Assembly: GCA_943356745.1 (NCBI GenBank)
Contig: CALRFT010000003.1
Span: 10,853 to 74,852 of the forward strand
DNA: 64,000 nucleotides
Direction: 5' to 3'
From: Parcubacteria group bacterium
GTDB taxonomy: Bacteria; Patescibacteriota; Minisyncoccia; Phycocordibacterales; CSBR16-119
Shown here: positions 1 to 64,000 of the stretch, one piece after another
How positions within the stretch are numbered: the first letter of the stretch is position 1
Layout: each line of letters starts with the position of its first letter
Position numbers and translations under genes: made by a program
The notes under the pieces: model-generated
Seen by the model: the letters and a program-made list of their open reading frames with translations, nothing else
What the model was told of the DNA's origin: nothing
The model's database searches: none

Positions 1-404
1 CCTGGAATTTCATGAGTCGCAATCAAATACTGAACAAGGAAACGATGAAAATCATCCTCAAGGTGAGGATTTCCCATGGCAGAAACAATATTCAGTGCGT
101 TTTTGAGACCCTTTTCAAGTAAAATACCAAAGAGTTCTTCAATCTGTCTGTCGTGTGATTCTGGTTTGAGCTTCAGTGTAATATGCGCTTCTTCTTGTGG
201 AGTGATTACAGAATCTTCATGAAGAACAACCTCTGTAGGAAGATTTTTATAGGTTTCAATAGTATGTATCGCTGCAACTTCTTTTGGTTTTTCAAAATTA
301 AGACTTGCAAGTTCTTGTTCCTTTGAAGCAAGTTGACGCTTCAAAAAAGCAACCTCATCTTCTGGATTATTAAATTGTGGAATAGGTTCTTTAAACGACA
401 ACAT
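1..404 (-). CDS. hypothetical protein, 5' part only (N-terminal 134 aa; continues past window start)
   Basis: Minus-strand ATG at 404..402, open to position 1 (MLSFKEPIPQFNNPEDEVAFLKRQL...). Absent from the ORF track because no stop lies in the window. No recognisable family. Confidence 0.35.
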   Translation of the reverse strand, partial: MLSFKEPIPQFNNPEDEVAFLKRQLASKEQELASLNFEKPKEVAAIHTIETYKNLPTEVVLHEDSVITPQEEAHITLKLKPESHDRQIEELFGILLEKGLKNALNIVSAMGNPHLEDDFHRFLVQYLIATHEIP

Positions 405-433
405 ATATATTTCTATTGTATCATTTTTCCAAA

Positions 434-466
434 AATAAAAACCATCTTATTGATGGTTTTTATTTC
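434..466. terminator. rho-independent terminator hairpin (aaaaaccatc-ttat-gatggttttt) downstream of map
   Basis: Perfect GC-poor stem flanked by A-run and T-run; reads as a terminator on either strand. Confidence 0.6.
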
Positions 467-1230
467 GTCAAAACTATTGTTCCCTCTTCTGTAATTGCAA
501 TTGTATGTTCAAAGTGTGTAGCAAGAGAGCCGTCATACGTAACATAGGTATATTCATCTTCTGTGACCGCAACCTCATCAGTCCCAAGTGTAAGCATCGG
601 TTCAATCGCAAGAACCATTCCTGGAACAAGTTTTGGGCCATCGCCTTTTTTTCCATAGTTTGGAACATATGGTTCTTCATGAACAGAATATCCAACACCA
701 TGACCAGCAAGAATTTTTACAATTCCGTATCCATATGGTTTTACAAATTGTTCAATCGCATAACCGATATCACCGACAGTATTTCCAACAACTGCTGCTT
801 TAATACCCACATGTAATGCTTCTTTGGTAATTGAAATAATCTTACGTGCTTCATCGCTTACCTCTCCACAAGCAATTGTGATTGCAGCATCCGTAATCAT
901 TCCTTTATGTTTTAGACCAATATCAACAGAAACAATATCTCCCTCCTGAAAGATAATATCCTCATGTGGAATACCGTGAACAACTTCATCGTTTACCGAA
1001 ACACAAACAGCTGCAGGGTATGGGTAAGAAACTCCTTCTGGTGTGTAATTCAAAAATGCAGGAGTAACTCCGGCTTCTTCAAACAAAGCTCTTGCGAGAG
1101 TGTCAATTTCCATAGCTGACACTCCTGGCTTTACAGCTTCTCCAAGCGCGCGCAAAATATGACCGTGAATACGACCTCCTTCTTTCAAAATTTCAATATC
1201 TTCTTTTGTTTTTAACTGAATATGATTCAT
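460..1230 (-). CDS. map: methionine aminopeptidase type I
   Basis: 256 aa with the pita-bread metalloprotease pattern (..VCVSVNDEVVHGIP.., ..SVDIG.., ..AGHGVG..). Sits after adk and secY as in the canonical spc-operon tail. Confidence 0.9.
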   Translation of the reverse strand: MNHIQLKTKEDIEILKEGGRIHGHILRALGEAVKPGVSAMEIDTLARALFEEAGVTPAFLNYTPEGVSYPYPAAVCVSVNDEVVHGIPHEDIIFQEGDIVSVDIGLKHKGMITDAAITIACGEVSDEARKIISITKEALHVGIKAAVVGNTVGDIGYAIEQFVKPYGYGIVKILAGHGVGYSVHEEPYVPNYGKKGDGPKLVPGMVLAIEPMLTLGTDEVAVTEDEYTYVTYDGSLATHFEHTIAITEEGTIVLTK

Positions 1231-1236
1231 GAATTT

Positions 1237-1827
1237 TTATCGAGTAGCCAATCGTGAAATAAGCTCATTGTGAACATCTTCAACTGACTGCTCTCCATTA
1301 ATTTCAAGAAATACGTAATCTGGATGTTCATGGAAATACGCCATTGAAGGAACAACATTCCATTCAAACCATTCCAAACGACTTTTAATATATGCATCTG
1401 TGTCATCTCTTCGCCCTCGTGCTTTCATACGATCAAACGCCCAATTGTTTGACACGTTAATGTAGATAATGATTGGATTATTTTGTCCAAAAAATTTAAG
1501 AGCTGAGTCAAGAACCGGAGCTTCTGCTGGACGTCTACACAAACCATCAAGTATCAAATCTTGTGTTCCGTTATAATTTTTAACTAAAAAGTCTGTCCAA
1601 AGCCAGATAGGCATAAACACAGGCATGAGTCCACCATCTGTCAAAACCTGTTTAGTAAGATTTGCAGTATGAGATCCAGTCTCCATAAACTGACGAAATC
1701 CTTCTCCTGTTTCAATATAGAGAACTTCATTCCCTTTTGTTTTTTTAAGATATTCTCCTAATATTTTTGCCTGAGTTCCTTTCCCAGAACCAGATTTACC
1801 AAAGAAAACGAATGTTTGTGGACGCAT
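1237..1827 (-). CDS. adk: adenylate kinase-like nucleoside monophosphate kinase
   Basis: P-loop GKSGSGKGTQA at the N-terminus and position between secY and map. Sequence is divergent from canonical Adk. Confidence 0.7.
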   Translation of the reverse strand: MRPQTFVFFGKSGSGKGTQAKILGEYLKKTKGNEVLYIETGEGFRQFMETGSHTANLTKQVLTDGGLMPVFMPIWLWTDFLVKNYNGTQDLILDGLCRRPAEAPVLDSALKFFGQNNPIIIYINVSNNWAFDRMKARGRRDDTDAYIKSRLEWFEWNVVPSMAYFHEHPDYVFLEINGEQSVEDVHNELISRLATR

Positions 1828-1893
1828 AATACTTGTTAATTAAATTAGATAAATACATTCGCAGTATAACACAAGAACCCTTGAATTAAAACA

Positions 1894-1925
1894 AAAATCC
1901 GCCCTGTTGGGGGCGGATTTTTGTT
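1894..1925. terminator. hairpin aaaatccgccc-tgtt-gggggcggatttt immediately after the secY stop
   Basis: GC-rich 11-bp stem plus U-run; bidirectional. Confidence 0.6.
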
Positions 1926-3191
1926 TTAATATTGTCGCATTGCAACAGCGCCATCAAGTTTCTTTGTAATATCAATAATTACAGAAACCACAATGAGGAG
2001 TGCTGTTCCTCCAATTGTAAGTGAAGGAATTCCAGTAAGTTGTTGTGTGAGCACAGGAAGTACTGCAATCAACCCAAGGAATAATCCTCCCAAGAATGTA
2101 ATTCGTTTTACAATTTTTTCAATATATTCCTTTGTTGAATTTCCTGGACGAACTCCTGGAATAAAGGCACCTTGCTTTTGAAGATTTGAAGCCATAGCAT
2201 CAGCATCAAAAGTAATAGATGTATAGAAATATGTAAATGCAAATACAAGTGCAAAGTATACAAGTGAGTACACCCATACTGATTGCAAGAACCAGTTAAG
2301 AGCATTCACCACCCCTCCTGCCCAAGACGCACTTGAAGCTGAAAGGAAAGTTACGATAAGTTGTGGGAAAAGAAGGATAGAGAGAGCGAAGATGATTGGC
2401 ATCACTCCCGCCATATTTACCTTCAAAGGAACAAAACTATGTACTGTTCCTGATCCACCTTGTCGTGATGCATTTGCATACGTTGTCGGAATAAGACGTT
2501 CCGCTTCTGTTACAAGAATAACTCCTGCGATAATAAGAAGAGCGAGAACCACAAATGCCAAGTATAGTGGGATTTGTGCAACATCAAATGTGAATGAGAA
2601 CTGACTTATTTGAGATGGGATTGCAGAAACGATACCTGCAAAGATAATCACAGATACCCCGTTTCCAATTCCATACTCAGAAATAAGTTCTCCAAGCCAC
2701 ATAAGGATGAATGATCCAGCGATAATAGAAGCTAAGTTTGTAACTGTTTGAAGAGTTGTTTGATCAACAAGAACTCCTTGTTGTTGCAAAAGAAGCAAAA
2801 GACCAAAACCTTGAATTGCTGCCAATGGGATAGTAATGATTCGAGAGATTTGCGTAAATCGATCTCGTCCAATCGCACCTTCTTCATGGAACATTGATTT
2901 CAACCGAGGTGAAATCACAGTAAGGAGTTGCATTACAATTGAAGATGTAATGAACGGTCCCACTCCAAGAAGAACCAATGACAGTGATGATAAACCTCCT
3001 CCAGAGAAAATGTTTAGAAGTCCAAAGAATTGATTTGTTTGCAATAGACTTTGAAGTTGAAATACATCTACACCTGGAACTGGAATCGAAGACAGCATTC
3101 GAAATACAATCAAAATTCCCAAAAGGAATAAAATCTTGTTTCGAATAGACTTATCTTTTAAAACCACCGTTAGTTTTTGCCAAAATTTCAT
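1926..3191 (-). CDS. secY: preprotein translocase subunit SecY
   Basis: 421 aa, about 10 TM segments, SecY signature region (GxGPFITSSIV..., LGELISEYGIGNGVS). Confidence 0.95.
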   Translation of the reverse strand: MKFWQKLTVVLKDKSIRNKILFLLGILIVFRMLSSIPVPGVDVFQLQSLLQTNQFFGLLNIFSGGGLSSLSLVLLGVGPFITSSIVMQLLTVISPRLKSMFHEEGAIGRDRFTQISRIITIPLAAIQGFGLLLLLQQQGVLVDQTTLQTVTNLASIIAGSFILMWLGELISEYGIGNGVSVIIFAGIVSAIPSQISQFSFTFDVAQIPLYLAFVVLALLIIAGVILVTEAERLIPTTYANASRQGGSGTVHSFVPLKVNMAGVMPIIFALSILLFPQLIVTFLSASSASWAGGVVNALNWFLQSVWVYSLVYFALVFAFTYFYTSITFDADAMASNLQKQGAFIPGVRPGNSTKEYIEKIVKRITFLGGLFLGLIAVLPVLTQQLTGIPSLTIGGTALLIVVSVIIDITKKLDGAVAMRQY

Positions 3192-3256
3192 AATATTAGT
3201 ATATCACCAGGAAACCCTATTGGATATAGCTATCCAATAGATGAACCCTGACGTAA

Positions 3257-3706
3257 TTATGCTTTTACTGTTCCACCAAGCGCTTCAATTTTTGTTTGCG
3301 CACTTTTTGAAACTGCACAACCAATAATAGTAAGCTTCTTTGTTAATTCTCCAGATGCAAGAATTTTCACTTCTGGGAGTTTACCACTCTTTCGTTCAAT
3401 AATTCCTTTTTCTGCAAGAGTTTTTGGAGAAACGATATCGTTATTAGAGAACAACTCAAGTGAAACAAGATTCACTGCAAATGCTTTTTCTTTTGATCCA
3501 TCTACAGTTTGAGCTCGGTTTTTACCGTGACCTCGAAGTTTTGGAAGCTTCTTGATAAGGTCAAGATACGCAGGTCGAATACTGTGTCCAGCTCGTGCCT
3601 TTTGTCCCTTGTGTCCTCGTCCTGAAGTTTTTCCTCGTGTACCTCCTCGTCCTACAAGTTTCTTTTTAGCATTTTTTACCTTTCGTTTAAGAGTATGAGT
3701 TTGCAT
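3257..3706 (-). CDS. rplO: 50S ribosomal protein L15
   Basis: Gly/Arg/Lys-rich N-terminus RGGTRGKTSGRGHKGQKAR typical of L15; operon position. Confidence 0.9.
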   Translation of the reverse strand: MQTHTLKRKVKNAKKKLVGRGGTRGKTSGRGHKGQKARAGHSIRPAYLDLIKKLPKLRGHGKNRAQTVDGSKEKAFAVNLVSLELFSNNDIVSPKTLAEKGIIERKSGKLPEVKILASGELTKKLTIIGCAVSKSAQTKIEALGGTVKA

Positions 3707-3725
3707 AGTCGTGTGAGAAAGTAAA

Positions 3726-4385
3726 TTATTTTACTTCTTGTGTATTACTTGTAGATTCGACCATCTTCCCTGTTGGAAGTTTTTTAAGAGCAAGCATTGT
3801 TGCTCGAACATTGTTGATTGGGTTTTTACTTCGAGTATAAATCTTTGCAGTAACATCTGTCATACCTGCAAGATTGAAAATATCTCGAATCGCTGCTCCT
3901 GACACAAGTCCTTTTCCTTTGTTTGGTGAAAGCCAAATTTGAGATGACTTGTATTTTGCTTCCACTTCATGTGGAATAGAAGCATTTTTTGTTCGAGGAA
4001 TAGTCATCATATGCTTCTTTGCACTTTGAAGTGCTTTGTTGATAGCAAGTGATGTGTCGTTTGACTTACCTGTCCCAAAACCAATTCGTCCATTTTTGTC
4101 TCCGATAAGCATTGCAACAGCAAATGAAAATCGTCGTCCTCCAGCCATAACTCGAGTTACTCGTCGGATACTTACAATTTTTTGATCGAACTCAGGTTTT
4201 ACACGTTCAGGTCGCTTTCCTCCTCGTGGTCCACCTTTTGGTCCACCAAAACGTCGTTGTCCACCAGATTGTGGTGCACTACTTCCTGGAGCTCCTGGAG
4301 CTCGCCGTGGCGCACCTTTTGGAGCAAATTTTGGAGTAAAAGTTCCTCCCGTATTATTTGTTTTTGTTACGTTTTTTGTTTCCAT
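3726..4385 (-). CDS. rpsE: 30S ribosomal protein S5, with Gly/Pro/Arg-rich N-terminal extension
   Basis: RVMAGGRRFSFAVAMLIGDKNGRIGFGTGKS core. The 219-aa length reflects a low-complexity N-terminal extension. Confidence 0.9.
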   Translation of the reverse strand: METKNVTKTNNTGGTFTPKFAPKGAPRRAPGAPGSSAPQSGGQRRFGGPKGGPRGGKRPERVKPEFDQKIVSIRRVTRVMAGGRRFSFAVAMLIGDKNGRIGFGTGKSNDTSLAINKALQSAKKHMMTIPRTKNASIPHEVEAKYKSSQIWLSPNKGKGLVSGAAIRDIFNLAGMTDVTAKIYTRSKNPINNVRATMLALKKLPTGKMVESTSNTQEVK

Positions 4386-4390
4386 ATAAC

Positions 4391-4744
4391 TTAGAATGTT
4401 AGCCCAGCACTTCGTGCTGTGTCTGCCAATGTTTTTACTCGACCAACATACTTGTATCCATTTCTATCAAATACAACTGTATTGATTTTCTTTTCGAGAG
4501 CCAATTTTGCAATTATTTCTCCTACCTTTGCTGCTCGCTCAGCTTTTGATCCATCTTTCATCTTTCGATCAGATGCAGAAACAAGAGTTACCCGAGAAAC
4601 ATCGTCAATCAATTGTGCGTAGATTGATTTGTTTGAACGAAACACTGTAAATCGTGGTCGTTCAGCTGTTCCTTTCACTTGTGAACGAATTCGCTTTTTA
4701 ATTCGGAAACGTTTCGCAAGTTTAATATTTTTTATAGTTTTCAT
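4391..4744 (-). CDS. rplR: 50S ribosomal protein L18
   Basis: [14 protein letters not shown].. motif; 117 aa; operon context. Confidence 0.9.
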
Positions 4745-4765
4745 ATAAATGTATTTAAGAAGATA

Positions 4766-5299
4766 TTATGCAGACTTCTTACCTTGCTTACGTCTAATAT
4801 ATTCTCCAACATATCGAATACCTTTCCCTTTGTATGGTTCTGGTTTCTTAAGTGCTCGAATACTTGCTGCAAATTGTCCGACCTTTTCTTTATCAATTCC
4901 TGTAATAGTCATGTTGTTCTTTTCAATAACAACCTCAAGTCCAGCTGGAACTTCTACACGAACTTCGTGAGAAAATCCAAGGTTCATAACTATAGTTTTT
5001 CCATCAATATTCATACGGTATCCAACTCCTTCAAGAGCAAGTTGCTTTTTGTATGGTTCTACCAAACCAGCAATCATGTTTTTGATATGAGAAGCGTATG
5101 TTCCCCAAAGTGCATATGAGAAATTACTATCATCATTTGGTTTCAATGTGATTTCATTTCCATTGATCATAATATCGATATTATTTTTGAACGGTCGAGA
5201 AAGTTCACCTTTTGAACTTTTCGCTGTGAATACTCCATCAGCAAGTGATACAGTAACACCTTCGGGAATTTGTATGATTTGTTTTCCTACTCGTGACAT
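4766..5299 (-). CDS. rplF: 50S ribosomal protein L6
   Basis: MSRVGKQIIQIPEGVTV.. is the canonical L6 N-terminus. The track ORF extends upstream to 5368, but the internal Met at 5299 gives 177 aa and avoids a long overlap with rpsH. Confidence 0.85.
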   Translation of the reverse strand: MSRVGKQIIQIPEGVTVSLADGVFTAKSSKGELSRPFKNNIDIMINGNEITLKPNDDSNFSYALWGTYASHIKNMIAGLVEPYKKQLALEGVGYRMNIDGKTIVMNLGFSHEVRVEVPAGLEVVIEKNNMTITGIDKEKVGQFAASIRALKKPEPYKGKGIRYVGEYIRRKQGKKSA

Positions 5300-5306
5300 A
5301 TATTTC

Positions 5307-5696
5307 TTACCAAATCTTAAACAACGCTTCCCCTCCGACTTGTTCTTTTCGTGCTGATTTTCCATCAAGCACTCCTTTTGGAGTTGAAAGTACTAGTAAT
5401 CCATATCCGTTTCGAACCGATCGAATATCGTTTGTTCCAAAATAAATTCTTCGTGAAGGTCGAGAAACTCGCTCTACATGAGTAACCTTTGGTTCTTTTC
5501 CTTTGTATATAAGTTCAAGCTCAAGTGCTGGAAATCCATCTTTCCCTGTTTTTTTAGAAGCAGTTTTGATGAATCCGTTTTTTAGCAAGCACTGTGCAAT
5601 GGCATGCTTATACTTTGAGTAAGGAGTCACAACTGATTCCTTTCCTGCAAGGTTTGCATTTTTTACCATTACGAGCATATCTGCGATTTTATCCAT
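5307..5696 (-). CDS. rpsH: 30S ribosomal protein S8
   Basis: MDKIADMLVMVKNANLAGKE.. is a typical S8 N-terminus; 129 aa. Confidence 0.9.
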   Translation of the reverse strand: MDKIADMLVMVKNANLAGKESVVTPYSKYKHAIAQCLLKNGFIKTASKKTGKDGFPALELELIYKGKEPKVTHVERVSRPSRRIYFGTNDIRSVRNGYGLLVLSTPKGVLDGKSARKEQVGGEALFKIW

Positions 5697-5734
5697 AATT
5701 ATTGTTGTATAGAAAGCAAAAACTTTCTATGTAA

Positions 5735-6004
5735 TTACCATGAAGACTTACGAATTCCAGGAATCATCCCTTCGTTTGCAAGTTCACGAAACTTAATTCG
5801 AGACATTCCGAATGCTCGGAGATATCCTTTTGATCGACCTGTGAAAGCACATTGGTTCTTTCGGCGTGTTGGCGAAGAGTTTCGAGGCAGCTTTTGAAGC
5901 GCTTCGAGATCTCCGTCTGCCTTAAGCTGCGCTCGCTTTGTAGCGTACTTTTGGTACATTCGCTCTTTTTTGATATTTCGAGCGATAAGAGATTTTTTAG
6001 CCAT
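5735..6004 (-). CDS. rpsN: 30S ribosomal protein S14
   Basis: 89 aa, [56 protein letters not shown].. is clear S14. Confidence 0.9.
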
Positions 6005-6251
6005 GTGTGACTAGTATCTAGTAGATATCACGCTAAAACTATTGAAATTACAGCATTTTGCTGTAGTTTTAAGAGAATTTACGGATCTACACATTATTCT
6101 ATTAAATGTGCCTGAGTTCCCTCAGACAGACCTCATACTACTTCCTAAACCCTTATTTGTCAATGTTTTTCAGACTCAAGAAAAGCTGGCAAAAGCCAGC
6201 TTTTCTCACAGACCTAGGGTAGCGAATTGATCTGTTATTTTAATTATAACA

Positions 6252-6407
6252 CTAACAATCAGATCGAAAACTACAAATAACAGAAGCTGGGGATTGAGGT
6301 TCGTTACCCTGTCCCTCGAATGAATTTGCCACCATAACTCCAACAAGACCCATGAGGATTATGAGTGAAAATAGAAGAATAGTTTTTATAAAGTGACCAT
6401 TAAACAT
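6252..6407 (-). CDS. possible small hydrophobic peptide (51 aa) in a 440-nt intergenic region
   Basis: ATG at 6407, stop at 6252: MFNGHFIKTILLFSLIILMGLVGVMVANSFEGQGNEPQSPASVICSFRSDC. One predicted TM or signal segment. No homology recognised, and it is below the ORF-track cutoff. Confidence 0.25.
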   Translation of the reverse strand: MFNGHFIKTILLFSLIILMGLVGVMVANSFEGQGNEPQSPASVICSFRSDC

Positions 6408-6448
6408 GAGCCAATTATATCATACAGAAATAATTTTAATGATATACT

Positions 6449-7840
6449 TTGTGTATGAAATTGAGTCACAAGAAAAAAATTGCATACACTGGCGGAATTA
6501 TCGCAATTGCAACAATTTCTTTTTTTGTGGTTCACAATCTCAATTTTTCAAAAAGTACTGCAAAAATATACGAGAAGAAACTTCAAAAAACCGAACAATC
6601 TCTTGAAATATTTCAATCACAGGATTTTACACTCTCAAATCAAGATGGTTCCGTACAACACACCATCTCAAAAGAAAATCTTGGTCTTTTTGCAAGTGTC
6701 ATAGATGATCCAAAAACAGGATTTCCAACAATAGATATCTATGATCCCCTTCTTACAGAAGAACTTCAAAACTATAACCAAGAAATGCAGGATGCGTATT
6801 TTAAAATACATGAAGATAACTCTATAGAAATTATTCCTTCAAAACTTGGTGTTCGAGTTGATATTACAAATACAGAGCAATCCATCATTAAAAGTATTAA
6901 ATCGAAACAACACTCTACTGAAATTATATTTGAAAGTATCGAGCCAGATCTCACAACAAAAGAAGCGGAGGAGCTACAAATAAAACACCCTATTGTTTCA
7001 TTCACCACTTATTTCTCTTGTTGTGAAGCACGAGCAAAAAATATACAACAGGTTGCAAAGGTTGTTGATGGAGCACTTGTGTTCCCAGGACAAGAATTTA
7101 ATCTCAATACCCACATCGGAAAACGAACTGAGGACAGAGGCTTTCTTCCAGCAGGAACTATTGTAAAAGGAAGTATGATTGAAACAGTTGGTGGAGGAAT
7201 CAGTCAGTTTGCAACAACTTTTTACAACGCAGTATATTGGGGTGGATTCCAAGATATTAGTCACACACCACACAGTCGATATTTTTCTCGATATCCAGAA
7301 GGAATTGAAGCAACAATCTCATGGCCTGAGCCTCATCTTATTTTTAAAAATAACAGATCTCACGGAATCTTAATACAAACAAAAACCGGAGATACTTATG
7401 TGACTGTAACTTTTTTTGGAAACAATGATGGACGATATATTCAAGGAAAACACAAAGGTGGAGAAACAATAGTCACAACAATTTCAGAAGGTGGAGAGAA
7501 CGCACAAATAGTAGAATCTACCGTTGAAAACAAAACAGATATCTATCCACCAAAAGAGATTTACTATGTTGATGAAAATCTCGAAAAAAATGCAATCTAT
7601 CATAAAACACCGGGACGACACAGTTACTCGGTTGATATCATTCGAACAATCAAAAATAAAGCTGGAGACATTTTAGAATCAAGAAAATGGAAAACATTTT
7701 ATCTTTCAGAAGACAAAGAGTTTATGGTTCAATCTTGCGAGTTTGCACCAGAGCAAAGTATTTGTAAGACAAAGGAAGATGTAGAAAACGAAAAAAAATC
7801 TCTTGAGGAATTCTTTCAAGAATTAGAAAAAAATAGCTAA
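6449..7840 (+). CDS. VanW-family protein (membrane-anchored, cell-wall associated)
   Basis: N-terminal TM segment, then the VanW signature ..VFPGQEFNLN..GGGISQFATTFYNAVYWGG... The start may be the Met two codons downstream (6455). Confidence 0.75.
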   Translation: MCMKLSHKKKIAYTGGIIAIATISFFVVHNLNFSKSTAKIYEKKLQKTEQSLEIFQSQDFTLSNQDGSVQHTISKENLGLFASVIDDPKTGFPTIDIYDPLLTEELQNYNQEMQDAYFKIHEDNSIEIIPSKLGVRVDITNTEQSIIKSIKSKQHSTEIIFESIEPDLTTKEAEELQIKHPIVSFTTYFSCCEARAKNIQQVAKVVDGALVFPGQEFNLNTHIGKRTEDRGFLPAGTIVKGSMIETVGGGISQFATTFYNAVYWGGFQDISHTPHSRYFSRYPEGIEATISWPEPHLIFKNNRSHGILIQTKTGDTYVTVTFFGNNDGRYIQGKHKGGETIVTTISEGGENAQIVESTVENKTDIYPPKEIYYVDENLEKNAIYHKTPGRHSYSVDIIRTIKNKAGDILESRKWKTFYLSEDKEFMVQSCEFAPEQSICKTKEDVENEKKSLEEFFQELEKNS

Positions 7841-7841
7841 T

Positions 7842-7866
7842 AAAACACCTATTGCAGGGTGTTTTA
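7842..7866 (+). terminator. hairpin acacc-tattgc-ggtgt with T-run after the VanW gene, followed by an extended -10-like element (TGGTATACT)
   Basis: Seen directly in sequence; weak stem. Confidence 0.4.
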
Positions 7867-7868
7867 TT

Positions 7869-9221
7869 TTGACCTACTTAGTGGTATACTCTCGACAAGT
7901 TATGAAAAATATCGAAAGAATTTTTATCCTATTTTGGGGAGATATTGTCATACTATTCTCCTCTTTTTGGTTGACCCTTATTGTTGGTTTTTGGGGTGAT
8001 TTTAATCAAGAAATTATAGAATCTCACTCTGTTCCCTTTTTCTTTTTACATATAGGTTGGGTTATCATTCTCTTTCTTTTTAATCTTTATGAACTCAAGC
8101 TTTCAAAACCAAATATTTCAAATTTAAAAAATATTGGACAAGCACTTGTTTCTTGCTTTTTACTTGGAATAGTTTTTTTCTACCTTACACCTTTTTTTGA
8201 GATTACACCTAAGATAAATCTTGTTATAAATACCGTTACTTTCGGTGGACTCTTTTTCCTTTGGAGAAGAATGTTTTATCTATTATTTGCAAAAAATTTC
8301 AGGAAAAAAGCAATTCTTATAACCAGCGAGTCAAATCAAGTAAAAATTAATTTTATAAATTTCCTTGAAAATAATCCTCACACAGGAATTGAAATTGTAA
8401 ACTCATATACAGATGCTGAAGTATTCCTATCTCAAGAATACTCAAATATAGACATATTAATTGTTTCTGGAAATGTTCTTAAAAACCCACAAATATTTAA
8501 AGCTATCTTTAAAAGAAATATTGAAATATTAGAATTTACTCAAGCATATGAAAATCTTCTAGCAAAAATCCCAATCGATACTATCGATGAATCTTGGCTG
8601 ATCCACAAAATACCTGAAGAAAATATTCTCTATAAAACAATTAAAAGATGTGTTGATATTTTTATTTCCTCTCTTGCGTTGATTATTTTTTCTCCTTTTC
8701 TCATACTTGCAATAATATCAATCAAACTCCAAGATAGAGGACCGATCTTTATCAAACAAACACGGACCGGAAAACATAATATCCCATTTAAACTTCTCAA
8801 ATTACGCTCAATGGTTTCATTACACTCTGATGGTTCAGCAGAGTCAGGAGGAGTTCCGACCTGGGCAGAAAAAAATGACCCAAGAATCACCTCTGTTGGA
8901 AACATACTCAGAAAAACACACATTGATGAATTACCACAACTCATTAATGTACTTCGTGGAGATATTTCACTTGTGGGACCAAGACCGGAACGCCCAGAAT
9001 TTGTCGCAAAACTCGAGCAAGAAATTCCCTTCTATCACATGAGACATATCATCAAACCAGGCTTCACCGGCTGGGCTCAAATCAAGTTCAGATACGCGCG
9101 AAATGTTTTGGATAGTAAAGAGAAGTTTGAATATGATTTGTACTATATTAAAAATAGAAATATAATTCTTGATTTTGGTATTATTACCAAAACAATACAA
9201 ATTATTTTTACCCATCAATAA
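7869..9221 (+). CDS. undecaprenyl-phosphate hexose-1-phosphate transferase (WbaP/bacterial sugar transferase family), the initiating glycosyltransferase
   Basis: Four or five N-terminal TM helices, then the C-terminal bacterial sugar transferase domain: DIFISSLALIIFSPFLILAIISIKLQDRGPIFIKQTRTGKHNIPFKLLKLRSM ... DELPQLINVLRGDISLVGPRPERPEF. Confidence 0.85.
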   Translation: MTYLVVYSRQVMKNIERIFILFWGDIVILFSSFWLTLIVGFWGDFNQEIIESHSVPFFFLHIGWVIILFLFNLYELKLSKPNISNLKNIGQALVSCFLLGIVFFYLTPFFEITPKINLVINTVTFGGLFFLWRRMFYLLFAKNFRKKAILITSESNQVKINFINFLENNPHTGIEIVNSYTDAEVFLSQEYSNIDILIVSGNVLKNPQIFKAIFKRNIEILEFTQAYENLLAKIPIDTIDESWLIHKIPEENILYKTIKRCVDIFISSLALIIFSPFLILAIISIKLQDRGPIFIKQTRTGKHNIPFKLLKLRSMVSLHSDGSAESGGVPTWAEKNDPRITSVGNILRKTHIDELPQLINVLRGDISLVGPRPERPEFVAKLEQEIPFYHMRHIIKPGFTGWAQIKFRYARNVLDSKEKFEYDLYYIKNRNIILDFGIITKTIQIIFTHQ

Positions 9222-9224
9222 ACA

Positions 9225-10508
9225 ATGTTCAACCTATCGAAACTTTTTCCATCAAGTCTTCACCTTAAAAAAACCATTATTCAAAATATGTCATGGCTTT
9301 TTTTGGGCGAACTCACAGGAAGAATTATTAAAATACTTCTTGTAATCTACGCCGTACGTCTTCTTGGAACAAGTGAATGGGGCATGTTTTCCTACATTCT
9401 TTCTTTCGTTACAATCTTCATTAACTTAACCGATATTGGTCTTAATACAATCGTTGTAAAAGAACTTGTTTCAAAAGATCAAGAGAAATTCTCTTATTTT
9501 TCTACTGCTTTTTATATCAAAATTTGTTTATTACTACTTTCTGCTTTAGTAATATTTACCACAATTCCTTATGAGTCAATCGGAAATAACATTGCAATAG
9601 TCATATCACTATTTTTATTTTCTTTCTTTGAAACCGTGCGAGACTTCATCATGTCTCTCAGTCGTGCTGAAGAAAAAATGAAATACGAGGCGCTATTCAA
9701 AATACTCAGCAATATCATTGTTGGTCTTTTTGGGTTTTATTTTCTACACCTTGCAAGTACTGCACAAAATCTATCCCTTGCCTATGCTCTTGGTGCTTTC
9801 TTGAGTTTTATAATTTCTAGTCTATTTCTTTTCCGAAAAAATAAATATATTTTTTCTTCTTTTTCAAAAAAACTTGTAAGTCCCCTTTTAAATCTGACAT
9901 GGCCACTTGCCATCGTACTCATTACAACAACAGTTATTTTTAATACTGATATTTTGGTATTGCAAAAATATAAAACGCTGAGTGATGTTGGAACATACTC
10001 AGCGACCCAAAAACTTATATTTCTTTTCCATATCATTCCTCAAGTAATACTTGGAGCGATGCAACCCGCGATGACAAAACTTCGAAGTCATATGGAAGAA
10101 TTTAAATCTTTTTACAAAAAAGTTTTTATCATTCTTATGGGAAGTTCGATACTAATCAGTATTACAACAATCCTGTTCCCAAAATTCATTCTTTCTCTCT
10201 TTTATGGTGGAGATTTTGTTTCCGGATCAACAGCCCTCCAAATTCTTTCCCTTTCACTCATTCCTGTTTTTATAAACTACCTCAGTGTGTACACGATCAT
10301 TACATTCGATACCCAAAGAAAACTTCTTTGGGGGAACACAGTGCTTATCCTCACAAATATTATTCTCAATCTAGTCTTGGTAAGATTATATGGAATTATT
10401 GGAGCATCGCTCGCAACAACAATCTCTCTTAGTTTAGTTTGTTTATACAACACCTATCAAATGAAACGATTTATATTTTCTTATACAATTTCAGAAAAAA
10501 AGACTTAA
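9225..10508 (+). CDS. polysaccharide biosynthesis protein / Wzx-like oligosaccharide flippase
   Basis: 427 aa with about 12 TM helices, placed directly after the initiating transferase, as in Wzx-dependent pathways. Confidence 0.65.
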   Translation: MFNLSKLFPSSLHLKKTIIQNMSWLFLGELTGRIIKILLVIYAVRLLGTSEWGMFSYILSFVTIFINLTDIGLNTIVVKELVSKDQEKFSYFSTAFYIKICLLLLSALVIFTTIPYESIGNNIAIVISLFLFSFFETVRDFIMSLSRAEEKMKYEALFKILSNIIVGLFGFYFLHLASTAQNLSLAYALGAFLSFIISSLFLFRKNKYIFSSFSKKLVSPLLNLTWPLAIVLITTTVIFNTDILVLQKYKTLSDVGTYSATQKLIFLFHIIPQVILGAMQPAMTKLRSHMEEFKSFYKKVFIILMGSSILISITTILFPKFILSLFYGGDFVSGSTALQILSLSLIPVFINYLSVYTIITFDTQRKLLWGNTVLILTNIILNLVLVRLYGIIGASLATTISLSLVCLYNTYQMKRFIFSYTISEKKT

Positions 10509-11295
10509 TACCAAAAGGTAAAAATCTAAATAGTGTCATATAAAAAATATATTTACCAATAGAAAAAAGATACGCAGTGTAAAAACCTGGGTATTTTTTT
10601 CTGTGTCGAACAACAGAAGAAATATTATTTTTGAGTAAAATTTTTTTATTTTTAAAACTATTACTTCCAGTTCTGAGAGAATAACCTGTAGAAAAATCTT
10701 GAATATTTTTCATAAGCCCTGTCGTTCCCATTCTGAGAACAAAGTCATAATCTTCCATATCCTTCACATTCAAAGCTTCAGAATATCCTGAAATTTGCTG
10801 GGCGGTCTTTCTTCTGTACACGACACCTGAATGAGTAAAGTGATTAAACCGCAAAAAACTCTTTCGTATATCGACATCTTGCTCTGGTGGAATAATAGAG
10901 TACAAAAAGTTTTGCCCTTCATCAAAAACACGAACTGCAGTTCCAACAAGATTATAGTTACTATTTGCGTCCAGAAAAGAAACTTGTTTTTCTATTTTTT
11001 GAACATCGCTCCAAAAGTCATCATCATCAAGAACCGCAACATATGTGCCACGACAAAAACTAAGTGCTCTATTTCTTGTTTTTTGAATTCCAAGATTTTT
11101 ATCATTGTTGTATACAAAAATCCTTGAATCGGAAAAAGAAGAAATAATCTCAAGTACATTATCAGTAGATCCATCATTCACAATAACAAGCTCCCAATTT
11201 TGATAAGTCTGATTTAAAACACTTTCAATAGCTCTCTTGATTGTGAGAGAGCCGTTATATGTGCAGAGTATTATACTAACAAGATTAGATTCCAT
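10471..11295 (-). CDS. glycosyltransferase family 2
   Basis: N-terminal GT-A signature SIILCTYNGSLTIKRAIESVLNQTYQNWELVIVNDGSTDN and a DDDD motif (VAVLDDDDFW). Confidence 0.85.
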   Translation of the reverse strand: MESNLVSIILCTYNGSLTIKRAIESVLNQTYQNWELVIVNDGSTDNVLEIISSFSDSRIFVYNNDKNLGIQKTRNRALSFCRGTYVAVLDDDDFWSDVQKIEKQVSFLDANSNYNLVGTAVRVFDEGQNFLYSIIPPEQDVDIRKSFLRFNHFTHSGVVYRRKTAQQISGYSEALNVKDMEDYDFVLRMGTTGLMKNIQDFSTGYSLRTGSNSFKNKKILLKNNISSVVRHRKKYPGFYTAYLFSIGKYIFYMTLFRFLPFGIKSFFLKLYKKI

Positions 11296-12067
11296 GTTTA
11301 AAAAAATTTCTTATAGACCTTTGACATGATTTGGGAAATAAAAACAAAACTTTTGTTCGAATTGTTTTGAGAAAAAACACAAACTCTTCTTTCCAGGAAA
11401 AAACTTTTCTTGAATGCATATCTACATCTATTTTATTTTTTTTCAAACTTCGAAGAACAGATCGCCTCCATTTTCCTCGTATAACCGCATTGTGAACAGC
11501 AATTTCTTGTTTGTGTGTACTATAAAATCTTGGGAATATATCAGAACGATACGAACCATTGATTTCAAATTCCCAAGCTGATTCTTTCTCGTCTAAAAAT
11601 TCCTGCAAAAATCCCCTATTCCAAAGAGACAAAACTGTTGAAACTCGATACAAAGAACCAGGAATAAGTTCTCCCATATATTGATCAACAAAAACAGAAC
11701 CTTGCGGTTTTCCACTCACACCTAAAAAGTTAACTTGTTTTTCTAATGCATTTTGAAATACCTGTTCAATTCTTTCAGTATGAATTTTTTCTTTCAAAAG
11801 CAAATCATCAAGCCAAAGAAATACATATTGGTGTGGAAGAGATTCAAGTGCTTTTTTAAGATTTTTTGACCAACCCACATCTTCACCAACAAGAAGAGGT
11901 TTTGCCTTACTATACTTCGGATGAGTTGTATTTGAAAGATAATATATTTCAAATGGACAATCTTTCCAAAACAAATCAAAAGAAGACCAAAAAGGCTTTT
12001 GAAGATCTTTGTAGGAGTCACAGGAAACCACCAAAATACATATATTATTTGTGAGATTATTTTGCAT
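11285..12067 (-). CDS. hypothetical protein in the glycan locus, possible GT-A-like transferase
   Basis: No confident family. Contains ..VFLWLDDLLL.. (DXD-like). Start chosen at an internal Met (12067) to limit overlap with the upstream gene; the track ORF extends to 12178. Confidence 0.4.
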   Translation of the reverse strand: MQNNLTNNICILVVSCDSYKDLQKPFWSSFDLFWKDCPFEIYYLSNTTHPKYSKAKPLLVGEDVGWSKNLKKALESLPHQYVFLWLDDLLLKEKIHTERIEQVFQNALEKQVNFLGVSGKPQGSVFVDQYMGELIPGSLYRVSTVLSLWNRGFLQEFLDEKESAWEFEINGSYRSDIFPRFYSTHKQEIAVHNAVIRGKWRRSVLRSLKKNKIDVDMHSRKVFSWKEEFVFFLKTIRTKVLFLFPKSCQRSIRNFFKHGI

Positions 12068-12923
12068 ATATAGCTCGTGATTTCTTAAATACAAATTGAT
12101 CAACGCTTTCTCCAAACGCATTATATGGAAGCACGCAAATATATTCCTTATCAAAACAAGCGTGAACAGCAGCTCCACCAGACAAGACAGTAATAAAATG
12201 TTTTGAAGAATACATTATATCAACATAACGATACAAATCTTGTTTTGAAACATCCACATATTCCACACGAGTTTCTTTTGTTTGAAATTTTGAAACATAG
12301 TTCTGGAAAGTCTGCTGACTATATTCCCAACCAACTTTCTTACCAGAAATATAATTTGAATCCACTAAAATAGTCTCTTCGTATTCTGAAATTTTTTGAG
12401 GCGTGTAAAAAATCTCTGGAATTCCCTTTCCAATACCTTGAAGGCCAAATTGTTTCTCAACAATTTCAGTAATAGAATCGCATCCCTGTGTCACAAAAAT
12501 CTGTTTCCAAGTTTTATCTTTTGAAAAAATACGAAAAACCAAACCATCTTCTTCAACGAAACCTTTAAAGTAAGGATTTTTCAAAAATAATAATTCTGCT
12601 ATATCTTTATTTGAAAGTTTTTCATAAGATTTTTTTGTAATGTAAAAATCAGCACCATACTTTTCATGAAGAAGTCTTGGAAGTGAGGTAAACACAGTCC
12701 AATCACCCAAACCTTTATATGGTATATCTAAAACAATTTTTTTTCTTGCTATAGCTTTTTGGATACTCTGTGAATAAGTTTTATATGAAAATCTATCAAA
12801 CAAAAGATTCCATATATTTTTTACAAAATACAGACCAAAAAACAAAAAACTTCCAAGTAATCCGAGTTTACGCATAATTGAAAAAGTTTTTTGTTTCAAG
12901 TAATTTTTATACATACAATTCAA
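12057..12923 (-). CDS. hypothetical protein, possible GT9-like (heptosyltransferase-fold) glycosyltransferase
   Basis: N-terminal TM; KKIVLDIPYKGLGDWTVFTSLPRLLHEKYG resembles the GT9 N-terminal GD motif. Weak. Confidence 0.4.
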   Translation of the reverse strand: MNCMYKNYLKQKTFSIMRKLGLLGSFLFFGLYFVKNIWNLLFDRFSYKTYSQSIQKAIARKKIVLDIPYKGLGDWTVFTSLPRLLHEKYGADFYITKKSYEKLSNKDIAELLFLKNPYFKGFVEEDGLVFRIFSKDKTWKQIFVTQGCDSITEIVEKQFGLQGIGKGIPEIFYTPQKISEYEETILVDSNYISGKKVGWEYSQQTFQNYVSKFQTKETRVEYVDVSKQDLYRYVDIMYSSKHFITVLSGGAAVHACFDKEYICVLPYNAFGESVDQFVFKKSRAIYAK

Positions 12924-13783
12924 AATGGAAGAAAACTAATAACAAAAAGTGTCATAATTTTACATCTATCAAACATTGGTGGCTTGCTTTGCATTGCTTT
13001 TTGAAAAGCGTGCCGAGCACTTTTTTTCTTACCCTTTTGAAGTAATATAAAACCAAGTGATTTCCATAAAAAGAAACCAACCTTATGTTTTTCATACATT
13101 GGATACACCCTTTCTTTGAAAATGAGGAATTCCTCAACACTTTGATTTTTACTTATGTTTGATCCGTGAATCGAATATACCAAAAGAGGTTCCGAAATAT
13201 ATCCAAATACTCCATTATCAAAACAGCGAACAATAAAATCAACGTCTTCCCAGTGATTTATTGTTTCAGAAAAAAAACCAATTTTTGACCTCACAAAATC
13301 AAGTCGAGTAAATATATTCATCCCACTAAATGTTGAACCAATACGAGTAAGGAAAAATGACACTGGTTTTTTTGTTGAAAATCTAAAGCTTTTTTTTGTT
13401 TTCGTATGCCCAGATTCAATCCAAATATCAGAACTACAAAAATCAATATCCTTATTTCGATTCATATATTCAACAAATTTTGAAATACGCCAGTGGACAA
13501 ATTTATCATCAGAATCAAGAAAGGTAACAAAAAAACCACTTGCCTTTTCAAGTCCTGTATTTCTTGCCTTTCCTATTCCACCATTTACTTGTTTGATATA
13601 CACAACTCGAGAGTCTCTTTCGATGTATTCAGAAACAATTTCTTCTGTATTATCTGTTGAACCATCATCAACAACAATAATTTCAAAATTATCATAATCT
13701 CCGTGAATAATACTTTCAATTGCCCGAGCAATATATCCTGCTCGGTTATAGGTTGGTATGATAATTGAAACTTTTTGATCCAT
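12920..13783 (-). CDS. glycosyltransferase family 2
   Basis: VSIIIPTYNRAGYIARAIESIIHGDYDNFEIIVVDDGSTDN and LDSDD motif. Confidence 0.85.
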   Translation of the reverse strand: MDQKVSIIIPTYNRAGYIARAIESIIHGDYDNFEIIVVDDGSTDNTEEIVSEYIERDSRVVYIKQVNGGIGKARNTGLEKASGFFVTFLDSDDKFVHWRISKFVEYMNRNKDIDFCSSDIWIESGHTKTKKSFRFSTKKPVSFFLTRIGSTFSGMNIFTRLDFVRSKIGFFSETINHWEDVDFIVRCFDNGVFGYISEPLLVYSIHGSNISKNQSVEEFLIFKERVYPMYEKHKVGFFLWKSLGFILLQKGKKKSARHAFQKAMQSKPPMFDRCKIMTLFVISFLPF

Positions 13784-14706
13784 TACTTTTTAAAAATAAA
13801 ATTATCAAATGCCGTATCAAGAATTCGAGACAGATCACCTTCGACAAGTTCAAGTTCTCCCTCGTGTGTAATTGCATATGACTTGTAGCCAAACGATCTT
13901 AGTTTTTCAACCGCTTGCATTGAAGCATCGCCACCATTATCAAATCGACACACTTCAAGAGAGATAAGAATATTATTATTTCTAAAAATATCTTCTCCAC
14001 CTTCAAGAACAAATACTTCTGCGCCCTCAACATCCATTTTCATACATGTTGGAATTGCATGTGACTGACAATACTCTGATAAAGTAATCATGGAAATAGT
14101 AATACTTCTTTTATATGAACCATTAACAACATCAGTTCTTTCGTCTGCGAACTTTTTGTTGATAGTACTTACCCCAGAAGAGTCAGACAAAAAGAGTTCT
14201 CCTTCTCCTGACTGATTTGAAACTGCAACCTGAGATACTGTTACATGTGTATTCAAAGCTGTATTATTTTTTACCACATCACAGACTTCTTTAATTGGTT
14301 CAAATGAATGAACTTCTCGACAAATATCAGATGTAAGATAGGTATAAAATCCATAGTTTGCACCAAGATCATAAAACACATCATCCGATCCAAGATGTTT
14401 GATGAAAAATTTACTTAATTTATATTCAGCGGGACTGTAGATAAGGGCACCAAACACATAGAGAATAATAATATCTTGATCTATAATATCAGCCTTGATT
14501 TTCCTTCCCCAAAACAAAGAAAACTCTCGATTCTCTTTTTTAAGAAAACCACAACGCCACAGCAAATATAGTCCATAAAATCTTACCGAGAAAAGAAGTC
14601 TTACAAACTTCCACAAAAAACCTTGCTTGGTAGCAAAATGATTGAAATAGAACGCATGTTTATACGCTTGTTCAAGTTGTTGTAATGTAGTTTCTTTGTG
14701 GAGCAT
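13783..14706 (-). CDS. FkbM-family SAM-dependent methyltransferase
   Basis: ..FYDLGANYGFYT.. glycine-rich SAM motif. The domain organisation is typical of FkbM methyltransferases found in glycan clusters. Confidence 0.65.
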   Translation of the reverse strand: MLHKETTLQQLEQAYKHAFYFNHFATKQGFLWKFVRLLFSVRFYGLYLLWRCGFLKKENREFSLFWGRKIKADIIDQDIIILYVFGALIYSPAEYKLSKFFIKHLGSDDVFYDLGANYGFYTYLTSDICREVHSFEPIKEVCDVVKNNTALNTHVTVSQVAVSNQSGEGELFLSDSSGVSTINKKFADERTDVVNGSYKRSITISMITLSEYCQSHAIPTCMKMDVEGAEVFVLEGGEDIFRNNNILISLEVCRFDNGGDASMQAVEKLRSFGYKSYAITHEGELELVEGDLSRILDTAFDNFIFKK

Positions 14707-14727
14707 ACTATAAATTTATATTATTTG

Positions 14728-16800
14728 TTAATAACTATATTCTGGAATAAAGGTCTTTATTTTTTTGTTTACCTCATTAATCACACTCATATTTTTTGAC
14801 TGAACTGCCGTATACATCAAAAGATCTGCGTAGTTTTTGTTATATGAACCCATGTCATACAAAACATGAGCATACTCAAGCGCCTTGTTGTAATCTTTTG
14901 CGAGAATCTGTGTTTCAATCATCACCTCATATCCCAATGCAGAAAACGGAGCATTTTCAATTGTTCTCGCGCTAAACTTCTCTGCCTCTTTAAGGTATCT
15001 ATCTTTATTTTCAGATTGAATAGAAGAAAGTAATCCAGCAATACGTGCACTCACTAAACTAAAACGAAGATCAAAAGGATAGGTGTCGGACATAGAACTT
15101 GCATAACCAAACAAAACCTCTAGTTCTTTTTCTCCATACAGCTTTACTTCTTCATCAAAACTCTGCCAATACTGTCTGTACCCATCAATAATAATATCCA
15201 GAAACTGAGCTTCTGACCGGAGAGTACCGACAGGAGAAGTATTAAAAGCCTTTTCAAACAGAGCGGGTCTTTGATCAAGGGAAGCATCTGTTAATACTCG
15301 TATTTGTTTTGATTCTGCTCGGACTCGCATTGCAAAGAAATACATAGCAAACATAACAACAACAAACATAAGGATAGTGAGACCAAATCTTACATATTCA
15401 TTCAAATTATATTTTTGCTTGATTGTACTACCTCCAAAAAGAAATACTGAAATAAGTCCAAGAAGTACAAAATATGCTTGAATACTTGAAATAGTATCAA
15501 AGGCAAAAAATAGTTGGAATTGATACGATACAAGAAGTCCTACAAGAAAAGATGCTGTGAGTATGTCTTTTCGATCTTGAGTGTTTTGAGCAAAGCGAAC
15601 CAAAGAAACCAAAACAAAACCAAGCACCGAAAGATACAAAACAAGACCTGGAACACCAGAAGAAACCAATGTTTCTAACATTGCATTGTGAGGTTTGTCT
15701 GTCCACGGCTCGTTTGGATATGGTGGATTGAGTAAAATAGGATCAAGATTTTGATTGTGAACAAAAGAATAATTCTCCAAACCGTATCCGAGCAAAGGTT
15801 TTTCCATAGCACCATTCCATGCCATTTCCCAATACACCACCCGAGCACCATCTCCGCTCCAAACAAGATATTCTTGTATTTTTGAATCAGGAGAAAAATA
15901 GTCAAAAGCAGAAAATACTACTCCACAAGCAAACAATCCGAGGAGTATATAGCCAAAAAATTTCTGTATTTTTTTCTGTGATGCAGACAAAAATAGAGAT
16001 ACTGCAACAAAAAGTCCAAGCACAACCGAAACAAAACCAGCCCGAGCTTCACCCAAGAAGGTATCGATACTTGTCACCTGCAAGGTAAATACTTTTTGAA
16101 TTTCAATAAAAATAGGATTGAGAAGAAGAATCAAAGCAAGTACAGCCCAGATAATTTTTCTCTTTGTTTGTTGCTCTCTCACAAAAAGAATCAAAGAAGC
16201 GAAGAAAGAAAAAACTAAAAACAAAGCGGCGTACGAAGTGTTACCAAATGTTCCTGCATTACTTGATTGCCGTAAAAACTCAATATCAAGATTCAAAAAA
16301 ACAGGCGAAGCAAAAACTGTAAGAGTTGCAAGAGCTCCCCCAAAGACAAATGCTTTAAGCAGCTGCCAAATAGTTTCTTTTGAATACACCAGAATCGTGC
16401 TGACAAAAAGAACAAAAGAGAACAAGTAGGTTACAAAACCACTGTGTCTTCCGAAGTTTGACCAAAACGATGACTCAAAATGTATCCCTGTGACACTGGT
16501 TGCCAAAAGCCACACAAGAAAAACAGAAACAATGCCGAGAAGGATTTTTGTTTGTTTTGAAAGAGTTCTTTTTTGAGAAACCACAAGTGGAACCAAAAAC
16601 CCACAAGCGATAGACCCCAATACAGCCAAAAAGGTGTATTTGATGGTTGAAAAGTAATAATAATCTTTGAGAGAAAAAAGAAGTGGACTCAAAAAGATAC
16701 TAATAAAGATGATTATTTTAAGAGCGCTGACTTGCGAATTATCGCCTTTTTGTATACCAAACATGGAAAAATTATACCCCAAAAAACAAAAAACCGCCAC
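14728..16800 (-). CDS. O-antigen ligase / Wzy_C-domain polytopic membrane protein with a C-terminal soluble helical (TPR-like) domain; candidate O-oligosaccharyltransferase or polymerase
   Basis: About 12 TM helices and the Wzy_C hallmark ..KPHNAMLETLVSSGVPGLVLYL.. (H-N-x-x-L-E...G-x-x-G). The C-terminal ~200 aa are soluble and helical. Confidence 0.7.
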   Translation of the reverse strand: MAVFCFLGYNFSMFGIQKGDNSQVSALKIIIFISIFLSPLLFSLKDYYYFSTIKYTFLAVLGSIACGFLVPLVVSQKRTLSKQTKILLGIVSVFLVWLLATSVTGIHFESSFWSNFGRHSGFVTYLFSFVLFVSTILVYSKETIWQLLKAFVFGGALATLTVFASPVFLNLDIEFLRQSSNAGTFGNTSYAALFLVFSFFASLILFVREQQTKRKIIWAVLALILLLNPIFIEIQKVFTLQVTSIDTFLGEARAGFVSVVLGLFVAVSLFLSASQKKIQKFFGYILLGLFACGVVFSAFDYFSPDSKIQEYLVWSGDGARVVYWEMAWNGAMEKPLLGYGLENYSFVHNQNLDPILLNPPYPNEPWTDKPHNAMLETLVSSGVPGLVLYLSVLGFVLVSLVRFAQNTQDRKDILTASFLVGLLVSYQFQLFFAFDTISSIQAYFVLLGLISVFLFGGSTIKQKYNLNEYVRFGLTILMFVVVMFAMYFFAMRVRAESKQIRVLTDASLDQRPALFEKAFNTSPVGTLRSEAQFLDIIIDGYRQYWQSFDEEVKLYGEKELEVLFGYASSMSDTYPFDLRFSLVSARIAGLLSSIQSENKDRYLKEAEKFSARTIENAPFSALGYEVMIETQILAKDYNKALEYAHVLYDMGSYNKNYADLLMYTAVQSKNMSVINEVNKKIKTFIPEYSY

Positions 16801-16857
16801 GAGGGCGGTTTATTGTTTTTCTTAGTTTTCACTAAGTATTCCTTGGTTATTCTAAGA

Positions 16858-18807
16858 TTAGAATAGGTTTAGGAATAGTGGATCTGTTTTGAAGTCAACA
16901 AGGTTGAATGAATATACTTCATCATCCCCTCCTGCTGCATAATCCCATCCAATAGCTTCAAGAACTACTTGAGCAAATGCGTCAGCTGATGCTGTTGCGT
17001 TTACTGTCAATGTGATAGTTTCTGAAGTTCCTTCTTCAATCAAGAATGCATTTCCGTCAACTGTATCACCTGTTGATGTAGTTACACAAGTTGTTGAGTT
17101 TGAACCATTGTTTGTGATTGAGTATGAAGTTGCTGTTGAAACTTCTGATCCATCGTTATCTTCAACACAAGTGTTGTCTACCCAGATGTCTCCATCAAAA
17201 GCAGTAACCTTGTACTTAATAACGAATTGAGCTTGGTCTCCTGTTCCTGAAGTATCTGAAGTTACAGTTTTCACTTCTGTTGCTGAAACCAATTCTAGAT
17301 CAAATCCTACTTCGTATGCAGCGTGTGCATCTCCCACAGCAGAACCTGTAAGGTCTCCACTTGCAAGTGAGTCACCAGCTTCATCTTCTGCATCAATATC
17401 AGCAACTGTAAGTGTTGCTTGTACAGTGTCTCCATCATCAAGAGCTCCATCTGTATCAGCAAGTTCTACTTCTAGAACGAATTCCACTTCTTCTCCTGCG
17501 TCAATTGTGATGTCAAGATCATCGAAAGTAACTACTCCGTCATTTGGAACGTTTTCTGTTGCGATTTCTTCACCATCCATCCATAGGTTTGCTTCAAGAA
17601 CGATTACTGATGGATCTGTTTCTCCAGTTGTTGTAATTTCAAATGGGATAGCTTCGATAGTAACGTCTGAATCTCCTCGTGCTTCAAGAGTGAATGAAAG
17701 AATTTCGTGCTTTGTATCGTCTGTATCATCTACATTCAATACTCGTGCATCGTTAATGTCTTCATTTTCAAGTGCTGCTCGAAGTTCAACATCTGTTGCT
17801 CCAGCAAAGTCTTCAAAACTGAAAAGCTTTTCTAGATCATCATCTGCTGCACCGTCAGCAACATCAAGAGTGTAGTTTTCTGTTGTAACTACTCCATCTC
17901 CATCCATAAATCGGATTGAAGAAACTCCTACGTTGAATTGATCAGTGTCGATATCTCCTGAGTCAAGATTGTTAAGTGCTGAAACAGCAATTACCAATTC
18001 CATTTCATCACCTGCTTCGATGATAACTCCTTCAAGAGAAATGTTTCGTGAGTAAACATCTGATGATTCGTTAAAGTCATCAGCATCAACTGATCCAACT
18101 TTTTCTCCGTCAAACCATACAGATACTTCATCTGCGTAGTCTTCTAGTTTTTCTGAGTCAGCTGAAGTGTTTTGTGAGAATTCAACTTTGATTGAAGTGA
18201 TTTCCACATCTGATTCGTCATCAGCTTCGATGTCGAATGCAAGAACTGGAACATCTTCTTCTCCTTCTCCTACTTCTTCGTTAGAGTAAGATGAAGAAAG
18301 GTCAACTGTAATATCTCCAGCTCCTCCGTTAAGAGTTCCTGTTGATGTTGATCCTCCGTTGTTGTTTGTTCCACAGTTTGTTCCAGCCATCATTGAAGCG
18401 TTAACAATTGCTCCTTGTGTAGCTGGTCCAGCAATTCCGTCTGCTGAAAGTCCCTTTGAAGTTTGGAAAGCTTTCACTGCAGCTGATGTAGCTGGTCCGT
18501 ATGAACCATCAACATCAACTGTAAGTGATGCTCCTCCGTACATGTTAAGTGCTGTTTGTAGTGCAGATACTGCTGATCCACTCATTCCTGGTCGGAGAGT
18601 TGATGTAGCTGTGTATCCGTAAGTTGTTCCACAAGTTGTAGATCCTGTTGAAGATCCTCCTTGCATTTGTGCAATTTGAGCTGTAAGAGCAGCAATTTGA
18701 GCCATCAAACTTTCAATAGTTGGAGTTTGAGCTTTAGCTGATCCTGCAATTCCAAATGCTGCTGCTGCAAGCACAAGTGCTGCAACTGATTTTTTGAAAA
18801 TTGTCAT
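16858..18807 (-). CDS. secreted acidic surface protein with an N-terminal peptidoglycan-binding (PG_binding_1) domain; S-layer-like or cell-wall-associated protein
   Basis: Signal peptide MTIFKKSVAALVLAAAAFGIAGSAKA. Then a PG_binding_1-like segment (LRPGMSGSAVSALQTALNMYGG..DGSYGPATSAAVKAFQ..LSADGIAGPATQGAI). The remaining ~480 aa are D/E/T/S/G-rich beta-repeat sequence. Confidence 0.7.
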   Translation of the reverse strand: MTIFKKSVAALVLAAAAFGIAGSAKAQTPTIESLMAQIAALTAQIAQMQGGSSTGSTTCGTTYGYTATSTLRPGMSGSAVSALQTALNMYGGASLTVDVDGSYGPATSAAVKAFQTSKGLSADGIAGPATQGAIVNASMMAGTNCGTNNNGGSTSTGTLNGGAGDITVDLSSSYSNEEVGEGEEDVPVLAFDIEADDESDVEITSIKVEFSQNTSADSEKLEDYADEVSVWFDGEKVGSVDADDFNESSDVYSRNISLEGVIIEAGDEMELVIAVSALNNLDSGDIDTDQFNVGVSSIRFMDGDGVVTTENYTLDVADGAADDDLEKLFSFEDFAGATDVELRAALENEDINDARVLNVDDTDDTKHEILSFTLEARGDSDVTIEAIPFEITTTGETDPSVIVLEANLWMDGEEIATENVPNDGVVTFDDLDITIDAGEEVEFVLEVELADTDGALDDGDTVQATLTVADIDAEDEAGDSLASGDLTGSAVGDAHAAYEVGFDLELVSATEVKTVTSDTSGTGDQAQFVIKYKVTAFDGDIWVDNTCVEDNDGSEVSTATSYSITNNGSNSTTCVTTSTGDTVDGNAFLIEEGTSETITLTVNATASADAFAQVVLEAIGWDYAAGGDDEVYSFNLVDFKTDPLFLNLF

Positions 18808-19347
18808 AATAAAATTTTTGTAATTAGCTAATTAAAAAAGCTTATAATTTTTTTTGCGTTTCCGCATGGTCCACTTTTTCTGTGTCTTTATCACACATAC
18901 TTTGGTAAACCGGCTTTTTGATCTCTTTTCTTTTGCAAGAAAAGTTTTGTATTTGTTCGAAAACAAACACGATTGTGTGAATGATACCTCTACCATTCAC
19001 TACAAACAATTTTTGTTGTTTGTATCTACCTTGTCGACACGGCGGATACCGATCGACGAAAAAACACAAGTTAAGAGTAGGGCGTTTAAATTCCCCACAA
19101 GATCGCTATGTTGTTTTCAACGACCGTTCCACTTGTTGGACGAAAATACGGTGAGATTGATAAATATACCAAAAACAACGCACACTTTCGTCGCTTTCAT
19201 ATAGTATCACAAGGCCTCAATAAAGGCTATATAAAATACTGTGAAAAACGACGCAACTGTTGAAAGGTTGGGTAACCCTTCATTTTCGTCATAAATAAAG
19301 ACGAAACAGCTTAAGCAATATTACATAAAAAATATAACATAACAAAA

Positions 19348-19382
19348 AAGATACTGTGTCAAACATGACCAGTATCTTTTTT
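19348..19382 (-). terminator. terminator hairpin aaaaaagatactg...cagtatctttttt downstream of the 19384..20199 gene
   Basis: Perfect 9-bp stem flanked by A-run and T-run. Confidence 0.6.
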
Positions 19383-19383
19383 G

Positions 19384-20199
19384 TTATGAAGCTATAGAGT
19401 ATCGACTCCAACGCTTCTCCCCTGTCTTTGAAAGTTTTCCTGTTTCAACAAGCTTAATCAGCATTCTTTGGATTGTTTTTTCACTTAATTCTGGAAACTC
19501 AAGTGAGACATCCCCCGCAGAAACCTCACCCTTTGTTTGAATAATTGAAATGATTTTTTCAAGTCTTTGATTGTTTGATTCCTGTCCTTTTTGAATGTCT
19601 TTTTGAAAGACTTCATCTGTCTTTTTGATTGTGTCTTTTTGGACAAATGGAACTGTGTTTTTTTCTGGTGCAGTTTTTTGAACTGGCTTTGGAGTAGGTT
19701 TGTTTTGAGTAATCGATTCCGGGAGAACAAACTCATGAATCGCCTTGTTATGGAAAGAAGAAGCAAGAAGAGATTGTGAATTAATCAAACCATATTTTTG
19801 ATTCAAGTCATCTCGAACAAATACAAGATATTCAGAGATAACCTTAAAGTTCATATCGGACACGAAACCAACAGACACACAAACTTTAAGGACATTAAGT
19901 ATTCTGTCGATGTAGTTTTGGGCTTCTGTTATTGTTTTCTTTGCCTGACTTGGAGATTCAATAGCAATTGAACCAACCAGAGCACTCAGTGAAACCGCGA
20001 GATTCCGAACATCTTTTCGAAGTGGATCTTCTTCGTCAATCAAGTCAGAAACAAGATACAAAGCTGTTACTATTTTTTGGGTTTTTGACTCAACCTCAAG
20101 CATTGTGTCTTTGAGTCCTCCATAAGTCTTTGAGAAATTATATGAGTTATTTGTGTCCATAAGTAGGTTTAGTATATCGGTCACAAGACGGTCTTGCAA
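19384..20199 (-). CDS. hypothetical protein with a C-terminal winged-helix-like DNA-binding segment
   Basis: 271 aa with a helical N-terminal half. The C-terminus ..GEVSAGDVSLEFPELSEKTIQRMLIKLVETGKLSKTGEKRWSRYSIAS resembles a wHTH. Divergently oriented to ftsK. Confidence 0.4.
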   Translation of the reverse strand: MQDRLVTDILNLLMDTNNSYNFSKTYGGLKDTMLEVESKTQKIVTALYLVSDLIDEEDPLRKDVRNLAVSLSALVGSIAIESPSQAKKTITEAQNYIDRILNVLKVCVSVGFVSDMNFKVISEYLVFVRDDLNQKYGLINSQSLLASSFHNKAIHEFVLPESITQNKPTPKPVQKTAPEKNTVPFVQKDTIKKTDEVFQKDIQKGQESNNQRLEKIISIIQTKGEVSAGDVSLEFPELSEKTIQRMLIKLVETGKLSKTGEKRWSRYSIAS

Positions 20200-20256
20200 G
20201 ACTACACAGAAAGAAAAAATATTGTGTGAATTTCCTTACAATTCAAGCTCTCTCCT

Positions 20257-22515
20257 GTGCTACAATACAGATATATGAGTAAAAGAAAAGTAAAAGAAAA
20301 ACAAGATATCCAAGATATCGATCAAGAACCAAAAGGTATTCAACTCAAGCAAGAAACAAAACACACTATTCTTTCAATAGTTTTCTTTGTTTTAGGTCTC
20401 TTTTTTACAGCTGCTATGTTTGGTATGGCGGATGTTGCGGGAGATAAAATGTATAAACTATTCTCAAAGATTTTTGGGGTTGGATATTTCCTTCTCCCTC
20501 TTGTACTTTTCTTTTTGGGAATATCTTTCTTTAAACTCAAAAAACCTAATGTTGGACTCTCTCATAGTCTCAGCGCCTTTACCTTTCTTTTCTCAAGTCT
20601 AGGAATTATCTTTATGATCGCCGGAGAACAAAAAGCTGGATATTTTGGATATGTCTTTGGGTGGCCAGCAAAAGAATTTTTTGGAATCTATTTCGGTATT
20701 GTCCTTTTGTTTGCTTTTGACCTTATTGCACTTCTTGTCCTTTTTGATAAAAGACCATCTGTAAGTAGTATGAAAGCATGGCTTCTTTCACTCTTTAACA
20801 AGAAACCACAAGAAGCAGTAGCTGATGACTTCGAAGAAGAACAAATACCAGAACCTATTGTAAACGCTCCACAAGAAGAACCTGAGGAAGAGGAAGTTCA
20901 ACCAACACCACGAAAAGGTTTGTTTAGTAGAAAGGTTGAAGAACCTGAGGAAGAAGAAGACGTGCCTGTACGAGCATTTGTTCCACTGGGAGAATATAAG
21001 ACACCTCCTCTCTCACTTCTTGAAAGAGATAAGGGACGAGTAAGTGTTGGAGACACAAAATCAAACTCTGTCCTTATAAAAAGGACATTACAAAACTTCG
21101 GTATCCCTGTCGAGATGGACGAAATCACTATCGGACCAACCGTTACTCGTTATGCACTCAAGCCAGCGCAAGGTGTCCGATTGTCACGAATCACGGCTTT
21201 GCAAAATGAAATAGCTCTTGCTCTCGCCGCCCCGTCTGTTCGTATCGAAGCTCCGATTCCTGGAAAGTCTCTTGTAGGAATCGAGATTCCAAACCAGACA
21301 AAATCAACACTGGGACTTGGAACACTTCTCGAGGACAAGGCATTTTCTGGAAATTCAAAACCGCTTACAGTTGGACTTGGAAAAGACATCTCAGGAAAAC
21401 CAAACTTCCAAAGTATCGCAAAAATGCCTCACCTTTTGATCGCAGGAACAACTGGTTCCGGAAAGTCCGTAACAGCTCATGCAATCATTACATCACTTCT
21501 TTACAGACATGGCCCAGAGGAACTTCGATTCATTATGGTTGACCCAAAGCGAGTTGAGCTCACACTCTATAACTCAATCCCCCATCTTTTGACTCCAGTG
21601 ATCACTGAACCAAAGAAAGCGATTCTCTCACTCAAATGGGCAGTCAAAGAAATGGAACGGCGGTACGACTTCCTTCAACAACAAACTGTTCGAGATATTA
21701 GTTCGTACCATGAAAAACGAAGAGAGATGATTAAAGAGTTTGGAGAAGATTCTGAAGAAGCGCAAGAACTTGAAACAATGCCTTATATTGTTGTTATCAT
21801 CGACGAACTTGCAGACATCATGAGTACCTACCCACGGGAACTTGAAGCTGGAATTGTACGCCTCGCTCAAATGTCACGAGCTGTTGGAATCCACCTCATT
21901 CTCTCAACACAGCGTCCTGACTCAAATGTTATTACAGGACTCATCAAGGCAAACATTCCAGCCCGAATCGCTCTTAAGGTATCAAGTCAGATAAACTCAC
22001 GAATTATCATCGACGACACAGGAGCAGAAAAACTTCTCGGTGCAGGAGACATGCTCTACTCTTCTGGAGAAAAAGCACCAGAACGACTCCAGTGTCCGTT
22101 TGTAACAGAAAAAGAAGTAAAGGAGGTTGTGAAGTTCATCAAGAATAATTGTGATATTCTTCCAGACGAAATAAACCTCAGCAGCAACGAAAATCTTTCT
22201 GGAATTGGAAGTAATACAATATTCGGACAATCTCTCGAAGATAGTGACAATGGTGACGATGATGATTTATATGAAGAAGCAAGACAGGTTGTGATTGAGT
22301 CACGAAAAGCAAGTACATCATTCCTACAAAGAAAACTGAAAATTGGATACTCTCGAGCAGCAAGAATCATCGACATACTTGAAGAGCGAGGAGTAATCAG
22401 TGGACAAAATGGATCCAAGGCACGAGAAGTTTTGGAAGAATCACCAAATGGTGGTGGAGCCTATAACTATAGTGAGGATGACACGAATGAATATCCTGAA
22501 GACAAGAGATTTTAA
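20257..22515 (+). CDS. ftsK: DNA translocase FtsK/SpoIIIE
   Basis: N-terminal TM helices, acidic linker, then the motor domain with Walker A LLIAGTTGSGKSV and Walker B VVIIDELADIM, and a C-terminal gamma winged-helix domain. The start may be the Met at 20272. Confidence 0.9.
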   Translation: MLQYRYMSKRKVKEKQDIQDIDQEPKGIQLKQETKHTILSIVFFVLGLFFTAAMFGMADVAGDKMYKLFSKIFGVGYFLLPLVLFFLGISFFKLKKPNVGLSHSLSAFTFLFSSLGIIFMIAGEQKAGYFGYVFGWPAKEFFGIYFGIVLLFAFDLIALLVLFDKRPSVSSMKAWLLSLFNKKPQEAVADDFEEEQIPEPIVNAPQEEPEEEEVQPTPRKGLFSRKVEEPEEEEDVPVRAFVPLGEYKTPPLSLLERDKGRVSVGDTKSNSVLIKRTLQNFGIPVEMDEITIGPTVTRYALKPAQGVRLSRITALQNEIALALAAPSVRIEAPIPGKSLVGIEIPNQTKSTLGLGTLLEDKAFSGNSKPLTVGLGKDISGKPNFQSIAKMPHLLIAGTTGSGKSVTAHAIITSLLYRHGPEELRFIMVDPKRVELTLYNSIPHLLTPVITEPKKAILSLKWAVKEMERRYDFLQQQTVRDISSYHEKRREMIKEFGEDSEEAQELETMPYIVVIIDELADIMSTYPRELEAGIVRLAQMSRAVGIHLILSTQRPDSNVITGLIKANIPARIALKVSSQINSRIIIDDTGAEKLLGAGDMLYSSGEKAPERLQCPFVTEKEVKEVVKFIKNNCDILPDEINLSSNENLSGIGSNTIFGQSLEDSDNGDDDDLYEEARQVVIESRKASTSFLQRKLKIGYSRAARIIDILEERGVISGQNGSKAREVLEESPNGGGAYNYSEDDTNEYPEDKRF

Positions 22516-22520
22516 TTGAT

Positions 22521-23021
22521 ATGGAATATAAAAAATCTTTTAAGTATCTTGTCCGAACTGGACTCATCATCTTACTATTTTTATTCATAATCATATACGC
22601 ACGCAGTCGAACCTCATTTCTTTCTCAAGGTGTTTCCCTGTCAGTTGAGAATCTCGAAGATGGACAAAAATTTTCTTCGAGAGTTCTCAATCTTGAAGGC
22701 ACAGCAAAACGAGCAGTGATGCTGACTATCAATAATCGAGAAGTTCTCATTGATGAAAATGGAGATTTTAAGGATACACTTATCCTCTACCCCGGTCTCA
22801 ATATTCTTACGATTGAGGCGCAGGATAAGTTCGAAAACTACAAACAGTTACGCTACAGTGTTTGGAATACAAGTGAAACAAATGTGACTCACCTGAAAGA
22901 AAACTTTGAAGCACACATATACCAAGAAGAAATTGAGGAGTTAGAAAACATTGAAACATCCACGCAAGATGACACACGCATTGAAACAGAAGAATTAACA
23001 CAAGAAGAAATTACAAACTAG
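22521..23021 (+). CDS. hypothetical membrane-anchored protein
   Basis: 166 aa; one TM near the N-terminus, a beta-rich middle and an acidic C-terminal tail. No family recognised. Confidence 0.4.
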
Positions 23022-23032
23022 TTACTATATAT

Positions 23033-24088
23033 ATGGCTATCAAAAAGAAAACAGCAAAAGCTTCTTCATCAAGCGATGAAATCAAAAGTGGAAAAACAAG
23101 TCTTGAAGAAACTCTCAAGTCTATCCAAACAAAGTTTGGAGAAGGAGCAATTATGAAGCTCGGTGAACAACCAAAGGTGGATATTGGAGCAATTCCAACA
23201 GGATCAATCGGGCTTGATGCAGCGCTTGGAATCGGTGGACTTCCACGAGGACGAGTAGTTGAAATCTATGGACCAGAAAGTTCAGGAAAAACAACACTAA
23301 CGCTTCATATTATCGCCGAAGCACAAAAGGCTGGTGGAATCTGTGCGTTTATCGACGCAGAACATGCAATGGATCCAATTTATGCAAAGGCTCTTGGAGT
23401 AAAAACTGATGAACTTCTTATTTCTCAACCTGATACAGGAGAACAAGCACTTGAGATTACAGAAAGTCTTGTACGAAGTGGAAATATTGATGTAATCGTA
23501 ATCGACTCTGTAGCAGCGCTCACTCCAAAAGATGAAATTGAAGGTGATATGGGATCACACCAGGTTGGAAAACAAGCAAGACTTATGAGTCAAGCACTTC
23601 GAAAGCTTACTGCGCTCACTTCAAAATCAAAAACAATGATTATCTTCATCAACCAGATTCGTATGAAGATTGGAGTGATGTTTGGATCTCCAGAAACAAC
23701 AACGGGAGGAAATGCTCTTAAATTCTATTCTTCTGTTCGTCTTGATATCCGAAAGATTGCTCAAATTAAGAAAGGTGAAGATGTTGTTGGTTCTCGAACA
23801 CGAGTAAAAGTGGTAAAGAACAAGGTTGCATCTCCATTTAAACAAACTGAGTTTGATATTATCTACGGAGAAGGAATCTCACTCGAAGGAGAAATGCTTG
23901 CACTTGGAGAATCGATGGGAATTGTTAAGAAATCAGGCGCAATGTATTCATATCTTGCGGAAGGAAAAGAGGAAGTAAAACTTGGACGAGGATATGACGC
24001 AACAAGACAATTCTTGAAAGAATCTGAAAACAAAAAAGTTCGTGATGAAATCTTGAAGGCGATTACAAAAAAATTGAAGGATATTTAA
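23033..24088 (+). CDS. recA: recombinase RecA
   Basis: [47 protein letters not shown].. is near-canonical RecA. Confidence 0.97.
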
Positions 24089-24092
24089 AAAC

Positions 24093-24127
24093 AAAAAGCG
24101 GGACGCCAAAGGCGTCCCGCTTTTTGT
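24093..24127. terminator. bidirectional terminator aaaaagcgggacgcc-aaa-ggcgtcccgcttttt between recA and efp
   Basis: 12-bp GC-rich stem flanked by A-run and T-run. Confidence 0.75.
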
Positions 24128-24128
24128 T

Positions 24129-24719
24129 TTATTCATCAAACATTCCTTCTTTATATCGTTCGATATATTCCCCTGTTCCAGTGTTTACCACAATCTTTTC
24201 TCCAGCTTCGATGAAGAACGGAGTAAGGACTGTTGCTCCTGTTGAAATAACTACAGGCTTTCCACTTCCAGAAACAGTGTTTCCTTTGATGTTTGGTGGA
24301 GCTTCTTTTACTTCATACACATCTTTGATTGGAAGTTCCAAATCAAAGATTGTATCTTCTTTAAAGACTCGTGCAGAATAGACACGATTTGCAAGCATGA
24401 ACTTTGTTTTATCCCCCACAACATCGAGAGAGATGGTGAATCGTTCTTTTGGATCTTTTGGATTACAAAACCAAAGTTCTGCGCCTTTTTGATATAAATA
24501 TTTTACCTCTTTTTTTGCAACTTCTGCTTCATTTACCTTTTCAGATTGGTGAAATGAATGCTCGATAGTTCGTCCACTAATCAAATTTCTGAGAGTTGTT
24601 TGATTAACTGGCTTTCGTTGTTGTTTTCGAAAAATATGAGAGTCGATAACCTCCCACGGTTCTTCGTCAAATACGATAACTGTTTTTGGTTTTATTTCGT
24701 TATATTCAAGCATACGCAT
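24129..24719 (-). CDS. efp: translation elongation factor P
   Basis: 196 aa with the EF-P/KOW-like N-terminal domain pattern and three-domain length. Confidence 0.8.
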   Translation of the reverse strand: MRMLEYNEIKPKTVIVFDEEPWEVIDSHIFRKQQRKPVNQTTLRNLISGRTIEHSFHQSEKVNEAEVAKKEVKYLYQKGAELWFCNPKDPKERFTISLDVVGDKTKFMLANRVYSARVFKEDTIFDLELPIKDVYEVKEAPPNIKGNTVSGSGKPVVISTGATVLTPFFIEAGEKIVVNTGTGEYIERYKEGMFDE

Positions 24720-24746
24720 CTACTCTATAGCATTTCAACAAAAAAG

Positions 24747-24770
24747 AAAAGCCCCAAGATTGGGGCTTTT
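24747..24770 (-). terminator. hairpin aaaagcccc-aagat-tggggctttt between rpsR and efp
   Basis: Stem plus U-run. Confidence 0.6.
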
Positions 24771-24784
24771 CTGTTCCTCTATCT

Positions 24785-24979
24785 TTATTTTGCAACGAAT
24801 GGAAGAAGTCCCATAAATCGTGCTCGTTTGATAGCTTCTGCTACATGTCGTTGATGTTTTGCAGAAAGTTGTGTTCGTCGTCGTGGCATGATTTTACCAG
24901 ATGGACTCACAAACATTCGCAAGATTTCAAGATCTTTGTAGTCGATGTGTTTGATATTATTTTGAGTAAAGTAATCCAT
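24785..24979 (-). CDS. rpsR: 30S ribosomal protein S18
   Basis: 64 aa; ..[45 protein letters not shown] is canonical S18. Confidence 0.9.
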
Positions 24980-24999
24980 AATACTAATGTAATTAATTA

Positions 25000-25461
25000 T
25001 TAGAATGGAATATCTTCAGGGTTGATATCCTCTTCAGGATAATCAACAGAATCAATCATTGGTGGTTCTTGTTCTTCTGATCCACCTGCGTTATTTGAAG
25101 AAGAAACCGGAGAAGGTGCTGCACCAGGTGCTCCACCCGTTCTTGGACCAAATTGGAATTTCTCAGCAAGAATTTCTGTTCGGTATTGTTTCTTTCCATC
25201 TTGATCCCAACTTCTGGTTTGAAGTCGTCCTTCAACATAGATTGAACTTCCCTTTTTCATATACTGAGCAATTGTTTCTGCTTGTTTACCAAACGAAACA
25301 ATGTTGTGGTAATCTGTCGCTTCTTGTTTTTGTCGATTTTGGTCATACCAAACTCGATTTGTAGCAACAGAGAAACTCACAACCTTAACTCCAGATGGCA
25401 ATGATTTGAGTTCTGGATCCCGTGTAAGATTTCCGATAATTGTAGCGCGATTTAGATACAT
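25000..25461 (-). CDS. ssb: single-stranded DNA-binding protein
   Basis: OB-fold N-terminus [19 protein letters not shown].., Gly/Pro-rich linker and acidic tail ending ..DIPF. Confidence 0.9.
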
Positions 25462-25537
25462 ATTTGAGACACTATTAGTAAATAATGATTCTATTGTACC
25501 CTATCTTTGCTTGTTGACACAAATAGAGATTTCTATT

Positions 25538-26017
25538 TTAGTCGTTTGTTTCAACAGTAGCTGTTTCTTCAACAAGCTTGTCGATTTCTTGGTCTACAAC
25601 CTCTTCATCAATCGGAGCCGCTACAACTTCTTCTTTTACAATTGAAGTTGATCGAGCTGATTTTGGTGAAAGAAGTGCAGCTACACTTTTCTTTGCAGAA
25701 AGAGTATTTTCTCGAACAGTTGTTACGATAAGGTATCGTAGTAGTGACTTGTTCAAATCAAGTGCCTTTTTAATCTTTGCTACAGAATCAGATTCTGCTT
25801 CAAATTTTACCCACCCAAAGTATGCTTGGTCAAATCGAACGTTTTTTGTATCAATTCGCTTTGTCATTTCATATTGAAGGTTGATAAGTGATGGATATTC
25901 ATCTCCAATCACCTTTGCTTCTACGCCAGCAAGAGTTTCTTTCAATTTTGAAACTTCTGGAGCAAGAGCATCTTCTCCCACAGTTGGAAGAACGAGGTAA
26001 CTTACTTCGTAAATCAT
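25538..26017 (-). CDS. rpsF: 30S ribosomal protein S6 with a C-terminal extension
   Basis: MIYEVSYLVLPTVGED..WVKFEAES.. The start is taken at the internal Met of the track ORF (26017). S6-SSB-S18 is the classic operon. Confidence 0.8.
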   Translation of the reverse strand: MIYEVSYLVLPTVGEDALAPEVSKLKETLAGVEAKVIGDEYPSLINLQYEMTKRIDTKNVRFDQAYFGWVKFEAESDSVAKIKKALDLNKSLLRYLIVTTVRENTLSAKKSVAALLSPKSARSTSIVKEEVVAAPIDEEVVDQEIDKLVEETATVETND

Positions 26018-26054
26018 AGTGATATTTTTGTTAGTAATAAATTGGTCCGAAAAC

Positions 26055-26085
26055 AAAAAACGGACGAAGTCCGTCCGTTTTTTGT
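26055..26085. terminator. hairpin aaaaaacggacg-aagt-cgtccgtttttt
   Basis: Perfect stem, flanked by A-run and T-run. Confidence 0.65.
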
Positions 26086-26194
26086 TACAAGAAGACGCAA
26101 AAGCGCCTGGTACCTATTCACGGACTATGCGTATCCTCATGGATACGAAATAGGTACTACGAGCTGTATACTACCAGAATAGTTCTCGTCTGGC

Positions 26195-26230
26195 AAGAAA
26201 AAGAAAGACCGCGACTTCGTCGCGGTCTTA
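26195..26230 (-). terminator. hairpin aagaccgcgac-ttcgt-cgcggtctt with a T-rich tail on the minus strand, downstream of the 26259..26891 gene
   Basis: GC-rich 10-bp stem. Confidence 0.6.
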
Positions 26231-26258
26231 AGTTCTAAGAACTAATTTTTAAGAAATA

Positions 26259-26891
26259 CTAAGATCCTGAAACCTCAGCACTCTTCTTGCGAACACACCC
26301 GAAAAACCAGTAGCCACCCCAGCCATTGTCATTCCGATAGATATGCACCTTGCGCTTACCATCCCAACGGCCGAAACACGCGTAGCAAACTTTACCATTC
26401 TTGTCTCGCCACTGAGTGGCATTTGGAATAGTGTCAGCAAGTGCAGGGTCTGCTTCGTTGAGAGCACACAGTGTGATTGGATCAACAAGCACGAAGCCTG
26501 CTTTGTCGACCTCTTGTTCAAGAGCGTCGACTGAAAGCTGTTGTTTGAAAGGAATGAGATAGAGGTCTACCTCTTCACCTTCTCCTATCGGCATCACCTT
26601 CACAACAGTATTTTCTGTGTACTGTGTGCAACCTGTGGCATCGATAGCTTGTTGTGGAGATCGACTTCGGTTCACCTTTACCTTGCGGATGATGAAATTT
26701 GAGATAGCTTCAACACGTGTACGGAACACTTGAAAGTGTTCTTCAGCAAGCTCGGATTGTCCGAGAACTGTTTGTACAGCTTCCGAATTGAATTCTCCTG
26801 CGTGCTTTTCAAGCAAAGCTCGGTAGTTTGCAACAGCTTTGTCAATCTGGCCTTTGGTCATTTTTTTGATTTCTGATGGGGTCATTTTCAT
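26259..26891 (-). CDS. hypothetical protein (orphan, noticeably higher GC than neighbours)
   Basis: 210 aa with no family recognised. It is C/W/G-rich near the C-terminus (..CYACFGRWDGKRKVHIYRNDNGWGGYWFFGC..). It has its own promoter-like TTGACA element and its own terminator. Confidence 0.5.
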   Translation of the reverse strand: MKMTPSEIKKMTKGQIDKAVANYRALLEKHAGEFNSEAVQTVLGQSELAEEHFQVFRTRVEAISNFIIRKVKVNRSRSPQQAIDATGCTQYTENTVVKVMPIGEGEEVDLYLIPFKQQLSVDALEQEVDKAGFVLVDPITLCALNEADPALADTIPNATQWRDKNGKVCYACFGRWDGKRKVHIYRNDNGWGGYWFFGCVRKKSAEVSGS

Positions 26892-26996
26892 GGCGTCATC
26901 TGTTTGTTTTTAAATAACTATACCCGCTTTGTTTGAATACAAAACCTCGTAGTTTGATATTATATTGTCATGATATATATAATTTGTCAATATATT

Positions 26997-27026
26997 CAAA
27001 AGCGAAGCCGGAGGCTTCGCTTTTTA
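26997..27026 (-). terminator. hairpin aaaagcgaagcc-ggag-gcttcgcttttt overlapping the tatD stop
   Basis: Perfect 10-bp stem plus T-run. Confidence 0.6.
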
Positions 27027-27827
27027 GTTTGGTATCCCAAACACTCGTTTTCGATTTTCTGCAAAAACTGTTTGAACCTCCTCGAGAGAAAGACCTTTCA
27101 GCTCTGCAATTTTTTTGTATACTTCTTCCACCATATACGGTTCACATCGTTTTCCTCTGTGAGATTTTGGTGCCACAAACGGTGCGTCTGTTTCTGCCAT
27201 CATCATATCAAGCGGAACATGTCTCACCACTTCATCATAGTCACTTGTGATTGTAATCACTCCAGTAAAAGAAACTGTAAATCCAATCTCAAGAAATCTG
27301 TCCGCAATTTCTTTAGTTCCTACGAAAAAGTGTGAGTTACCTTTGAGTTTTGGATTTTCTTTTTTGTATTCTTCCAAAATTTCAAGTGTTTCAAGATATG
27401 CATCATATGAGTTTTGACTCGGACGAATATGCAACATGAGCGGAAGATCAAGATACAAGGCAAGTTCGATTTGTTGTTTGAATACTTCTTTTTGCGTATC
27501 CTTTCCCACATGGTCATTTGGGTCGATTCTGAAATAATCGAGTCCACACTCACCAATCGCAACAACTTTTGGATTCATCGCAATATCTTTGTAAAACTCA
27601 GTATCAAATTCTTCTTCGGTTACATTATCAGGATGAAGCCCAACACAGGCGAAAATATGTTCATGTTCACCTGCTAGACTTTTTGCTTTTTCTGAGGTTG
27701 CCTTATCTACCCCAACACAGATAGTTCCAATACTCTTTTCTTTATGGGATTCAATCACCACATTCAAATCGCCATCGAAAGAATCGAGGTTGAAGTGGCT
27801 ATGAATATCAAAAAAGTTGTATTTCAT
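27024..27827 (-). CDS. tatD: TatD-family metal-dependent hydrolase (DNase)
   Basis: MKYNFFDIHSHFN.. (HxH), ..LHIR.. , ..METDAPF.. are TatD/amidohydrolase motifs. Start is at the internal Met (27827); the track ORF extends to 27881. Confidence 0.8.
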   Translation of the reverse strand: MKYNFFDIHSHFNLDSFDGDLNVVIESHKEKSIGTICVGVDKATSEKAKSLAGEHEHIFACVGLHPDNVTEEEFDTEFYKDIAMNPKVVAIGECGLDYFRIDPNDHVGKDTQKEVFKQQIELALYLDLPLMLHIRPSQNSYDAYLETLEILEEYKKENPKLKGNSHFFVGTKEIADRFLEIGFTVSFTGVITITSDYDEVVRHVPLDMMMAETDAPFVAPKSHRGKRCEPYMVEEVYKKIAELKGLSLEEVQTVFAENRKRVFGIPN

Positions 27828-27831
27828 ATTA

Positions 27832-29304
27832 TTAGGCAAGACGTGGAAAGATTGGCGCCGCTGGAACTTCTTTATTTGCAACAGCCTGCTTTATCTTTTC
27901 AGAAGCTTCTGGCATGAATGGTTCCAAAAGAACTCCTATATACCAAAGGTTGATCATGAGACGTGCAACATCTTCTTTTGCAGCTTCTTCATCCACCTTA
28001 ATTTTCTTGAATGGCTCTTCACGAGTTATGAAAGTATCCATTTCTCGAATTTCCTTGAAAAGATATTGCAAAGATTTTTGCGGAACAAAATTGTTCATGT
28101 GGTCATGAAATTCTGGTGAGACAAACTCTTTGTCTTCCCATACCTCTTCAGGACTTGGAAGCGCAACAGTGACATCATATGAAGACGCCATTTTTACGAT
28201 TCTGTTTGTAAGGTTTCCGATTCCGTTTACCAAGTGAGCTGTGTACGCATCTTTAATAAGATCAAGAGAAATCGGTGAATCTTCAAACGGACTTACTTCA
28301 TTCACAAGATAAAATCGAAGCGCATCAACTGGAAGCAAAGCCAAAACTTCGTCTGGAGAAAGAACATTTCCAAGACTCTTTGACATCTTTCTTCCATCTG
28401 GACCATTCAAAAATCCATTAATGAGAATTGTTTGTGTTGGCGGAAGTTCTGCCGCCATAAGCATCGCTTGCCACATTGCACTTTGCTGACGAAGATTGTC
28501 CTTTCCCGCAATTTGCACTGTTTGTCCTTCTTCCCAAAACTTTGTAAAGTTTTCACTGTTTGGCCATCCAAGTGTTGAGATATAGTTTACCAAAGCATCA
28601 AACCAAACATACATTACTTGCTCATCATCTCCTGGAACTGGAACACCCCACGGCATTTTTTCTTTTGAGCGAGAAATTGAAAAATCTTGAAGACCTCCTG
28701 ACACAAAAGATTTGATTTCTTCAAACCGAAAATCTGGTCGAATAAAATCTTTGTTGACTTCATAGTAATCCAAAAGCGGTTGAGTAAATTCAGAAAATTT
28801 AAAGAAATAGTTTTCTTCTTCGATAATTTCTAAATCTCTGTTTGGGTGAATTGGACATTTTCCATCCACAAGTTCACTATCTGTCTTTTCGAGTTCACAT
28901 CCGACGCAGTATTTTGCTTGATAGTTTTTCTTGTAGATATATCCATTCTTGTCTACCAACTTCCAAAATTCCTGAGCTGCTTTTTTGTGATGTTCATCTG
29001 TAGTTCGAATAAAGGTTACATCATCGTACAAATCAAGGGTGTCTTTGAGAAGCTTAAAACGCTGAGAAAGTTTGTCAGTAAACGCTTGGGTTTCCATTCC
29101 CTCTTTTTGAGCTGATTCCCAAATCTTTTTTCCGTGTTCATCTGTTCCTGTATTGAAAAATACATCATGCCCAGTGAGTGCTTTGTAGCGAGCAAGCGCA
29201 TCAGCTCTAATAATTTCCATTGCAAAACCAATATGTGGCTCAGCATTGATATATGGAAGCGTTGTTGTTATATAGAATGATTTATTATTTTTCATGTTCT
29301 TCAA
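27832..29304 (-). CDS. metG: methionyl-tRNA synthetase (short form, 490 aa)
   Basis: ..YITTTLPYINAEPHIGFAMEII.. (HIGH-like region), ..KMSKSLGNV.. and a class I Rossmann fold. Confidence 0.9.
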   Translation of the reverse strand: MKNMKNNKSFYITTTLPYINAEPHIGFAMEIIRADALARYKALTGHDVFFNTGTDEHGKKIWESAQKEGMETQAFTDKLSQRFKLLKDTLDLYDDVTFIRTTDEHHKKAAQEFWKLVDKNGYIYKKNYQAKYCVGCELEKTDSELVDGKCPIHPNRDLEIIEEENYFFKFSEFTQPLLDYYEVNKDFIRPDFRFEEIKSFVSGGLQDFSISRSKEKMPWGVPVPGDDEQVMYVWFDALVNYISTLGWPNSENFTKFWEEGQTVQIAGKDNLRQQSAMWQAMLMAAELPPTQTILINGFLNGPDGRKMSKSLGNVLSPDEVLALLPVDALRFYLVNEVSPFEDSPISLDLIKDAYTAHLVNGIGNLTNRIVKMASSYDVTVALPSPEEVWEDKEFVSPEFHDHMNNFVPQKSLQYLFKEIREMDTFITREEPFKKIKVDEEAAKEDVARLMINLWYIGVLLEPFMPEASEKIKQAVANKEVPAAPIFPRLA

Positions 29305-30343
29305 TTTCTAGTTTATTTTTTTCTCTGTCTTTAATATATTCAAGTAGTGTTACGGTCACTGGAATTGCAAGGATAAGCCCCCAGAATCCAGCAAGTTTAA
29401 ACCCAATCAAAACTGCTAAGATAACAGCTATTGGAGAAACTCCTGTTGCTTTTCGCATAACAAGAGGTTGCACCACATAACTTTCTATTTGTTGTATTAC
29501 AACATACAACCCGGCAACCAAAATTGCAAGAGAAATTCCTCCAGAAGCAAAGGCAAGAGAGATTGCGGGGATTGAAGCGAGAATAATTCCAAAAGGAATA
29601 AGTTCAAACACAGCTGCAATTACAGCAAGCAAAAGTGCATATTCAACACCAATCAACGCAAGCCCTATGAAGGTAAGAAGTCCGACAATAAGACCCATGA
29701 ACATTTGCCCACGAAGCCATTTTGCAATTTTTCTTTGTGAACGTTTCCAAAGATCAATAACATATTTCTCATGTTGCTTTGGAGTAACAATTCTCAAGAA
29801 TGATTCGATACCATCTTCTGCCAAAGAAAGATAAAAAGAAATAACAACAATTAAAATAACATTTGCAATACTTCCAAAGAGATTTGAGATAGCACTTACA
29901 AAACCACCACTGATTGAAGCTAATACTCCCTGTAATTGCTGGAATAAATCCGGAAGCATAACTCCTTCTGTAATATTTTCAGCAACTGTCTTTGCACTAT
30001 CCACAGTATTTTGATTTACAATTCCCGGAATAAAATCAGCAATTATCGGAATGAGTTTTGAAAATTCAATAATCAAAACTGGAACAAAGAAATAGAAAAT
30101 TCCAGAAAGTGCAGCAAAACCAAGAATGTACATTCCAACCACTGAAACTGTTTTTGGAATATGATATTTCAAAAGTCTTTCACTTACGGTTCTCACAAAA
30201 GAAGCGATTACGATTGAAGTAAGCACTACCAAGACCAAATCAGACAACTTAAGCAAAGCTGCAGCAAGTGCAACCAAAAGAAAAGCACTTATAAGTGTTT
30301 TGTTAGAGATTTTTACTGTAAATCTATTATGAGATATATTCAT
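29285..30343 (-). CDS. AI-2E family transporter (PerM/YhhT-like permease)
   Basis: 352 aa, about 8 TM helices; topology and length typical of the AI-2E family. Confidence 0.65.
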   Translation of the reverse strand: MNISHNRFTVKISNKTLISAFLLVALAAALLKLSDLVLVVLTSIVIASFVRTVSERLLKYHIPKTVSVVGMYILGFAALSGIFYFFVPVLIIEFSKLIPIIADFIPGIVNQNTVDSAKTVAENITEGVMLPDLFQQLQGVLASISGGFVSAISNLFGSIANVILIVVISFYLSLAEDGIESFLRIVTPKQHEKYVIDLWKRSQRKIAKWLRGQMFMGLIVGLLTFIGLALIGVEYALLLAVIAAVFELIPFGIILASIPAISLAFASGGISLAILVAGLYVVIQQIESYVVQPLVMRKATGVSPIAVILAVLIGFKLAGFWGLILAIPVTVTLLEYIKDREKNKLEIEEHEK

Positions 30344-30426
30344 AGGCTATATAATGTTTATTTCTTTAAAACTACTATCATCATAACACAAAAGACCCTT
30401 TGAAGGGTCTTTTGTGTATAACGATT

Positions 30427-31800
30427 TTATAGACTAAATTTTTCTTTAAAATAAGGAATAAGAGAGTCAATTGAAACCCGCTCTTGGTGAGTTGTGTTTC
30501 TGTCTCTAACTGTTACATCTCCTTTTTCAAGAGAGTCAAAATCAATCACAAGACAAAACGGTGTTCCAATTTCATCTTGCCTTCGATATCGTTTTCCGAT
30601 ATTTCCATTATCATCCCAAGAAACATTTCCAAATTCTCGTTTCAAAACTCCAAATACTTCTTTTGCTTTCTCAACAAGTTCTGGCTTGTTTCGAAGAAGT
30701 GGACTCACTGCAATTTTAATTGGAGCAATGTTTGGATGCAAAGCAAGATATGTTCGAACTTCTCCATCAATTTCCTCTTCTCGATATGCTGAAACAAGAA
30801 GTGCAAGAAGGGTTCGTTCAACTCCAAACGACGGCTCAATCACATGAGGTGTAAACCATTCGTTTTTTTCTTGATCAAGGATCTGAAGTTTTTCTCCTGA
30901 CCCCTCCATGTGTTTTGAAAGATCATATGAACCACGATATGCAAGTCCATACAATTCTTTTCTTCCAAATGGATAATCAAATTCAAAATCGATTGTTCGT
31001 TTTGAGTAGTGCGCCCTGTCTTCTGCTGAAACCTCAAGCTCATGAACATGATTCATATCAAGTCCGATGGTTCCCATCCATTCAAGCATTTCATCTTTCC
31101 AATACATGAATTCTTTTTCCCAATCTTCTTCACGAATAAAGTATTCGATTTCCATTTGTTCAAATTCACGTCCTCGGAATATGAAATCTTTTGGAGCAAT
31201 TTCATTTCGAAAGGCTTTTCCAATTTGACCTACTCCAAACGGAACCTTTGGAGAAAAAGTATCAACAATATTTTTGAAGTTTACAAAGATTCCCTGTGCT
31301 GTTTCTGGCCGAAGAAATGTTTTTGATTTTGCGTCTTGCACGGCTCCAAGCTGTGTTTCGAGCATCATATTAAATGTTCGAACTTCCCCAAGAGGATTTC
31401 CTTCTGGACTTTTCACTCCGTGGTCTTTGATAATCTGAGACATCTCCTCCACTGTTTTTCCTTTGATATCAAAATTAAGATCTTCAAGAATATGATCAGC
31501 CCGGTATCGTTTATTTGTTTTCAAATCTTCCACAAGTGGATCAACAAATCCTGCTGCGTGACCACTCGCCTGCCATACTGATGGACTCAAAATAATTGCA
31601 GAGTCGAGACCATACATATCAGTTCTATTTTCAACGAAAAATCTCCACCAAGAATCTTTGATATTCTTCTTAAGCATTGACCCAAGCGGACCAAAGTCGT
31701 ATGACCCAGCAAGTCCTCCATAGATTTCAGAACCTGGATAAATGAACCCTCGTCGTTTTGATAAGCTTATTATTTTTTCCATTAATTCGTGTGTTTTCAT
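30427..31800 (-). CDS. glyQS: glycyl-tRNA synthetase, alpha2 (archaeal/eukaryal/Gram-positive) type
   Basis: ..RRGFIYPGSEIYGGLAGSYDFGPLGSMLKKNI.. and class II motifs; 457 aa. Confidence 0.9.
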   Translation of the reverse strand: MKTHELMEKIISLSKRRGFIYPGSEIYGGLAGSYDFGPLGSMLKKNIKDSWWRFFVENRTDMYGLDSAIILSPSVWQASGHAAGFVDPLVEDLKTNKRYRADHILEDLNFDIKGKTVEEMSQIIKDHGVKSPEGNPLGEVRTFNMMLETQLGAVQDAKSKTFLRPETAQGIFVNFKNIVDTFSPKVPFGVGQIGKAFRNEIAPKDFIFRGREFEQMEIEYFIREEDWEKEFMYWKDEMLEWMGTIGLDMNHVHELEVSAEDRAHYSKRTIDFEFDYPFGRKELYGLAYRGSYDLSKHMEGSGEKLQILDQEKNEWFTPHVIEPSFGVERTLLALLVSAYREEEIDGEVRTYLALHPNIAPIKIAVSPLLRNKPELVEKAKEVFGVLKREFGNVSWDDNGNIGKRYRRQDEIGTPFCLVIDFDSLEKGDVTVRDRNTTHQERVSIDSLIPYFKEKFSL

Positions 31801-31801
31801 A

Positions 31802-33691
31802 TTATTCTACGACTCTGTCGTTATTTGCATTATACTCAGTATCTCTTGAAAGACTAGAGTTGAGTTGACCAAATGTTTTTGAAACAATATCTCCAGTGAA
31901 AGCATCTTTAGCTTCGAGACTTCCAGAAGAGATAATTGTTGGTAAGGTTTGTATTTGAGAAACTGATGGAATAAATCCAACTTTAAAATATATTTTTTTT
32001 GAACCTGAAGCCCCTGGGGTAATTTCTCCAGCATTCCATGTGAGTCTTCTGTTAATTGAATTGTATGAAATATTTGCATCTTCTGGGAAAGATTCACCTT
32101 TCCAAGTTATATATGAAGGAAGATCAGCAACAACTTTTACATCATCGAGACTACTCGTTGTTGATGAGACTGTCCATTCGACGGTATATGTTGTTTCTTC
32201 TCCAACCTTTGGAGGAAGAGTTCCACTATTCACAAATGGTCCATTATTGAAAAATAGAGCATTTGAAATAGAAACATCAGAAGCAACTCGAATCACTCCA
32301 TTGTAAATATTACTTACCTCTTCAGGTTGTGTACCTTGTCCAACAATAACTCCTTTTGCATCAATAGCAACTGATATTGTTGGGTTTGCAACCCCAGCTT
32401 TTGGAATAAGAGAGAAATAAAGTTGGCCTGTTTTTCCAGGAGAAATGTTGTTAAGATTACTGTTATTATTTTGATTCCAAATAATTCTACCTTGATTATT
32501 ATCAAAAAATCCTTGGTTTACAGTTACTCTAGTTGGGTCAAAACCATTTCCAGAAAATCGAGCTGTGATCTCCAAAGAAGAAAGTGAGGTATCAAGTTCA
32601 TTTTCCCAATCAATTGTAAATGTTGTTTCTCCTGTTGAAGAAACGATAAACTGGTTTGACTTTGTTTGACCAGTCGAAAGTTCTGCTGAAACAAATGGGG
32701 TGCCAATTTCTATCGCAAGCGGTGTTGCGGTAAACTGAACTCCAATTTCTTGTTCATCGTCTGGATTTTGACTTCCAGAAATAACAGTAATGATTCTTTC
32801 TTCACCATTACTTGCTCGAATTGATCCTTGAATTTGAATTGTTTTTTCAACTCCCGGTGCTAAATCCCCCAAAACCCAGGTATCGTTTCCAAAGTCAGGT
32901 TCTGGACTCGCACTTTCAAATTTGAATCCTGAAGGATATGTCACAACAAGCATCATGTTTTCTGTTACTTCTGTACTATTTTGAATAACAGTAATATCTG
33001 TTGAAAATAACTGATTTGAAACAACATTTTCTGGACCTTCAACAATAACATCAACTGGTGATGTTGCTATCGTTACCTGATAATCATATTCTTTTACGAA
33101 AATAGCATTTGAATTTTCAACTCGATATTCAAGTGTAAATGTTACATCTCGCACAGAACCCTGTTCTCCAAAGATAGCAATTTCTACAATATCCTCCGCA
33201 ATATCTCCACTTTTAATTTCCCCAAGAGAAACACGTTCTCGAACAATATCTTCTGCACCACCAACTCCTTTTGAATACTCAACAAGAATATCGGCAATTT
33301 CAATATTTGTTCTATTTCTGTTTGCAACCTTGATTTGAAGAGGAAGTTCTTCCCCACCATCAACAAATGAGTTTCCAAGAACAACAATATCAATATTATT
33401 GTTTGAAATTGTTGTACCACCTTGGAAAAAAGTAAAGAAAGCAAAAATCATTGAACCCAAGAAAAAAGCAATCGCCACCATAAAAAGGTTACGGAAATTT
33501 TTTGAGTGCATTAAATGTTTTTTTCTTTTTTTAGTTGGCATTTGATTATCACCACTCCACGCGGATGGAATAGTTGAAACACTGTCATGTAACTCATGTC
33601 TTGTAACTTGTTTTGGTTCCCGACCACGAACATAGAGTTCGCGTTCACTCATTTCTAATTTATCGGGAATGATTTTTTTTCTTTCTTCCAT
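31802..33691 (-). CDS. large membrane-anchored hypothetical protein with repeated beta-sandwich (DUF11/CARDB-like) domains
   Basis: 629 aa with a basic N-terminus and one TM (..FMVAIAFFLGSMIFAFFTFF..). It then has ~540 aa of T/S/V/N-rich beta-strand repeats. Confidence 0.5.
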   Translation of the reverse strand: MEERKKIIPDKLEMSERELYVRGREPKQVTRHELHDSVSTIPSAWSGDNQMPTKKRKKHLMHSKNFRNLFMVAIAFFLGSMIFAFFTFFQGGTTISNNNIDIVVLGNSFVDGGEELPLQIKVANRNRTNIEIADILVEYSKGVGGAEDIVRERVSLGEIKSGDIAEDIVEIAIFGEQGSVRDVTFTLEYRVENSNAIFVKEYDYQVTIATSPVDVIVEGPENVVSNQLFSTDITVIQNSTEVTENMMLVVTYPSGFKFESASPEPDFGNDTWVLGDLAPGVEKTIQIQGSIRASNGEERIITVISGSQNPDDEQEIGVQFTATPLAIEIGTPFVSAELSTGQTKSNQFIVSSTGETTFTIDWENELDTSLSSLEITARFSGNGFDPTRVTVNQGFFDNNQGRIIWNQNNNSNLNNISPGKTGQLYFSLIPKAGVANPTISVAIDAKGVIVGQGTQPEEVSNIYNGVIRVASDVSISNALFFNNGPFVNSGTLPPKVGEETTYTVEWTVSSTTSSLDDVKVVADLPSYITWKGESFPEDANISYNSINRRLTWNAGEITPGASGSKKIYFKVGFIPSVSQIQTLPTIISSGSLEAKDAFTGDIVSKTFGQLNSSLSRDTEYNANNDRVVE

Positions 33692-33712
33692 ATGATTATA
33701 AGTATAGCAAGC

Positions 33713-34300
33713 TTAGAGATGACTTTCACGAAGAGACTGTTTAATTCTTTCCAAAAGCTCATATTTTTTTTGACTTGTTCTATCTAAGGTTTCTCTTGTA
33801 AAGGCTGAATTATGTAAACTGTATGATTCTTTAAACTCTTCCCAATATCCAAGACGATGGAGAATCTTGATTGTTACCAAAATCTCAATCGCCTCTATTG
33901 TCTCACTATCAAAGGTTTTTGAAATTTTAAGACAAGCTTCATAGATATCAGAAAAAAGACTTTCTTGAGATTCTTCTCCAACATACAACCTTCGAAGCAA
34001 ATTCGCGATTCTTGAGATAGATTCCTGTGCCTTTTTTGAAAAACCGGCAAAGGTTACTTGTTCTCCATCAAACGGTAATGCGTTGGTAATTCTCCAAACA
34101 TCCTTTCCTCGCACAAACTCGATAACTGAAAAAGAGTACTGTTGGAGGAAGGGATTGAGTTTTGATGTAGTAGAACGAACCCCTTGAGCGCTTGCATGTA
34201 TGAGTCCAAAGTCCTGTGTCACAATCCAAAAAAACCGGTTTTTTTCACCTGTATCCATTGCGTCAATAATGAAACCTGGGTTTTGATGGATTGTATACAT
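33713..34300 (-). CDS. recO: DNA repair protein RecO (short form)
   Basis: N-terminal OB-fold pattern (GFIIDAMDTGEKNRFFWIVTQDFGLIHASAQGVRSTTSKL..PF..) resembles RecO. 195 aa and apparently lacking the zinc-binding tail. Confidence 0.55.
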   Translation of the reverse strand: MYTIHQNPGFIIDAMDTGEKNRFFWIVTQDFGLIHASAQGVRSTTSKLNPFLQQYSFSVIEFVRGKDVWRITNALPFDGEQVTFAGFSKKAQESISRIANLLRRLYVGEESQESLFSDIYEACLKISKTFDSETIEAIEILVTIKILHRLGYWEEFKESYSLHNSAFTRETLDRTSQKKYELLERIKQSLRESHL

Positions 34301-37300
34301 TAACGGATTGAAATACTTACTTTGTAATCTTCAAGATCAACAACCTCACCTTCTTTTTCTTCAAAAATAAATTTCTCTACCTGAGCAAGTTGTTTTATTT
34401 CTGAACTAAATGTTTCCACTAAATCTTGAGCCTCTGGCGACACCACGAGTGTGATTATTTGTTTTGGAGAAAGATCTTTTTTCTTTCGAAGATCTTGGAT
34501 TGCACGAAGGAGTTCTCTGTATTTTCCTTCACGTTTTAATTCTTCTGTAAGATTGGTATCAAGAGAGATTTCTTTAGCAACTAGAACTTCTTTCACATTA
34601 AGTTCATCTTCAATAATTTCAAGATATTCTCTTTGAAGATTTTCTGTGATGGTGAAACTTTGGAGTGGTTGACGTACTTTTACACCAGACTTTTGCCGGA
34701 GTAGAAGACCCTGACTTGCAAGATCTCGAGTGAGTTTCATTGCACTCAAAATACTTGTATCGAACGAAGAAACCTGTGGCCAATCACACAGATGAACAGA
34801 TTCTGGATCATTTTCTTCTTTCACTGTTTGATACACCTCTTCAGCAACAAACGGAATATATGGCGCTGCAACCTTTGCAAATTCTTTCAAAACAAATCGA
34901 GTCGTTGAAAGCGCAGCTGCCTTATCTTCGCCATCACTCTTGAATCTGTCTCGTGAACGACGAACATACCATGTTGAAAGATCGTCAACAAAATCAAAGA
35001 GTGGCCTTGCTCCTTTGTCGATGAGGTAGCTTTCAAGCCCTTCTTCAACATCTCGAATCGTTTCATAGAGTCTTGCGAGAATCCACTTATCGAGAATATT
35101 TTGACTTTGGTTGTGGGCTCTTTCTCCAGCACTATACATTTCATAAAATGTCGCTGAGTTTCTGTATCGTCCCATCACCTTACTCTGAACCTCACTCACT
35201 GTTTTTTCACTAAAGTTTACATCTTCTGCGTGAACCGCAGGACTCGCCATGAGAAACAGTCGAAGTGCATCTGCTCCCTCTTTGTCGATCATATGGTTGA
35301 GATCTGGATAGTTCTTGAGACGTTTTGCCATTTTCTTTCCATCTTCGGCAAGTACGAGTCCATTTACCAAAACATTTTTAAATGCTGGTTGATCAAACTG
35401 TGCACTCGCAAGAACCATCATCACATAAAACCAACCCCGTGTTTGGTCTTGTCCTTCTGCAACGAAGTCCGCTGGGAAACGTTTTGTTTTTTTAAACAAA
35501 CCTTTCTTTGGTTGAAACCGTGAATCATCAAATGGATAGTGATGTGACGCATACGGCATAGAACCACTATCAAACCATACATCAAACACATCTGGAATTC
35601 GTTTGTATGATTCTCCATCTTTTTCAATTTTGAAATTGTCGATATATGGACGATGGAGATCAAGTTCTCGAAGTCTTGTATTGTCGACAAACAAAGTGAC
35701 TGGTACCGCGTTTCCAGTAAGCGCAGGATTACTAAAAATTGATGAAACAGCATCTTCATTTGAAATACCTTTCAAAAGTTTCATCATTGAAGAACCTGTT
35801 CCCTGATGTGAAAACACAACCACTGTTTGCCCAGGATGCTTTGCAATAATATCTCTCAAAAAATCTTCTGTTCTATCATCTAGATCTTTCCAAGATTCTC
35901 CTGTTCCACCACGCTTGAAAAGATATCGTTCCTCTACTGGAAGATTTTTATATGCATCTCTTTCAGCTTTCACCTCTGGATCAAACTGTGTTTTCTCTTC
36001 CCAATTTCCTGAAGTAATTTCTTTCAGTCTGTCATCAAAAATAATTTCCTTTCCAGATTTTTTTGTGTAATGTTCTGCAGTTTGTTTTACTCGAAGTATT
36101 GGAGATGAATACACAACATCAACTTTTTCTTTCACAATTTTTTCTGCCGCCTTTTCAGCTTGAGAGTGTCCAAGTTCAGTGAGTGGATGTTTATCAAGCG
36201 CTGAAGAAGAAATTTCTTTAACATTATGTTCTGCTTGTCCGTGTCGTACAAAAATAATTTTTGTAATTTGCCCTTGTGCATTTTCTCGCAAATCTTCGAT
36301 TGAGCCCAAGATGAGTTTCTTTCCCGATTCACTTTCCCAGATTGGAAGTGGCGTTCCCCAAAACCGCGCTCGTGATACTGACCAATCTCGAACTTCTTCA
36401 AGCCACTTTCCAAAACGACCATCTTTAATATGGTTTGGAACCCAATTTGTTTTTTGGTTATTTTTGATAAGTTTTTCTTTTACCTTTTGCACGTTCACAA
36501 ACCAACTCTCTGTCGCGTAGTTGATGAGTGGACAATCTGTTCGCCAACACACAGGATAGCTGTGAGTATATTTTTTCTTTTCGAAAAGTTTTCCATTTCG
36601 TGCGAGGTATTTTACAATCTCAACATCAACATGCTGGTGATCTGTCACGTTTCGCACTGCCCAACCTTTGACATCGTATCCAGCTTCTACCAAAAAGTTT
36701 TCTACTTCTGATACAAAATGTCCGTCCATTTTCACATGGTGGATTGGTTCTACTTTTTCTTTTTGACCAAGATTTAGGTCGTCTTGTCCAAAGCCTGGTG
36801 CAATATGCACGATTCCTGTTCCGTCTTCTGTAGTAACAAAATCCCCCGCAACAACTCGAAATGCGTTTGCGTGGTTTTTGTAAATTGGGAAAATTGGTTC
36901 GTATGTTGAACCGATGAGATCTTTTCCTTGGAATGTTTTTTCAACTGAATATTCTTTTTGGGCCACAGCTGACTCGAGAAGTTTTGAAGCAATAATATAT
37001 TTTTGATCTCCAATTACAACCACAGAATATTCAATCTCCTCTCCCACCGCCAAAAGCACATTCCCTGGAAGTGTCCACGGAGTTGTTGTCCACGCTACCA
37101 TATGTGCTCCTTTGTGTGGACCACTCGTCAAAGTGAAGTTTGCATACACAGAAATATCAGTAATGTCTTTGTATCCTCCCATGTTTACTTCTTGATTTGA
37201 AAGCACTGTTTCAAGTGGAGGAGAAACCATCATCGACTTATAGCTTTTGTAGACCAAACCTTGGTCATCAAGATTTTTGAATACAGCCCATACACTTTCC

Positions 37301-37764
37301 ATAAATTCTGGATCCATCGTTTTGTATGGATTGTCCATGTCTACAAATCTTCCAACTCGCGGAATATATTCTTTCCAATCTGTCTCATATCGAAGAACAC
37401 TCGCCCGTGCGGCTTGGTTGAACTTTTCGATTCCATACTCAACAATGTCCTGGTTTGTTGGAAGGTTCAGTTCTTTTTGGATGAGGTTTTCAATCGGAAG
37501 CCCGTGACAATCCCAACCCCACTGACGTGGAACATGGAAACCTTTCATGGTTTTATATCGTGGAATCACATCTTTCATTGTTCCCGGCAAAAGATGTCCG
37601 TAGTGTGGAAGTCCTGTTGCGTATGGAGGTCCATCGAAAAATACAAACTCACCTTCTGGTGAATCTTTTTGCAAAGACTTTTGGAAAATATTTTGGTCCT
37701 TCCAAAACTTCAATATTTTTTCTTCTACTAATGCAACTTGTGATTTTTTTTGTTCTTCGTTCAT
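34300..37764 (-). CDS. ileS: isoleucyl-tRNA synthetase with an inserted ~200-aa histidine phosphatase (phosphoglycerate-mutase-like) domain
   Basis: HIGH region (PHYGHLLPG), CP1 editing domain (TTTPWTLPGN) and KMSKS variant (KMAKR). Between ..PIWESESGKK.. and ..LDLHRPYID.. sits a complete histidine-phosphatase domain with RHG (IIFVRHGQAEHN), SSPILRVKQTAEH and a second His (VVFSHQG). Start is at the Met at 37764; the track ORF runs 35 codons further into the T-box terminator. Confidence 0.85.
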   Translation of the reverse strand: MNEEQKKSQVALVEEKILKFWKDQNIFQKSLQKDSPEGEFVFFDGPPYATGLPHYGHLLPGTMKDVIPRYKTMKGFHVPRQWGWDCHGLPIENLIQKELNLPTNQDIVEYGIEKFNQAARASVLRYETDWKEYIPRVGRFVDMDNPYKTMDPEFMESVWAVFKNLDDQGLVYKSYKSMMVSPPLETVLSNQEVNMGGYKDITDISVYANFTLTSGPHKGAHMVAWTTTPWTLPGNVLLAVGEEIEYSVVVIGDQKYIIASKLLESAVAQKEYSVEKTFQGKDLIGSTYEPIFPIYKNHANAFRVVAGDFVTTEDGTGIVHIAPGFGQDDLNLGQKEKVEPIHHVKMDGHFVSEVENFLVEAGYDVKGWAVRNVTDHQHVDVEIVKYLARNGKLFEKKKYTHSYPVCWRTDCPLINYATESWFVNVQKVKEKLIKNNQKTNWVPNHIKDGRFGKWLEEVRDWSVSRARFWGTPLPIWESESGKKLILGSIEDLRENAQGQITKIIFVRHGQAEHNVKEISSSALDKHPLTELGHSQAEKAAEKIVKEKVDVVYSSPILRVKQTAEHYTKKSGKEIIFDDRLKEITSGNWEEKTQFDPEVKAERDAYKNLPVEERYLFKRGGTGESWKDLDDRTEDFLRDIIAKHPGQTVVVFSHQGTGSSMMKLLKGISNEDAVSSIFSNPALTGNAVPVTLFVDNTRLRELDLHRPYIDNFKIEKDGESYKRIPDVFDVWFDSGSMPYASHHYPFDDSRFQPKKGLFKKTKRFPADFVAEGQDQTRGWFYVMMVLASAQFDQPAFKNVLVNGLVLAEDGKKMAKRLKNYPDLNHMIDKEGADALRLFLMASPAVHAEDVNFSEKTVSEVQSKVMGRYRNSATFYEMYSAGERAHNQSQNILDKWILARLYETIRDVEEGLESYLIDKGARPLFDFVDDLSTWYVRRSRDRFKSDGEDKAAALSTTRFVLKEFAKVAAPYIPFVAEEVYQTVKEENDPESVHLCDWPQVSSFDTSILSAMKLTRDLASQGLLLRQKSGVKVRQPLQSFTITENLQREYLEIIEDELNVKEVLVAKEISLDTNLTEELKREGKYRELLRAIQDLRKKKDLSPKQIITLVVSPEAQDLVETFSSEIKQLAQVEKFIFEEKEGEVVDLEDYKVSISIR

Positions 37765-37789
37765 GATATGTATAAAAGCTAATAAATTG

Positions 37790-38010
37790 ATAAATAAAAA
37801 AACTCGCCCACAGAAATAAGTACAAAGACTTATTTCCAAGGGCGAGTTTTCTGTTTCCCGCGGTACCACCTTGTTTGATGCGGGAAAATGGCTTTGCCAT
37901 TTTCCCGCATCCTCATTACAGCTATTTCGGGCTTACCCGCCAAGTTCTACTTCCTTTAAAGGTTTCTTCTTGAAGCTCTGGAGTGATTAGTTCCTTCAAC
38001 GCTTGTAATT
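37790..38010 (-). promoter_or_regulatory. T-box riboswitch leader of ileS (boundaries approximate)
   Basis: The minus-strand RNA contains the conserved T-box core ..AAGGUGGUACCGCGGGAAAC.. (plus 37857..37870). It is followed directly by an intrinsic terminator (gggcgag...ctcgccc plus U-run, about 37797..37850) that ends about 30 nt before the ileS ATG. The 5' part contains an AGAG motif and candidate Ile specifier triplets. Confidence 0.8.
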
Positions 38011-38015
38011 GAAAT

Positions 38016-38047
38016 ATAACACAAAAAAATCAAAGAAAAAAGCCTTG
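38016..38047. terminator. hairpin aaaaagccttgtaa-ac-ttacaaggcttttt
   Basis: 13-bp stem flanked by A-run and T-run. Separates the 38124..38597 gene from the T-box/ileS unit. Confidence 0.7.
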
Positions 38048-38123
38048 TAAACTTACAAGGCTTTTTGGAAAATGTCCGATTTGTTACACGCTCACTTTAA
38101 CAACATGAATTCCTATTCCGACA

Positions 38124-38597
38124 CTACAACCAGCAAAAAAGAATCTCGCGAAAAATTCCATCTACTATTGTTTTTCGCTCTGGGTTGCAAAAAATTTTAC
38201 CACCCTTAGAAATAAGAATTAGACCAACACGAGTGTCAGAATGACGCTTTTTGATTGAATCCAAAACTACCTTTTCGAGGTAATTAATCAAATAGTTAAG
38301 TTTTTCATATTCAGATGAAAGACGAAGCTCAACAACTATTTCTGGTATACACATCTCATGATATTGAGTGATTTTCTTGTAAAGAAGGGTACTCACAGCT
38401 TTCTCAAAATCATTCATTTCCCCAAAGAAAAGTGGAAATGTTACTTCTTTAGGTTCATTATTATTGATAATACCCACTTTAGTTCCAGCATAAAGAAGCT
38501 CATTGTTCACTGTTTCGATTTCCTCCTGAGAAATTGAAAGGAGTTCGCCAATCCAGGTGTCATCCAGGCTTGCAAGGGTTTTTTGATTGTAATCCAT
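38124..38597 (-). CDS. hypothetical protein
   Basis: 157 aa, soluble, no family recognised. Confidence 0.45.
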   Translation of the reverse strand: MDYNQKTLASLDDTWIGELLSISQEEIETVNNELLYAGTKVGIINNNEPKEVTFPLFFGEMNDFEKAVSTLLYKKITQYHEMCIPEIVVELRLSSEYEKLNYLINYLEKVVLDSIKKRHSDTRVGLILISKGGKIFCNPERKTIVDGIFREILFCWL

Positions 38598-38671
38598 AAT
38601 ATAAAGAACGGTTTTAAATTAGGTTTATATTGAAACATAATAAAAAAACATTGTCAAGCACTGTTTTTTTA

Positions 38672-40357
38672 TTACATCCTCTCCAAATATTTAATTCCCA
38701 AAAGATGAAGTCCGTTTCCGATTGTTGTTGCAACGGACTGAGTGAGCCAAAGATTGTAAGAAACATTCAAATTTTCTTCATCAAGAATTTTTGTATTTCC
38801 ATACCAAGAATTAAACTCTCGCGCAAGTATCAAAAGATAGGTTGCAACATGATGCGGTTCCCATAACTTTTGAGAAGCTTCCACAACCTCAGGAAAACGA
38901 CAGAGATATTTTTCAAGATCAGAAACTTTTTCATCTTGTAGTTTTTGTGGTCTTGGTGCCAAGTTCATCCCCTTTCCTTTCTCGATAATAGAAAGACATC
39001 GAGCAACAGTATATTGCAAATATGGACCAGAATCTCCTTCAAAAGAAAGTGAAGTTTCTGGATCAAAATCAATATTTTTTCCAGCCATTGCTTTCAAGAT
39101 TGAAAACTTAATCGCAGCAATAGAAATTGCGTCAATTTTTTGAGTGTCATTTTTGTCTTCCAATCTTTCTTTCACCTCTTCCCCCACAGTCTCCAAAACC
39201 TCACTTGCAAGCGGAACACCGCCAAGCCGTGAAGACATTTTCTTTCCCTTGAAAGTCATTCTTCCATGAGTTCTATGGATTGTTTTTTCTTTCCACTCTG
39301 GTTTGATTTCACCCGCAGCTTCAAGCACTACTTTGTAGTATGAAGATTGTTCATTGTCAGTAATAAGAATAGAGGTGTTGGGATTATATCGAGAAAATTT
39401 AATATCAAGAAGTCCAATATCCTTCGCTTCGTATGTTGGATATCCTTCACTATTAATAAATACTCTCGTATGAAGCCCACGCGCTTCTCCGTCAAAAATA
39501 ACAGCTCCGTCAGATTCTTGGAATACTGTTCCAATATTTTCTTTCACAATTTCTCGTCCGCGCGCCCCAGCCTCACTTTCAAAAATGAATTCATGAAATG
39601 AAGAACCAAGTCTTTTTGTTTCTCCCAAGAAATATTCAAGATTTATTTCCTTTCCTTTCAAGTATGCAGAAAATTCTCTCCCTTCTTCTTTTTCATAAAT
39701 CTTTCGAGTAATCTCTTTTATCTCTTTTTGAATTTCTTCGCTTTCCTCAAATGCTTTTGTTCCATCAACATAGCACTGTCCCAAGAAATTGAGTTTTTCT
39801 TCAACAGTTTCAAGAGTCGAAAGATTTCCTTCACCTTTTTGCAAAAGACTCCACACAGCCTTTCCGATTCCCAAAGAAACATCAGATGGATATGAAATTT
39901 TCAAAACCTTTGCGCCTGAATATTCTGCGAGTCTCACAATTGACTCACCAACAGTATTGTTCATCACGTGACCAATGTGAAATGGTTTGAAAAGATTTGG
40001 GCTTGAATGTTCCACCACAATAGTGTCACCTTTTCGTGATTCATTTTTTCCATATTCAGAATCAATCTCAGAAATTGTTTCGTAGAAAATTTCAGGAGAA
40101 AGAAAGAAATTGATAAATCCAGGACCAGCAACTTCCACCTTTTCAATTCCTTGCACAGAAGAAATTTGAGAAACAATCTGTTCTCCAATTTCTCGTGGAT
40201 TTTTCCCAAGAATTTTTCCGTATCGCATCGCAACATTTGTTGCAAAGTCTCCATGAGAAAGCTCTCCAGGATGCTCAAAAGAAACCTCAGGGTTTGGAAC
40301 CCCAAGATCTTTCAAAATTTCAGATATTATTTTTGTAAGTGTTTCCAAAATTTTCAT
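38672..40357 (-). CDS. argS: arginyl-tRNA synthetase
   Basis: ..SPNLFKPFHIGHVMNNTVGESI.. (HIGH) and the ArgRS anticodon-binding C-terminus (..YLERM). Start is at the internal Met 40357 (MKILETLTKII..); the track ORF extends to 40459. Confidence 0.9.
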   Translation of the reverse strand: MKILETLTKIISEILKDLGVPNPEVSFEHPGELSHGDFATNVAMRYGKILGKNPREIGEQIVSQISSVQGIEKVEVAGPGFINFFLSPEIFYETISEIDSEYGKNESRKGDTIVVEHSSPNLFKPFHIGHVMNNTVGESIVRLAEYSGAKVLKISYPSDVSLGIGKAVWSLLQKGEGNLSTLETVEEKLNFLGQCYVDGTKAFEESEEIQKEIKEITRKIYEKEEGREFSAYLKGKEINLEYFLGETKRLGSSFHEFIFESEAGARGREIVKENIGTVFQESDGAVIFDGEARGLHTRVFINSEGYPTYEAKDIGLLDIKFSRYNPNTSILITDNEQSSYYKVVLEAAGEIKPEWKEKTIHRTHGRMTFKGKKMSSRLGGVPLASEVLETVGEEVKERLEDKNDTQKIDAISIAAIKFSILKAMAGKNIDFDPETSLSFEGDSGPYLQYTVARCLSIIEKGKGMNLAPRPQKLQDEKVSDLEKYLCRFPEVVEASQKLWEPHHVATYLLILAREFNSWYGNTKILDEENLNVSYNLWLTQSVATTIGNGLHLLGIKYLERM

Positions 40358-40376
40358 ATCAATACTATACCTCAAA

Positions 40377-40799
40377 TTACACTCCCGTGCTACCAAAACC
40401 TCCCTCTCCTCGAGACGAATCTGAAAGCTCTGAAACCTCTTCAATTTCAGCTTGTACAATTGGTTGTATTAAACCTTGCGCAACCTTTTTCCCTTTCTCA
40501 AAGGTGTAGGGTTCTTGCCCAAGATTTATTACAGCAATTTGAAGTTCTCCTCGATATCCCGAGTCAATCACACCAGCGATTGTTGTCACACCTCCCTTTG
40601 TTGAAATCCCGCTTTTGTCCCACACTAAAAATACATAACCTTCCGGAAATTCCATAGAGATGCCTGTTTTTACCAGCCCACGTTCACCGGGATTTAAAGT
40701 GAGAGTTTCTGACGCAAAAATATCCATCCCTGCGTCTCCCTTTTTTGCATAACTTGGAAACACCGCGTCACTGTGAAGTTTTTTGATTTTGAGTTTCAT
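40377..40799 (-). CDS. dut: dUTP diphosphatase (trimeric dUTPase)
   Basis: MKLKIKKLHSDAVFPSYAKKGDAGMDIFA.., ..GVIDSGYRGEL.. and C-terminal motif V ..RGEGGFGSTG. Start is at the internal Met 40799. Confidence 0.9.
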   Translation of the reverse strand: MKLKIKKLHSDAVFPSYAKKGDAGMDIFASETLTLNPGERGLVKTGISMEFPEGYVFLVWDKSGISTKGGVTTIAGVIDSGYRGELQIAVINLGQEPYTFEKGKKVAQGLIQPIVQAEIEEVSELSDSSRGEGGFGSTGV

Positions 40800-40884
40800 A
40801 TTTAAATTGTACTCGGATGACCCAAAATCACAAACCTTGCACATCCAGCTTGTTTTCTATAGACTGAGGGAAAATTTATGCACT

Positions 40885-41415
40885 ATGAACAAAAACGCAA
40901 TTGACTGGTTTGATGAAATTGTTGAACCCTGTAAGAAAACAGCTCAAGAAAAAGCACAAAGCTATGGAAGTAGCTGGACCTGGTATCGAGCAAGAAGTCT
41001 TGTTGATCGTATTTTTAGTAAAGCAAAACGAATACGAACCATTCAAGACACTGGTGAAAACAAGGTTGGAGAATCAATCCAAAGTGAATTTGAAGCAATT
41101 TTGAATTATTCAGTAATGTTTCTCATTCAATCAAAACGTAAATTTCAACCAGAAAATCTTTCATCAGATGAAGTTTTGAAACAATATGAGGAAAATCTCC
41201 TCGTATGTAAAACACTCATGAAAAAGAAAAACCATGACTATGGTGAAGCATGGCGTGATATGTCACAGGTTGGAATTGTTGATGAAATCATCGTAAAGCT
41301 TGAACGAGTAAAACAATTACTCAAAGAAAAACAAGATGTGAGCGACAATATCCCAGATGTTACAAACTACGCTATTTTCGCCCTCATCTTGATCAAAGAA
41401 GGACGAGAAGATTGA
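40885..41415 (+). CDS. hypothetical all-alpha protein in the thymidylate cluster
   Basis: 177 aa from the in-frame ATG at 40885 (MNKNAIDWFDEI..). Helical with no confident family. Its placement between dut and the ThyX-like genes suggests a nucleotide-metabolism accessory. Confidence 0.45.
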   Translation: MNKNAIDWFDEIVEPCKKTAQEKAQSYGSSWTWYRARSLVDRIFSKAKRIRTIQDTGENKVGESIQSEFEAILNYSVMFLIQSKRKFQPENLSSDEVLKQYEENLLVCKTLMKKKNHDYGEAWRDMSQVGIVDEIIVKLERVKQLLKEKQDVSDNIPDVTNYAIFALILIKEGRED

Positions 41416-41425
41416 AAATTTAATT

Positions 41426-41457
41426 AACCGCCCGCGCTTTGCGCGAGCGGTTTTTTC
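41426..41457 (+). terminator. hairpin ccgcccgcgc-tttgc-gcgagcgg plus T-run
   Basis: GC-rich stem plus U-run. Followed by a TTGACC -35-like element upstream of the next gene. Confidence 0.65.
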
Positions 41458-41517
41458 TATTTGACCAAATCAAACCAAATAAGGTAAGCTTGGGGAAACC
41501 AATTAAATTTAAGTTCT

Positions 41518-42396
41518 ATGACACATGTAAAACTCGTACAACCACTTGAAACAACTGGTATCCATATTCGAGATCAGTATTCTCCAGAAGACACCGCAAT
41601 GATGCAAGCTCTTTATTCGCGAAGTCCTGACAGTGTTCTTAACCATGAAAAAAAGGTTGAGGAACAAGGATCTGAAAAATTTATGGATATATTCTATGTG
41701 GGATATGACCATAAAAGTATCGGTGATTGTGGGACCACAACCATCTTTATAGAAGGAGTCAGTATGATCACCGCAAAAATTTTGCAAGATTGGCAACTCT
41801 ACAGTGGACAAGAAGCAAGTACCCGGTATCTCGACTGGTCAAAACAATCTGTTATTGATCCTCTGAATACTGAACTTTCAAGAAGCATCATCCAAAAGAT
41901 GATGAACTTCTATGCTTGGGCTCAACCTAAGCTTGTAGAATTTTTGAAAGAAAAGTACGCAATGAAAGAAGGAGAAACAGAAAAGCAATACGAAAAAGCA
42001 ATCAATGCTCGTTCGTTTGACATCCTCCGTGGATTCCTTCCTTCCGGCGCACAAACCAATCTTTCATGGCACACAAATCTTAGACAAGCTGGTGACAAAC
42101 TTCAAAAGATGATTCACCATCCGCTACCAGAAGCTCGCATACTTGCAGAAAAAATCCTCTTACAACTTAAGGAAAAGTACACAGGAAGCTTTAACTTTCG
42201 TGACTATCCTGAAGGTGAAGAGTACACAAAAATGGAAATGGAAGAACTTGCTTTTTATGATCCTTGGTATGTTAATAAACCAACCCATGTCATGGATGGC
42301 GAAGTTTCTATGAAAACACAAATATGTGCAATGGATCTTCTTCCGTTTAAAAAATTCATTGACCAGAGACCTAAGTACACAAATCTCCCTGTTTAA
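41518..42396 (+). CDS. ThyX (Thy1, flavin-dependent thymidylate synthase)-like protein, divergent
   Basis: 292 aa. N-terminus ..MMQALYSRSPD.. matches the ThyX ..AARVSY.. region. ..ITAKILQDWQLYSGQEASTRY.. aligns position-for-position with the ThyX motif ARQWFRHRIASYNELSGRY but has DWQ in place of RHR. ..NLSWHTNLRQAGDKL.. matches the ThyX ..FFWTVNARSLMNFLNLR.. helix. Confidence 0.65.
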   Translation: MTHVKLVQPLETTGIHIRDQYSPEDTAMMQALYSRSPDSVLNHEKKVEEQGSEKFMDIFYVGYDHKSIGDCGTTTIFIEGVSMITAKILQDWQLYSGQEASTRYLDWSKQSVIDPLNTELSRSIIQKMMNFYAWAQPKLVEFLKEKYAMKEGETEKQYEKAINARSFDILRGFLPSGAQTNLSWHTNLRQAGDKLQKMIHHPLPEARILAEKILLQLKEKYTGSFNFRDYPEGEEYTKMEMEELAFYDPWYVNKPTHVMDGEVSMKTQICAMDLLPFKKFIDQRPKYTNLPV

Positions 42397-42411
42397 ACTG
42401 ATGAACTTGGA

Positions 42412-42864
42412 ATGATTACATGGGAATTCTTACTGGATTTTGGGTCTTTTCGTGATCTTCAACGCCACAGAAAAGGTGTTTGCCGTATTCCGAAACTCAC
42501 AGTTAAGTATGGTTTTGAATCTTGGTACCTTGATCAGCTTTCTCCAGAAATTAAAGAAGAGGCAGAAAATCTTCTTCGTGAAATTGAAAGTGACATTGTC
42601 GAATTGGGCGACGGACTTGAAGTTCAGTATTACATACCAATGGGATACAAAATCCCCTGCAAAAATACGTATGGGTTAATGGCAACTGTATACATCACTG
42701 AACTTCGTTCAGGAAAAACAGTTCATCCTACCATGAGAAAAATTGCCCAAGGTATGTATGAGAGACTTATGGAAAAGTTTCCCAATCTCAAACTCTACAC
42801 CGACCTCAGCGAAGATGAATTCTCGTATAAAAGAGGTGGTCAGGATATTATTGAGAAAAAGTAA
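42412..42864 (+). CDS. second, shorter ThyX-like domain protein retaining the RHR motif
   Basis: 150 aa. ..EFLLDFGSFRDLQRHRKGV.. matches the ThyX ..FTFHVKAPIFVARQWFRHR... C-terminal ..RKIAQGMYERLMEKFP.. matches ThyX ..ALAIARIFKEKCP... It is in the same reading frame as 41518..42396, separated only by one TAA codon (42394..42396). Confidence 0.6.
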   Translation: MITWEFLLDFGSFRDLQRHRKGVCRIPKLTVKYGFESWYLDQLSPEIKEEAENLLREIESDIVELGDGLEVQYYIPMGYKIPCKNTYGLMATVYITELRSGKTVHPTMRKIAQGMYERLMEKFPNLKLYTDLSEDEFSYKRGGQDIIEKK

Positions 42865-42866
42865 TT

Positions 42867-42896
42867 TAAAAACCCTGCACGTTTGCGGGGTTTTTC
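42867..42896 (+). terminator. hairpin ccctgc-acgttt-gcgggg plus T-run
   Basis: Stem plus U-run. Followed by a TTGACT -35-like element. Confidence 0.6.
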
Positions 42897-42960
42897 TTAT
42901 TTGACTAGACAGTCTTAAAAAGGTAATGTTTACAAAAAGTTCAATTAAATCTATAACACC

Positions 42961-43596
42961 ATGAGACTTTCTGCTATCGATATCAAAAAAGGAATCAATA
43001 AAGGATCTATTACTGTTGACCCATTGTTTCCCAATGCCATACAACCAGCAACAGTTGACCTCCATCTTGGAAGACACTTTCTTGTATTTGAAGCATCAAA
43101 CTTAAAATCACTTGATTTAACAAAACCAATGGAAGAACACATGCGGAAAGTAACACTTGATGAAAACCACCCAGAGTTTGTTCTTCATCCACACAAGTTC
43201 GCGCTCGGGATTACACACGAACTTATAGGGACTGACCTTGGTCACTGTTGCAAGATAGACGGAATTAGTTCGATTGCACGCGCAGGGATTTTTGTTCACA
43301 TCACAGCAAGCAACATCAATCCAGGTCACAAACTTCATGTAACTTTAGAACTATTCAATGCTCTTGAGGTTCCTGTTGCACTTCATTGGGGTATGCCTAT
43401 TGCACAGATGGAGTTTTATCAACTTAAAACCCCACTCACAAAAAATGACGTTTACAAAGGTAATTTTTCAACTGTTAGTAAACAATCCCCGACCGCAAGT
43501 CAGTACTTTAAAAACTACTTGCCAGAAAAAAGTGAATGGATAAAATTTATGTGTAAAATACATGGAATTAATCCAATAACATTTGAAAGAACCTAG
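42961..43596 (+). CDS. dcd: dCTP deaminase
   Basis: ..PATVDLHLGRHF.. and ..KIDGISSIARAGIFVHITA.. are dCTP deaminase/dUTPase-superfamily motifs; 211 aa. Confidence 0.85.
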   Translation: MRLSAIDIKKGINKGSITVDPLFPNAIQPATVDLHLGRHFLVFEASNLKSLDLTKPMEEHMRKVTLDENHPEFVLHPHKFALGITHELIGTDLGHCCKIDGISSIARAGIFVHITASNINPGHKLHVTLELFNALEVPVALHWGMPIAQMEFYQLKTPLTKNDVYKGNFSTVSKQSPTASQYFKNYLPEKSEWIKFMCKIHGINPITFERT

Positions 43597-43611
43597 TTTT
43601 TTCAGCAAATC

Positions 43612-43640
43612 AAAAGCGACCCTTTCGGGTCGCTTTTTTA
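43612..43640. terminator. bidirectional terminator aaaagcgaccc-tttc-gggtcgctttttt between dcd and rplK
   Basis: Perfect stem flanked by A-run and T-run. Confidence 0.75.
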
Positions 43641-43647
43641 TTTATAT

Positions 43648-44082
43648 TTAATCAACAATTTCTACTCCCATAGAAAAACATTGTCCTTCTACGATTTTCA
43701 TTGCTGCCTCAATTGTCTTAGCGTTAAGATCTGGCATTTTTTGCTCAGCAATCTTTTGAACTTGTGCCTTTGTAAGTTTCCCTACTTTCTTAGATCTGTT
43801 TTTTCCTGATCCTGAAGCGATTCCAAGTTCTTGCTTAATAAGGTGTGACATAAGAGTTTGTCCAACCGTAAATTCAAATGATCGGTCTTCGTACACAAAG
43901 ATTTTTACAGGAACCTTTCCTTTCATTTCTCGTGTTCGTTCGTTGAATTCTTGAGTGAACGCACTAATGTTTACTCCCGCTTGTCCAAGTGCTGGTCCAA
44001 GTGGTGGTTGTGGAGTAGCTTTTCCAGCTTCCACTTGCACTTTCACAGTCTTTACTGGTGCTTTTTTCTTTTTCGGTGCCAT
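43648..44082 (-). CDS. rplK: 50S ribosomal protein L11
   Basis: ..KVQVEAGKATPQPPLGPALGQAGVNI.. is canonical L11. Confidence 0.95.
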   Translation of the reverse strand: MAPKKKKAPVKTVKVQVEAGKATPQPPLGPALGQAGVNISAFTQEFNERTREMKGKVPVKIFVYEDRSFEFTVGQTLMSHLIKQELGIASGSGKNRSKKVGKLTKAQVQKIAEQKMPDLNAKTIEAAMKIVEGQCFSMGVEIVD

Positions 44083-44095
44083 AGTATTTTAGTAA

Positions 44096-44644
44096 TTAAA
44101 TCTTTTTAATCTGAAGAAAATCAAGTTCAACAGGAGTTTCTCGTCCGAACATATTTACAAGTACACGAATCTTTCCTCGTTCTTTGTCGATTTCAGCAAT
44201 CTTGCCTTCGTGGTCTTTAAATGGACCATCAACCACAAGAATACTTTCACCAATTTCAAGATCAAGGTTTGCAATATCTCGCTCACTTGTTTTCATTCGA
44301 CTGAAGATGTAGTTAATTTCTTCTTCAGCAACTGGAACTGGGTTTACCCCTGCCCCAACGAATCCTGTTACTCGTGGAGTGTTTCGAACAACATACCACG
44401 AATCATCATCCACAAGCATGTCCACAAGAACATATCCTGGATAAATTTTTTCTTCTGTTTCTGTTTTCTTTCCTCCTTTAATTTTTACTTTCTTCTCAAC
44501 TGGAACGATAACATCGAAAATTTTATTTTGCATTCCGAGTGTATCGATTCGTTGCTTCAAATTTCGCGCAACTGCATTTTCATATCCTGAATAGGTATGA
44601 ATTGCGTACCAGTTTCGATTTTGTGAACTATCTTGTTTTGCCAT
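44096..44644 (-). CDS. nusG: transcription termination/antitermination factor NusG
   Basis: NGN domain (..NWYAIHTYSGYENAV..) and KOW domain (..GESILVVDGPFKDHEGKIAEID..). Confidence 0.95.
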   Translation of the reverse strand: MAKQDSSQNRNWYAIHTYSGYENAVARNLKQRIDTLGMQNKIFDVIVPVEKKVKIKGGKKTETEEKIYPGYVLVDMLVDDDSWYVVRNTPRVTGFVGAGVNPVPVAEEEINYIFSRMKTSERDIANLDLEIGESILVVDGPFKDHEGKIAEIDKERGKIRVLVNMFGRETPVELDFLQIKKI

Positions 44645-44683
44645 AGATAGAAAAGGTATAAAAACCTATTAATTAATAAAAAA

Positions 44684-44860
44684 TTAAAGAATGATATTCA
44701 AAAGATAACTGAAGACGAAATCAAAGAATCCTAGGTAATATCCCACAAGAAATGCAGCTATTACAACAGCGATTGTTGAAACAATAGTTGTTTTTCGTGT
44801 TGGCCAATTGATATGTTTTGCTTCGGCTCGAGTATCTTTTATAAATTGAAAAATTTTCAT
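44684..44860 (-). CDS. secE: preprotein translocase subunit SecE (58 aa)
   Basis: Below the track cutoff; found by eye. ATG at 44860: MKIFQFIKDTRAEAKHINWPTRKTTIVSTIAVVIAAFLVGYYLGFFDFVFSYLLNIIL. Single TM; canonical position upstream of nusG. Confidence 0.75.
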   Translation of the reverse strand: MKIFQFIKDTRAEAKHINWPTRKTTIVSTIAVVIAAFLVGYYLGFFDFVFSYLLNIIL

Positions 44861-44994
44861 ATATTTTTTAGTCTGATAGAGAGGCGTCAGACTGTATTAT
44901 ACAAACCAGCTTTCACTATGTTTGTTATTAAAAAACACCCCTCAGGGCTCTTTTATATTACTTCTAACTAGGGTTTTTGTCAATCAAGACACTT

Positions 44995-45573
44995 TTAAAG
45001 ACCTTGAGTCCAAGTTACACCAAAAAGTATAAAAAGTACCAAAGTAATATTTCCCAAAAGACCTGGAATTATAAAACTAAGATATGGAAAACGAGCAAAC
45101 GAAAGAGCAACCATTAAAAAGTCTCCTGGAAGTGGAGTAAAACCTGTATACAAATACACAATAGACTGAACCACGAATCGAGGCTTTCGACTCAACCATT
45201 TTGCATATTTTTCTGCGAGTATTTTAATTTTTCCTGAAATATTATCTCTTCCCCATGTACCAATAAGATAAAAAATAGCATCACCGACTGAAAGGCCTGT
45301 TCCTGCAACCAAAGCAATCATCCAAGGATTGAGTCCAGTACTAGCAAGACTTACTATTGTTGCGTAATAAGAAGATGAAGTAAAACTTGAAGAACCAGCA
45401 ATCATTGCGACAAAAAAGAGAACTAGGTAACTATTTGTGACACCAATAGCTTCAATGACTTTTTCTATATCCACAAAGAAAAAAAGCACACCTAGTGTGA
45501 CCAGAAAGAAAAGTATCCAAATAATTCCTTTAAAGTGACGAACTCTATGTCTCATGTAAAAAGTATAACACAA
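44995..45573 (-). CDS. DedA/VTT-domain (TVP38/TMEM64-like) membrane protein
   Basis: 192 aa, 4-5 TM helices; ..GFTPLPGDFLMVALSFARFPYLSF.. resembles the VTT/DedA core. Confidence 0.6.
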   Translation of the reverse strand: MCYTFYMRHRVRHFKGIIWILFFLVTLGVLFFFVDIEKVIEAIGVTNSYLVLFFVAMIAGSSSFTSSSYYATIVSLASTGLNPWMIALVAGTGLSVGDAIFYLIGTWGRDNISGKIKILAEKYAKWLSRKPRFVVQSIVYLYTGFTPLPGDFLMVALSFARFPYLSFIIPGLLGNITLVLFILFGVTWTQGL

Positions 45574-45601
45574 TAAAAAAATCTCCTTGCGGAGATTTTT
45601 T

Positions 45602-46396
45602 TTATTTTATTTTAAACACCAATGTAACCTGCATTTCGAATTCATCTTCACCGACAGGAATTGAAACTGCTTTCATTTCTACTGATTCTGCCATCGCCAT
45701 ATCCATCCCACCCTCTCGAGCACTCATGTATGGTGCATACCCTCCAGTACTTTCGTAGAAATCAACCATCTTTCCAAGTCTTACACCAAGATTATCAGCA
45801 ATGATTTCTGCCTCTTTTCGAGCGTCTTCAATTGCCAAACTTCGAGCTTCTTGTTGATACACACTCGGGTCATCAATTTCAAAATATGGCCCAGAAAGTT
45901 CTGTTGCTCCACTTTGAGCAAGAACACCAAGTATTTCACCAGCCTGATCAATATTTCGAACGGTTACTTCAATTGATTGAGAAACTTCGTACGCAGCAAG
46001 TTCTCGATTTCCATCAACACAATATATTCCTGTGCAGTTTGGTTTGTAGTCATATCGAGGATAGGCATTGTAAGCAACTTGATCAATATCTTTTTCTTCA
46101 ATTCCATACTGTTTGAGAGATTCAAGAGCTTTTGAAATTGTTGCTTCAAGATTAGCTTGCGCAGTCTTGAGATCTTTATTTTCTTCTCTGTGACCAAAAG
46201 TAATTTTAGCAACATCTGGAACAGCTTTTACAGTACCGATACCTTGAACCTCAATAGTATCAGTATAATTATTCATTGAATTAGAGTTTCGATACATTGA
46301 AACTGCCGTAATTGAAAGAATAATTATCAAAAGCCCAAGGAAACCGGTCGCTGAATTAAGAAACAATTGTAATGCTTTGTTAGTATTTGAATCCAT
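45602..46396 (-). CDS. SIMPL-domain (DUF541, 26-kDa periplasmic immunogenic protein-like) protein
   Basis: N-terminal TM anchor; ..TIEVQGIGTVKAVPDVAKITFG.. and ..ARSLAIEDARKEAEIIADNLGVRLGKMV.. are typical SIMPL. Confidence 0.7.
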   Translation of the reverse strand: MDSNTNKALQLFLNSATGFLGLLIIILSITAVSMYRNSNSMNNYTDTIEVQGIGTVKAVPDVAKITFGHREENKDLKTAQANLEATISKALESLKQYGIEEKDIDQVAYNAYPRYDYKPNCTGIYCVDGNRELAAYEVSQSIEVTVRNIDQAGEILGVLAQSGATELSGPYFEIDDPSVYQQEARSLAIEDARKEAEIIADNLGVRLGKMVDFYESTGGYAPYMSAREGGMDMAMAESVEMKAVSIPVGEDEFEMQVTLVFKIK

Positions 46397-46400
46397 ATAA

Positions 46401-47132
46401 TTAGTGAGATTTTAATTGAAGGTACGGAGAAACAGTAAGAAGTGAGAACCAAGGCGCGAGTGCAATTCCAAATATGATTACAACTATTTCAGAAAGGATT
46501 GGAGAAATAAATCCAATTCTACTTGTAATAATCTGAACAACAGCCGAAAGAATACTTACACAAATAATGAAGAGAAGAAACTTCCATCCATTCCCTTTCA
46601 TCATTGTATGACTTTTTTTCATTGAATTTATAATTGTTTCTTTTGAATCAACAAGAATATACACAGAGAAAGCAAGACGAACTGCAACATATGCAACCCA
46701 AACAATAAATGCAGAAATTCCAAGAATTGGATGAATCTTTGAAAGTCCAAGAGAAAGGAGATATCCGATGATAAGTGCGCCCCCACCCACTAGTAGTAAT
46801 AATCCTGTTGTTTTTGCAATTAACTTAAAATTCCAAACTGATGAAAATGATTTCTTAAAGTGCACTTCTTTTGTTTTATACGCAACAAGAGAAAGATTAA
46901 TATTTACAAGAATAAAGTAAACACCTAAAAACAGGAATAGTGCAAGAAGTGGAATCATTACCCACCAAAGACCACGTAGAAGTAATACTGTACTAAGGAA
47001 TCCAGAAGCTCCAAATACAATATAAAGTCCTATAATTGCAACAAAACTTACTAGAATAAATGGCAAATAAAACTTTTTTGAAGTAAAAATACTCCAAGAG
47101 TCTTTAAAAGATTTTTTAATACTAAATGTCAT
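46401..47132 (-). CDS. hypothetical polytopic membrane protein
   Basis: 243 aa, about 6 TM helices, no family recognised. Confidence 0.45.
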   Translation of the reverse strand: MTFSIKKSFKDSWSIFTSKKFYLPFILVSFVAIIGLYIVFGASGFLSTVLLLRGLWWVMIPLLALFLFLGVYFILVNINLSLVAYKTKEVHFKKSFSSVWNFKLIAKTTGLLLLVGGGALIIGYLLSLGLSKIHPILGISAFIVWVAYVAVRLAFSVYILVDSKETIINSMKKSHTMMKGNGWKFLLFIICVSILSAVVQIITSRIGFISPILSEIVVIIFGIALAPWFSLLTVSPYLQLKSH

Positions 47133-47177
47133 AATTGTTTATTAATTTTAATAATTGATTTAATTATACAATATAAT

Positions 47178-47612
47178 TTATTGAATTCCCAAAAGCTCAA
47201 CTTCAAAGATAAGTGTTGAATTTGGAGGAATTGGGCCAACTTGATTATCTCCATATCCATACGCTGGCGGAATAATAAGTTTTCTCTTTTCACCAACTTT
47301 CATATTTTGAAGACCTTGATCCCAACCAGCAATTACACTTCCGGTTCCGTATGGAAACTCAAATGGTTGCCCTCGAGTCAAACTTGAATCAAATACAACA
47401 CCATCTTCTAATGTTCCCGTGTAATGAACCACAGCAATTTGCCCAGGTTGAAGCATTGCCTCACCAGTTCCTTCTTGCAAAACAGTAACCATGAGTTCAG
47501 ATTGAGATTGTTCCATTGTTTGATTCTCAGTATTTTGTTGAGGCTTCATAATAAAGACAACCCCAACAATAACACCTACGATTATAATAATTGAAATAAT
47601 TGTTTGTTTCAT
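47178..47612 (-). CDS. FKBP-type peptidyl-prolyl cis-trans isomerase, secreted or membrane-anchored
   Basis: Signal/anchor at the N-terminus, then ..[60 protein letters not shown].. (FKBP_C). Confidence 0.9.
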
Positions 47613-47624
47613 ATATATAGTATA

Positions 47625-48467
47625 TCACTTTAACAACTGAGAAACTTCATTTTGAATACGAGCAGCTGTACTTGGTGCAATATTAAAGTCTTTTATAAGT
47701 TTTTCTTTTGTGTAAGGCAACAAATCTTGAGCCAAAACAAGTCCATGAACAACCAGTTTCGATCTTGCATCTTCGGACATACTTGGTATTACAGTAATCG
47801 GATATGCTTTTGTTCGCTCAATCATTTTTTGTAAAGAGTCTCTATTTGGATAATTCCAACCAGTAAGTCTCACTCCTCCGCACTGTGCAAATTTTTGAGC
47901 ATGATCAGTAAACTCAGTATTCGTCATAATCCATGTATGAAAATGTTTTGTACCAAGTTCGTTATTTTTAGGGTTTGAAGCAATATCTTTCATTCGAGCA
48001 TCCGCATACATAACCTGATCAATATGTGTTCTACCATTTGCGTCATTTCGAAACTTTGCTTCAATCATGTAGTAGTTATTGTCTTTCCAGGCAAGTATAT
48101 CAACTTCGTGAGTCACACATCTTCCTTTCATCATTTGGTTTCTTTTTGTTTGATATCCATCTTGCCTAAGAAGTGCCTCAAGAAATTTTTCGAATAAAAA
48201 ACCATCTGGACCAAGAGCGTTAACCCCTCTTTTAATACTGTACTTTACAGCAATATCAACATCTTCCCTAACCAAGTGTCTTAATGTATCTCTGAAAACA
48301 AAAGAGGTTGTCATCCCGGGTTGAATTTTTTGATTTACAACCTTACAAATTTTTTCAGCTTGAGATTTACTTGCACCAGCCCTTACAATCGATTCACAAA
48401 GTTTATCCTCACTAAAAAAAACTGTTTCCCCTGTTGATTTTTTAATTTTTTTTAATGAATCTGTCAT
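47625..48467 (-). CDS. ATP-cone domain fused to a restriction-endonuclease-like (Mrr_cat/PD-(D/E)xK) domain
   Basis: N-terminus ..IKKSTGETVFFSEDKLCESIVRAGASKSQAEKICKVV.. fits the ATP-cone pattern of RNR/NrdR regulators. The middle ..FLFEKFLEALLRQDGYQ...HEVDILAWKDNNYYMIEAKFR.. fits the Mrr catalytic PD-(D/E)xK pattern. Confidence 0.6.
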   Translation of the reverse strand: MTDSLKKIKKSTGETVFFSEDKLCESIVRAGASKSQAEKICKVVNQKIQPGMTTSFVFRDTLRHLVREDVDIAVKYSIKRGVNALGPDGFLFEKFLEALLRQDGYQTKRNQMMKGRCVTHEVDILAWKDNNYYMIEAKFRNDANGRTHIDQVMYADARMKDIASNPKNNELGTKHFHTWIMTNTEFTDHAQKFAQCGGVRLTGWNYPNRDSLQKMIERTKAYPITVIPSMSEDARSKLVVHGLVLAQDLLPYTKEKLIKDFNIAPSTAARIQNEVSQLLK

Positions 48468-49381
48468 GGTTTTAATATATTAGTTAATGCATCCTCCAAG
48501 GTTTTAAAAGTGATTATATTGCCAAGCTCCCAAGCTCGAAGAGAAACAACTTTTTGGCTAGAAGTAATTTCTTCTGTAAATCCTCTATATTTGAGACGAA
48601 ATATGAATTTAGGAATCTTTAGGAAGTGAGGTTTTTCAAGAGTTTTTGCTAGTTGAAGAGAAAATTCTTGATATCTTACTGATTGAGGTGATACGGCATT
48701 TATAATTCCTTGAAAATTCTCATTTTTTATAACTGCAATATATATTTGAACAAGGTCAGCAATATGCATCCACGGGAACCAATTTTTTCCTTTTCCAACA
48801 GGACCACCTAAGCCTTTTTCATATATTAGCTTTAAAGCAGAAATAATTCCTGATTCACCTAAAATATTTCCCTGACGGATAATAACTGTTCTTGCGCCGT
48901 ATTTCACAGCTCGAGAACCTTCTTGCTCCCACTCAGAAGCAACGTGTGCAAGATAGGTATTTTTTTTACTTGGACTTCCTTCAGATAAAGTCTCTTCTCC
49001 ACAATCACCATACCATCCCGTTGCAGATACTTGGATAAAAGTTTTAGGGCAAAGATTTTTATCTTTAAAAGAAGATACGAGATTTCTTGTTGTTATAATT
49101 CTACTGGTATATATAGATTCTTTATGTTCTTTGTTCCAAGGACCCATGATAGATCTTCCAGCAAGATTAATAACAACGTCAGGATTTTTTATAAGCTGAC
49201 TATCAGGAACACCTTTTTCATAAGTGCCTTGAATAAAAGCAACACCGGAAATCTTTGATGCAACAAGATCAACAGAAACAACACTATTACCTTGGCGTAA
49301 AAGTTCACGAGAGAGTTTAGAACCTATAAAACCAGAACCACCGATAATAATTATTTTCATATATCTAATTATATCAAACAA
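48464..49381 (-). CDS. NAD-dependent epimerase/dehydratase family protein (YfcH/SDR39U1-like)
   Basis: MKIIIIGGSGFIGSKL.. Rossmann motif; 305 aa; C-terminal DUF1731-like region. Confidence 0.7.
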   Translation of the reverse strand: MFDIIRYMKIIIIGGSGFIGSKLSRELLRQGNSVVSVDLVASKISGVAFIQGTYEKGVPDSQLIKNPDVVINLAGRSIMGPWNKEHKESIYTSRIITTRNLVSSFKDKNLCPKTFIQVSATGWYGDCGEETLSEGSPSKKNTYLAHVASEWEQEGSRAVKYGARTVIIRQGNILGESGIISALKLIYEKGLGGPVGKGKNWFPWMHIADLVQIYIAVIKNENFQGIINAVSPQSVRYQEFSLQLAKTLEKPHFLKIPKFIFRLKYRGFTEEITSSQKVVSLRAWELGNIITFKTLEDALTNILKP

Positions 49382-49408
49382 AAACGCATCATACGATGCG
49401 TTTTTGTT
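49376..49408. terminator. hairpin aaaacgcatc-atac-gatgcgttttt
   Basis: Perfect 10-bp stem flanked by A-run and T-run. Confidence 0.7.
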
Positions 49409-50127
49409 TATTTTTTACCAATAAGTACTGAAACTATTTGATCTACTTGAGCAAATGGAGTTGCACCTCGCAAAGGAAAAGTTTCTCCATTAGAAGTAAT
49501 AACGATTGAATGAGGTGTTCCGTTTGCACCAATCAATCTTGCTTCAGCGGCATTTTCCTGCACAGCTTTTGCAACCTCTTCACTTCCCTGACATTCCCAG
49601 AAATCTTCTTCGCTTGAAAAACCAAGTTTAAGGGCCTCTTGAACAAGAATATCATTTGTGATGTCTGGAAATTCTGCAAACAAAGCATCTGAATATTGCC
49701 AGAATGCCTCATCACCAAGTCTTTGCCCTACACACTCAGAAGCAAGAGCTGCTTCATTGTTTCGATATGGAAGATGTCTGTAAACCCAAGCAACATCATC
49801 AGGATATTTTTCTACAATATCCCGAAGTGTTGGATGAAACGAAGCGCAGAAACCACAACCAAAATCAGAAAACTCAACAATTGTAACTTTTGGGCGCTTT
49901 GCACCTCGTATAAAGTCTTCCTTGTCATCCACTTCATACAGAAGTTTTGCTCCCCCAGACTCTTCTGCAATTCTATTTGTTGCATCTGTAAGTGCTGAAG
50001 ACCGATTAAAGAAAATCTGAGACACTAGAATAGATATAGCTATTAATGCACCGGCAATAATAATTGCCTTTTGCGTTGTAAGTCCAGAAAAAACTTTTTT
50101 TATGTGGTTTTTATTTTCTTCATGCAT
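49408..50127 (-). CDS. DsbA-family thiol:disulfide oxidoreductase, membrane-anchored (BdbD-like)
   Basis: TM anchor then ..TIVEFSDFGCGFCASFHP.. (thioredoxin-fold CxxC). Start is ambiguous between 50127 and 50136; either overlaps the SET gene 3' end by about 30 nt. Confidence 0.8.
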   Translation of the reverse strand: MHEENKNHIKKVFSGLTTQKAIIIAGALIAISILVSQIFFNRSSALTDATNRIAEESGGAKLLYEVDDKEDFIRGAKRPKVTIVEFSDFGCGFCASFHPTLRDIVEKYPDDVAWVYRHLPYRNNEAALASECVGQRLGDEAFWQYSDALFAEFPDITNDILVQEALKLGFSSEEDFWECQGSEEVAKAVQENAAEARLIGANGTPHSIVITSNGETFPLRGATPFAQVDQIVSVLIGKK

Positions 50128-50519
50128 GATGTGCATTTACATCCTATTGGTTTTATAAATTCGTTAAAATATTCCTTACCGTAATCGTAGTTTATCTCTT
50201 CACCCTTTGCAATATCTTTTATTGCGTAAATTTTTATTTCACCCCTATCAATCTCCACTTCTGCATTTGGTTTACATGCATGATTGATATATCGTGCAAT
50301 ATTTTCACGCATTGCACCGTCAATTGTAAAATGATCATCGACTTCAAAGAGATACTTCCCTGGATGGTCTTCGCATTTTGCGTTTGGGATAATTTCACCA
50401 ACATAATCGATGATGTAATCACCCTTTTTAATTTGCTCTTCAGCAAAAAGACCAAGCCCAGCACCCTTTTCAGCTCTTCCTACTTTTACTTTTTTTCCAA
50501 TTACCGGTTTTATTTTCAT
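50100..50519 (-). CDS. SET-domain protein (putative lysine methyltransferase)
   Basis: 139 aa: ..GLGLFAEEQIKKGDYIIDYVGE.., NHACKPN (NHSC-like), ..GEEINYDYG.. (ELxxDY-like) and a post-SET Cys cluster GCKCTSC. Confidence 0.8.
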   Translation of the reverse strand: MKIKPVIGKKVKVGRAEKGAGLGLFAEEQIKKGDYIIDYVGEIIPNAKCEDHPGKYLFEVDDHFTIDGAMRENIARYINHACKPNAEVEIDRGEIKIYAIKDIAKGEEINYDYGKEYFNEFIKPIGCKCTSCMKKIKTT

Positions 50520-50541
50520 ACAAGGGAAATATTATTGTGTA

Positions 50542-51198
50542 TTAATTTGAAGTAGTGTAAACAACGAAATCTAGTTTAATAGTATCTTCAACAACAGAGT
50601 CTCCAATATCTTCAAAGAAAGATGATGAAAGAGTTGTTACACCCCAAAGAGTTCGATCGAGTTCGAATTGTCCTTGAATTTCATATCCTGTTTCTGTTTG
50701 TGAAAGAGTATAAGGAACAATAACTTCCTGTGTTACACCTTTCATAGTAAGCAAACCTTGCACTTGCTCATCTGCTTTTCCTGTAATAACAAAATTTGCT
50801 TGTGGATATGTTTCTACATCAAAAAAGTCAGCACTCTTAAGGTGATTTATAAGCATTTCTGGCTCATTTTCTCCAGAAAGAGTTGTCATATCAATAACAA
50901 GTTGTCCACCAACAACTTCCATTTCACCTGCTTCATTTTTTGGAGCAAGACCTAGGAAGGAAATATTTGTATCAAACTTGAGAGTTCCTGTATGACTCTT
51001 GATCTGAATTTTATTTTCTCCAAACCATGTAATGTAAGATTCATTACTAATTTTTTGTTGAGAGAAGTCACCCACAGAAGGAGTGAAATTTGCTGTTTCT
51101 CCGTTTGTAAGAGATGTGTTTTTTACAAAATCAACATTTCTAAAAACAAGAAATAGCACCACGATAACTAAAACAACGAGAAGGATTTTTTTAACCAT
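50542..51198 (-). CDS. YceI-like domain protein (secreted or anchored)
   Basis: Signal/anchor then ..WFGENKIQIKSHTGTLKFD.., ..HLKSADFFDVETYPQANFVITGK..GLLTMKGVTQEV.. matching the YceI family pattern. Confidence 0.65.
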   Translation of the reverse strand: MVKKILLVVLVIVVLFLVFRNVDFVKNTSLTNGETANFTPSVGDFSQQKISNESYITWFGENKIQIKSHTGTLKFDTNISFLGLAPKNEAGEMEVVGGQLVIDMTTLSGENEPEMLINHLKSADFFDVETYPQANFVITGKADEQVQGLLTMKGVTQEVIVPYTLSQTETGYEIQGQFELDRTLWGVTTLSSSFFEDIGDSVVEDTIKLDFVVYTTSN

Positions 51199-51207
51199 AT
51201 ATTTAAA

Positions 51208-52188
51208 TTAACTAGCTTTGTTATTTACTTCGTAATTAGTATTTTGTGATTCAAAGAAGTTTACAAGCTCATAGACATCAGTTGCTGTTGTCATCCATTT
51301 TGCAGGATTTGCAACATTGTAATATGGCTCAAGTCCAAGTTCTTCAAGTCGTCGATCTGCAACATACTGCACGTATTGATTTACGTATTCTGCATTAAGA
51401 CCAAGAATTCCATTTGGGAACAAGTCTTTGTTGTATTCAACTTCACAATTTACCCCCTCAATAATAATATTTCTTATCTCATCTGCAAAGTCCGCAGTGA
51501 GGAGTTCAGCATTCTCTTCAAGGATTGTCAAAATAAGGTTGATACCAAATTTAAGGTGAAGGGACTCATCTCGAATTACCCAGTTAATCATAGAACCGAA
51601 GTTTCGAAGTTTGTTTCTCTGTCTAAATGAAAGCATTACCATGAATCCTGAGTAGAACCATGTTCCCTCCATTACAATATTAGTCGCAACAAGATTTCGA
51701 ATAAAGTCTTTCTTTCCTTCAGCTGTTTCAATATCGAGACTTTGTTCAGTCATTCGTTCCATATATTTATTAATGAAATCTTCCTTCTTTTTCATTGAAG
51801 GCGTTTCAAGGTGAACCTTATAGATTTCATCTCGATCAAATGGGAATGTTTCGAGAACATATTCAAACGCAACACAGTGATTTGCCTCTTCCCACATTTG
51901 TTTTACCAAATACAGGTGGCATTCTGCTGATTTCAAATAAGGATATACCCCAAGTGCAAGTGAACGATTTACGATAAGTTCTGCTGGATTAAAAAATGCC
52001 ATAACAAACTTTACCGCCCTTTGTTCGTCCTCTGTCATTGCTTCAAAATCTTGAAGATCTTCTCGAAGAACAATTTCGTGAGGATACCATGTGTTTCGTA
52101 CCGCTTGATCATACAATTCTCGTGCCCAAGGATATTGACTTGGGTGCAAATTTACATCTGTTGGTGATGCTTTTCCAATGAGTGCCAT
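51208..52188 (-). CDS. nrdB: ribonucleoside-diphosphate reductase beta subunit (class I R2)
   Basis: Ferritin-like di-iron protein (..EANHCVAFEYVLE.., ..MVMLSFRQ.., ..DESLHLKFG..), adjacent to nrdA. Confidence 0.85.
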   Translation of the reverse strand: MALIGKASPTDVNLHPSQYPWARELYDQAVRNTWYPHEIVLREDLQDFEAMTEDEQRAVKFVMAFFNPAELIVNRSLALGVYPYLKSAECHLYLVKQMWEEANHCVAFEYVLETFPFDRDEIYKVHLETPSMKKKEDFINKYMERMTEQSLDIETAEGKKDFIRNLVATNIVMEGTWFYSGFMVMLSFRQRNKLRNFGSMINWVIRDESLHLKFGINLILTILEENAELLTADFADEIRNIIIEGVNCEVEYNKDLFPNGILGLNAEYVNQYVQYVADRRLEELGLEPYYNVANPAKWMTTATDVYELVNFFESQNTNYEVNNKAS

Positions 52189-52303
52189 ATATATAAATAA
52201 ATCTTAAAGTGTAATAATTAAAAAATTACTTGTGTCTGGGGAAACCCCTTTAACACCTTACACGACTAATAAAACGACCTTATTTCTGATAATCAAATAT
52301 TAT

Positions 52304-54835
52304 TTATTGACAACTGTCACACTGATTCAAGAGTGAAGGATCTTCTGGAACTGTTTCACTTATTCCCCCGTCAGCCATTGCGTAACTGATTTTTGGCTTT
52401 ACAGCTTGAACAGTTTCTTCCACTGCTACAGGTGATGGAGTTGGTGTACTTTGAAGCGCTGCAAAACCTTTTCGCCCTAGTGTTTCTCGCTTGTTTACTG
52501 TAACTGTACTTTGTTCAGCGTTGTGTCGCGGCTTTACATGTGCGTAGTACGTTGATTTCAAACCTTTTTCCCATGCATCACTATAGATGCTTGAGAGTTC
52601 GTCATTTTCTCTTGTTTCAAGATACATATTTCGAGAAATTGCTTGGTCAATCCACTTTTGTGCTCGCGCAGTAACCTCAATAACAGCTTTTGGATTAATT
52701 TCAAATGAAGATTTATATCGATTTCGAACATCTTCAGGAATTTCAAGAATATGCTGAACATCTCCATGACTTTCAATAATTTTTGTTCGAGTTTTTTCCC
52801 AAAGACCAAGTGTCTTAAGTTCATTTACCAAGTTCACGTTAATGTCCATGTATTTTCCAGAGAATTTACTTCGAGCAAACACTTGAGCAAATCGAGCATC
52901 CATCCCAGGAACAGTTCCTGCAACAAGACCAATATTTGCATTTGGTGCAACAGCCATAAGTGTCGCGTTTCGCATTCCCTTTTTTACTTTTACTCGAAGC
53001 GCATCCCAATCAAGTCCGCCATGATGCATTCCCGTATCAACAGTAAGCTTTCCTCCTCGAACCTTATTAAGTTCTGCAAGAGTATCGTATGGAACCATTC
53101 CCTTACTCCATCTTGATCCTTCGAAATTTGCATATGAACCTCTTTCTTGTGCAAGATCTGCACTTGTATCAATTGCAATGTAACTAATGAATTCGAATAC
53201 CTGATCAATGAATTTGTAGGTTTGTTCACTTTCATATGCCCAACCCATTTTTTCAATAGTGTCTGCAATTCCCATAACTCCCATGCCAACAGCTCGATTG
53301 TTTTGATCTGAATTTCGAGCCTCTGCTACTGGAAGTACATTGATATCAAGAAGATTATCAAGTGAACGAATACCTGTTCGTACTGTTGTCTCAAGTTTTT
53401 GCCAGTCTAACTCTCTTCCTTTTAAGTGTGTTGCAAGGTTAAGTGATCCGAGATTGCATACAGCAATGTTGTCTTTATCTTGCGGAAGTGCAATTTCTGT
53501 ACAAAGATTAGACATATGAATTGTTCCAGTGTTGTTGTTGATTGCCCGAACATTGAATGCATCTTTCCATGTGAGCCATGGGTGTGATGTACTTACAAGT
53601 GCAACAAGCATTTTTTTCCAAATCTTCACAGCACTATCAACTTTATGAAGTCGAAGTTTTCCTTCTTGAGCCATCGTAATATATTCAGCATATCGCTTTG
53701 AGAATTTTTCTCCATACAACTCAACAAGATCTGGTGTTTCTTTTGGATCGAACATATACCATTCTTCATCAGCGTGAACTCGTCGCATAAATTCGTCGTT
53801 AATATACGCCGCAGTATTTGCTGTTCTCATTCTCTCGTGTTCGTCTCCTGCGTTGTGTTTCCAATCAATAAATTCTGGAAAATCCATGTGCCATGGTTCC
53901 ATATAGAAACAAAGCGCTCCTTTTTTCTTTCCACCTCGAACGATTGAACGAATAGCAACGTCCATGATTTTTGCAAAAGTTGTTGGACCACTTGAAGCTC
54001 CTCCATGAGAAAGCGGTGAACCTGTGGCTCGAAGTTTTGTAACAGAAACCCCAAGTCCTCCTGTTGCTTTTGAAATCATCATCACATCAGCAACTGTTTT
54101 TGAAATATTTGCCATGTCATCTTCCATTTGAATCAAGAAACAGTTTGAGAGTGCTGCATTTTTTGTTCCTGATCCAATATTTGCTGAACCTCCAGCAATA
54201 TAATCAAGTTGTGACATTGCGTTGTAAAGCTCAATTGCTTTTTCTGTCGCATCTTTTTCAATGAACGTAAGTCCCATTGCAATTCGCATAAAAGCAAACT
54301 GTGGAGTTTCGTATGATGTTTCCCCGTCTCGCTTAAGCGTATATCGGTGCATCAATGTTGAAGCACCAGCGTAATCAAAAAGATTATCTCTTTCAACCTT
54401 AAGTGCTTTTGCAAGTTTTTCAAGATCGAAATTGTTTTTCATTTCTTCTCGAAGAATTCCTTTTGTTACTGCATCTTGAATGTGTTTTGCAAATTTAGCT
54501 TCGTGAAGTTCTTGAACAGCATTTGGGTTATCTCGTTCAAATTCACCAAGAATATTTTTGTAAACTGTTTTTAAGAAAAGTCGAGTTGCAACAGTACCGT
54601 AATCTGGATCATTTTGTATATTTTGGAGTGCTGCACTAATTGTAGCCTGATCAAGTTCGTCTTCTGTAATTCCATTATAAAGAGTAAGTGAAGTCTCAGT
54701 TGCAATTTGAGTCACTTTTGAAAGCCAGTCAGGAAGGCCAGCGCAAGCTCGTTCAATAGATTTGTTAATTTTATCAGCGTCAAATGGTTGTTTTGAACCA
54801 TCTCGCTTTGTTACATAGATTGTAGTCATAAGCAA
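52304..54835 (-). CDS. nrdA: ribonucleoside-diphosphate reductase alpha subunit (class I) with N-terminal ATP-cone
   Basis: ATP-cone MTTIYVTKRDGSKQPFDADKINKSIERA.., catalytic ..NLCTEIALP.. and a C-terminal Cys pair (..CDSCQ). Confidence 0.9.
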   Translation of the reverse strand: MLMTTIYVTKRDGSKQPFDADKINKSIERACAGLPDWLSKVTQIATETSLTLYNGITEDELDQATISAALQNIQNDPDYGTVATRLFLKTVYKNILGEFERDNPNAVQELHEAKFAKHIQDAVTKGILREEMKNNFDLEKLAKALKVERDNLFDYAGASTLMHRYTLKRDGETSYETPQFAFMRIAMGLTFIEKDATEKAIELYNAMSQLDYIAGGSANIGSGTKNAALSNCFLIQMEDDMANISKTVADVMMISKATGGLGVSVTKLRATGSPLSHGGASSGPTTFAKIMDVAIRSIVRGGKKKGALCFYMEPWHMDFPEFIDWKHNAGDEHERMRTANTAAYINDEFMRRVHADEEWYMFDPKETPDLVELYGEKFSKRYAEYITMAQEGKLRLHKVDSAVKIWKKMLVALVSTSHPWLTWKDAFNVRAINNNTGTIHMSNLCTEIALPQDKDNIAVCNLGSLNLATHLKGRELDWQKLETTVRTGIRSLDNLLDINVLPVAEARNSDQNNRAVGMGVMGIADTIEKMGWAYESEQTYKFIDQVFEFISYIAIDTSADLAQERGSYANFEGSRWSKGMVPYDTLAELNKVRGGKLTVDTGMHHGGLDWDALRVKVKKGMRNATLMAVAPNANIGLVAGTVPGMDARFAQVFARSKFSGKYMDINVNLVNELKTLGLWEKTRTKIIESHGDVQHILEIPEDVRNRYKSSFEINPKAVIEVTARAQKWIDQAISRNMYLETRENDELSSIYSDAWEKGLKSTYYAHVKPRHNAEQSTVTVNKRETLGRKGFAALQSTPTPSPVAVEETVQAVKPKISYAMADGGISETVPEDPSLLNQCDSCQ

Positions 54836-55089
54836 ACAAACAACGAATTATTTAATAAATTGGGGATAAAAAAAAGCCTAATTTCAAGACTTTTCTAATT
54901 TACTCTATGTAATAGTGGTTATGTGGGAAACACTATCACACAACTCACGAAGCAGCACTCCAGCTCCTTCGTGTGATTATTGTATCAGTGTGTCGATGAG
55001 GGTTTTCCCCAAGTCTTGAAAAATAAAGACCGAAAAAATTAAAAAGAAACAAAAAGAAAAAATGTAAACAAGTCCAAAACAAAAAACCC

Positions 55090-55785
55090 TTATTTTAGGG
55101 GTTTTTGTTTTATTCTCTCTTCTGCAACCTGTCCATCAATTAAGTAGATTACTTTGTCACAATCAACAGTATATTCTTCTTCGTGTGTCACCATAACAAT
55201 GGTTTGCCCTTTTTCATGAAGGCGTTTGAGTGATTCAATCACAGCAGCACTAGACATGGAGTCTAGGTTTGCTGTTGGTTCATCTGCAAAAAGGATTTGA
55301 GGATTTTGAACAATAGCACGAGCAATTGAAACACGTTGTTGCTCACCTCCAGAAAGTTGATTTGGTCTATTATTCGCCTTCCCATCCAAACCAAGTTCCT
55401 TGAGAGATTCCGTTCCACGTTTTTTTGCTTCATCTTCTGAAATACCTTCCATGAGAAGTGGAATGATAACATTTTCAATTGCATTTAATTCAGGTACGAG
55501 GGCGTAGTCTTGAAAAATATACCCAAGATGCTTAAGACGAAAATCAGTTCTTTCATCTTCATCTAAAGCCAAAATATCAACTCCATCAACAATAACCTGT
55601 CCATCTGTCGGCCTATCTAGGAGACTTATTTGATATAGCAAGGTTGATTTACCGGCTCCTGATTTTCCCATAATCGCCACAAACTCTCCTGAATTAATTT
55701 CAAGATTAAGTCCACGAAGAACCTTTGTTTCAACTTCTCCGTTTCCATATGTCTTTATGAGGTTTTTTACTGAAATAATAGCCAT
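55090..55785 (-). CDS. ABC transporter ATP-binding protein (MacB/LolD-type)
   Basis: Walker A GKSGAGKST, signature LSGGEQQRVSIARA and Walker B ILFADEPT. Start is at the internal Met 55785, directly after the permease stop. Confidence 0.9.
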   Translation of the reverse strand: MAIISVKNLIKTYGNGEVETKVLRGLNLEINSGEFVAIMGKSGAGKSTLLYQISLLDRPTDGQVIVDGVDILALDEDERTDFRLKHLGYIFQDYALVPELNAIENVIIPLLMEGISEDEAKKRGTESLKELGLDGKANNRPNQLSGGEQQRVSIARAIVQNPQILFADEPTANLDSMSSAAVIESLKRLHEKGQTIVMVTHEEEYTVDCDKVIYLIDGQVAEERIKQKPLK

Positions 55786-55789
55786 ATAG

Positions 55790-57106
55790 TTAGCGTTGCA
55801 AAATACTATCAAGAGTATTTTTCTTAACAATTAAACGAGCTGGGAGATAGCCCGCAATCACAGTAACAAAAAATAGAATAAGGAAACGGTTAAATGTTGG
55901 AAGAGGGTCAGCAACAAGAATTCCATCACTAAAAGGAAAATCAATTGGGTTTGCAGCAATCACAGGAACTAAAAGACCGTACACAATCAGCGCTCCAATC
56001 AAAGATCCAATCAAAACATAAAATACTGATTGAAGAACGTACGCAATCTCGATTGCTGTTCCAGAAATACCAATTCCTTTTAAGATTCCAATGAACTTTC
56101 GTCTAGTAAGAGCGTTGATATAAATAACAATAAAAATAGTAATAGCAGAAACAACGAGTCCAATTCCTCCGATTGCGGTTCCAAGAATACTAAATGTTTG
56201 TTTAATATCATCCAAAAACTTAGGTATCGCCTCAGCTGCTGTTTGAATTTTTGCTAGATTACTAAATCCATACGAAACAAGAACTTGTTTTACATATTGA
56301 TCTTCATAACCATCAGCTTTTTTAATGGCAATTTCTTGAGCATTTAAAGAAGTGTCTCCGGTGAGTCTTCTGTAATCAGATTCAGTAACAAATGCAGCCA
56401 AAGAAACTTCGTCCACTTTTGATTTTACAATTCCCTTCACGATAAACTCTTGTGTATTTGAACTTGCAGTACTATCACCTGAAAGATCTGAAGAGAATGT
56501 AAGTCCTTTTCCTGTTACAGAAACTTTTACTCTATCACCTGGATACACCTCATCAAGAGGTTCAAATAAATCAGAAAAGTTTGAATATCGACGAATAAAA
56601 GTAGAACCGAGTAGTATGTAGCCACTTTCGTCTGATTCAAGCATTTGACCTTCAACTAAAGATTCTGAAAGTCCGGTAACACTTTCTTCTCTTTCTGGAT
56701 CAATACCTACAATGTTTACCCCTACAGAATTTGGTAGGGCGGAAAAATCTCTTCGTTCTCTGTAGTTTGCTTCAATAGTTGCACCTGATTTGTATCGAAC
56801 AGTGAAATCTTGGACGATTGGTAATGACTCTAGAGTGCTTTGAATCATCCCTGTTGATTGAATTGATGATTCATCAGCCAAGGTTGAAATAAAGACATCT
56901 CCAGAATATCTTTCTCTGTTTGCCTGAAAGGACCCTTCAAGAAGTCCTACCAAAATACCGGAAATCACGACAAGACTGAGAAATGTTAGTGTCATAATTC
57001 CAATAATCAAAAGATTGATCCAAAAATTTCCTCGAGTAATTTGCCTCTTCGCAAGAAGAGTTCCTACCACAAGAGAAGTTTGGAATTTTTTAAATTTACG
57101 AAACAT
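55790..57106 (-). CDS. ABC transporter permease, FtsX/MacB-like with a large periplasmic domain
   Basis: N-terminal TM, ~250-aa extracytoplasmic domain and three C-terminal TM helices. This architecture is typical of MacB/FtsX permeases. Confidence 0.8.
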   Translation of the reverse strand: MFRKFKKFQTSLVVGTLLAKRQITRGNFWINLLIIGIMTLTFLSLVVISGILVGLLEGSFQANRERYSGDVFISTLADESSIQSTGMIQSTLESLPIVQDFTVRYKSGATIEANYRERRDFSALPNSVGVNIVGIDPEREESVTGLSESLVEGQMLESDESGYILLGSTFIRRYSNFSDLFEPLDEVYPGDRVKVSVTGKGLTFSSDLSGDSTASSNTQEFIVKGIVKSKVDEVSLAAFVTESDYRRLTGDTSLNAQEIAIKKADGYEDQYVKQVLVSYGFSNLAKIQTAAEAIPKFLDDIKQTFSILGTAIGGIGLVVSAITIFIVIYINALTRRKFIGILKGIGISGTAIEIAYVLQSVFYVLIGSLIGALIVYGLLVPVIAANPIDFPFSDGILVADPLPTFNRFLILFFVTVIAGYLPARLIVKKNTLDSILQR

Positions 57107-57111
57107 ATAGT

Positions 57112-58593
57112 TTATTCAACTGTTTTTTCTCGAACCAAAATATCTCCAGCTTGAAGTCCTGAAATAATTTCAACAAAGCCATCACTTCCAGCAAGACCAA
57201 GAACAACGGATTGCTCTTTATCTTTTTTCTCAGAAACCATAATTCGACTTACAAATCCATCTTCTGTTCTCTCAAAAAAGTATCGTGGAGCTCGAAGTAC
57301 GCCTTCTTTTGTTTCTGCAAGAATACTTGCTTTTGCGCTCATTCCTACACGAATCCTTTCATCTGGGTTTGTAATCACTACTGTTGTTTTGTAAACAGGA
57401 ACACCATCAACAAGTGTATCAATAACATCAATAGCCTCGATTACACCTTGCCACTCTGCATCATTTTGATATGCATCAAGAGTTATTGAAACAGCATCAC
57501 CAATCTGAAGTTTTGCAACATCTATTTCTGGAACATCGAGTGCGAGTTCAAACTGATCAGATCCAACCAAAGTAACATATGGTGTATTTGCAGTGACGAT
57601 TTCTCCTTGAGCAATATCAACAAGTCCCACAACTCCATCAAAAGGTGCCGTAATTACACTATCAGCCATTTGGGCTCTCACAGCATCAACACGGGCACGA
57701 GCAGCAATAACATCAGCTTGTGATTTTGAAATCTGATTTCCAGATGACTCAAGTGCCTGACTTTGAAGATATGAATCTTCCGCCTGTGCAAGTACTCGCG
57801 CACGCTCAGCAACAGCTTGGTCATAAGCATTCTTGTTTACAACATAATTTGAAGATCTTTTGTTGGGAATACTTACAGTCCAAACTGTATTTGAATAATC
57901 TTGACCTTCAGTAAATTTAATATATAACCCCTTTTCACCAAGAGGAATTGCTGTATTTGTCCGAATAGCATCAAAACCTGATTCAAGACCAGTATATTTA
58001 AATGAATAACCAGAAGAAGATCCTGAAGAATATGTAGTTACAATATAATCTCCTTCAATCGTATCTGTATATGTTCCTGAAATTGTCGGTGGTTCAGCAT
58101 CTGTATCATCCTCTGTATAAACCTCAAGTGAATCTGAGAGGAGTTTTCTATAGGCATTCTGCACAAAAGTATCTTGTTGTTCTTTTGTTGTAGTAAAATT
58201 TTGATATGAATATTCAAAACCAACACCAGAAGCCGCGCTCTCTGCTTGCACACGCTTCAAATTAGCCTCAGCCTCCAAAAGTTGTGCTGAAAGTTGATTT
58301 GTTGAAAGTCTTGCAATCACTTGTCCTTTTTTAACGGTTTCTCCCTCTGAAACAAAGACCTGAGAAACTCTTCCCGATGTTCCAAAACCAAGGTTAACTC
58401 TATCTTTCATGTCAATATCTCCCGCAAAAATAATTGTTTCTGAAACCTCTCCCTGCTCTACTGTAAAAAATTCTTTTGAATCATCTGGAGTAACTGCGTT
58501 TTTGATAATAGAAAAAAGAATAAAAAGTACAATAATTCCAAGTACTATATATCTCTTCTTGAGTTTTTTAAAATTGATTGATGGTAATTTCAT
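57112..58593 (-). CDS. efflux periplasmic adaptor (HlyD/MacA-type membrane fusion protein)
   Basis: N-terminal anchor, biotinyl/lipoyl-like hairpin segments (..GDIDMKDRVNLGFGTSGRVSQVFVSEGETVKKGQVIARL..) and a coiled-coil middle. Confidence 0.8.
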   Translation of the reverse strand: MKLPSINFKKLKKRYIVLGIIVLFILFSIIKNAVTPDDSKEFFTVEQGEVSETIIFAGDIDMKDRVNLGFGTSGRVSQVFVSEGETVKKGQVIARLSTNQLSAQLLEAEANLKRVQAESAASGVGFEYSYQNFTTTKEQQDTFVQNAYRKLLSDSLEVYTEDDTDAEPPTISGTYTDTIEGDYIVTTYSSGSSSGYSFKYTGLESGFDAIRTNTAIPLGEKGLYIKFTEGQDYSNTVWTVSIPNKRSSNYVVNKNAYDQAVAERARVLAQAEDSYLQSQALESSGNQISKSQADVIAARARVDAVRAQMADSVITAPFDGVVGLVDIAQGEIVTANTPYVTLVGSDQFELALDVPEIDVAKLQIGDAVSITLDAYQNDAEWQGVIEAIDVIDTLVDGVPVYKTTVVITNPDERIRVGMSAKASILAETKEGVLRAPRYFFERTEDGFVSRIMVSEKKDKEQSVVLGLAGSDGFVEIISGLQAGDILVREKTVE

Positions 58594-58670
58594 ATATGTA
58601 TTATCTCTTACTTTTTGTAATAAACAAAATTATATAAGGGTATAAGCATACTATAGAGACCCACAAAAAC

Positions 58671-58699
58671 AAAACAACTCACTTTTGTGAGTTGTTTTG
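58671..58699 (-). terminator. hairpin aaaacaactcac-tttt-gtgagttgtttt after tRNA-His
   Basis: Perfect 12-bp stem plus U-run on the minus strand. Confidence 0.7.
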
Positions 58700-58706
58700 T
58701 TTTTTT

Positions 58707-58781
58707 TGGGCGACTACCGGGAATCGAACCCGGATACTCGGAACCACAACCCGATGTAATAACCGTTATACGATAGTCGCC
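58707..58781 (-). tRNA. tRNA-His (anticodon GUG) with genomically encoded G-1 and CCA
   Basis: Cloverleaf folded by hand. Acceptor GCGACUA/UAGUCGC, an extra 5' G pairing with discriminator C73, anticodon loop UUGUGGU, T-loop UUCGAUU, 3' CCA encoded. Confidence 0.85.
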
Positions 58782-58823
58782 ATGTGTAAATTTGTACTCC
58801 AAGTACGAAAGTATTTATACCAA

Positions 58824-58856
58824 AAAATAAGACGCCCGTCTAGGCGTCTTATTTTT
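58824..58856 (-). terminator. hairpin aagacgcc-cgtc-taggcgtctt flanked by A-run and T-run, after the VKOR gene
   Basis: Stem plus U-run. Confidence 0.65.
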
Positions 58857-59862
58857 AAATTTCATATGGATTTTGTTTCGCGAGTTTCTTTCTATATACC
58901 TGGCCCATTATAACTGCAAACAAAACAATCGTCATATATATTGTGAGTCCCGTTTGAAACGAAAGTGGTATAGATCGAAGTGATCCAAGTATAAACACAA
59001 TATACCAACTTGAAATCGAAATCGCCCCTGTCGCAAATGCTACTTTCTTAAAAAATAATTGTTTCTTAGTTAAGAGTCTTTGTTCGTTTCCATTAAAAAC
59101 AATACTTGTTAATCTCGGCGCAACTACAAAATTTAGTACAAAACCGTTAATAGTGATAATTCCAACTGCGACTGTTTTAACTAAGAACTTTGAAGATTCT
59201 GCAAGTTCAAGAGTTCTTGGAAGATACAAACCAATACCTGTAATAATTAAGATTCCAAGCGCAACCCAGATAATGTGGGACATGGTATCCATGACACTCT
59301 TTTCTGTTTCTGAAATTTTAAAATCTTTTAGAAATTTAAAAAATAAAACGTCTGTTACTGTTGTCGCACCCACACCAACAGCCGCAGCCATTGCATGAAT
59401 TATCACAATAAGTGTTTTGTATTCCACCAAAAGTGGTATTAAATTTATCTCCGTTATAAATACTGAAAATATTGCAATAAAGGTTGTAAATGCAGCAGAA
59501 AATAAACACCAAGTACACCAATGTTTAATAGAAAAGGCTTGAACAAAAACAAGATAGACTGAAAACAAAAATGCTAAAACTGAGAATGAAACAGCGAAGA
59601 ATACAGTTTCTTGCCCCATTTCAAAACTAAACATTCGCGCACTGTAAAATAAAATAACTAAAGCATAGTAACCCATACCCATAAGCTCCACAGGAATTCC
59701 AAGGAATTTTGAATATTTACTATTCACAACAGTGTCACACATACCTCCGATTGGACAAATAAGTGGTCTTTTTTCTTTGCTTTTCTTTGTTGTGTAAATA
59801 TATAAAGCAAGAACAAAACCAGACAAAGATAAAATTATTGGTATGAGATAAATAAAATTCAT
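58855..59862 (-). CDS. vitamin K epoxide reductase (VKOR)-family protein fused to an additional C-terminal polytopic membrane domain
   Basis: N-terminal VKOR core with loop Cys pair (..LICPIGGMCDTV..) and active-site CxxC in a TM helix (..HWCTWCLFSA..). About 190 further aa of TM helices with no recognised family. Confidence 0.7.
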   Translation of the reverse strand: MNFIYLIPIILSLSGFVLALYIYTTKKSKEKRPLICPIGGMCDTVVNSKYSKFLGIPVELMGMGYYALVILFYSARMFSFEMGQETVFFAVSFSVLAFLFSVYLVFVQAFSIKHWCTWCLFSAAFTTFIAIFSVFITEINLIPLLVEYKTLIVIIHAMAAAVGVGATTVTDVLFFKFLKDFKISETEKSVMDTMSHIIWVALGILIITGIGLYLPRTLELAESSKFLVKTVAVGIITINGFVLNFVVAPRLTSIVFNGNEQRLLTKKQLFFKKVAFATGAISISSWYIVFILGSLRSIPLSFQTGLTIYMTIVLFAVIMGQVYRKKLAKQNPYEI

Positions 59863-59863
59863 A

Positions 59864-60796
59864 TTAAAAAAGATTGAATATTTTTCCTATAAAAAATACA
59901 TATATCATGAGATACATTGCCCCCTCCCAAATATACATTCTTTGTGAAATCCCAGAAATTGTAAAAAGGATTGTTGCAATAATTAAAAATGGCAAACCGA
60001 TACTAAACGTTGTAACATCTATTGGAAGTCTTGCGAACAATGCAGGAATTCCAGTAACAACAAGAATATTGAATATATTTGAACCGAAAATATTTCCAAT
60101 AGCAACTTCTGATTTCCCTTGAAGCGCCGCTTTTACAGAAACAGTAAGTTCAGGTAAAGATGTTCCAATCGCAACAGCAGCTAGAGAAAAAGCACCAGCT
60201 GAAACCCCAAAAAGTTCAGAAAGCTTAATGACAGACTCTACAAGATATTTTGAACCGAAGATAAGTCCCAAAAGACCAGCAATCATAAGAATAGTGTCTT
60301 GTTTTGTAAACTTTGTTTTCACAACACTCTCATCTTTTTCTTTTCCTTGTCCCTCTTTCAAGGTATACATAACATAAAACACAAAAGAACCAAGGAGAAG
60401 TATTGCTTCTGGAAAAGTTATCACACCGTCCCAAGCTGAAACAAGAAACAAAGCTGTTGTTGAAACAAGAAGTGGAATATCAAGATCAATAAGATACTTT
60501 GAAGTGGTGAGCTTTCCGGCAATAACAGCAGAAAGACCTAGGATAAAAAGAATATTTGCAATATTTGAACCAACAACATTACCAGCAACTATTTCCGGCG
60601 CATCAGCAAATACCGCAACCAAAGAAGACGCGAGCTCTGGTAAAGATGTTCCAATACCCACAATAAGAATTCCTACCACAAATTTTGAAAGACCTTTTGA
60701 AAGCCCAAATTTTTCAGAAGCAATCAAAAACCAATCAGCCCCTCGAACTAAAACCATTAATGAAAGTATAAAAAGTCCTATCCAAAATATTGTCAT
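59864..60796 (-). CDS. Ca2+/Na+ antiporter (CaCA family, YrbG-like)
   Basis: Two alpha-repeats (..GTSLPELASSLVAV.. and ..GTSLPELTVSVKAA..); 310 aa. Confidence 0.85.
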   Translation of the reverse strand: MTIFWIGLFILSLMVLVRGADWFLIASEKFGLSKGLSKFVVGILIVGIGTSLPELASSLVAVFADAPEIVAGNVVGSNIANILFILGLSAVIAGKLTTSKYLIDLDIPLLVSTTALFLVSAWDGVITFPEAILLLGSFVFYVMYTLKEGQGKEKDESVVKTKFTKQDTILMIAGLLGLIFGSKYLVESVIKLSELFGVSAGAFSLAAVAIGTSLPELTVSVKAALQGKSEVAIGNIFGSNIFNILVVTGIPALFARLPIDVTTFSIGLPFLIIATILFTISGISQRMYIWEGAMYLMIYVFFIGKIFNLF

Positions 60797-60854
60797 AAAA
60801 ATATTATAGCCTAAAAAATAAAAACTTATCGCGCACTAATCAACACAAAAAAGA

Positions 60855-60880
60855 AAAACCCCAAAAAGGGGTTTTTCTTT
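60855..60880 (-). terminator. hairpin aaaaacccc-aaaaa-ggggttttt after tRNA-Leu
   Basis: Stem plus U-run. Confidence 0.6.
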
Positions 60881-60964
60881 GGTGCGGATGAGAGGAATCG
60901 AACCTCCACGGATTTCTCCATACGAACCTCAATCGTACGCGTATACCAGTTCCGCCACATCCGC
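60880..60964 (-). tRNA. tRNA-Leu (anticodon GAG), class II with long variable arm, CCA encoded
   Basis: Acceptor GCGGAUG, anticodon stem-loop UACGA-UUGAGGU-UCGUA, long variable arm, T-loop GGUUCGAUUCC, 3' ..CACCA. Confidence 0.8.
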
Positions 60965-61022
60965 ATGACAAATATTATACGGAAATAAAATAAAAAAGCC
61001 ACCCCAAAATTTGAAGCAAAAT

Positions 61023-61046
61023 AAAAAACCCTTTCGGGGTTTTTTA
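61023..61046 (-). terminator. hairpin aaaaaaccc-tttc-ggggtttttt overlapping the rplS stop
   Basis: Stem plus U-run. Confidence 0.6.
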
Positions 61047-61496
61047 TTTTGCTTCTTCTGAAGTTTCAGAAGATGTTGTTTCTTCAACAACCTCATCTTG
61101 CATTTCCTCTTGTTTAATTTCAAGTGGTTTTTCAGTAAAGAATCCTGCGAATGATCGAAGTTTTCGTCGAATTTCCTTTGCTGTCTTTTCTCGCAAGAAG
61201 TAAAGTTTGTTTCGTCGAGTTTTTGATTTTTTCACAACTTCAACTGAATCAATATTAGGAGAGAATAGTGGAAAGATTCGTTCCACCCCAACACCGTTAG
61301 AAATTTTTCGAACAGTGAAAGTTGCCCCTGTTTCAGTTCCGTGTTTTCGAGCAATCACAAGCCCTTCAAACGCCTGAAGTCGAGTTTTTCCTTTTTCTTG
61401 AATTCGCACAGATACACGAACAGTGTCTCCTGCTTTAAAGTTGAGCTTTTTTCGCTCTTCGATATTTACTGGTGTTAGTTTAATTGCTGTGTTCAT
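61044..61496 (-). CDS. rplS: 50S ribosomal protein L19 with acidic C-terminal extension
   Basis: ..[47 protein letters not shown].. is canonical L19. Confidence 0.9.
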
Positions 61497-61544
61497 AGCT
61501 AGTTTTGAAAATATGTAACGAGGCTTACTCTATCACATGGCCAG

Positions 61545-62276
61545 TTATTTGGCAAGCTTCTGAAAGCTTTCCTCTGGCAAAGCTTGAAATTCTTGTCTTT
61601 TTCCATTTGGAAGCAAAACAGAGAGTTTCCAAGCATGAAGGGCAAGTCTTGAAAAACCCAAAACCAAGGGTCTTCCCTTTGCGTATAATGTATCCCCAAC
61701 AAGTGGATGATGAAGATATTTCATATGGACTCGAATCTGGTGAGTTCTCCCTGTTTTTGGTCTCACTTCACACAAACAAAAATGCTCACCACCCTCTTGA
61801 ATTCGATTGAGTACTCGAAAAGAAGTTTCAGCCTCTCGCAAAACCCCACGAGCATTTCCCCCCGCCTGCCACTGACGAAAATCATTCCTACTTTTACCAA
61901 TCGGAACATCTATTCTCCCTTCATCTTCTTTAAAATTTCCCCACACAACAGCAAGGTATGTTTTTTCTGTAAGTCTGTCTTGAAATTGTGTTTTCAAAAA
62001 CTCGTGAGCTTTTTGGTGTTTTGCAACGATAATTACCCCTGAAGTTTCCTTATCAAGCCTATGAACAATACCAGGACGATCTATCACCATTTCTTCTTTT
62101 GCATTTCGAATAACCAAAGGCTCCCCAACACCTTGTATTTCTGGATAATTTTCAAGAATCCAATCAGTCAAAACATACTCTTCCGATTTTCCATCCTTAT
62201 GAACCATAAGTCCTGAAGGTTTATCAAGAACCAAAATATCTTGGTCTTCATATATAATTGTGGGGATTTTTTGCAT
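61545..62276 (-). CDS. RluA-family pseudouridine synthase
   Basis: ..HRLDKETSGVIIVAKH.. catalytic Asp motif; 243 aa. No S4 domain is present. Confidence 0.85.
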   Translation of the reverse strand: MQKIPTIIYEDQDILVLDKPSGLMVHKDGKSEEYVLTDWILENYPEIQGVGEPLVIRNAKEEMVIDRPGIVHRLDKETSGVIIVAKHQKAHEFLKTQFQDRLTEKTYLAVVWGNFKEDEGRIDVPIGKSRNDFRQWQAGGNARGVLREAETSFRVLNRIQEGGEHFCLCEVRPKTGRTHQIRVHMKYLHHPLVGDTLYAKGRPLVLGFSRLALHAWKLSVLLPNGKRQEFQALPEESFQKLAK

Positions 62277-62295
62277 ATGTGTATCATACGAGATA

Positions 62296-62337
62296 TTGAG
62301 AAATAAAAAAAGCCTGATTAATTTTTAATCAGGCTTA
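62296..62337. terminator. hairpin aaaaaagcctgattaa-tttt-taatcaggcttatttc
   Basis: Long AT-rich perfect stem. Bidirectional. Confidence 0.6.
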
Positions 62338-62557
62338 TTTCTTTTGGAAGAACAGCGAAAATAGCACCTGTGATTTTCTCGATTTTAAATCCTCGAGAAG
62401 AAACACAACCGGTCAAATCACGAGAGGTAAGGAGAACTTTATCCTCAATATTCTCAAATCTGATTTTAACATGGTCAAAATTATTATGTGCCATTCTTTG
62501 AATTCCTTTCTTAACATTTTCAAGACAAAGGAATTCTGATAATGATATTGTCATAAT
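62318..62557 (-). CDS. small hypothetical protein (about 79 aa)
   Basis: Start is at the internal Met of the track ORF (MTISLSEFL..). The stop lies inside the terminator hairpin. No family recognised. Confidence 0.3.
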   Translation of the reverse strand: MMTISLSEFLCLENVKKGIQRMAHNNFDHVKIRFENIEDKVLLTSRDLTGCVSSRGFKIEKITGAIFAVLPKEISLIKN

Positions 62558-62627
62558 GAACGGATTTACTTGTTGTAATAATAACAAATAAAAGCCCTCT
62601 TTGTAACACAAAGAGGGCTTTAACTCA

Positions 62628-62822
62628 TTACACAGAAGACACACAAAATATATGATCTTCTATCTGAAATGGTGGTAAAAATACATGTTTAGCAGAATCT
62701 TTTTGTAAACTAACAGAAAAAGAAAGTTTACCAAAAGAAAATTTTTGAGGCTTAAAATCACCCTTTTTTACCATCTCACGGGCCAGAGTTTGGGCTCTTT
62801 GTGTTATATTTTGATTTTCCAT
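62628..62822 (-). CDS. small hypothetical protein (64 aa)
   Basis: MENQNITQRAQTLAREMVKKGDFKPQKFSFGKL.. Possibly the 5' part of one gene that continues in another frame as 62318..62557. Confidence 0.3.
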   Translation of the reverse strand: MENQNITQRAQTLAREMVKKGDFKPQKFSFGKLSFSVSLQKDSAKHVFLPPFQIEDHIFCVSSV

Positions 62823-62849
62823 AATTTAAAGTATTATAATTAATATAAA

Positions 62850-63689
62850 TTATTTTGTCAATACCTCCAATTCCATTTTCATTTTCTGTTTTATTTCTCT
62901 TAAATGTTCAAGGTCTGGCTTAATAATTTCTGTCGACTGAGACATCTGACCGAAACTATTTTTCTTCATAGTTGTGTGACGATAAATGTCTTCGTCTCCA
63001 TACTGGACTGCTGCAGAACCAAAATCAATAACTACAGGGGTATGAGTCTCAGCTTCTATCATGATATTTCCGGCGTGGAGATCTCTATGGTGAATAGCAA
63101 AAGGTTCAGAATGTATAAAATTAAGAAAGTCTTCTAATTTTTTGAAAAATAAATCAATATTAAAACCACGAAAGAATTCTTCAGGGTTATCTATTTTTCC
63201 TTCAAAAAAGTCACGGATTGAATATCCTTGTATCTGCTCCATCACAAGAGCTTGCTCTTTGACATTCACTAGAACTTTTTCACCTTTTGAATTTATTTTT
63301 TGAACTTTTTTCTCAACCTCTATAACCGATATTGGTATTGGCACCATGACTTCTGGATGTATTTGGGTAAGTTTATATAAATATTCTGATTCTTGACTCA
63401 AATCATTTATTGGAGTTTTACCGTTTTCCAACTTAAGTTTTTTACAGCAAACATTTTGAACTTCTGGAACAGCACATACAATAGCAGTCTGTCCAAAACC
63501 AAGCTCATTTTCAGGACGAAATATTTTTTCAGCAATTTCACAAATATTTTCCTGATATTTTTTAATAGCAGCCTCGTATTCAGCAAGACTTTCTTTTTTG
63601 TCGGGTCCAGTATAATCAAGATTAAAATACTTTATTTTTTCCATATAAATAACTATACCATTATCTGAAAAAGACTCATCTCTTGCCAA
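62850..63689 (-). CDS. atypical protein-kinase-like protein (RIO/Bud32/Kdo-kinase-like fold)
   Basis: Gly-rich loop-like GFGQTAIVC, Lys in ..CCKKLK.., catalytic loop HHRDLHAGNIMI and metal-binding VIDFGSA. No activation segment or APE motif; 279 aa. Confidence 0.6.
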   Translation of the reverse strand: MARDESFSDNGIVIYMEKIKYFNLDYTGPDKKESLAEYEAAIKKYQENICEIAEKIFRPENELGFGQTAIVCAVPEVQNVCCKKLKLENGKTPINDLSQESEYLYKLTQIHPEVMVPIPISVIEVEKKVQKINSKGEKVLVNVKEQALVMEQIQGYSIRDFFEGKIDNPEEFFRGFNIDLFFKKLEDFLNFIHSEPFAIHHRDLHAGNIMIEAETHTPVVIDFGSAAVQYGDEDIYRHTTMKKNSFGQMSQSTEIIKPDLEHLREIKQKMKMELEVLTK

Positions 63690-63785
63690 TTTTCCTCAAA
63701 TATCATACACTATTCTTTGTTGAAATAAGGGCGATTACCCGCCTGCGCAGGCAGGACTCAGTTGGTGGGGCTTTTATAAAAATAA

Positions 63786-63861
63786 GGGCGATTAGCTCAG
63801 TTGGTAGAGCAACCCGTTTACACCGGGAAGGTCAGAGGTTCGAGTCCTCTATCGCCCACCA
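63786..63861 (+). tRNA. tRNA-Val (anticodon UAC), CCA encoded
   Basis: Acceptor GGGCGAU/AUCGCCC, D-arm GCUCAGUUGGUAGAGC, anticodon stem-loop ACCCG-UUUACAC-CGGGA, T-arm AGAGGUUCGAGUCCUCU, 3' ACCA. Confidence 0.85.
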
Positions 63862-64000
63862 ATCAGAAAAAGTACTGGCTTTTAGCTAGTGCTTTTTCTA
63901 TTGTGGTAAATAAGAGGATGAGAACCTTTGGTCCCAATTTTTAAAGAGCGAAGCGATTATAAAAATTGAGGATTTCGGAACAAGAAACTTGTGAGAAGCG

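Follow-up and report, generated by a model that had tools for sequence, protein, structure and literature searches.

Results

The ileS locus and its leader

The window, by which we mean the whole 64,000-nucleotide stretch analysed here, comes from a Parcubacteria group bacterium (Patescibacteriota) and carries on its minus strand the gene of an isoleucyl-tRNA synthetase (IleS), 5' of which a T-box leader spans positions 38002..37796 (Table 1). This leader comprises Stem I and its K-turn, Stem II and its S-turn, the IIA/B pseudoknot, Stem III, the GGUGGUACCGCGG core, the antiterminator, and the terminator. The structures that best match the encoded protein are those of IleRS2 and cytoplasmic IleRS (E ~1e-199), as against 5e-90 for the IleRS1 of S. 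aureus, and those of its best 120 relatives that are named by source all belong to Patescibacteria, Paceibacterota, or Parcubacteria. The gene order argS, small ORF(s), ileS, a recO-like gene, and a large DUF11/CLIPPER protein (31802-40459 in the window) is kept in close relatives (loci L081-L086), and no Pfam family was matched by the 157-aa ORF (38597..38124) that lies 5' of the leader. Searches of the window and of 45 fetched loci yielded no tRNA-Ile gene.

Table 1. Coordinates of the features of the ileS locus and of related T-box loci (window positions unless a locus is named)
Feature	Position	Strand	Basis or remark
ileS, type-2 isoleucyl-tRNA synthetase, 1154 aa, with inserted histidine-phosphatase domain	34300..37764	-	Pfam, homologues, structure matches
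Terminator-like hairpin of the upstream 157-aa ORF	38037..38066	-	13-bp stem, 4-nt loop, T-rich tail
Promoter-like extended -10, TGTTATATT (putative)	38013..38021	-	read from sequence
Ultrashort Stem I: K-turn, 3-4 bp helix, 7-nt loop CUAAUCA	37975..38002	-	Rfam alignment, relatives, covariation
Specifier AUC (Ile)	37985..37987	-	followed by conserved purine A, 37984
Stem II with S-turn, GAAGAAA (5' strand) and AGUAGAA (3' strand)	37940..37974	-	consensus match, covariation
IIA/B pseudoknot, CGGGUAAGCCCG and downstream AGCU	37920..37939	-	IIA CGG/CCG; IIB AGC/GCU
Stem III, perfect 16-bp hairpin GAUGCGGGAAAAUGGC-AAA-GCCAUUUUCCCGCAUC	37877..37912	-	Rfam alignment, folding
Antiterminator	37838..37872	-	AAGG-UGGUACC-GCGGG...CUCGC-CCUU, consensus-aligned
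Intrinsic terminator, 23-bp interrupted hairpin and U7	37796..37850	-	folding; 5' arm overlaps the A2/A1 3' strands
Second short-Stem-I T-box, Patescibacteria contig	L062:98-274	-	Rfam 46 bits, E = 3.8e-9
Example loci of the Asp/Asn set	L134:2299-2441(-), L120:2355-2501(-), L140:1703-1848(+), L149:2114-2268(+)		

The initial annotation had proposed a T-box leader at this place, to be checked with the Rfam T-box model (RF00230), and had named a bit score below threshold as an argument against it. In E-value mode, in a search over 451 nt, the model aligns end to end to 38008..37835 with 62.5 bits and E = 2.4e-13, which rescales to ~3e-11 for the 64-kb window and lies far beyond chance; in gathering mode, with a gathering score of 93, the same 64-kb window yields three tRNAs only and no T-box. 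The shortfall of ~30 bits is explained by the deletion of the distal Stem I and does not mark a false positive: 76 model positions, covering everything in Stem I above the lowest helix, are represented by 7 nt in the leader, and the K-turn, Stem II with its AGUA, IIA, the purines flanking Stem III, the bulge, A1, and A2 all match the consensus. The score is indeed below threshold, and the identity of the leader stands nonetheless because of the E-value, the other modules, and the conserved and covarying structure of its relatives. On these grounds, the ileS leader is confirmed as a real T-box riboswitch of a stripped-down kind, for which tRNA sensing is predicted from membership in the family. 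The whole leader (226 nt) folds at -80.9 kcal/mol (z = -6.3).

All elements of the leader fit into 300 nt, bounded by the terminator-like hairpin of the upstream ORF on one side and by the ileS ATG on the other. This hairpin, which is only ~35 nt away from Stem I, sets the 5' limit of the leader, and together with the promoter-like element near Stem I it leaves no room for a long Stem I. The promoter-like element is putative, as a consensus promoter scan gave no -35/-10 pair at the leader; TGnTATAGT elements with equal spacing to the leader are found in the relatives L081, L083, and L085.

An ultrashort Stem I with an isoleucine specifier

Above a K-turn whose strands, GC-GUU-GA...GA-GC, match the consensus gCgaUGA...GAGc at the level of sequence, Stem I consists of the hairpin GGA(A)-CUAAUCA-(C)UCC, and it is because of this ultrashort, non-canonical form that it could not be folded by eye in the initial annotation. 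The AUC triplet and the A that follows it form the 3' end of the terminal loop, which is the specifier position in hairpin-loop T-boxes according to the TBDB rule, and the codon matches the ileS gene downstream. Of the two Ile triplets considered as specifiers at the outset, the AUC in CUAAUCAC is thus confirmed as the Ile codon of the Stem I loop, and the AUA in GAAAUAGC was rejected, since it sits in the linker between Stem IIA and its pseudoknot partner. The 'AGAG-like box' noticed in the same part of the leader (CCAGAGC) proved to be the 3' strand of the K-turn and not an AG-bulge box such as a long Stem I would have. In all 15 related ileS leaders, Stem I is a hairpin of 3-6 bp with a loop of 5-9 nt ending in AUCA, three of them having one extra nucleotide after AUCA, and its pairs covary in the metagenome leaders described below (e.g., GC:16 and CG:15 at one pair).

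The elements that follow are likewise maintained by compensatory exchange. Both helices of Stem II show such changes (UCAAG/CUUGG to UUGGA/UCCGA in one, CCU/AGG to GCU/AGC or UCC/GGA in the other); the closing pair of IIA varies from C-G to G-C to U-A among relatives; and IIB is retained as AGC/GCU in most leaders, with one compensatory switch to UGC/GCA (L062). The Stem III hairpin, present in the window, is absent from L081:1561-1727, L083:1791-1938, and L084:1806-1946 (..AAUAAG-UU-AAAAGCAAGGUGG..), and in L085 a long imperfect insert occupies this site, with helix A2 carrying an insertion too.

Mutually exclusive antiterminator and terminator

The T-box core had been recognized correctly in the initial annotation and its coordinates (37857..37870) were off by one base, the actual position being 37870..37858. 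It opens the antiterminator, which is composed of helix A1 (AAGG/CCUU), the 7-nt bulge UGGUACC (37868..37862), and helix A2 (GCGGG/CUCGC), with an energy of -6.0 kcal/mol as drawn and -9.4 kcal/mol as the minimum free energy of the truncated RNA. Across relatives, the paired fraction in A1 and A2 is 98.7-100 %, and double changes occur. The UGGU of the bulge implies A73 in the cognate tRNA, which is usual for bacterial tRNA-Ile. At the base of A2, the G.U pair that adjoins the T-box bulge in the Rfam consensus is replaced by G-C in the window; within the family the counts of GC/AU/GU/UA at this pair are 8/5/2/1 in one alignment (A3) and 20/10/3/4 in another (A4). The G.U pair at this place has been described as a steric sensor of aminoacylation (PMC7583486).

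The terminator hairpin (37850..37803), followed by seven U residues (37802..37796), has a predicted energy of -32.5 kcal/mol (z = -5.3), and none of 200 shuffled sequences was equally stable. Its 5' arm, AAAACUCGCCCUUGG, doubles as the 3' strand of helices A2 and A1 in the antiterminator, the strand common to both structures being CUCGCCCUU, and the two folds are therefore mutually exclusive, in keeping with the terminator/antiterminator switch that had been proposed from the sequence. Between the end of the U-tract and the ileS ATG (37764) lie 31 nt, where about 30 nt had been estimated. A consensus terminator scan missed this terminator, owing to its internal loops, and it was folding that revealed the hairpin; terminator-like sites are about twice as frequent in this genome region as expected from shuffles (25 versus 12.2 +/- 3.6). 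A hairpin with U5-8, its 5' arm overlapping the antiterminator, is present in most relatives, and an automated test found a hairpin with at least five U residues in 46 of 54 distinct leaders; the terminators of L083, L084, L024, and L075 were read by eye, as the script chose a U-run within the terminator loop. In L044, the terminator itself has undergone a compensatory change, from CUCGCCC/GGGCGAG to AUCGUCC/GGACGAU.

No Shine-Dalgarno-like motif was detected within positions -24 to -1 of the start codon in any of the 15 ileS leaders, nor within the hairpin of the window. Metagenome leaders that do have a Shine-Dalgarno sequence (e.g., L088, L097, and L149) carry it unpaired, 3' of the hairpin and the U-tract. 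The combination of a hairpin and U-tract with no Shine-Dalgarno sequence to be sequestered makes transcription attenuation the likely mechanism.

Related leaders in Patescibacteria and covariation

Relatives were sampled from 80 Patescibacteria ileS loci of species-representative genomes and from four distinct closer relatives (L081, with an identical second copy L082, L083, L084, and L085). A compact T-box leader was found in all four closer relatives and in ten of the 80 genome loci; in seven of the 80, the upstream sequence is too short to judge. A long-Stem-I T-box was found at none of the surveyed Patescibacteria ileS loci. The modules are conserved among IleS proteins that are only 40-55 % identical.

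A covariance model (R1), for which five close leaders and a hand-drawn structure served as input, detects one element in the window as well as the ten distant leaders. In the alignment of the 15 ileS leaders and two weaker matches, 93.5 % of the cells are paired and 21 of the 24 pairs change on both sides; none of 500 shuffles reaches the observed values, and slid controls are 30-52 % paired. The independent set of 41 metagenome leaders gives 94.8 % paired cells and a covariation score of 0.718, versus 0.202 for shuffles, again matched by none of 500, these alignments having been fitted to a model that was built from the same leader family. In L024, L069, L070, and L075, which have an extra hairpin after Stem I, R1 misplaced Stem I, so that the support was lowered rather than inflated. 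A generic hairpin finder was too noisy for Stem I, and the Stem I calls rest on the comparison of leaders and on the model alignment. Matches to TGGNACC in L003, L028, and L032 were dismissed as spurious, having neither other T-box modules nor a match to R1.

Several peculiarities of individual leaders may be recorded here. In the closest relative (L081/L082, IleS 87 % identical), Stems I and II are separated by an inserted GC-rich palindrome, CUGCCUGCCGGCAGGCAGG; in L081, moreover, A.A replaces G.A on both strands of the K-turn, and the leader lies ~240 nt upstream of the ileS start, as against ~30 nt. At L085:1067-1175, in the intergenic region 5' of the 159-aa ORF ahead of the ileS leader, there is a Stem-I-like fragment, GGCGUUGAAGGAACCAAUCACUCCUUC, with no other T-box parts, which may be a partial duplication.

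Aspartate, asparagine, and threonine versions

A metagenome scan, in which the S-turn and the T-box core were fixed and Stem I was left free, collected 80 loci (L087-L166), of which 41 match the short-Stem-I model; being selected by pattern, this set is not a census. The terminal-loop specifiers in these leaders are AUC (~20), GAC (~13), AAC (~7), and GUC (1). Leaders with GAC precede aspS or an Asp-tRNA(Asn) ligase gene, and those with AAC precede either asnS or an AspRS-family gene, which is bacterial-type aspS in L132 and an Asp-tRNA(Asn) ligase gene in L140. Most Asp/Asn leaders have a UGGC bulge, which fits a G73 discriminator, and also a terminator; the bulge of the Ile leaders is UGGU. 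The specifier thus corresponds to the gene, and the bulge base in most cases to the discriminator that it predicts, as would be expected of working T-boxes. One host of an Asp-type T-box belongs to Paceibacterota. The single GUC leader (L103) precedes a membrane protein, and its assignment to Val is putative; L149 and L150, which have weak scores, are perhaps not ultrashort in the strict sense.

The second short-Stem-I T-box of Table 1, on a Patescibacteria contig (L062), is preceded by a TTGACT-17-TATAAT promoter and has ACC, a Thr codon, in its Stem I loop (CCUACCAAA), a UGGA bulge, and a terminator with U6. The ORF that follows begins with MNEQLDKIRHSTSH, of which just 14 codons lie within the locus, too few for a family search; this start presumably resembles that of ThrRS, and the gene is probably thrS. 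None of the 21 compact T-boxes tested (20 loci) reaches the Rfam gathering score, and threshold-based Rfam annotation consequently misses compact T-boxes, so that T-box censuses of uncultured phyla undercount them.

Discussion

The results described above lead us to regard the leader as an Ile-specific T-box that controls ileS, most likely by transcription attenuation, and we assign this reading a probability of roughly 0.85. In the predicted mechanism, transcription would start just upstream of 38002, and the nascent RNA would form the ultrashort Stem I, the 7-nt loop of which could present AUC to the anticodon of tRNA-Ile. When the tRNA is uncharged, its 3' ACCA end would pair with the UGGU of the bulge and, together with Stem III, stabilize the weak antiterminator, allowing read-through into ileS; with a charged tRNA, or with none, the much more stable terminator would form, and transcription would stop at the U7 tract before the start codon. 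Binding of the tRNA, the response to its charging, and termination are here predicted by analogy with other members of the family. Against this reading speak the sub-threshold score, the missing distal Stem I, the G-C rather than G.U pair at the base of A2, and the lack of Stem III in close relatives.

The structure of the leader could also be taken to indicate translational regulation, as in the actinobacterial ultrashort ileS T-boxes, with the 3' hairpin sequestering the ribosome-binding region instead of terminating transcription. The ultrashort Stem I, the S-turn of Stem II, and the IIA/B pseudoknot together form the decoding module known from translational T-boxes, and the regulated gene, a type-2 ileS, is of the same kind; however, U7 follows directly after the hairpin and ends well ahead of the AUG, a Shine-Dalgarno-like sequence occurs neither in nor 3' of the hairpin in the window and 15 related leaders, and the Shine-Dalgarno sequences of the metagenome relatives are unpaired and lie beyond the hairpin and the U-tract, which makes this explanation unlikely. 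A different view would be that the leader, having lost the tRNA-elbow platform, is an evolutionary relic, serving as a constitutive partial terminator or having no function at all. The loss of the distal Stem I and the low score would be in agreement with such decay, as would the variability of Stem III among close relatives, the palindrome insert and the A.A K-turn of L081, and the occurrence of a T-box at only 10 of the 80 surveyed Patescibacteria ileS loci. Yet conservation extends to AUCA, the S-turn, the UGGUACC bulge, and every helix, with many compensatory changes, at 40-55 % IleS identity, and in the Asp, Asn, and Thr versions a change of regulated gene is accompanied by a change of both specifier and bulge base; these gene-matched changes are not those of a decaying relic, and we consider this possibility very unlikely.

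It would finally be conceivable that the region is coding, since the reading frame is open from a GTG at 37869 to the ileS stop, so that ileS would start there and the hairpin would fall within an N-terminal extension. This start was rejected: a database protein of 100 % identity has 1154 aa and, like all 29 aligned homologues, begins at the Met of ATG 37764, the stretch 5' of which shows frame-breaking 2-nt length differences among relatives. These differences, the conservation of RNA structure, and the match to the T-box model leave such an extension scarcely credible, and its dismissal as non-coding in the initial annotation was justified.

The leader is worth comparing with two kinds of known T-boxes. 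The ultrashort (US, 'class II') ileS T-boxes of the Actinobacteria M. tuberculosis, M. smegmatis, and Nocardia farcinica (Sherwood et al. 2015, as reported in PMC7583486 and bioRxiv 10.1101/2023.02.28.530422) are described there as translational and exclusively associated with ileS. The leader shares with them the short Stem I helix with a K-turn at its base and the Ile specifier in its terminal loop, the Stem II S-turn, the IIA/B pseudoknot, the UGGU bulge, and a type-2 ileS, and its relatives share the insertions in Stem III and helix A2; the S-turn and the pseudoknot are said to compensate for the lost elbow contact in US T-boxes. It differs in having an intrinsic terminator with U7 in place of a Shine-Dalgarno sequestrator, in residing in Patescibacteria, and in that relatives of the same design serve aspS, asnS, and apparently thrS. 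With the Firmicutes class I T-boxes (RF00230; e.g., B. subtilis tyrS, or glyQS), the leader has in common the T-box sequence, the purine following the specifier, and the exclusive antiterminator and terminator with a U-tract, and with most non-glycine T-boxes also Stem II, IIA/B, and Stem III. Unlike them, it is devoid of the ~70-nt distal Stem I, which comprises the specifier internal loop, the AG bulge, and the distal loop that stacks on the tRNA elbow, and it has G-C instead of G.U in A2 and a score 30 bits under the gathering threshold.

The leader has the core features of T-boxes and lacks one defining feature of each subclass, class I being marked by the long Stem I and its distal double-T-loop platform and the translational US class by the Shine-Dalgarno sequestrator/antisequestrator. 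It thus appears, as judged from sequence, to join a US-class decoding module to a Firmicutes-class expression platform, in a phylum for which neither seems to have been described: our literature search, in which the US class was represented by later papers, gave no T-box report for Patescibacteria, the candidate phyla radiation (CPR), or Parcubacteria, and the short-Stem-I model of TBDB was applied only to Actinobacteria and to Rfam hits with truncated Stem I.

According to a 2020 review, the distal Stem I is essential for transcriptional T-boxes and an ultrashort Stem I is a mark of translational ones (PMC7583486), and a 2024 paper concurs in assigning the ultrashort Stem I to translational T-boxes (PMC11297988). 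The rationale offered is kinetic, in that the elbow contact speeds the capture of tRNA before the polymerase reaches the terminator, a deadline that translational switches do not have (PMC7583486). The leader and its relatives are natural examples that apparently break this rule, and they would make the kinetic argument directly testable; if functional, such minimal T-boxes would sense tRNA co-transcriptionally with no contact to the tRNA elbow, and both the need of transcriptional T-boxes for a long Stem I and the restriction of the ultrashort class to translation and ileS would be overturned. Slow polymerases, pausing, a very stable Stem III, and K-turn proteins are candidate explanations of how attenuation could work with a short Stem I.

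Stem III has been described as indispensable in the T-boxes studied so far (PMC7583486), and its engineered lengthening in the M. smegmatis T-box raised tRNA affinity ~six-fold. We speculate that a long Stem III might partly compensate for the missing elbow contact.

Whether the Patescibacteria (CPR) possess an uncatalogued minimal class of T-box, defined by an ultrashort Stem I, a Stem II S-turn, optional IIA/B and Stem III, and an intrinsic terminator, and serving at least ileS and aspS/asnS and probably thrS, is in our estimation a matter of even odds. CPR bacteria, whose genomes are reduced, would also have tRNA-sensing riboswitches that serve several aminoacyl-tRNA synthetases, and compact tRNA-responsive terminators of ~135-170 nt would be attractive parts for synthetic biology.

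Two observations concern the IleS proteins rather than the leader. Several records in the set (L049, L053, L056, L059, L062, L063, L066, L067, and L070) are labelled Gammaproteobacteria, Pseudomonadales, 'archaeon', or Promethearchaeota, labels that clash with their Patescibacteria-type IleS, and L062, L067, and L070 also bear a compact T-box; these conflicts are probably due to mis-binning or mislabelling. The window IleS contains, halfway through its catalytic domain, a complete histidine-phosphatase domain (PF00300, E = 1.4e-37; aa ~501-689, 35698-36264 on the minus strand), for which our literature search returned no paper linking IleRS to such an insertion. The insert is present in all of the best 120 IleS homologues (Patescibacteria), and its nearest solved relatives are phosphoserine phosphatase 1 (4ij5) and PhoE (1ebb and 1h2e). 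The residues R507, H508, G509, R558, E582, and H653, which are of catalytic type, are invariant across the 29 aligned sequences.

Follow-up and report, generated by a model that had tools for sequence, protein, structure and literature searches.

A long, internally duplicated thyX gene interrupted by a single in-frame TAA in a Parcubacteria group bacterium

Introduction

The closest described counterparts of the locus reported here are the canonical homotetrameric flavin-dependent thymidylate synthases (ThyX, or FDTS), such as T. maritima TM0449, M. tuberculosis Rv2754c, and PBCV-1 A674R. These enzymes use FAD, NADPH, and CH2H4folate to convert dUMP to dTMP, at sites formed where three subunits meet. 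A group with "distinctive ThyX motifs" was reportedly described by Liu and Yang in 2004, and the ThyX of Chlamydia (~529 aa) is one that we take to be a candidate long, domain-duplicated ThyX. In the canonical enzyme, an active site draws its RHR motif from subunit A and its Ser/Arg/Tyr residues from subunit C (PMC6514825). Domain-duplicated ThyX proteins were noted in 2009 in Chloroflexi and a few other species as "not characterized" (PMC3224940), the sole mention of a duplicated ThyX found in the literature. A further arrangement joins ThyX to an extra N-terminal deoxycytidylate deaminase domain, giving dCMP deaminase-ThyX fusions.

Here, we analyze an interrupted thyX gene within a 64,000-nt stretch of a Parcubacteria group bacterium genome (hereafter, the window). 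Like the long ThyX proteins, the family to which this gene belongs has a duplicated ThyX domain in a single chain, to which the window copy adds an internal stop. The canonical fold is common to both domains, the same catalytic residues are found (RHR, the loop Ser/Arg/Tyr, the GHxS serine, and the NxR arginine), and the gene lies in a dUMP-supplying context; the reaction is expected to be the same. Unlike canonical ThyX, the family has two folds per chain and no domain with the whole signature, and half of its sites are predicted to be dead. The dCMP deaminase fusions contain the same double-domain module (51-54% identity over 97% of the query), whereas the window uses separate dcd and dut genes. 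We conclude, with a probability of roughly 0.85, that the locus is one gene for a long, internally duplicated ThyX that is interrupted here by one lineage-specific, young C-to-T nonsense change.

A single stop codon within one thyX reading frame

Two plus-strand open reading frames, ORF1 (41518..42396, 292 aa) and ORF2 (42412..42864, 150 aa), share a frame and, as originally predicted, are separated by a single stop, TAA at 42394-42396, and 15 nt. Codon 293, the site of the stop, specifies Gln in both nearest relatives (protein identity 92% and 86%): it is CAA in the closest (locus L002; protein P0121, 448 aa) and CAG in the other (locus L001; protein P0001, 447 aa). At this codon, TAA differs from the CAA of L002 by one C-to-T change in the first base. 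The interval from the stop to the next ATG (42397..42411) is made up of five in-frame codons of the ancestral ORF, TDELG. The sequence QTDELGM is identical in P0001 and P0121, in which the Met that starts ORF2 is a pre-existing internal residue. When read through, the window gene equals P0121 in length, and the rest of its 1,347 nt is without frameshifts or further stops. The TAA is known from one assembly only: searching for exact copies of ORF1, ORF2, and Dcd retrieved no second contig, a scan of JGI metagenomes for an independent TAA copy returned one distant locus and nothing else, and a GTDB scan did not retrieve the genome that carries the stop.

Both ORFs have collinear matches to one family HMM, ORF1 at positions 3-273 (E = 8e-125) and ORF2 at 277-431 (E = 3e-71); with such E-values, the ThyX match of both pieces is not due to chance. 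This result, together with the fold search described below, bears out the assignment of both halves to ThyX. The Pfam Thy1 profile (PF02511), proposed as a check on that assignment, recognized the first half but not the second: ORF1 reached 51.5 bits (matched residues 28-220), where the cut-off is 24.8, and ORF2 alone scored 13.6 bits (E = 0.058). Scores against the NCBIfam thyX equivalog model TIGR02170 were far under its cut-off of 87.9 bits (23.8 for ORF1 and 27-34 for full-length relatives, hence 24-34 for the family), indicating that the long family is not the canonical thyX equivalog.

Uninterrupted relatives of the interrupted gene

A homology search retrieved more than 4,700 homologues, and lengths and integrity were taken from the 120 listed. 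Among these, every protein is uninterrupted except the window's own ORF1 product. Most are ~430-460 aa in length, and six are dCMP deaminase fusions of ~613-635 aa (P0010, P0034, P0040, P0042, P0047, and P0103). All 41 other loci covering the TAA site are unbroken, a count that allows for TGA reassignment in L016 and L019. Across 151 relatives, position 293 is Phe in 107, Arg in 24, Glu in 6, Gln in 4, and Ile in 2, with a stop in none. The original prediction had proposed that a stop conserved among orthologs would indicate two genes and a sense codon a fusion or a pseudogene; with Gln codons in the nearest relatives and mostly Phe beyond them, a two-gene design fails this comparison. It had also held that uninterrupted orthologs with the full canonical motif would mark this copy as a nonsense-mutated pseudogene. 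The orthologs are uninterrupted, and none of the 151 relatives has the full motif within one domain.

The Pfam Thy1 profile matches 114 of 114 family members, including uninterrupted P0001 at 63.8 bits in two stretches, and public databases label the family proteins FAD-dependent thymidylate synthase. This long double-domain family occurs in Patescibacteria, Micavibrio-like Alphaproteobacteria, and Bdellovibrionales and, when searched with ORF2, comprises 807 clusters at 50% identity. A comparison of ORF2 with 1.84 billion representatives revealed no distinct class of ~150 aa that would point to a recurrent natural split. The short relatives instead form a length continuum of 115-360 aa with variable start points, typical of contig-end fragments. 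The window gene matches the family profile and retains the invariant residues examined, codon 293 excepted, where TAA breaks what is otherwise in the family one uninterrupted ORF of ~430-460 aa. The gene is thus an interrupted copy of an already known and annotated family.

Two ThyX folds with a divided signature

In an AlphaFold 2 model of P0001 (pLDDT 90.3, pTM 0.90), one chain is predicted to form two complete ThyX folds, domain 1 (D1, residues ~1-221) and domain 2 (D2, residues ~222-448). Within the window, D1 corresponds to 41518..42180, as delimited by the Pfam Thy1 match, alignment with the M. tuberculosis and C. glutamicum ThyX proteins, conservation in the 151 relatives, and the modeled secondary structure. 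The linker and first ~70 residues of D2 lie within ORF1 (42181..42393), as placed by comparing a D2-only model with whole ThyX chains. The remainder of D2 is ORF2 (42412..42864), as supported by the family HMM match and conservation; its Thy1 score is only 13.6 bits. Every PDB match listed for the full-length P0001 model is either a ThyX or PolB, a methylase with the ThyX fold, and no listed match spans both domains (best query-normalised TM-score, 0.31).

A sequence profile of the C-terminal half found no ThyX match in the PDB, and hhalign aligned D1 with D2 at a probability of only 11.8%, in part implausibly. Given that D2 could not be proven to be a ThyX domain from its sequence, the question was settled by modeling D2 alone (P0001 residues 222-447) and searching with its fold. 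This search returned 137 matches at E <= 1e-3, of which all 50 listed are ThyX, and superposition on whole ThyX chains gave TM-scores of 0.55-0.65 over ~200 aligned columns. The stop falls at residue 72 of the D2-only model, ~70 residues inside the domain and just before a core beta-strand. ORF2, predicted to be a shorter ThyX-like domain, is instead the C-terminal two thirds of a full-size D2 whose first ~70 residues are encoded by ORF1.

The motifs named in the original prediction were all found: DWQ (41788-41796) and YSGQEASTRY (41800-41829) belong to D1 in ORF1, and FRDLQRHR (RHR at 42463-42471) and LTVKY belong to D2 in ORF2. Profile alignment with the M. tuberculosis and C. glutamicum ThyX structures places D-W-P/Q on R-H-R and S..S.RY on S..S.R[YF]. 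In D1, D-W/N-P/Q replaces RHR in 151 of 151 relatives, among which G97, Q98, E99, S101, R103, and Y104 show little or no variation; the window also retains the GHxS motif (His65 and Ser67), Arg171, and Arg189. In D2, R316 and R318 are invariant and H317 is present in 150 of the 151 relatives, with T/D-x-K/R/D/E-F/L/Y replacing S-x-R-Y in the loop after RHR. ORF2 carries the invariant Arg312-Asp313 pair, RHR, Arg397, His403, and Arg407, with Arg397 and Arg407 being candidate counterparts of canonical Arg165/Arg174. Gly298, within the TDELG stretch, is also invariant among the 151 relatives. The full RHRxxS..SxR(Y) signature is absent within either domain and complete only across D1 and D2.

Complementary retention of RHR and S..SxRY is thus real, as had been observed, and it fits active sites shared between subunits (PMC6514825). 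Its proposed tie to the split does not hold, however, since the same division is invariant in 151 uninterrupted single-chain relatives. On this comparison, motif complementarity is an old, family-wide trait of single chains and not a product of the split. A chain of ~448 aa with two ThyX folds would be an intramolecular pseudo-heterodimer in which D1 has lost the FAD-binding RHR and kept the catalytic loop (Ser101, Arg103, and Tyr104), the GHxS serine, and Arg189, while D2 has kept RHR and lost the catalytic loop. Because separate subunits supply the RHR and the Ser/Arg/Tyr residues of one canonical site, pairing two such chains would give a ThyX-like pseudo-tetramer expected to keep two of four active sites and to have two dead ones. 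This two-of-four prediction is built on sequence equivalences and on the residue map of a review (PMC6514825).

Genomic context

The predicted setting of the gene in dTMP synthesis is upheld by dut, dcd, and the dCMP deaminase fusions in relatives, which together identify a dUMP/dTMP module. The dut gene (40377..40844; Pfam dUTPase, E = 1e-28) was correctly placed upstream, where it lies on the minus strand, but it is not adjacent to thyX. Between them is a plus-strand DUF1599 gene (nucleotide modification associated domain 1; 40783..41415; PF07659, E = 5e-37) whose start codon is uncertain; DUF1599 also lies upstream of thyX in L002 and L008. Downstream of thyX on the plus strand is dcd (42961..43596; dCTP deaminase-like; Pfam DCD, E = 1e-31), which has its own leader. 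The window also contains nrdB, and dut, dcd, and nrdB are intact. The thyX product is predicted to make dTMP from dUMP supplied by the products of neighboring dut and dcd. As had been reported for thyA, searches of the 64 kb window found no thyA, no tdk, and no second, canonical thyX.

The predicted terminators are real, and scans found neither a terminator nor a promoter between ORF1 and ORF2. A terminator-like hairpin at 41426..41452 (12-bp stem, 9 GC pairs) ends the DUF1599 unit and forms the 5' bound of the plus-strand thyX unit. In the hairpin scan, this 12-bp stem is assigned to the minus strand; shorter hairpins, with a T run after them, were found on the plus strand at 41433-41449. The stem pairing is maintained in L001 by compensatory changes. 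A second terminator-like hairpin (42868..42895, plus strand) ends the thyX unit with a 12-bp stem and a T run and is conserved in L002, and the hairpin scan placed a third, belonging to dcd, at 43612-43637. The thyX leader (41458..41517, plus strand) contains a promoter-like element with the layout TATTTGACCA ... AAGGTAAG ... CCAATTAAAT ... ATG, identified by leader alignment with L001 and L002, and a matching layout precedes dcd (42898-42960). The TTGACx elements that had been proposed as promoter-like are accordingly present, and their layout is conserved in L001 and L002, but they score under a sigma-70 consensus scan. By itself, TATTTGAC is not enriched in the window, and an Rfam search of the leaders gave no match.

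Constraint and the origin of the stop

Between the window and L002, dN/dS was 0.093 for the part of the gene ahead of the stop and 0.078 for the part after it. Along the branch leading to the window, the segment past the stop acquired 6 synonymous and 3 non-synonymous changes. This departs from neutrality (P = 0.0035), under which 79.5% of the changes would be expected to be non-synonymous, and is no different from the pattern upstream. Given the lack of decay downstream, the stop is recent, a base-call error, or tolerated through restart at ATG 42412. Its age is bounded solely by this absence of decay, and no close relative shares it.

An old, decaying pseudogene, the alternative offered in the original prediction, is not supported. 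A premature stop is what such a gene would have, and symbionts with nucleotide salvage can lose thyX, as might a host-dependent organism with a reduced genome that did so long ago. One lesion and zero frameshifts in 1,347 nt, dN/dS values of 0.08-0.09 on either side of the stop, the branch-specific excess of synonymous changes, a conserved promoter-like leader and terminator, and intact dut, dcd, and nrdB neighbors make long-standing decay very improbable. Equally improbable is an evolved obligate heterodimer, the reading favored in the original prediction, whether encoded by two genes or produced by programmed read-through or a recoded fusion. Although the complementary motifs are real and ORF1 and ORF2 are co-transcribed, the complementarity is present in uninterrupted chains, the stop is replaced by Gln or Phe codons in relatives, and the cut is not at a domain boundary. 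A naturally split two-gene enzyme was rejected on the grounds that the split is unique to one assembly and lies inside D2; the start codon is the single feature of such a design that could be present. Reassignment or recoding of TAA was likewise excluded, as TAA is the normal terminator in the window, ending 48 of 60 long ORFs, and other same-frame ORF pairs (n = 6) are unrelated complete genes, with the five scanned being sugar transferase|flippase, RecO|DUF11, L6|L18, NrdB|YceI, and Adk|Map. Programmed read-through was set aside because orthologues have sense codons, the RNA around the stop has no stimulatory fold (z = -0.16 versus shuffled controls), and no suppressor tRNA is encoded within the 64 kb window. 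Read-through of the TAA by any route has at most a very slight chance of being correct.

Two further explanations are given more weight. An assembly or base-call artefact, in which the organism has CAA and an intact gene, would account for a single-base difference in one assembly, an otherwise perfect ORF with purifying selection acting before and after the stop, and a read-through length equal to that of the closest relative. However, short-read assemblies rarely have substitution errors in their consensus, genuine nonsense alleles are commoner than such errors, and the site lies outside any homopolymer; we regard an artefact as unlikely. An accidental two-piece enzyme, in which translation restarts at ATG 42412 and the ORF1 and ORF2 products reassemble non-covalently, is a tentative proposal with a minority share of our belief. 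An in-frame ATG lies 15 nt past the stop, and no terminator or promoter separates the pieces. Restart without a Shine-Dalgarno sequence is plausible in this genome, where 1 of 42 genes has such a sequence and genes are tightly packed. Thymidylate synthesis is, moreover, normally indispensable, and no thyA, tdk, or second thyX that could serve as a back-up was found in the 64 kb window. The downstream piece is free of relaxed constraint, but a very recent mutation explains this equally well. The cut also falls within a domain just before a core beta-strand, no relative has the split, and the short relatives include no recurrent ~150-aa class.

The nonsense change that we favor, CAA (Gln293) to TAA, would break the gene ~70 residues inside D2 with no evolved two-subunit design. 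That this is a real mutation abolishing or crippling the enzyme falls a little short of even odds. A real and tolerated stop is less probable: ribosomes would have to restart five codons on without a Shine-Dalgarno sequence, and the ThyX domain, severed ahead of its second beta-strand, would then have to reassemble from two polypeptides into a fragment-complemented, half-of-sites enzyme.

Implications for the double-domain ThyX family

For annotation, we recommend merging both ORFs into one thyX entry marked as interrupted and not describing them as a new heteromeric enzyme. If the stop is tolerated, the locus would capture an essential enzyme in the course of gene fission. The useful by-product of the analysis concerns the family and not the locus, namely, a large family of single-chain, double-domain ThyX proteins in ultra-small and predatory bacteria. 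Its division of the signature, with the FAD-binding RHR in D2 only and the catalytic Ser/Arg/Tyr loop in D1 only, predicts two live and two dead sites. If this is true, the whole double-domain family would act as a pseudo-heterotetramer in which D2 binds the flavin and D1 carries out the chemistry; we found no PDB structure with this arrangement. Since ThyX is a target for antibacterials, a natural variant with only half of its sites live could help to separate the contributions of the individual subunits.

A double-domain ThyX gene interrupted by one stop codon

ORF1 (41518..42396, plus strand, 292 aa) and ORF2 (42412..42864, plus strand, 150 aa) share a reading frame and, as first described, are parted only by a single TAA (42394-42396) and 15 more bases. 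Searching with the read-through translation retrieved more than 4,700 homologues. Among the 120 matches listed, every one is uninterrupted except the window's own ORF1 product, and those named by their source are FAD-dependent thymidylate synthase or ThyX. Most of these 120 span ~430–460 aa; six reach ~613–635 aa owing to fusion with a dCMP deaminase. P0121, a homologue in ORF1's cluster, equals the window read-through exactly in length (448 aa) and has ...LPTQTDELGMITWEF... against ...LPV*TDELGMITWEF... in the window. The two ORFs match the family HMM collinearly (positions 3-273 and 277-431). Opposite the TAA (codon 293), the closest relative locus, L002 (90% nucleotide identity), reads CAA, so that one C-to-T change suffices for the stop; the next closest, L001 (79%), reads CAG. 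Across 151 relatives, this position holds Phe (107), Arg (24), Glu (6), Gln (4), or Ile (2). All 41 other fetched loci, from genomes and metagenomes, are unbroken, counting in-frame TGAs in the thyX genes of L016 and L019 as sense codons of other genetic codes. The original prediction entertained the TAA as a boundary between two genes, and a designed boundary is rejected because the stop falls inside the second ThyX domain and orthologs are uninterrupted. Against its own reading it had set single, uninterrupted, canonical ThyX orthologs; these proved single and uninterrupted but not canonical. Within the second domain, the stop represents either a nonsense change particular to this lineage or an error.

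Among the relatives with in-frame TGAs, L016:3475-4743 (JALVSO010000019.1, a 'Candidatus Parcubacteria bacterium' MAG) holds a thyX ortholog with five. Four coincide with Trp positions conserved throughout, or almost throughout, the family (QD*P, LER*RDFY, A*HTNLRQ, E*YL), and the fifth aligns with a Trp of Alphaproteobacteria, which suggests that TGA encodes Trp rather than Gly in this organism. TGA = Gly is known for Gracilibacteria and Absconditabacteria; the one in-frame TGA in thyX at L019:5995-7245 (Candidatus Gracilibacteria MAG), at a variable position, fits the code 25 known for Gracilibacteria.

Two ThyX folds with complementary motifs

An AlphaFold2 model of P0001, an uninterrupted homologue of 447 aa with 86% identity, was obtained at high confidence (pLDDT 90.3, pTM 0.90). 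Its listed PDB matches are all ThyX or the ThyX-fold methylase PolB, and each covers at most about a third of the model; by this PDB search, the two-domain layout is therefore without a solved structure. The order of secondary-structure elements occurs twice. When the C-terminal half (residues 222-447) was modeled alone, 137 fold matches were found at E <= 1e-3, and the 50 listed were all ThyX (~200 of ~215 columns aligned, TM 0.55-0.65). Together, the repeated order and these matches indicate that the modeled chain comprises two full ThyX folds, D1 (~1-221) and D2 (~222-448). Codon 293 maps to a short helix ahead of a D2 core strand (299-307), ~70 residues into D2. ORF1 thus encodes D1 together with the initial third of D2, the rest of which falls to ORF2, so that in the model the ORF limits do not match the domain limits. 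Both halves are ThyX, as proposed, but against Pfam Thy1 (cut-off 24.8 bits) ORF1 passes with 51.5 bits and ORF2 alone falls short with 13.6 bits (E = 0.058) because it holds only part of D2.

The motifs originally quoted are present. In a profile alignment to the ThyX structures of Mycobacterium tuberculosis and Corynebacterium glutamicum, D-W-P/Q lines up with R-H-R, and S..S-x-R-Y with S..S-x-R-Y/F, the two halves of the ThyX signature. Conservation was counted in the 151 relatives, which belong to Patescibacteria, Micavibrio-like Alphaproteobacteria, and Bdellovibrionales. D1 retains G97, Q98, E99, S101, R103, Y104, H65, S67, R171, and R189 (150-151/151) and has lost RHR (0/151), the site reading D139/E9, W118/N20, and P104/Q37 by count. 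D2 retains R312, D313, R316, H317, R318, R397, H403, and R407 (149-151/151) and has lost the Ser-x-Arg-Tyr loop following RHR. Judged from these alignments, the complementary motifs are real and a trait of the double-domain family rather than of the split. The logic of the predicted pseudo-heterodimer was right; it operates family-wide, inside one chain.

According to a review of solved ThyX from M. tuberculosis and H. pylori, one active site draws RHR and Arg199 from subunit A, Ser71 and Arg190 from subunit B, and Ser105, Arg107, and Tyr108 from subunit C (PMC6514825). By profile alignment, D1 provides the B-type (S67 = Ser71, R189 = Arg190) and C-type residues (S101/R103/Y104 = Ser105/Arg107/Tyr108), and the A-type RHR is kept in D2; equating Arg397/Arg407 of D2 with canonical Arg165/Arg174 would rely on a weak, partly implausible hhalign match. 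If two chains pair in a ThyX-tetramer-like arrangement, this division would make only sites with D2 at the A position complete. We infer that each dimer would have two such complete sites and two dead ones, with D1 at the A position.

State of the interrupted gene

A read-through or recoded fusion had been offered as one form of the protein. TAA closes 48 of the 60 long ORFs of the window, the remaining same-frame ORF pairs parted by one stop each consist of two complete, unrelated genes, no suppressor tRNA was found within the 64 kb, and RNA folding near the stop is no better than in shuffled controls (z = -0.16). The TAA is a genuine stop in the window, and a recoding site was rejected on codon usage, the same-frame pairs, and the RNA fold.

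The TAA is the only lesion in 1,347 nt of thyX and is found in one assembly only. Against L002, dN/dS is 0.093 upstream of the stop and 0.078 downstream. With L001 as outgroup, the window branch has 34 synonymous against 15 non-synonymous changes before the stop and 6 against 3 after it, where neutrality would give 79.5% non-synonymous (P = 0.0035); the two parts do not differ. The thyX leader and terminators are kept in relatives, one terminator stem showing compensatory changes. Given the lone lesion, low dN/dS on both sides, and conserved flanks, either the stop arose recently, or it is an artefact, or the downstream piece remains in use. Continued use could proceed through ribosomes restarting at the ATG 15 nt past the stop, already an internal Met in relatives, and this is plausible because Shine-Dalgarno motifs are nearly absent (1/42 window genes) and genes are tightly packed; however, the cut falls within a domain and the split is absent from all relatives. 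In a search of 1.84 billion representatives, the lengths of short relatives grade into one another, as is typical for fragments cut off at contig ends.

The Shine-Dalgarno scan covered 25 nt upstream of 42 ATG-started genes, with leaders A/T-rich and a GGAG/GAGG/AGGA core at -16..-7 in the single case; translation in this organism seems to start with practically no such pairing. Divergence from the closest relative is mosaic (window 41427-43626 versus L002:533-2731). For thyX, dS is 0.66 over the first 292 codons and 0.18 over the last 155; Dcd is 97.6% identical and the upstream DUF1599 protein only 41%, and DNA similarity ends at the terminator. This pattern is suggestive of recombination, with breakpoints both within thyX and next to it.

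Genomic context and family role

Terminator-like hairpins at 41426-41452 and 42868-42895 bound the thyX unit, as predicted, and none was found between ORF1 and ORF2 on scanning the unit. The predicted neighbors, dut (40377..40844, minus strand) and dcd (42961..43596), are both there, but a DUF1599 gene (40783..41415) intervenes between dut and ORF1; its long reading frame runs into the 5' end of dut, which is transcribed divergently. DUF1599 ('nucleotide modification associated domain 1') lies directly 5' of long thyX in three distant genomes (window 40783-41415, L002:1-513, L008:5233-5856), which hints at a functional tie to dTMP synthesis. The regions upstream of thyX (window 41416-41520) and dcd (window 42862-42963) are near-parallel, in the order terminator hairpin, TATTTGAC(C/T)A, AAGGTAA(G/T), CAATTAAAT, ATG. 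Rfam gave no match in these regions. The layout is kept in relatives ~10-20% divergent in coding DNA (L001:70-171; L002:525-626, 1968-2069) and may serve dNTP-pathway genes as a common promoter or operator.

The thyX of the window belongs, as an interrupted copy, to an annotated long ThyX form. Chlamydia ThyX is likewise long, and Liu and Yang reportedly described 'distinctive ThyX motifs' in 2004. Whereas canonical ThyX is a homotetramer whose four identical sites each lie where three subunits meet (PMC11940539, PMC5954106, PMC6514825), this family has two folds per chain and divides the signature between them. Domain-duplicated ThyX was noted in 2009 as uncharacterised in Chloroflexi 'and a few other species' (PMC3224940). 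Family members score 24-34 bits against the NCBI canonical thyX equivalog (cut-off 87.9). Among loci L003-L041, the double-domain form occurs outside Patescibacteria mainly in Micavibrio-like Alphaproteobacteria and Bdellovibrionales, which are small-celled and epibiotic or predatory, as are many Patescibacteria; lifestyle or gene transfer may account for where it is found.

The predicted role in thymidylate synthesis rests on fold, residue conservation, the dut/dcd/nrdB context (nrdB lies elsewhere in the window), and the six dCMP deaminase fusions. In these (P0010, P0034, P0040, P0042, P0047, P0103; 613-635 aa), an N-terminal dCMP deaminase precedes double-domain ThyX, a putative one-chain, two-step enzyme for dCMP -> dUMP -> dTMP. 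The ribonucleotide reductase small chain of the window (51208-52188, minus strand; Pfam E = 3e-75) adjoins an 843-aa ORF (52304-54835, minus strand) that is probably the large chain. With ribonucleotide reductase present, the organism synthesizes its deoxynucleotides de novo, so that the loss of thyX would come at a greater cost.

Follow-up and report, generated by a model that had tools for sequence, protein, structure and literature searches.

The 64-kb window, as the whole stretch of DNA analysed is termed here, carries on its minus strand a gene for a 280-aa protein in which an N-terminal ATP-cone is followed by a PD-(D/E)xK (Mrr_cat) core and a C-terminal Rad51-N-like HhH domain (Table 1). 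The gene overlaps an upstream epimerase gene and is followed after only 12 nt by the start of an FKBP gene. Two terminator-like hairpins appear to frame the unit to which it belongs. The first, between the DsbA-like and epimerase genes, is probably the upstream boundary of the transcription unit holding the nuclease gene, and the second, beyond the SIMPL gene, is probably the downstream boundary of a five-gene unit that would comprise the epimerase, nuclease, FKBP, membrane protein and SIMPL genes. A promoter scan returned 32 sigma-70-like sites, fewer than the 37 expected from shuffled sequence, and so gives no guide to the promoter.

Upstream of the nuclease gene, and on the same strand, lie the ribonucleotide reductase genes. 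The end of nrdB is 2.7 kb away, in agreement with the distance of about 3 kb from nrdAB given in the initial annotation, and NrdA, which has an ATP-cone of its own, is encoded 6 kb from the nuclease gene. The initial annotation also took the gene to be transcribed separately. Transcription apart from nrdAB is plausible because of the hairpin between the DsbA-like and epimerase genes, but the gene does not stand alone, given its overlap with the epimerase gene and its closeness to the FKBP gene.

Table 1. Positions of the nuclease gene, its domains and motifs, and neighbouring features in the window
Feature	Position	Strand	Basis and remarks
ATP-cone nuclease ORF, whole	47625..48467	-	280 aa plus stop, ATG start; full-length orthologue of AF1548 by sequence
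AF1548-like_C domain, residues 206-280, Rad51/RadA-N-like HhH fold	47628..47852	-	Pfam, domain model, Foldseek
PD-(D/E)xK (Mrr_cat) core, residues 89-205	47853..48203	-	Pfam, PDB 1Y88 match, fold matches
Catalytic motif E121-x-D123 ... E136-x-K138	48054..48107	-	conservation; AF1548 prediction
Junction motif L-G-P-x-G-F-x-F-E, residues 85-93	48189..48215	-	strongest conservation within the family
ATP-cone domain, residues 6-84: beta-hairpin 7-17 and four helices 20-83	48216..48452	-	Pfam in relatives, model, Foldseek
ATGA overlap of upstream epimerase gene stop and nuclease gene start	48464..48467	-	direct sequence read; gene calls on identical public contigs
Terminator-like hairpin AAAAACGCATC-GTAT-GATGCGTTTTT plus T-run, between DsbA-like and epimerase genes	49376..49409	-	sequence inference only
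Terminator-like hairpin 3' of SIMPL gene	45575..45602	-	sequence inference only

Domains of the ATP-cone nuclease

In the window protein itself the ATP-cone profile PF03477 falls below threshold (17.9 bits against a cut-off of 25.8), matching residues 7-54 with profile positions 2-56 of 88. The ATP-cone call nevertheless stands, because 24 of 25 aligned family members match the profile at E <= 0.01 (best 3.9e-9), the AlphaFold model of the window protein (pLDDT 93, pTM 0.88) has the cone fold at residues 7-83, and Foldseek places the modelled cone on the E. coli NrdR cones at 1.8-1.9 Å over 81 columns. The modelled domain is built of strands 7-9 and 15-17 and helices 20-29, 34-47, 54-68 and 70-83, and it aligns with the cones of NrdB, NrdD and NrdA as well. 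A precomputed PF03477 match is also present on most homologues.

In NrdR, the residues that contact nucleotide include K53, F61, K65 and S105 (bioRxiv 10.1101/2025.03.28.645925). When the contact set K53, E59, F61, K65, L66, S105 and I108 was compared with the window protein, agreement was found throughout except at the lid Glu: K10 and K22 align with K53/K65, and the contact positions occupied by K10, F18, K22, L23, T54 and V57 are 90-100% conserved in kind among 250 non-redundant relatives (<=80% identity). Within this same set the most constant cone residues include K10 (98%), G13 (99%), F/Y18 (99%), K22 (98%), T/S54 (100%) and Y76 (98%). The lid position, E59 of NrdR, is Val16 in the window protein; Glu is found there in 79% of the family and Val in 11%, the Val lid being a feature of the subclade to which the window protein belongs. 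Nucleotide-contact positions of NrdR and NrdA are near-invariant in the family cones, and over the 250 relatives the constraint on the cone comes close to that on the core (mean consensus frequency 0.47 vs 0.54). Ribonucleotide reductases are known to include non-functional ATP-cones, which are inseparable by sequence profile (PMC4390871).

The Mrr_cat profile (PF04471) matches residues 89-201 with 35.2 bits (cut-off 21; E = 1.5e-8) and is matched by all 25 relatives. Thus, of the two domains for which the initial annotation proposed an HMM scan, Mrr_cat is found directly, whereas the ATP-cone falls short in the window protein and is recognised through its relatives and its modelled fold. Residues E93, E121, D123, E136 and K138 are each 100% conserved among the 250 relatives. 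The catalytic motif, contained in HEVDILAWKDNNYYMIEAKFR (residues 120-140), corresponds to D38/E51/K53 of AF1548, for which the catalytic D, E and K were predicted earlier in the 2007 GOS work (PMC1821046). In the junction motif G86, G89, F92 and E93 are invariant, and E93 is likely to be the acidic residue that the first helix contributes to the active site. Fold matches of the core in Foldseek comprise NucS/EndoMS, Can2, Cdn1, MspJI, AspBHI and McrC. RNA can also be cleaved by PD-(D/E)xK folds.

At the C terminus, PF22357 (AF1548-like_C) matches residues 222-279 with 26.4 bits (cut-off 23.9). The model of this domain (pLDDT 89) retrieves PDB 1Y88 first in Foldseek and then the N-terminal domains of Rad51/RadA, the latter with an rmsd of 1.3-2.0 Å over 55-60 columns and a TM of ~0.65, at weak E-values of 0.045-0.5. 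HhH folds typically bind without sequence specificity, and the modelled domain is probably a sequence-independent DNA-binding module. The initial annotation had described the joining of an ATP-cone to an Mrr-like PD-(D/E)xK core, with a helical region at the C terminus; the fusion, with the core intact, is confirmed by the relatives, the model and the fold and profile matches, and the helical region is real, folding as an HhH domain of the Rad51/RadA N-terminal type.

Residues 86-271 of the window protein match PDB 1Y88 at E = 1.4e-30, and 1Y88 is likewise the top Foldseek match of the whole model (E = 6.8e-17, TM 0.80 on target). The natural Archaeoglobus protein, 265 aa long and beginning with MLRVRKRDG, can be aligned with the window protein from end to end, the ATP-cone included, at 35% identity (E = 3e-58). 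These alignments make the window protein and AF1548 of Archaeoglobus fulgidus orthologous over their whole length: the two belong to one orthologous family and the natural 265-aa protein has the same domains, AF1548 being archaeal whereas the window protein is bacterial (Patescibacteria). The ATP-cone and the LGPxGFxFE motif are both missing from 1Y88 because the construct starts within the nuclease domain (at 'VARLLEE'), and therefore the arrangement of sensor and nuclease is not represented by any structure. The literature searched, the coverage of which stops short of the original ATP-cone paper (PubMed 10939243), yielded no functional study of an ATP-cone/nuclease fusion or of AF1548, the sole pertinent item being the GOS prediction.

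Family and genomic context

The fusion is already catalogued and not new, since members of the family appear in public records as 'ATP cone domain-containing protein'. With the junction motif L-G-P-x-G-F-x-F-E as search pattern, the family was found in at least 598 species genomes; it forms at least 609 clusters at 50% identity, and its hosts are Patescibacteria, many Archaea and some Bacteroidota, among them Pontibacter ramchanderi. The architecture is rigid: among the 150 best of the 609 strong cluster representatives, almost every one has a length of 270-295 aa and matches from end to end. The window gene is one more typical member of this widespread family.

Gene order around the nuclease gene is retained in relatives, and the divergence of the nuclease correlates with that of MnmA (r = 0.76, Mantel 0/2000) and proceeds at a similar rate. 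The genes that flank 76 homologues encode MnmA, MgtC, LOG, UDG, FKBP and similar proteins; apparent QueC matches among them are MnmA, and Cas4 matches are a stand-alone nuclease of housekeeping type. The nuclease gene is thus vertically inherited in a housekeeping, syntenic context, and it is from the genomic context alone that a housekeeping role is expected. The survey of homologues for defence islands that the initial annotation proposed showed housekeeping neighbourhoods at the 76 loci covered. Such neighbourhoods, together with loss of the catalytic residues, had been named as grounds for giving up its proposal; the former are observed, whereas the catalytic residues are fully conserved.

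Several neighbours were considered as functional partners in 80 loci, which are the best matches and in which one clade is over-represented. MnmA lies upstream in 39 of the 80 (1126 neighbouring ORFs clustered de novo), but these 39 loci form a single clade, with 48% identity within it vs 36% to the rest, and MnmA was rejected as a family-wide partner in favour of synteny of one clade. A functional linkage to nrdAB was likewise rejected: in a tblastn search with the NrdA and NrdB of the window, nrdAB was found within 8 kb of the nuclease gene at only one locus of the 80, that of the closest relative, and proximity therefore says nothing on function. Genes for CorA, MscS and a permease lie upstream in three archaeal loci, and one for MgtC in Patescibacteria; adjacency to membrane transporters is not enriched in 80 bacterial loci (12% vs 9%, p = 0.16; cluster-level p = 1) and was set aside. 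Patescibacterial genomes contain few recognisable islands. A single-gene defence nuclease could, for its part, likewise be vertically inherited.

Possible functions of the protein

The analysis removes the defence-island reading and defines the full-length architecture and invariant residues of a family whose only crystal structure lacks the sensor. Its best explanation, to which we assign a probability of about 0.55, is that the gene, chromosomal and inherited vertically, specifies an AF1548-family DNA endonuclease with a housekeeping role and an activity switched by adenine nucleotides. The HhH domain would hold duplex DNA without sequence specificity and the PD-(D/E)xK core would cut it with Mg2+. 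The ATP-cone would bind ATP and/or dATP, and binding would alter the oligomeric state, as in every studied ATP-cone protein, and thereby assemble or sequester a nuclease dimer; nucleotide-dependent oligomerisation is the mode of action of ATP-cone proteins (PMC12051234, bioRxiv 10.1101/2025.03.28.645925). In this way DNA cleavage would be tied to the cellular ATP/dATP status, and the switch may run in either direction, ATP turning it on and dATP off or vice versa. The housekeeping role could be, for example, the processing of repair or recombination intermediates, or a controlled DNA turnover tied to dNTP supply, and would be neither restriction nor abortive infection. Regulated DNA degradation, one of the two roles suggested in the initial annotation, is possible and comes close to this explanation.

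The other suggested role, defence, would make the protein a stand-alone anti-phage nuclease, the ATP-cone of which senses a phage-induced change in dATP or ATP and releases the nuclease on phage or host DNA. Nucleotide-pool sensing is plausible as defence logic, and the layout resembles in outline that of the CARF/SAVED-PD-(D/E)xK effectors (Can2, Card1, Cdn1), in which an N-terminal nucleotide sensor gates a C-terminal nuclease; among these, Can2 and Cdn1 are fold neighbours of the core. In the window protein, however, the sensor is an ATP-cone, the ligand is presumably ATP or dATP and not cyclic oligoadenylate, and there is no CRISPR/CBASS context. Also in favour of defence, one archaeal locus, that of Ferroglobus, has genes for a HicA toxin, Prim-Pol and the transposase of IS240 within 6 kb. 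Against defence, the matches of the window protein in PADLOC (PADLOC-DB 2.0), to the ZorD C-terminus, CARF_PDDEXK (weakly) and REase_II, are partial and run through the generic nuclease domain only; bulk PADLOC and Pfam scans recognised no defence partner among 144 genes flanking 76 homologues; and the conserved synteny, the divergence that tracks MnmA and the rigid architecture, free of domain shuffling, also argue against this role, which we consider improbable. Several members are named 'restriction endonuclease' by NCBI, which implies an Mrr-like (type IV) or orphan type II enzyme. Mrr_cat is indeed the best Pfam domain match, the PD-(D/E)xK fold is shared with Mrr, and MspJI, AspBHI and McrC are fold neighbours. 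Nevertheless, Pfam finds no Mrr_N in the window protein, which has no other specificity domain and uses HhH as its DNA-binding module, and the families that recur most in matches of the 144 flanking genes of the 76 loci include no DNA methyltransferase. Genes for restriction enzymes tend to be mobile and of patchy occurrence, and with vertical inheritance in a housekeeping context a restriction enzyme appears very improbable.

Some members bear the name 'Holliday junction resolvase' from JGI, and the protein might then be the cell's resolvase for Holliday junctions or branched DNA. Hjc-type enzymes share the PD-(D/E)xK fold, and the order of nuclease and then HhH recalls the structure-specific nucleases of the XPF/Mus81 type (nuclease plus HhH2). 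The window protein, however, has no match to the ERCC4 domain, and its match to Pfam Hjc (PF01870) is weak, at 17.8 bits against a cut-off of 21.1, so that it does not qualify as a member of that family. Both enzymes coexist in Geoglobus, where a canonical Hjc is encoded 2 kb from the ATP-cone nuclease, and the recurrence of RecR, DnaB, UDG and a Cas4-like nuclease near the nuclease gene is clade-specific synteny. A resolvase is on balance unlikely. The nuclease fold might instead only bind DNA near nrdAB, the protein being a nucleotide-responsive regulator like NrdR, with which it shares the sensor fold, the lysines, the aromatic and hydrophobic ligand positions and the joining of an ATP-cone to a DNA-binding output. 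Besides the nearness of nrdAB, this proposal draws on the absence of an NrdR gene or NrdR box from the 64-kb window, although the window spans only part of the genome, which limits the weight of that absence. The output here, however, is a catalytically intact nuclease with HhH, which is no sequence reader; there is no Zn-ribbon, the cone beginning at residue 6; the family has no conserved nrd linkage; and full conservation of the catalytic residues is unexpected for an inactivated fold. Replacement of NrdR was judged unlikely in view of these invariant residues, and a purely regulatory protein is highly improbable.

To our knowledge, ATP-cones have been studied in two settings only, ribonucleotide reductases and NrdR. 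If the reading as a nucleotide-switched housekeeping nuclease is true, the family would represent a third setting, in which an ATP/dATP sensor controls a nuclease. The cones of NrdA, NrdB and NrdD are homologous allosteric domains; the regulated enzyme is a reductase there and would be a nuclease here, and the logic expected from them is competition between ATP and dATP acting through oligomerisation (PMC4390871, PMC12051234). The family is probably part of core DNA metabolism in Patescibacteria and Archaea, because it is conserved in hundreds of the former and many of the latter. A bolder proposal, for which we see little probability, is that it forms a third functional class of ATP-cone proteins, nucleases gated by the dATP/ATP ratio that would link the breakdown or processing of DNA to the supply of deoxynucleotides. 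Such an enzyme could serve nucleotide-auxotrophic Patescibacteria and DPANN archaea by freeing deoxynucleotides from DNA at low dATP (ATP on, dATP off), mirroring the regulation of the ribonucleotide reductase encoded 3-6 kb away. A further difference from NrdR concerns Tyr131, the outer-site discriminator, the position of which is most often Arg or Lys in the family according to an ungapped mapping by eye.

Domain architecture of the window protein

Pfam profiles place Mrr_cat at residues 89-201 of the window protein (35.2 bits against a cut-off of 21) and AF1548-like_C at residues 222-279 (26.4 against 23.9), and the sole relative among PDB sequences is AF1548 (1Y88; phmmer E = 1.4e-30, residues 86-271). 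The ATP-cone profile is matched at residues 7-54 with 17.9 bits, below its cut-off of 25.8, over positions 2-56 of 88. By profile evidence alone, the nuclease and C-terminal domains are securely predicted and the ATP-cone is not.

The relatives and a structural model speak for the cone. The 69 homologues found are about 275-280 aa long, many with a precomputed PF03477 match, and when 25 aligned members were scanned one by one, all matched Mrr_cat, 24 matched the ATP-cone (best E = 3.9e-9) and 22 matched AF1548-like_C. An AlphaFold2 model built on this 25-member alignment (pLDDT 93, pTM 0.88) starts with a beta-hairpin whose strands span residues 7-9 and 15-17; four helices come next (20-29, 34-47, 54-68 and 70-83), which is ATP-cone topology. 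Foldseek searches of the PDB return 1Y88 as the top match to the full model (E = 6.8e-17); the N-terminal part superposes on E. coli NrdR cones (81 columns, 1.8-1.9 A) and also aligns with those of NrdB, NrdD and NrdA. These comparisons argue that the ATP-cone is real, and the fusion to an Mrr-like nuclease proposed in the initial annotation stands, with the PF03477 scan bearing it out in the relatives and not in the window protein itself.

The low score of the window protein is attributed to replacement of a Glu at the lid position by Val. Among 250 family sequences filtered to at most 80% identity, this position is Glu in 79%, as in NrdR (E59) and NrdA, and Val in 11%, including the window protein and its close relatives; in this subclade nucleotide binding may be different or absent. 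Ligand contacts of NrdR are K53, E59, P60, F61, K65, L66, S105, I108 and Y131 (bioRxiv 10.1101/2025.03.28.645925). K10 and K22 of the window protein align with K53 and K65 of NrdR and K9 and K21 of NrdA, the numbering of the reference sequences matching that preprint. Conservation in the 250 sequences is 98% at K10, K22 and Y76, 99% at G13 and F/Y18, and 100% at T/S54 and I/L/V57; the second half of the cone (T54, V57, Y76, R80) was placed on NrdR by ungapped alignment by eye, not by structural superposition.

The predicted nuclease core is intact. E93, E121, D123, E136 and K138 do not vary among the 25 aligned members and reach 100% conservation in the 250 sequences; G86, G89, F92, R158, D161 and N183 are likewise invariant. 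The GOS paper (PMC1821046) predicted D38, E51 and K53 as catalytic residues of AF1548, and D123, E136 and K138 are their counterparts. The PDB structures closest in fold to the core (NucS/EndoMS, Can2, Cdn1, MspJI, AspBHI, McrC) are ordinary PD-(D/E)xK nucleases. The C-terminal region, first noted as helical, was modelled separately (residues 205-280, pLDDT 89) and matches 1Y88 best. Its next matches are consistently to N-terminal helix-hairpin-helix (HhH) domains, those of Rad51, RadA and Rad51 paralogues, with rmsd 1.3-2.0 A across 55-60 columns and a TM of about 0.65; the E-values of 0.045-0.5 are weak, as is usual for so short a query (76 residues). Judged by fold resemblance only, it is taken to be a putative DNA-binding module without sequence reading. 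Sensor, catalytic core and DNA-binding tail keep a fixed order, and all three are under purifying selection, the constraint on the cone nearly equalling that on the core.

The family and AF1548

An HMM search of 1.84 billion cluster representatives gave 2013 matches at E <= 1e-3, of which 609 reach E <= 1e-30, and the best 150 of the 609 are nearly all 270-295 aa long and match the profile end to end. Full-length relatives occur in at least 598 genomes among GTDB species representatives; the matches listed there are mostly from Patescibacteria, with some Bacteroidota (Pontibacter ramchanderi, Terrimonas, Vicingaceae) and one Hadarchaeum. With the AF1548 crystal sequence as query, full-length relatives were found in Archaeoglobi, Korarchaeota, Bathyarchaeia, Aenigmarchaeota, Nanoarchaeota and Altiarchaeales. 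Their source records carry the names 'ATP cone domain-containing protein', 'Restriction endonuclease/ATP cone domain', 'restriction endonuclease' and 'Holliday junction resolvase', so the fusion is already visible in public annotation.

P0219, a natural Archaeoglobus protein of 265 aa, shares 99% identity with the crystallised portion of AF1548, and its N-terminus reads MLRVRKRDGRLEEFSRAKI..., a canonical cone. The 1Y88 construct begins at 'VARLLEE', downstream of the conserved LGPSGFGFEKF motif (LGPxGFxFE is invariant in the family), and the sole solved structure therefore lacks the sensor and the first-helix Glu. An internal GTG/Val start chosen in the original annotation is probably the cause. 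The window protein aligns with P0219 from end to end at 35% identity (E = 3e-58), by which it is assigned as an orthologue of P0219/AF1548; its gene is typical of a family already catalogued, publicly named and partly solved. A literature search found no study of the ATP-cone nuclease family. Specialists in ribonucleotide reductase and NrdR would be interested in a third functional context for the ATP-cone, though it would be no great surprise.

Genomic context and candidate functions

The gene belongs to a long co-directional array, seen in the window and in identical public contigs (nrdA, nrdB, YceI, SET, DsbA-like, epimerase, nuclease, FKBP, membrane protein, SIMPL, VTT, NusG, L11); the nrdA of this array itself carries an ATP-cone. 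The initial annotation described the gene as close to nrdAB and separately transcribed. Two terminator-like hairpins (Table) probably bracket a five-gene transcription unit that includes the nuclease and is predicted to be apart from nrdAB; judged from sequence, the nuclease would not be a solo transcript, its ATG overlapping the stop codon of the epimerase gene and FKBP beginning 12 nt past its own stop. In the 80 best-scoring homologous loci, where one clade is over-represented, NrdA and NrdB are nearby only in the closest relative (L001, 73% identity), so that proximity to nrdAB holds there and in the window and in no other of these loci. The FKBP, DsbA-like and SIMPL neighbours are kept in three loci at 43-50% identity (L002, L009, L010), making the locus syntenic over considerable divergence; a locus at 37% identity (L075) also has an FKBP match, but upstream of the nuclease gene.

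De novo clustering of 1126 neighbouring ORFs from the 80 loci identified MnmA as a neighbour in 39, adjacent in 20; other recurrent neighbours are MltG/YceG, AlaRS, a sigma70_r4/HARE-HTH protein, a Cas4-like PDDEXK_1 nuclease, DnaB, MgtC, UDG, RecR and LOG. The MnmA-linked loci form one clade, within which pairwise identities of nuclease and MnmA are correlated (Pearson 0.76; Mantel permutation 0/2000) and rates are similar (median identity 48% and 51%, respectively). Such co-divergence looks like the pattern of a vertically inherited core gene. Bacteroidota and archaeal contexts are miscellaneous (DUF2911, PEP synthase, permeases, beta-CASP protein, radical SAM, SPOR, AcrB, CorA, MscS).

A nucleotide-gated nuclease had been suggested to act in defence, and a survey of homologue neighbourhoods for defence islands proposed. 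A bulk Pfam/PADLOC scan of 144 immediately flanking proteins turned up neither methyltransferases nor defence systems, the 'QueC' matches of PADLOC being MnmA and its 'Cas4' matches the stand-alone nuclease; together with the synteny and the divergence that follows MnmA, this argues against a defence nuclease. Can2, Card1 and Cdn1 are alike in outline, joining a ligand sensor to a PD-(D/E)xK effector, but the window nuclease is not a member of that group. For an Mrr-like restriction enzyme, suggested by the core domain, the same lack of flanking methyltransferases applies. Going by genomic context, a housekeeping role is more likely than restriction or abortive infection, an inference weaker in Patescibacteria than in well-studied phyla. 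A junction resolvase, one of the names in source records, is disfavoured by Geoglobus, where a canonical Hjc lies 2 kb from the ATP-cone nuclease, which is thus not simply the cell's Hjc. An NrdR-like regulator is a further rival; it would share the cone, and the full conservation of the catalytic residues speaks against it.

Known ATP-cones bind ATP and dATP in competition, and the nucleotides take effect via changes of oligomeric state (PMC4390871, PMC12051234, bioRxiv 10.1101/2025.03.28.645925). On this precedent it is proposed that the nuclease would be switched by adenine nucleotides through assembly or sequestration of its active oligomer, on DNA that the HhH domain would hold.

Other features of the neighbourhoods

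Coordinates of features in the window and in homologous loci (L-numbers)
Feature	Coordinates	Strand	Remarks
Nuclease ORF	47625-48467	-	280 aa, ATG start; motif quoted in the initial annotation is residues 120-140
Part missing from 1Y88	48180-48467	-	Window residues 1-96, by comparison with P0219
Val16 codon, lid position	48420-48422		Val against family Glu
ATGA overlap	48464-48467	-	Epimerase stop/nuclease ATG
Terminator-like hairpin	49376-49409		Upstream bracket of five-gene unit; from sequence
Terminator-like hairpin	45575-45602		Downstream bracket; from sequence
ThyX, Dcd, nrdB, nrdA and nuclease	41518-54835		Within 13 kb
ThyX-like gene	41518-42864	+	In-frame TAA at 42394-42396
SET-domain gene	50100-50519	-	139 aa; overlaps DsbA-like gene start by 37 nt
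nrdA 5' leader	54836-55030	-	MFE -54 kcal/mol, z = -4.46
Transporter/channel, L085	4958-6001		Archaeal; same strand as nuclease
Transporter/channel, L086	3722-5998		Archaeal; same strand as nuclease
Transporter/channel, L087	5193-6035		Archaeal; same strand as nuclease
Transporter/channel, L073	6661-7983		Same strand as nuclease
Transporter/channel, L037	4624-7989		Same strand as nuclease
Cas4-like nuclease, L026	5220-6038		Cluster C6; 20 other loci
Family-4 UDG, L060	11624-12223		
RecR			Cluster C13; assigned by eye
DnaB			Cluster C9; assigned by eye

The dNTP-metabolism genes grouped around the nuclease are interleaved with L11, NusG, SecE and envelope genes, and the grouping is only partly kept in relatives (ThyX in L002, nrdAB in L001). 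In the split thymidylate synthase gene, Pfam Thy1 is matched by the first ORF, and the second, in the same frame, has the RHR ThyX signature (FRDLQRHRKG); the split could mean a pseudogene, an enzyme made of two polypeptides or an error in the sequence. The nrdA leader folds much better than shuffled sequence, ahead of all 200 shuffles; no Rfam family reaches threshold there, and the 64-kb window has no NrdR box and no NrdR gene. The leader may be an undescribed cis-regulatory RNA. The SET-domain (lysine methyltransferase-like) gene is part of the housekeeping array in this Patescibacteria-type genome, and its conservation extends to L001 and L002.

A transporter or channel gene (CorA, amino-acid permease, MscS, AcrB) lies directly upstream of the nuclease, often overlapping, in three archaeal and two non-Patescibacteria bacterial loci, and MgtC adjoins it in about 12 Patescibacteria loci; by a hydrophobicity-based test, membrane-transporter adjacency is not enriched in the 80 bacterial loci (p = 0.16). 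In a Kaiserbacteria/Paceibacteria-like clade the nuclease shares a conserved block with family-4 UDG, RecR, DnaB and the Cas4-like PDDEXK_1 nuclease, here a stand-alone protein with four Cys, and this DNA-maintenance block may be meaningful or plain synteny.
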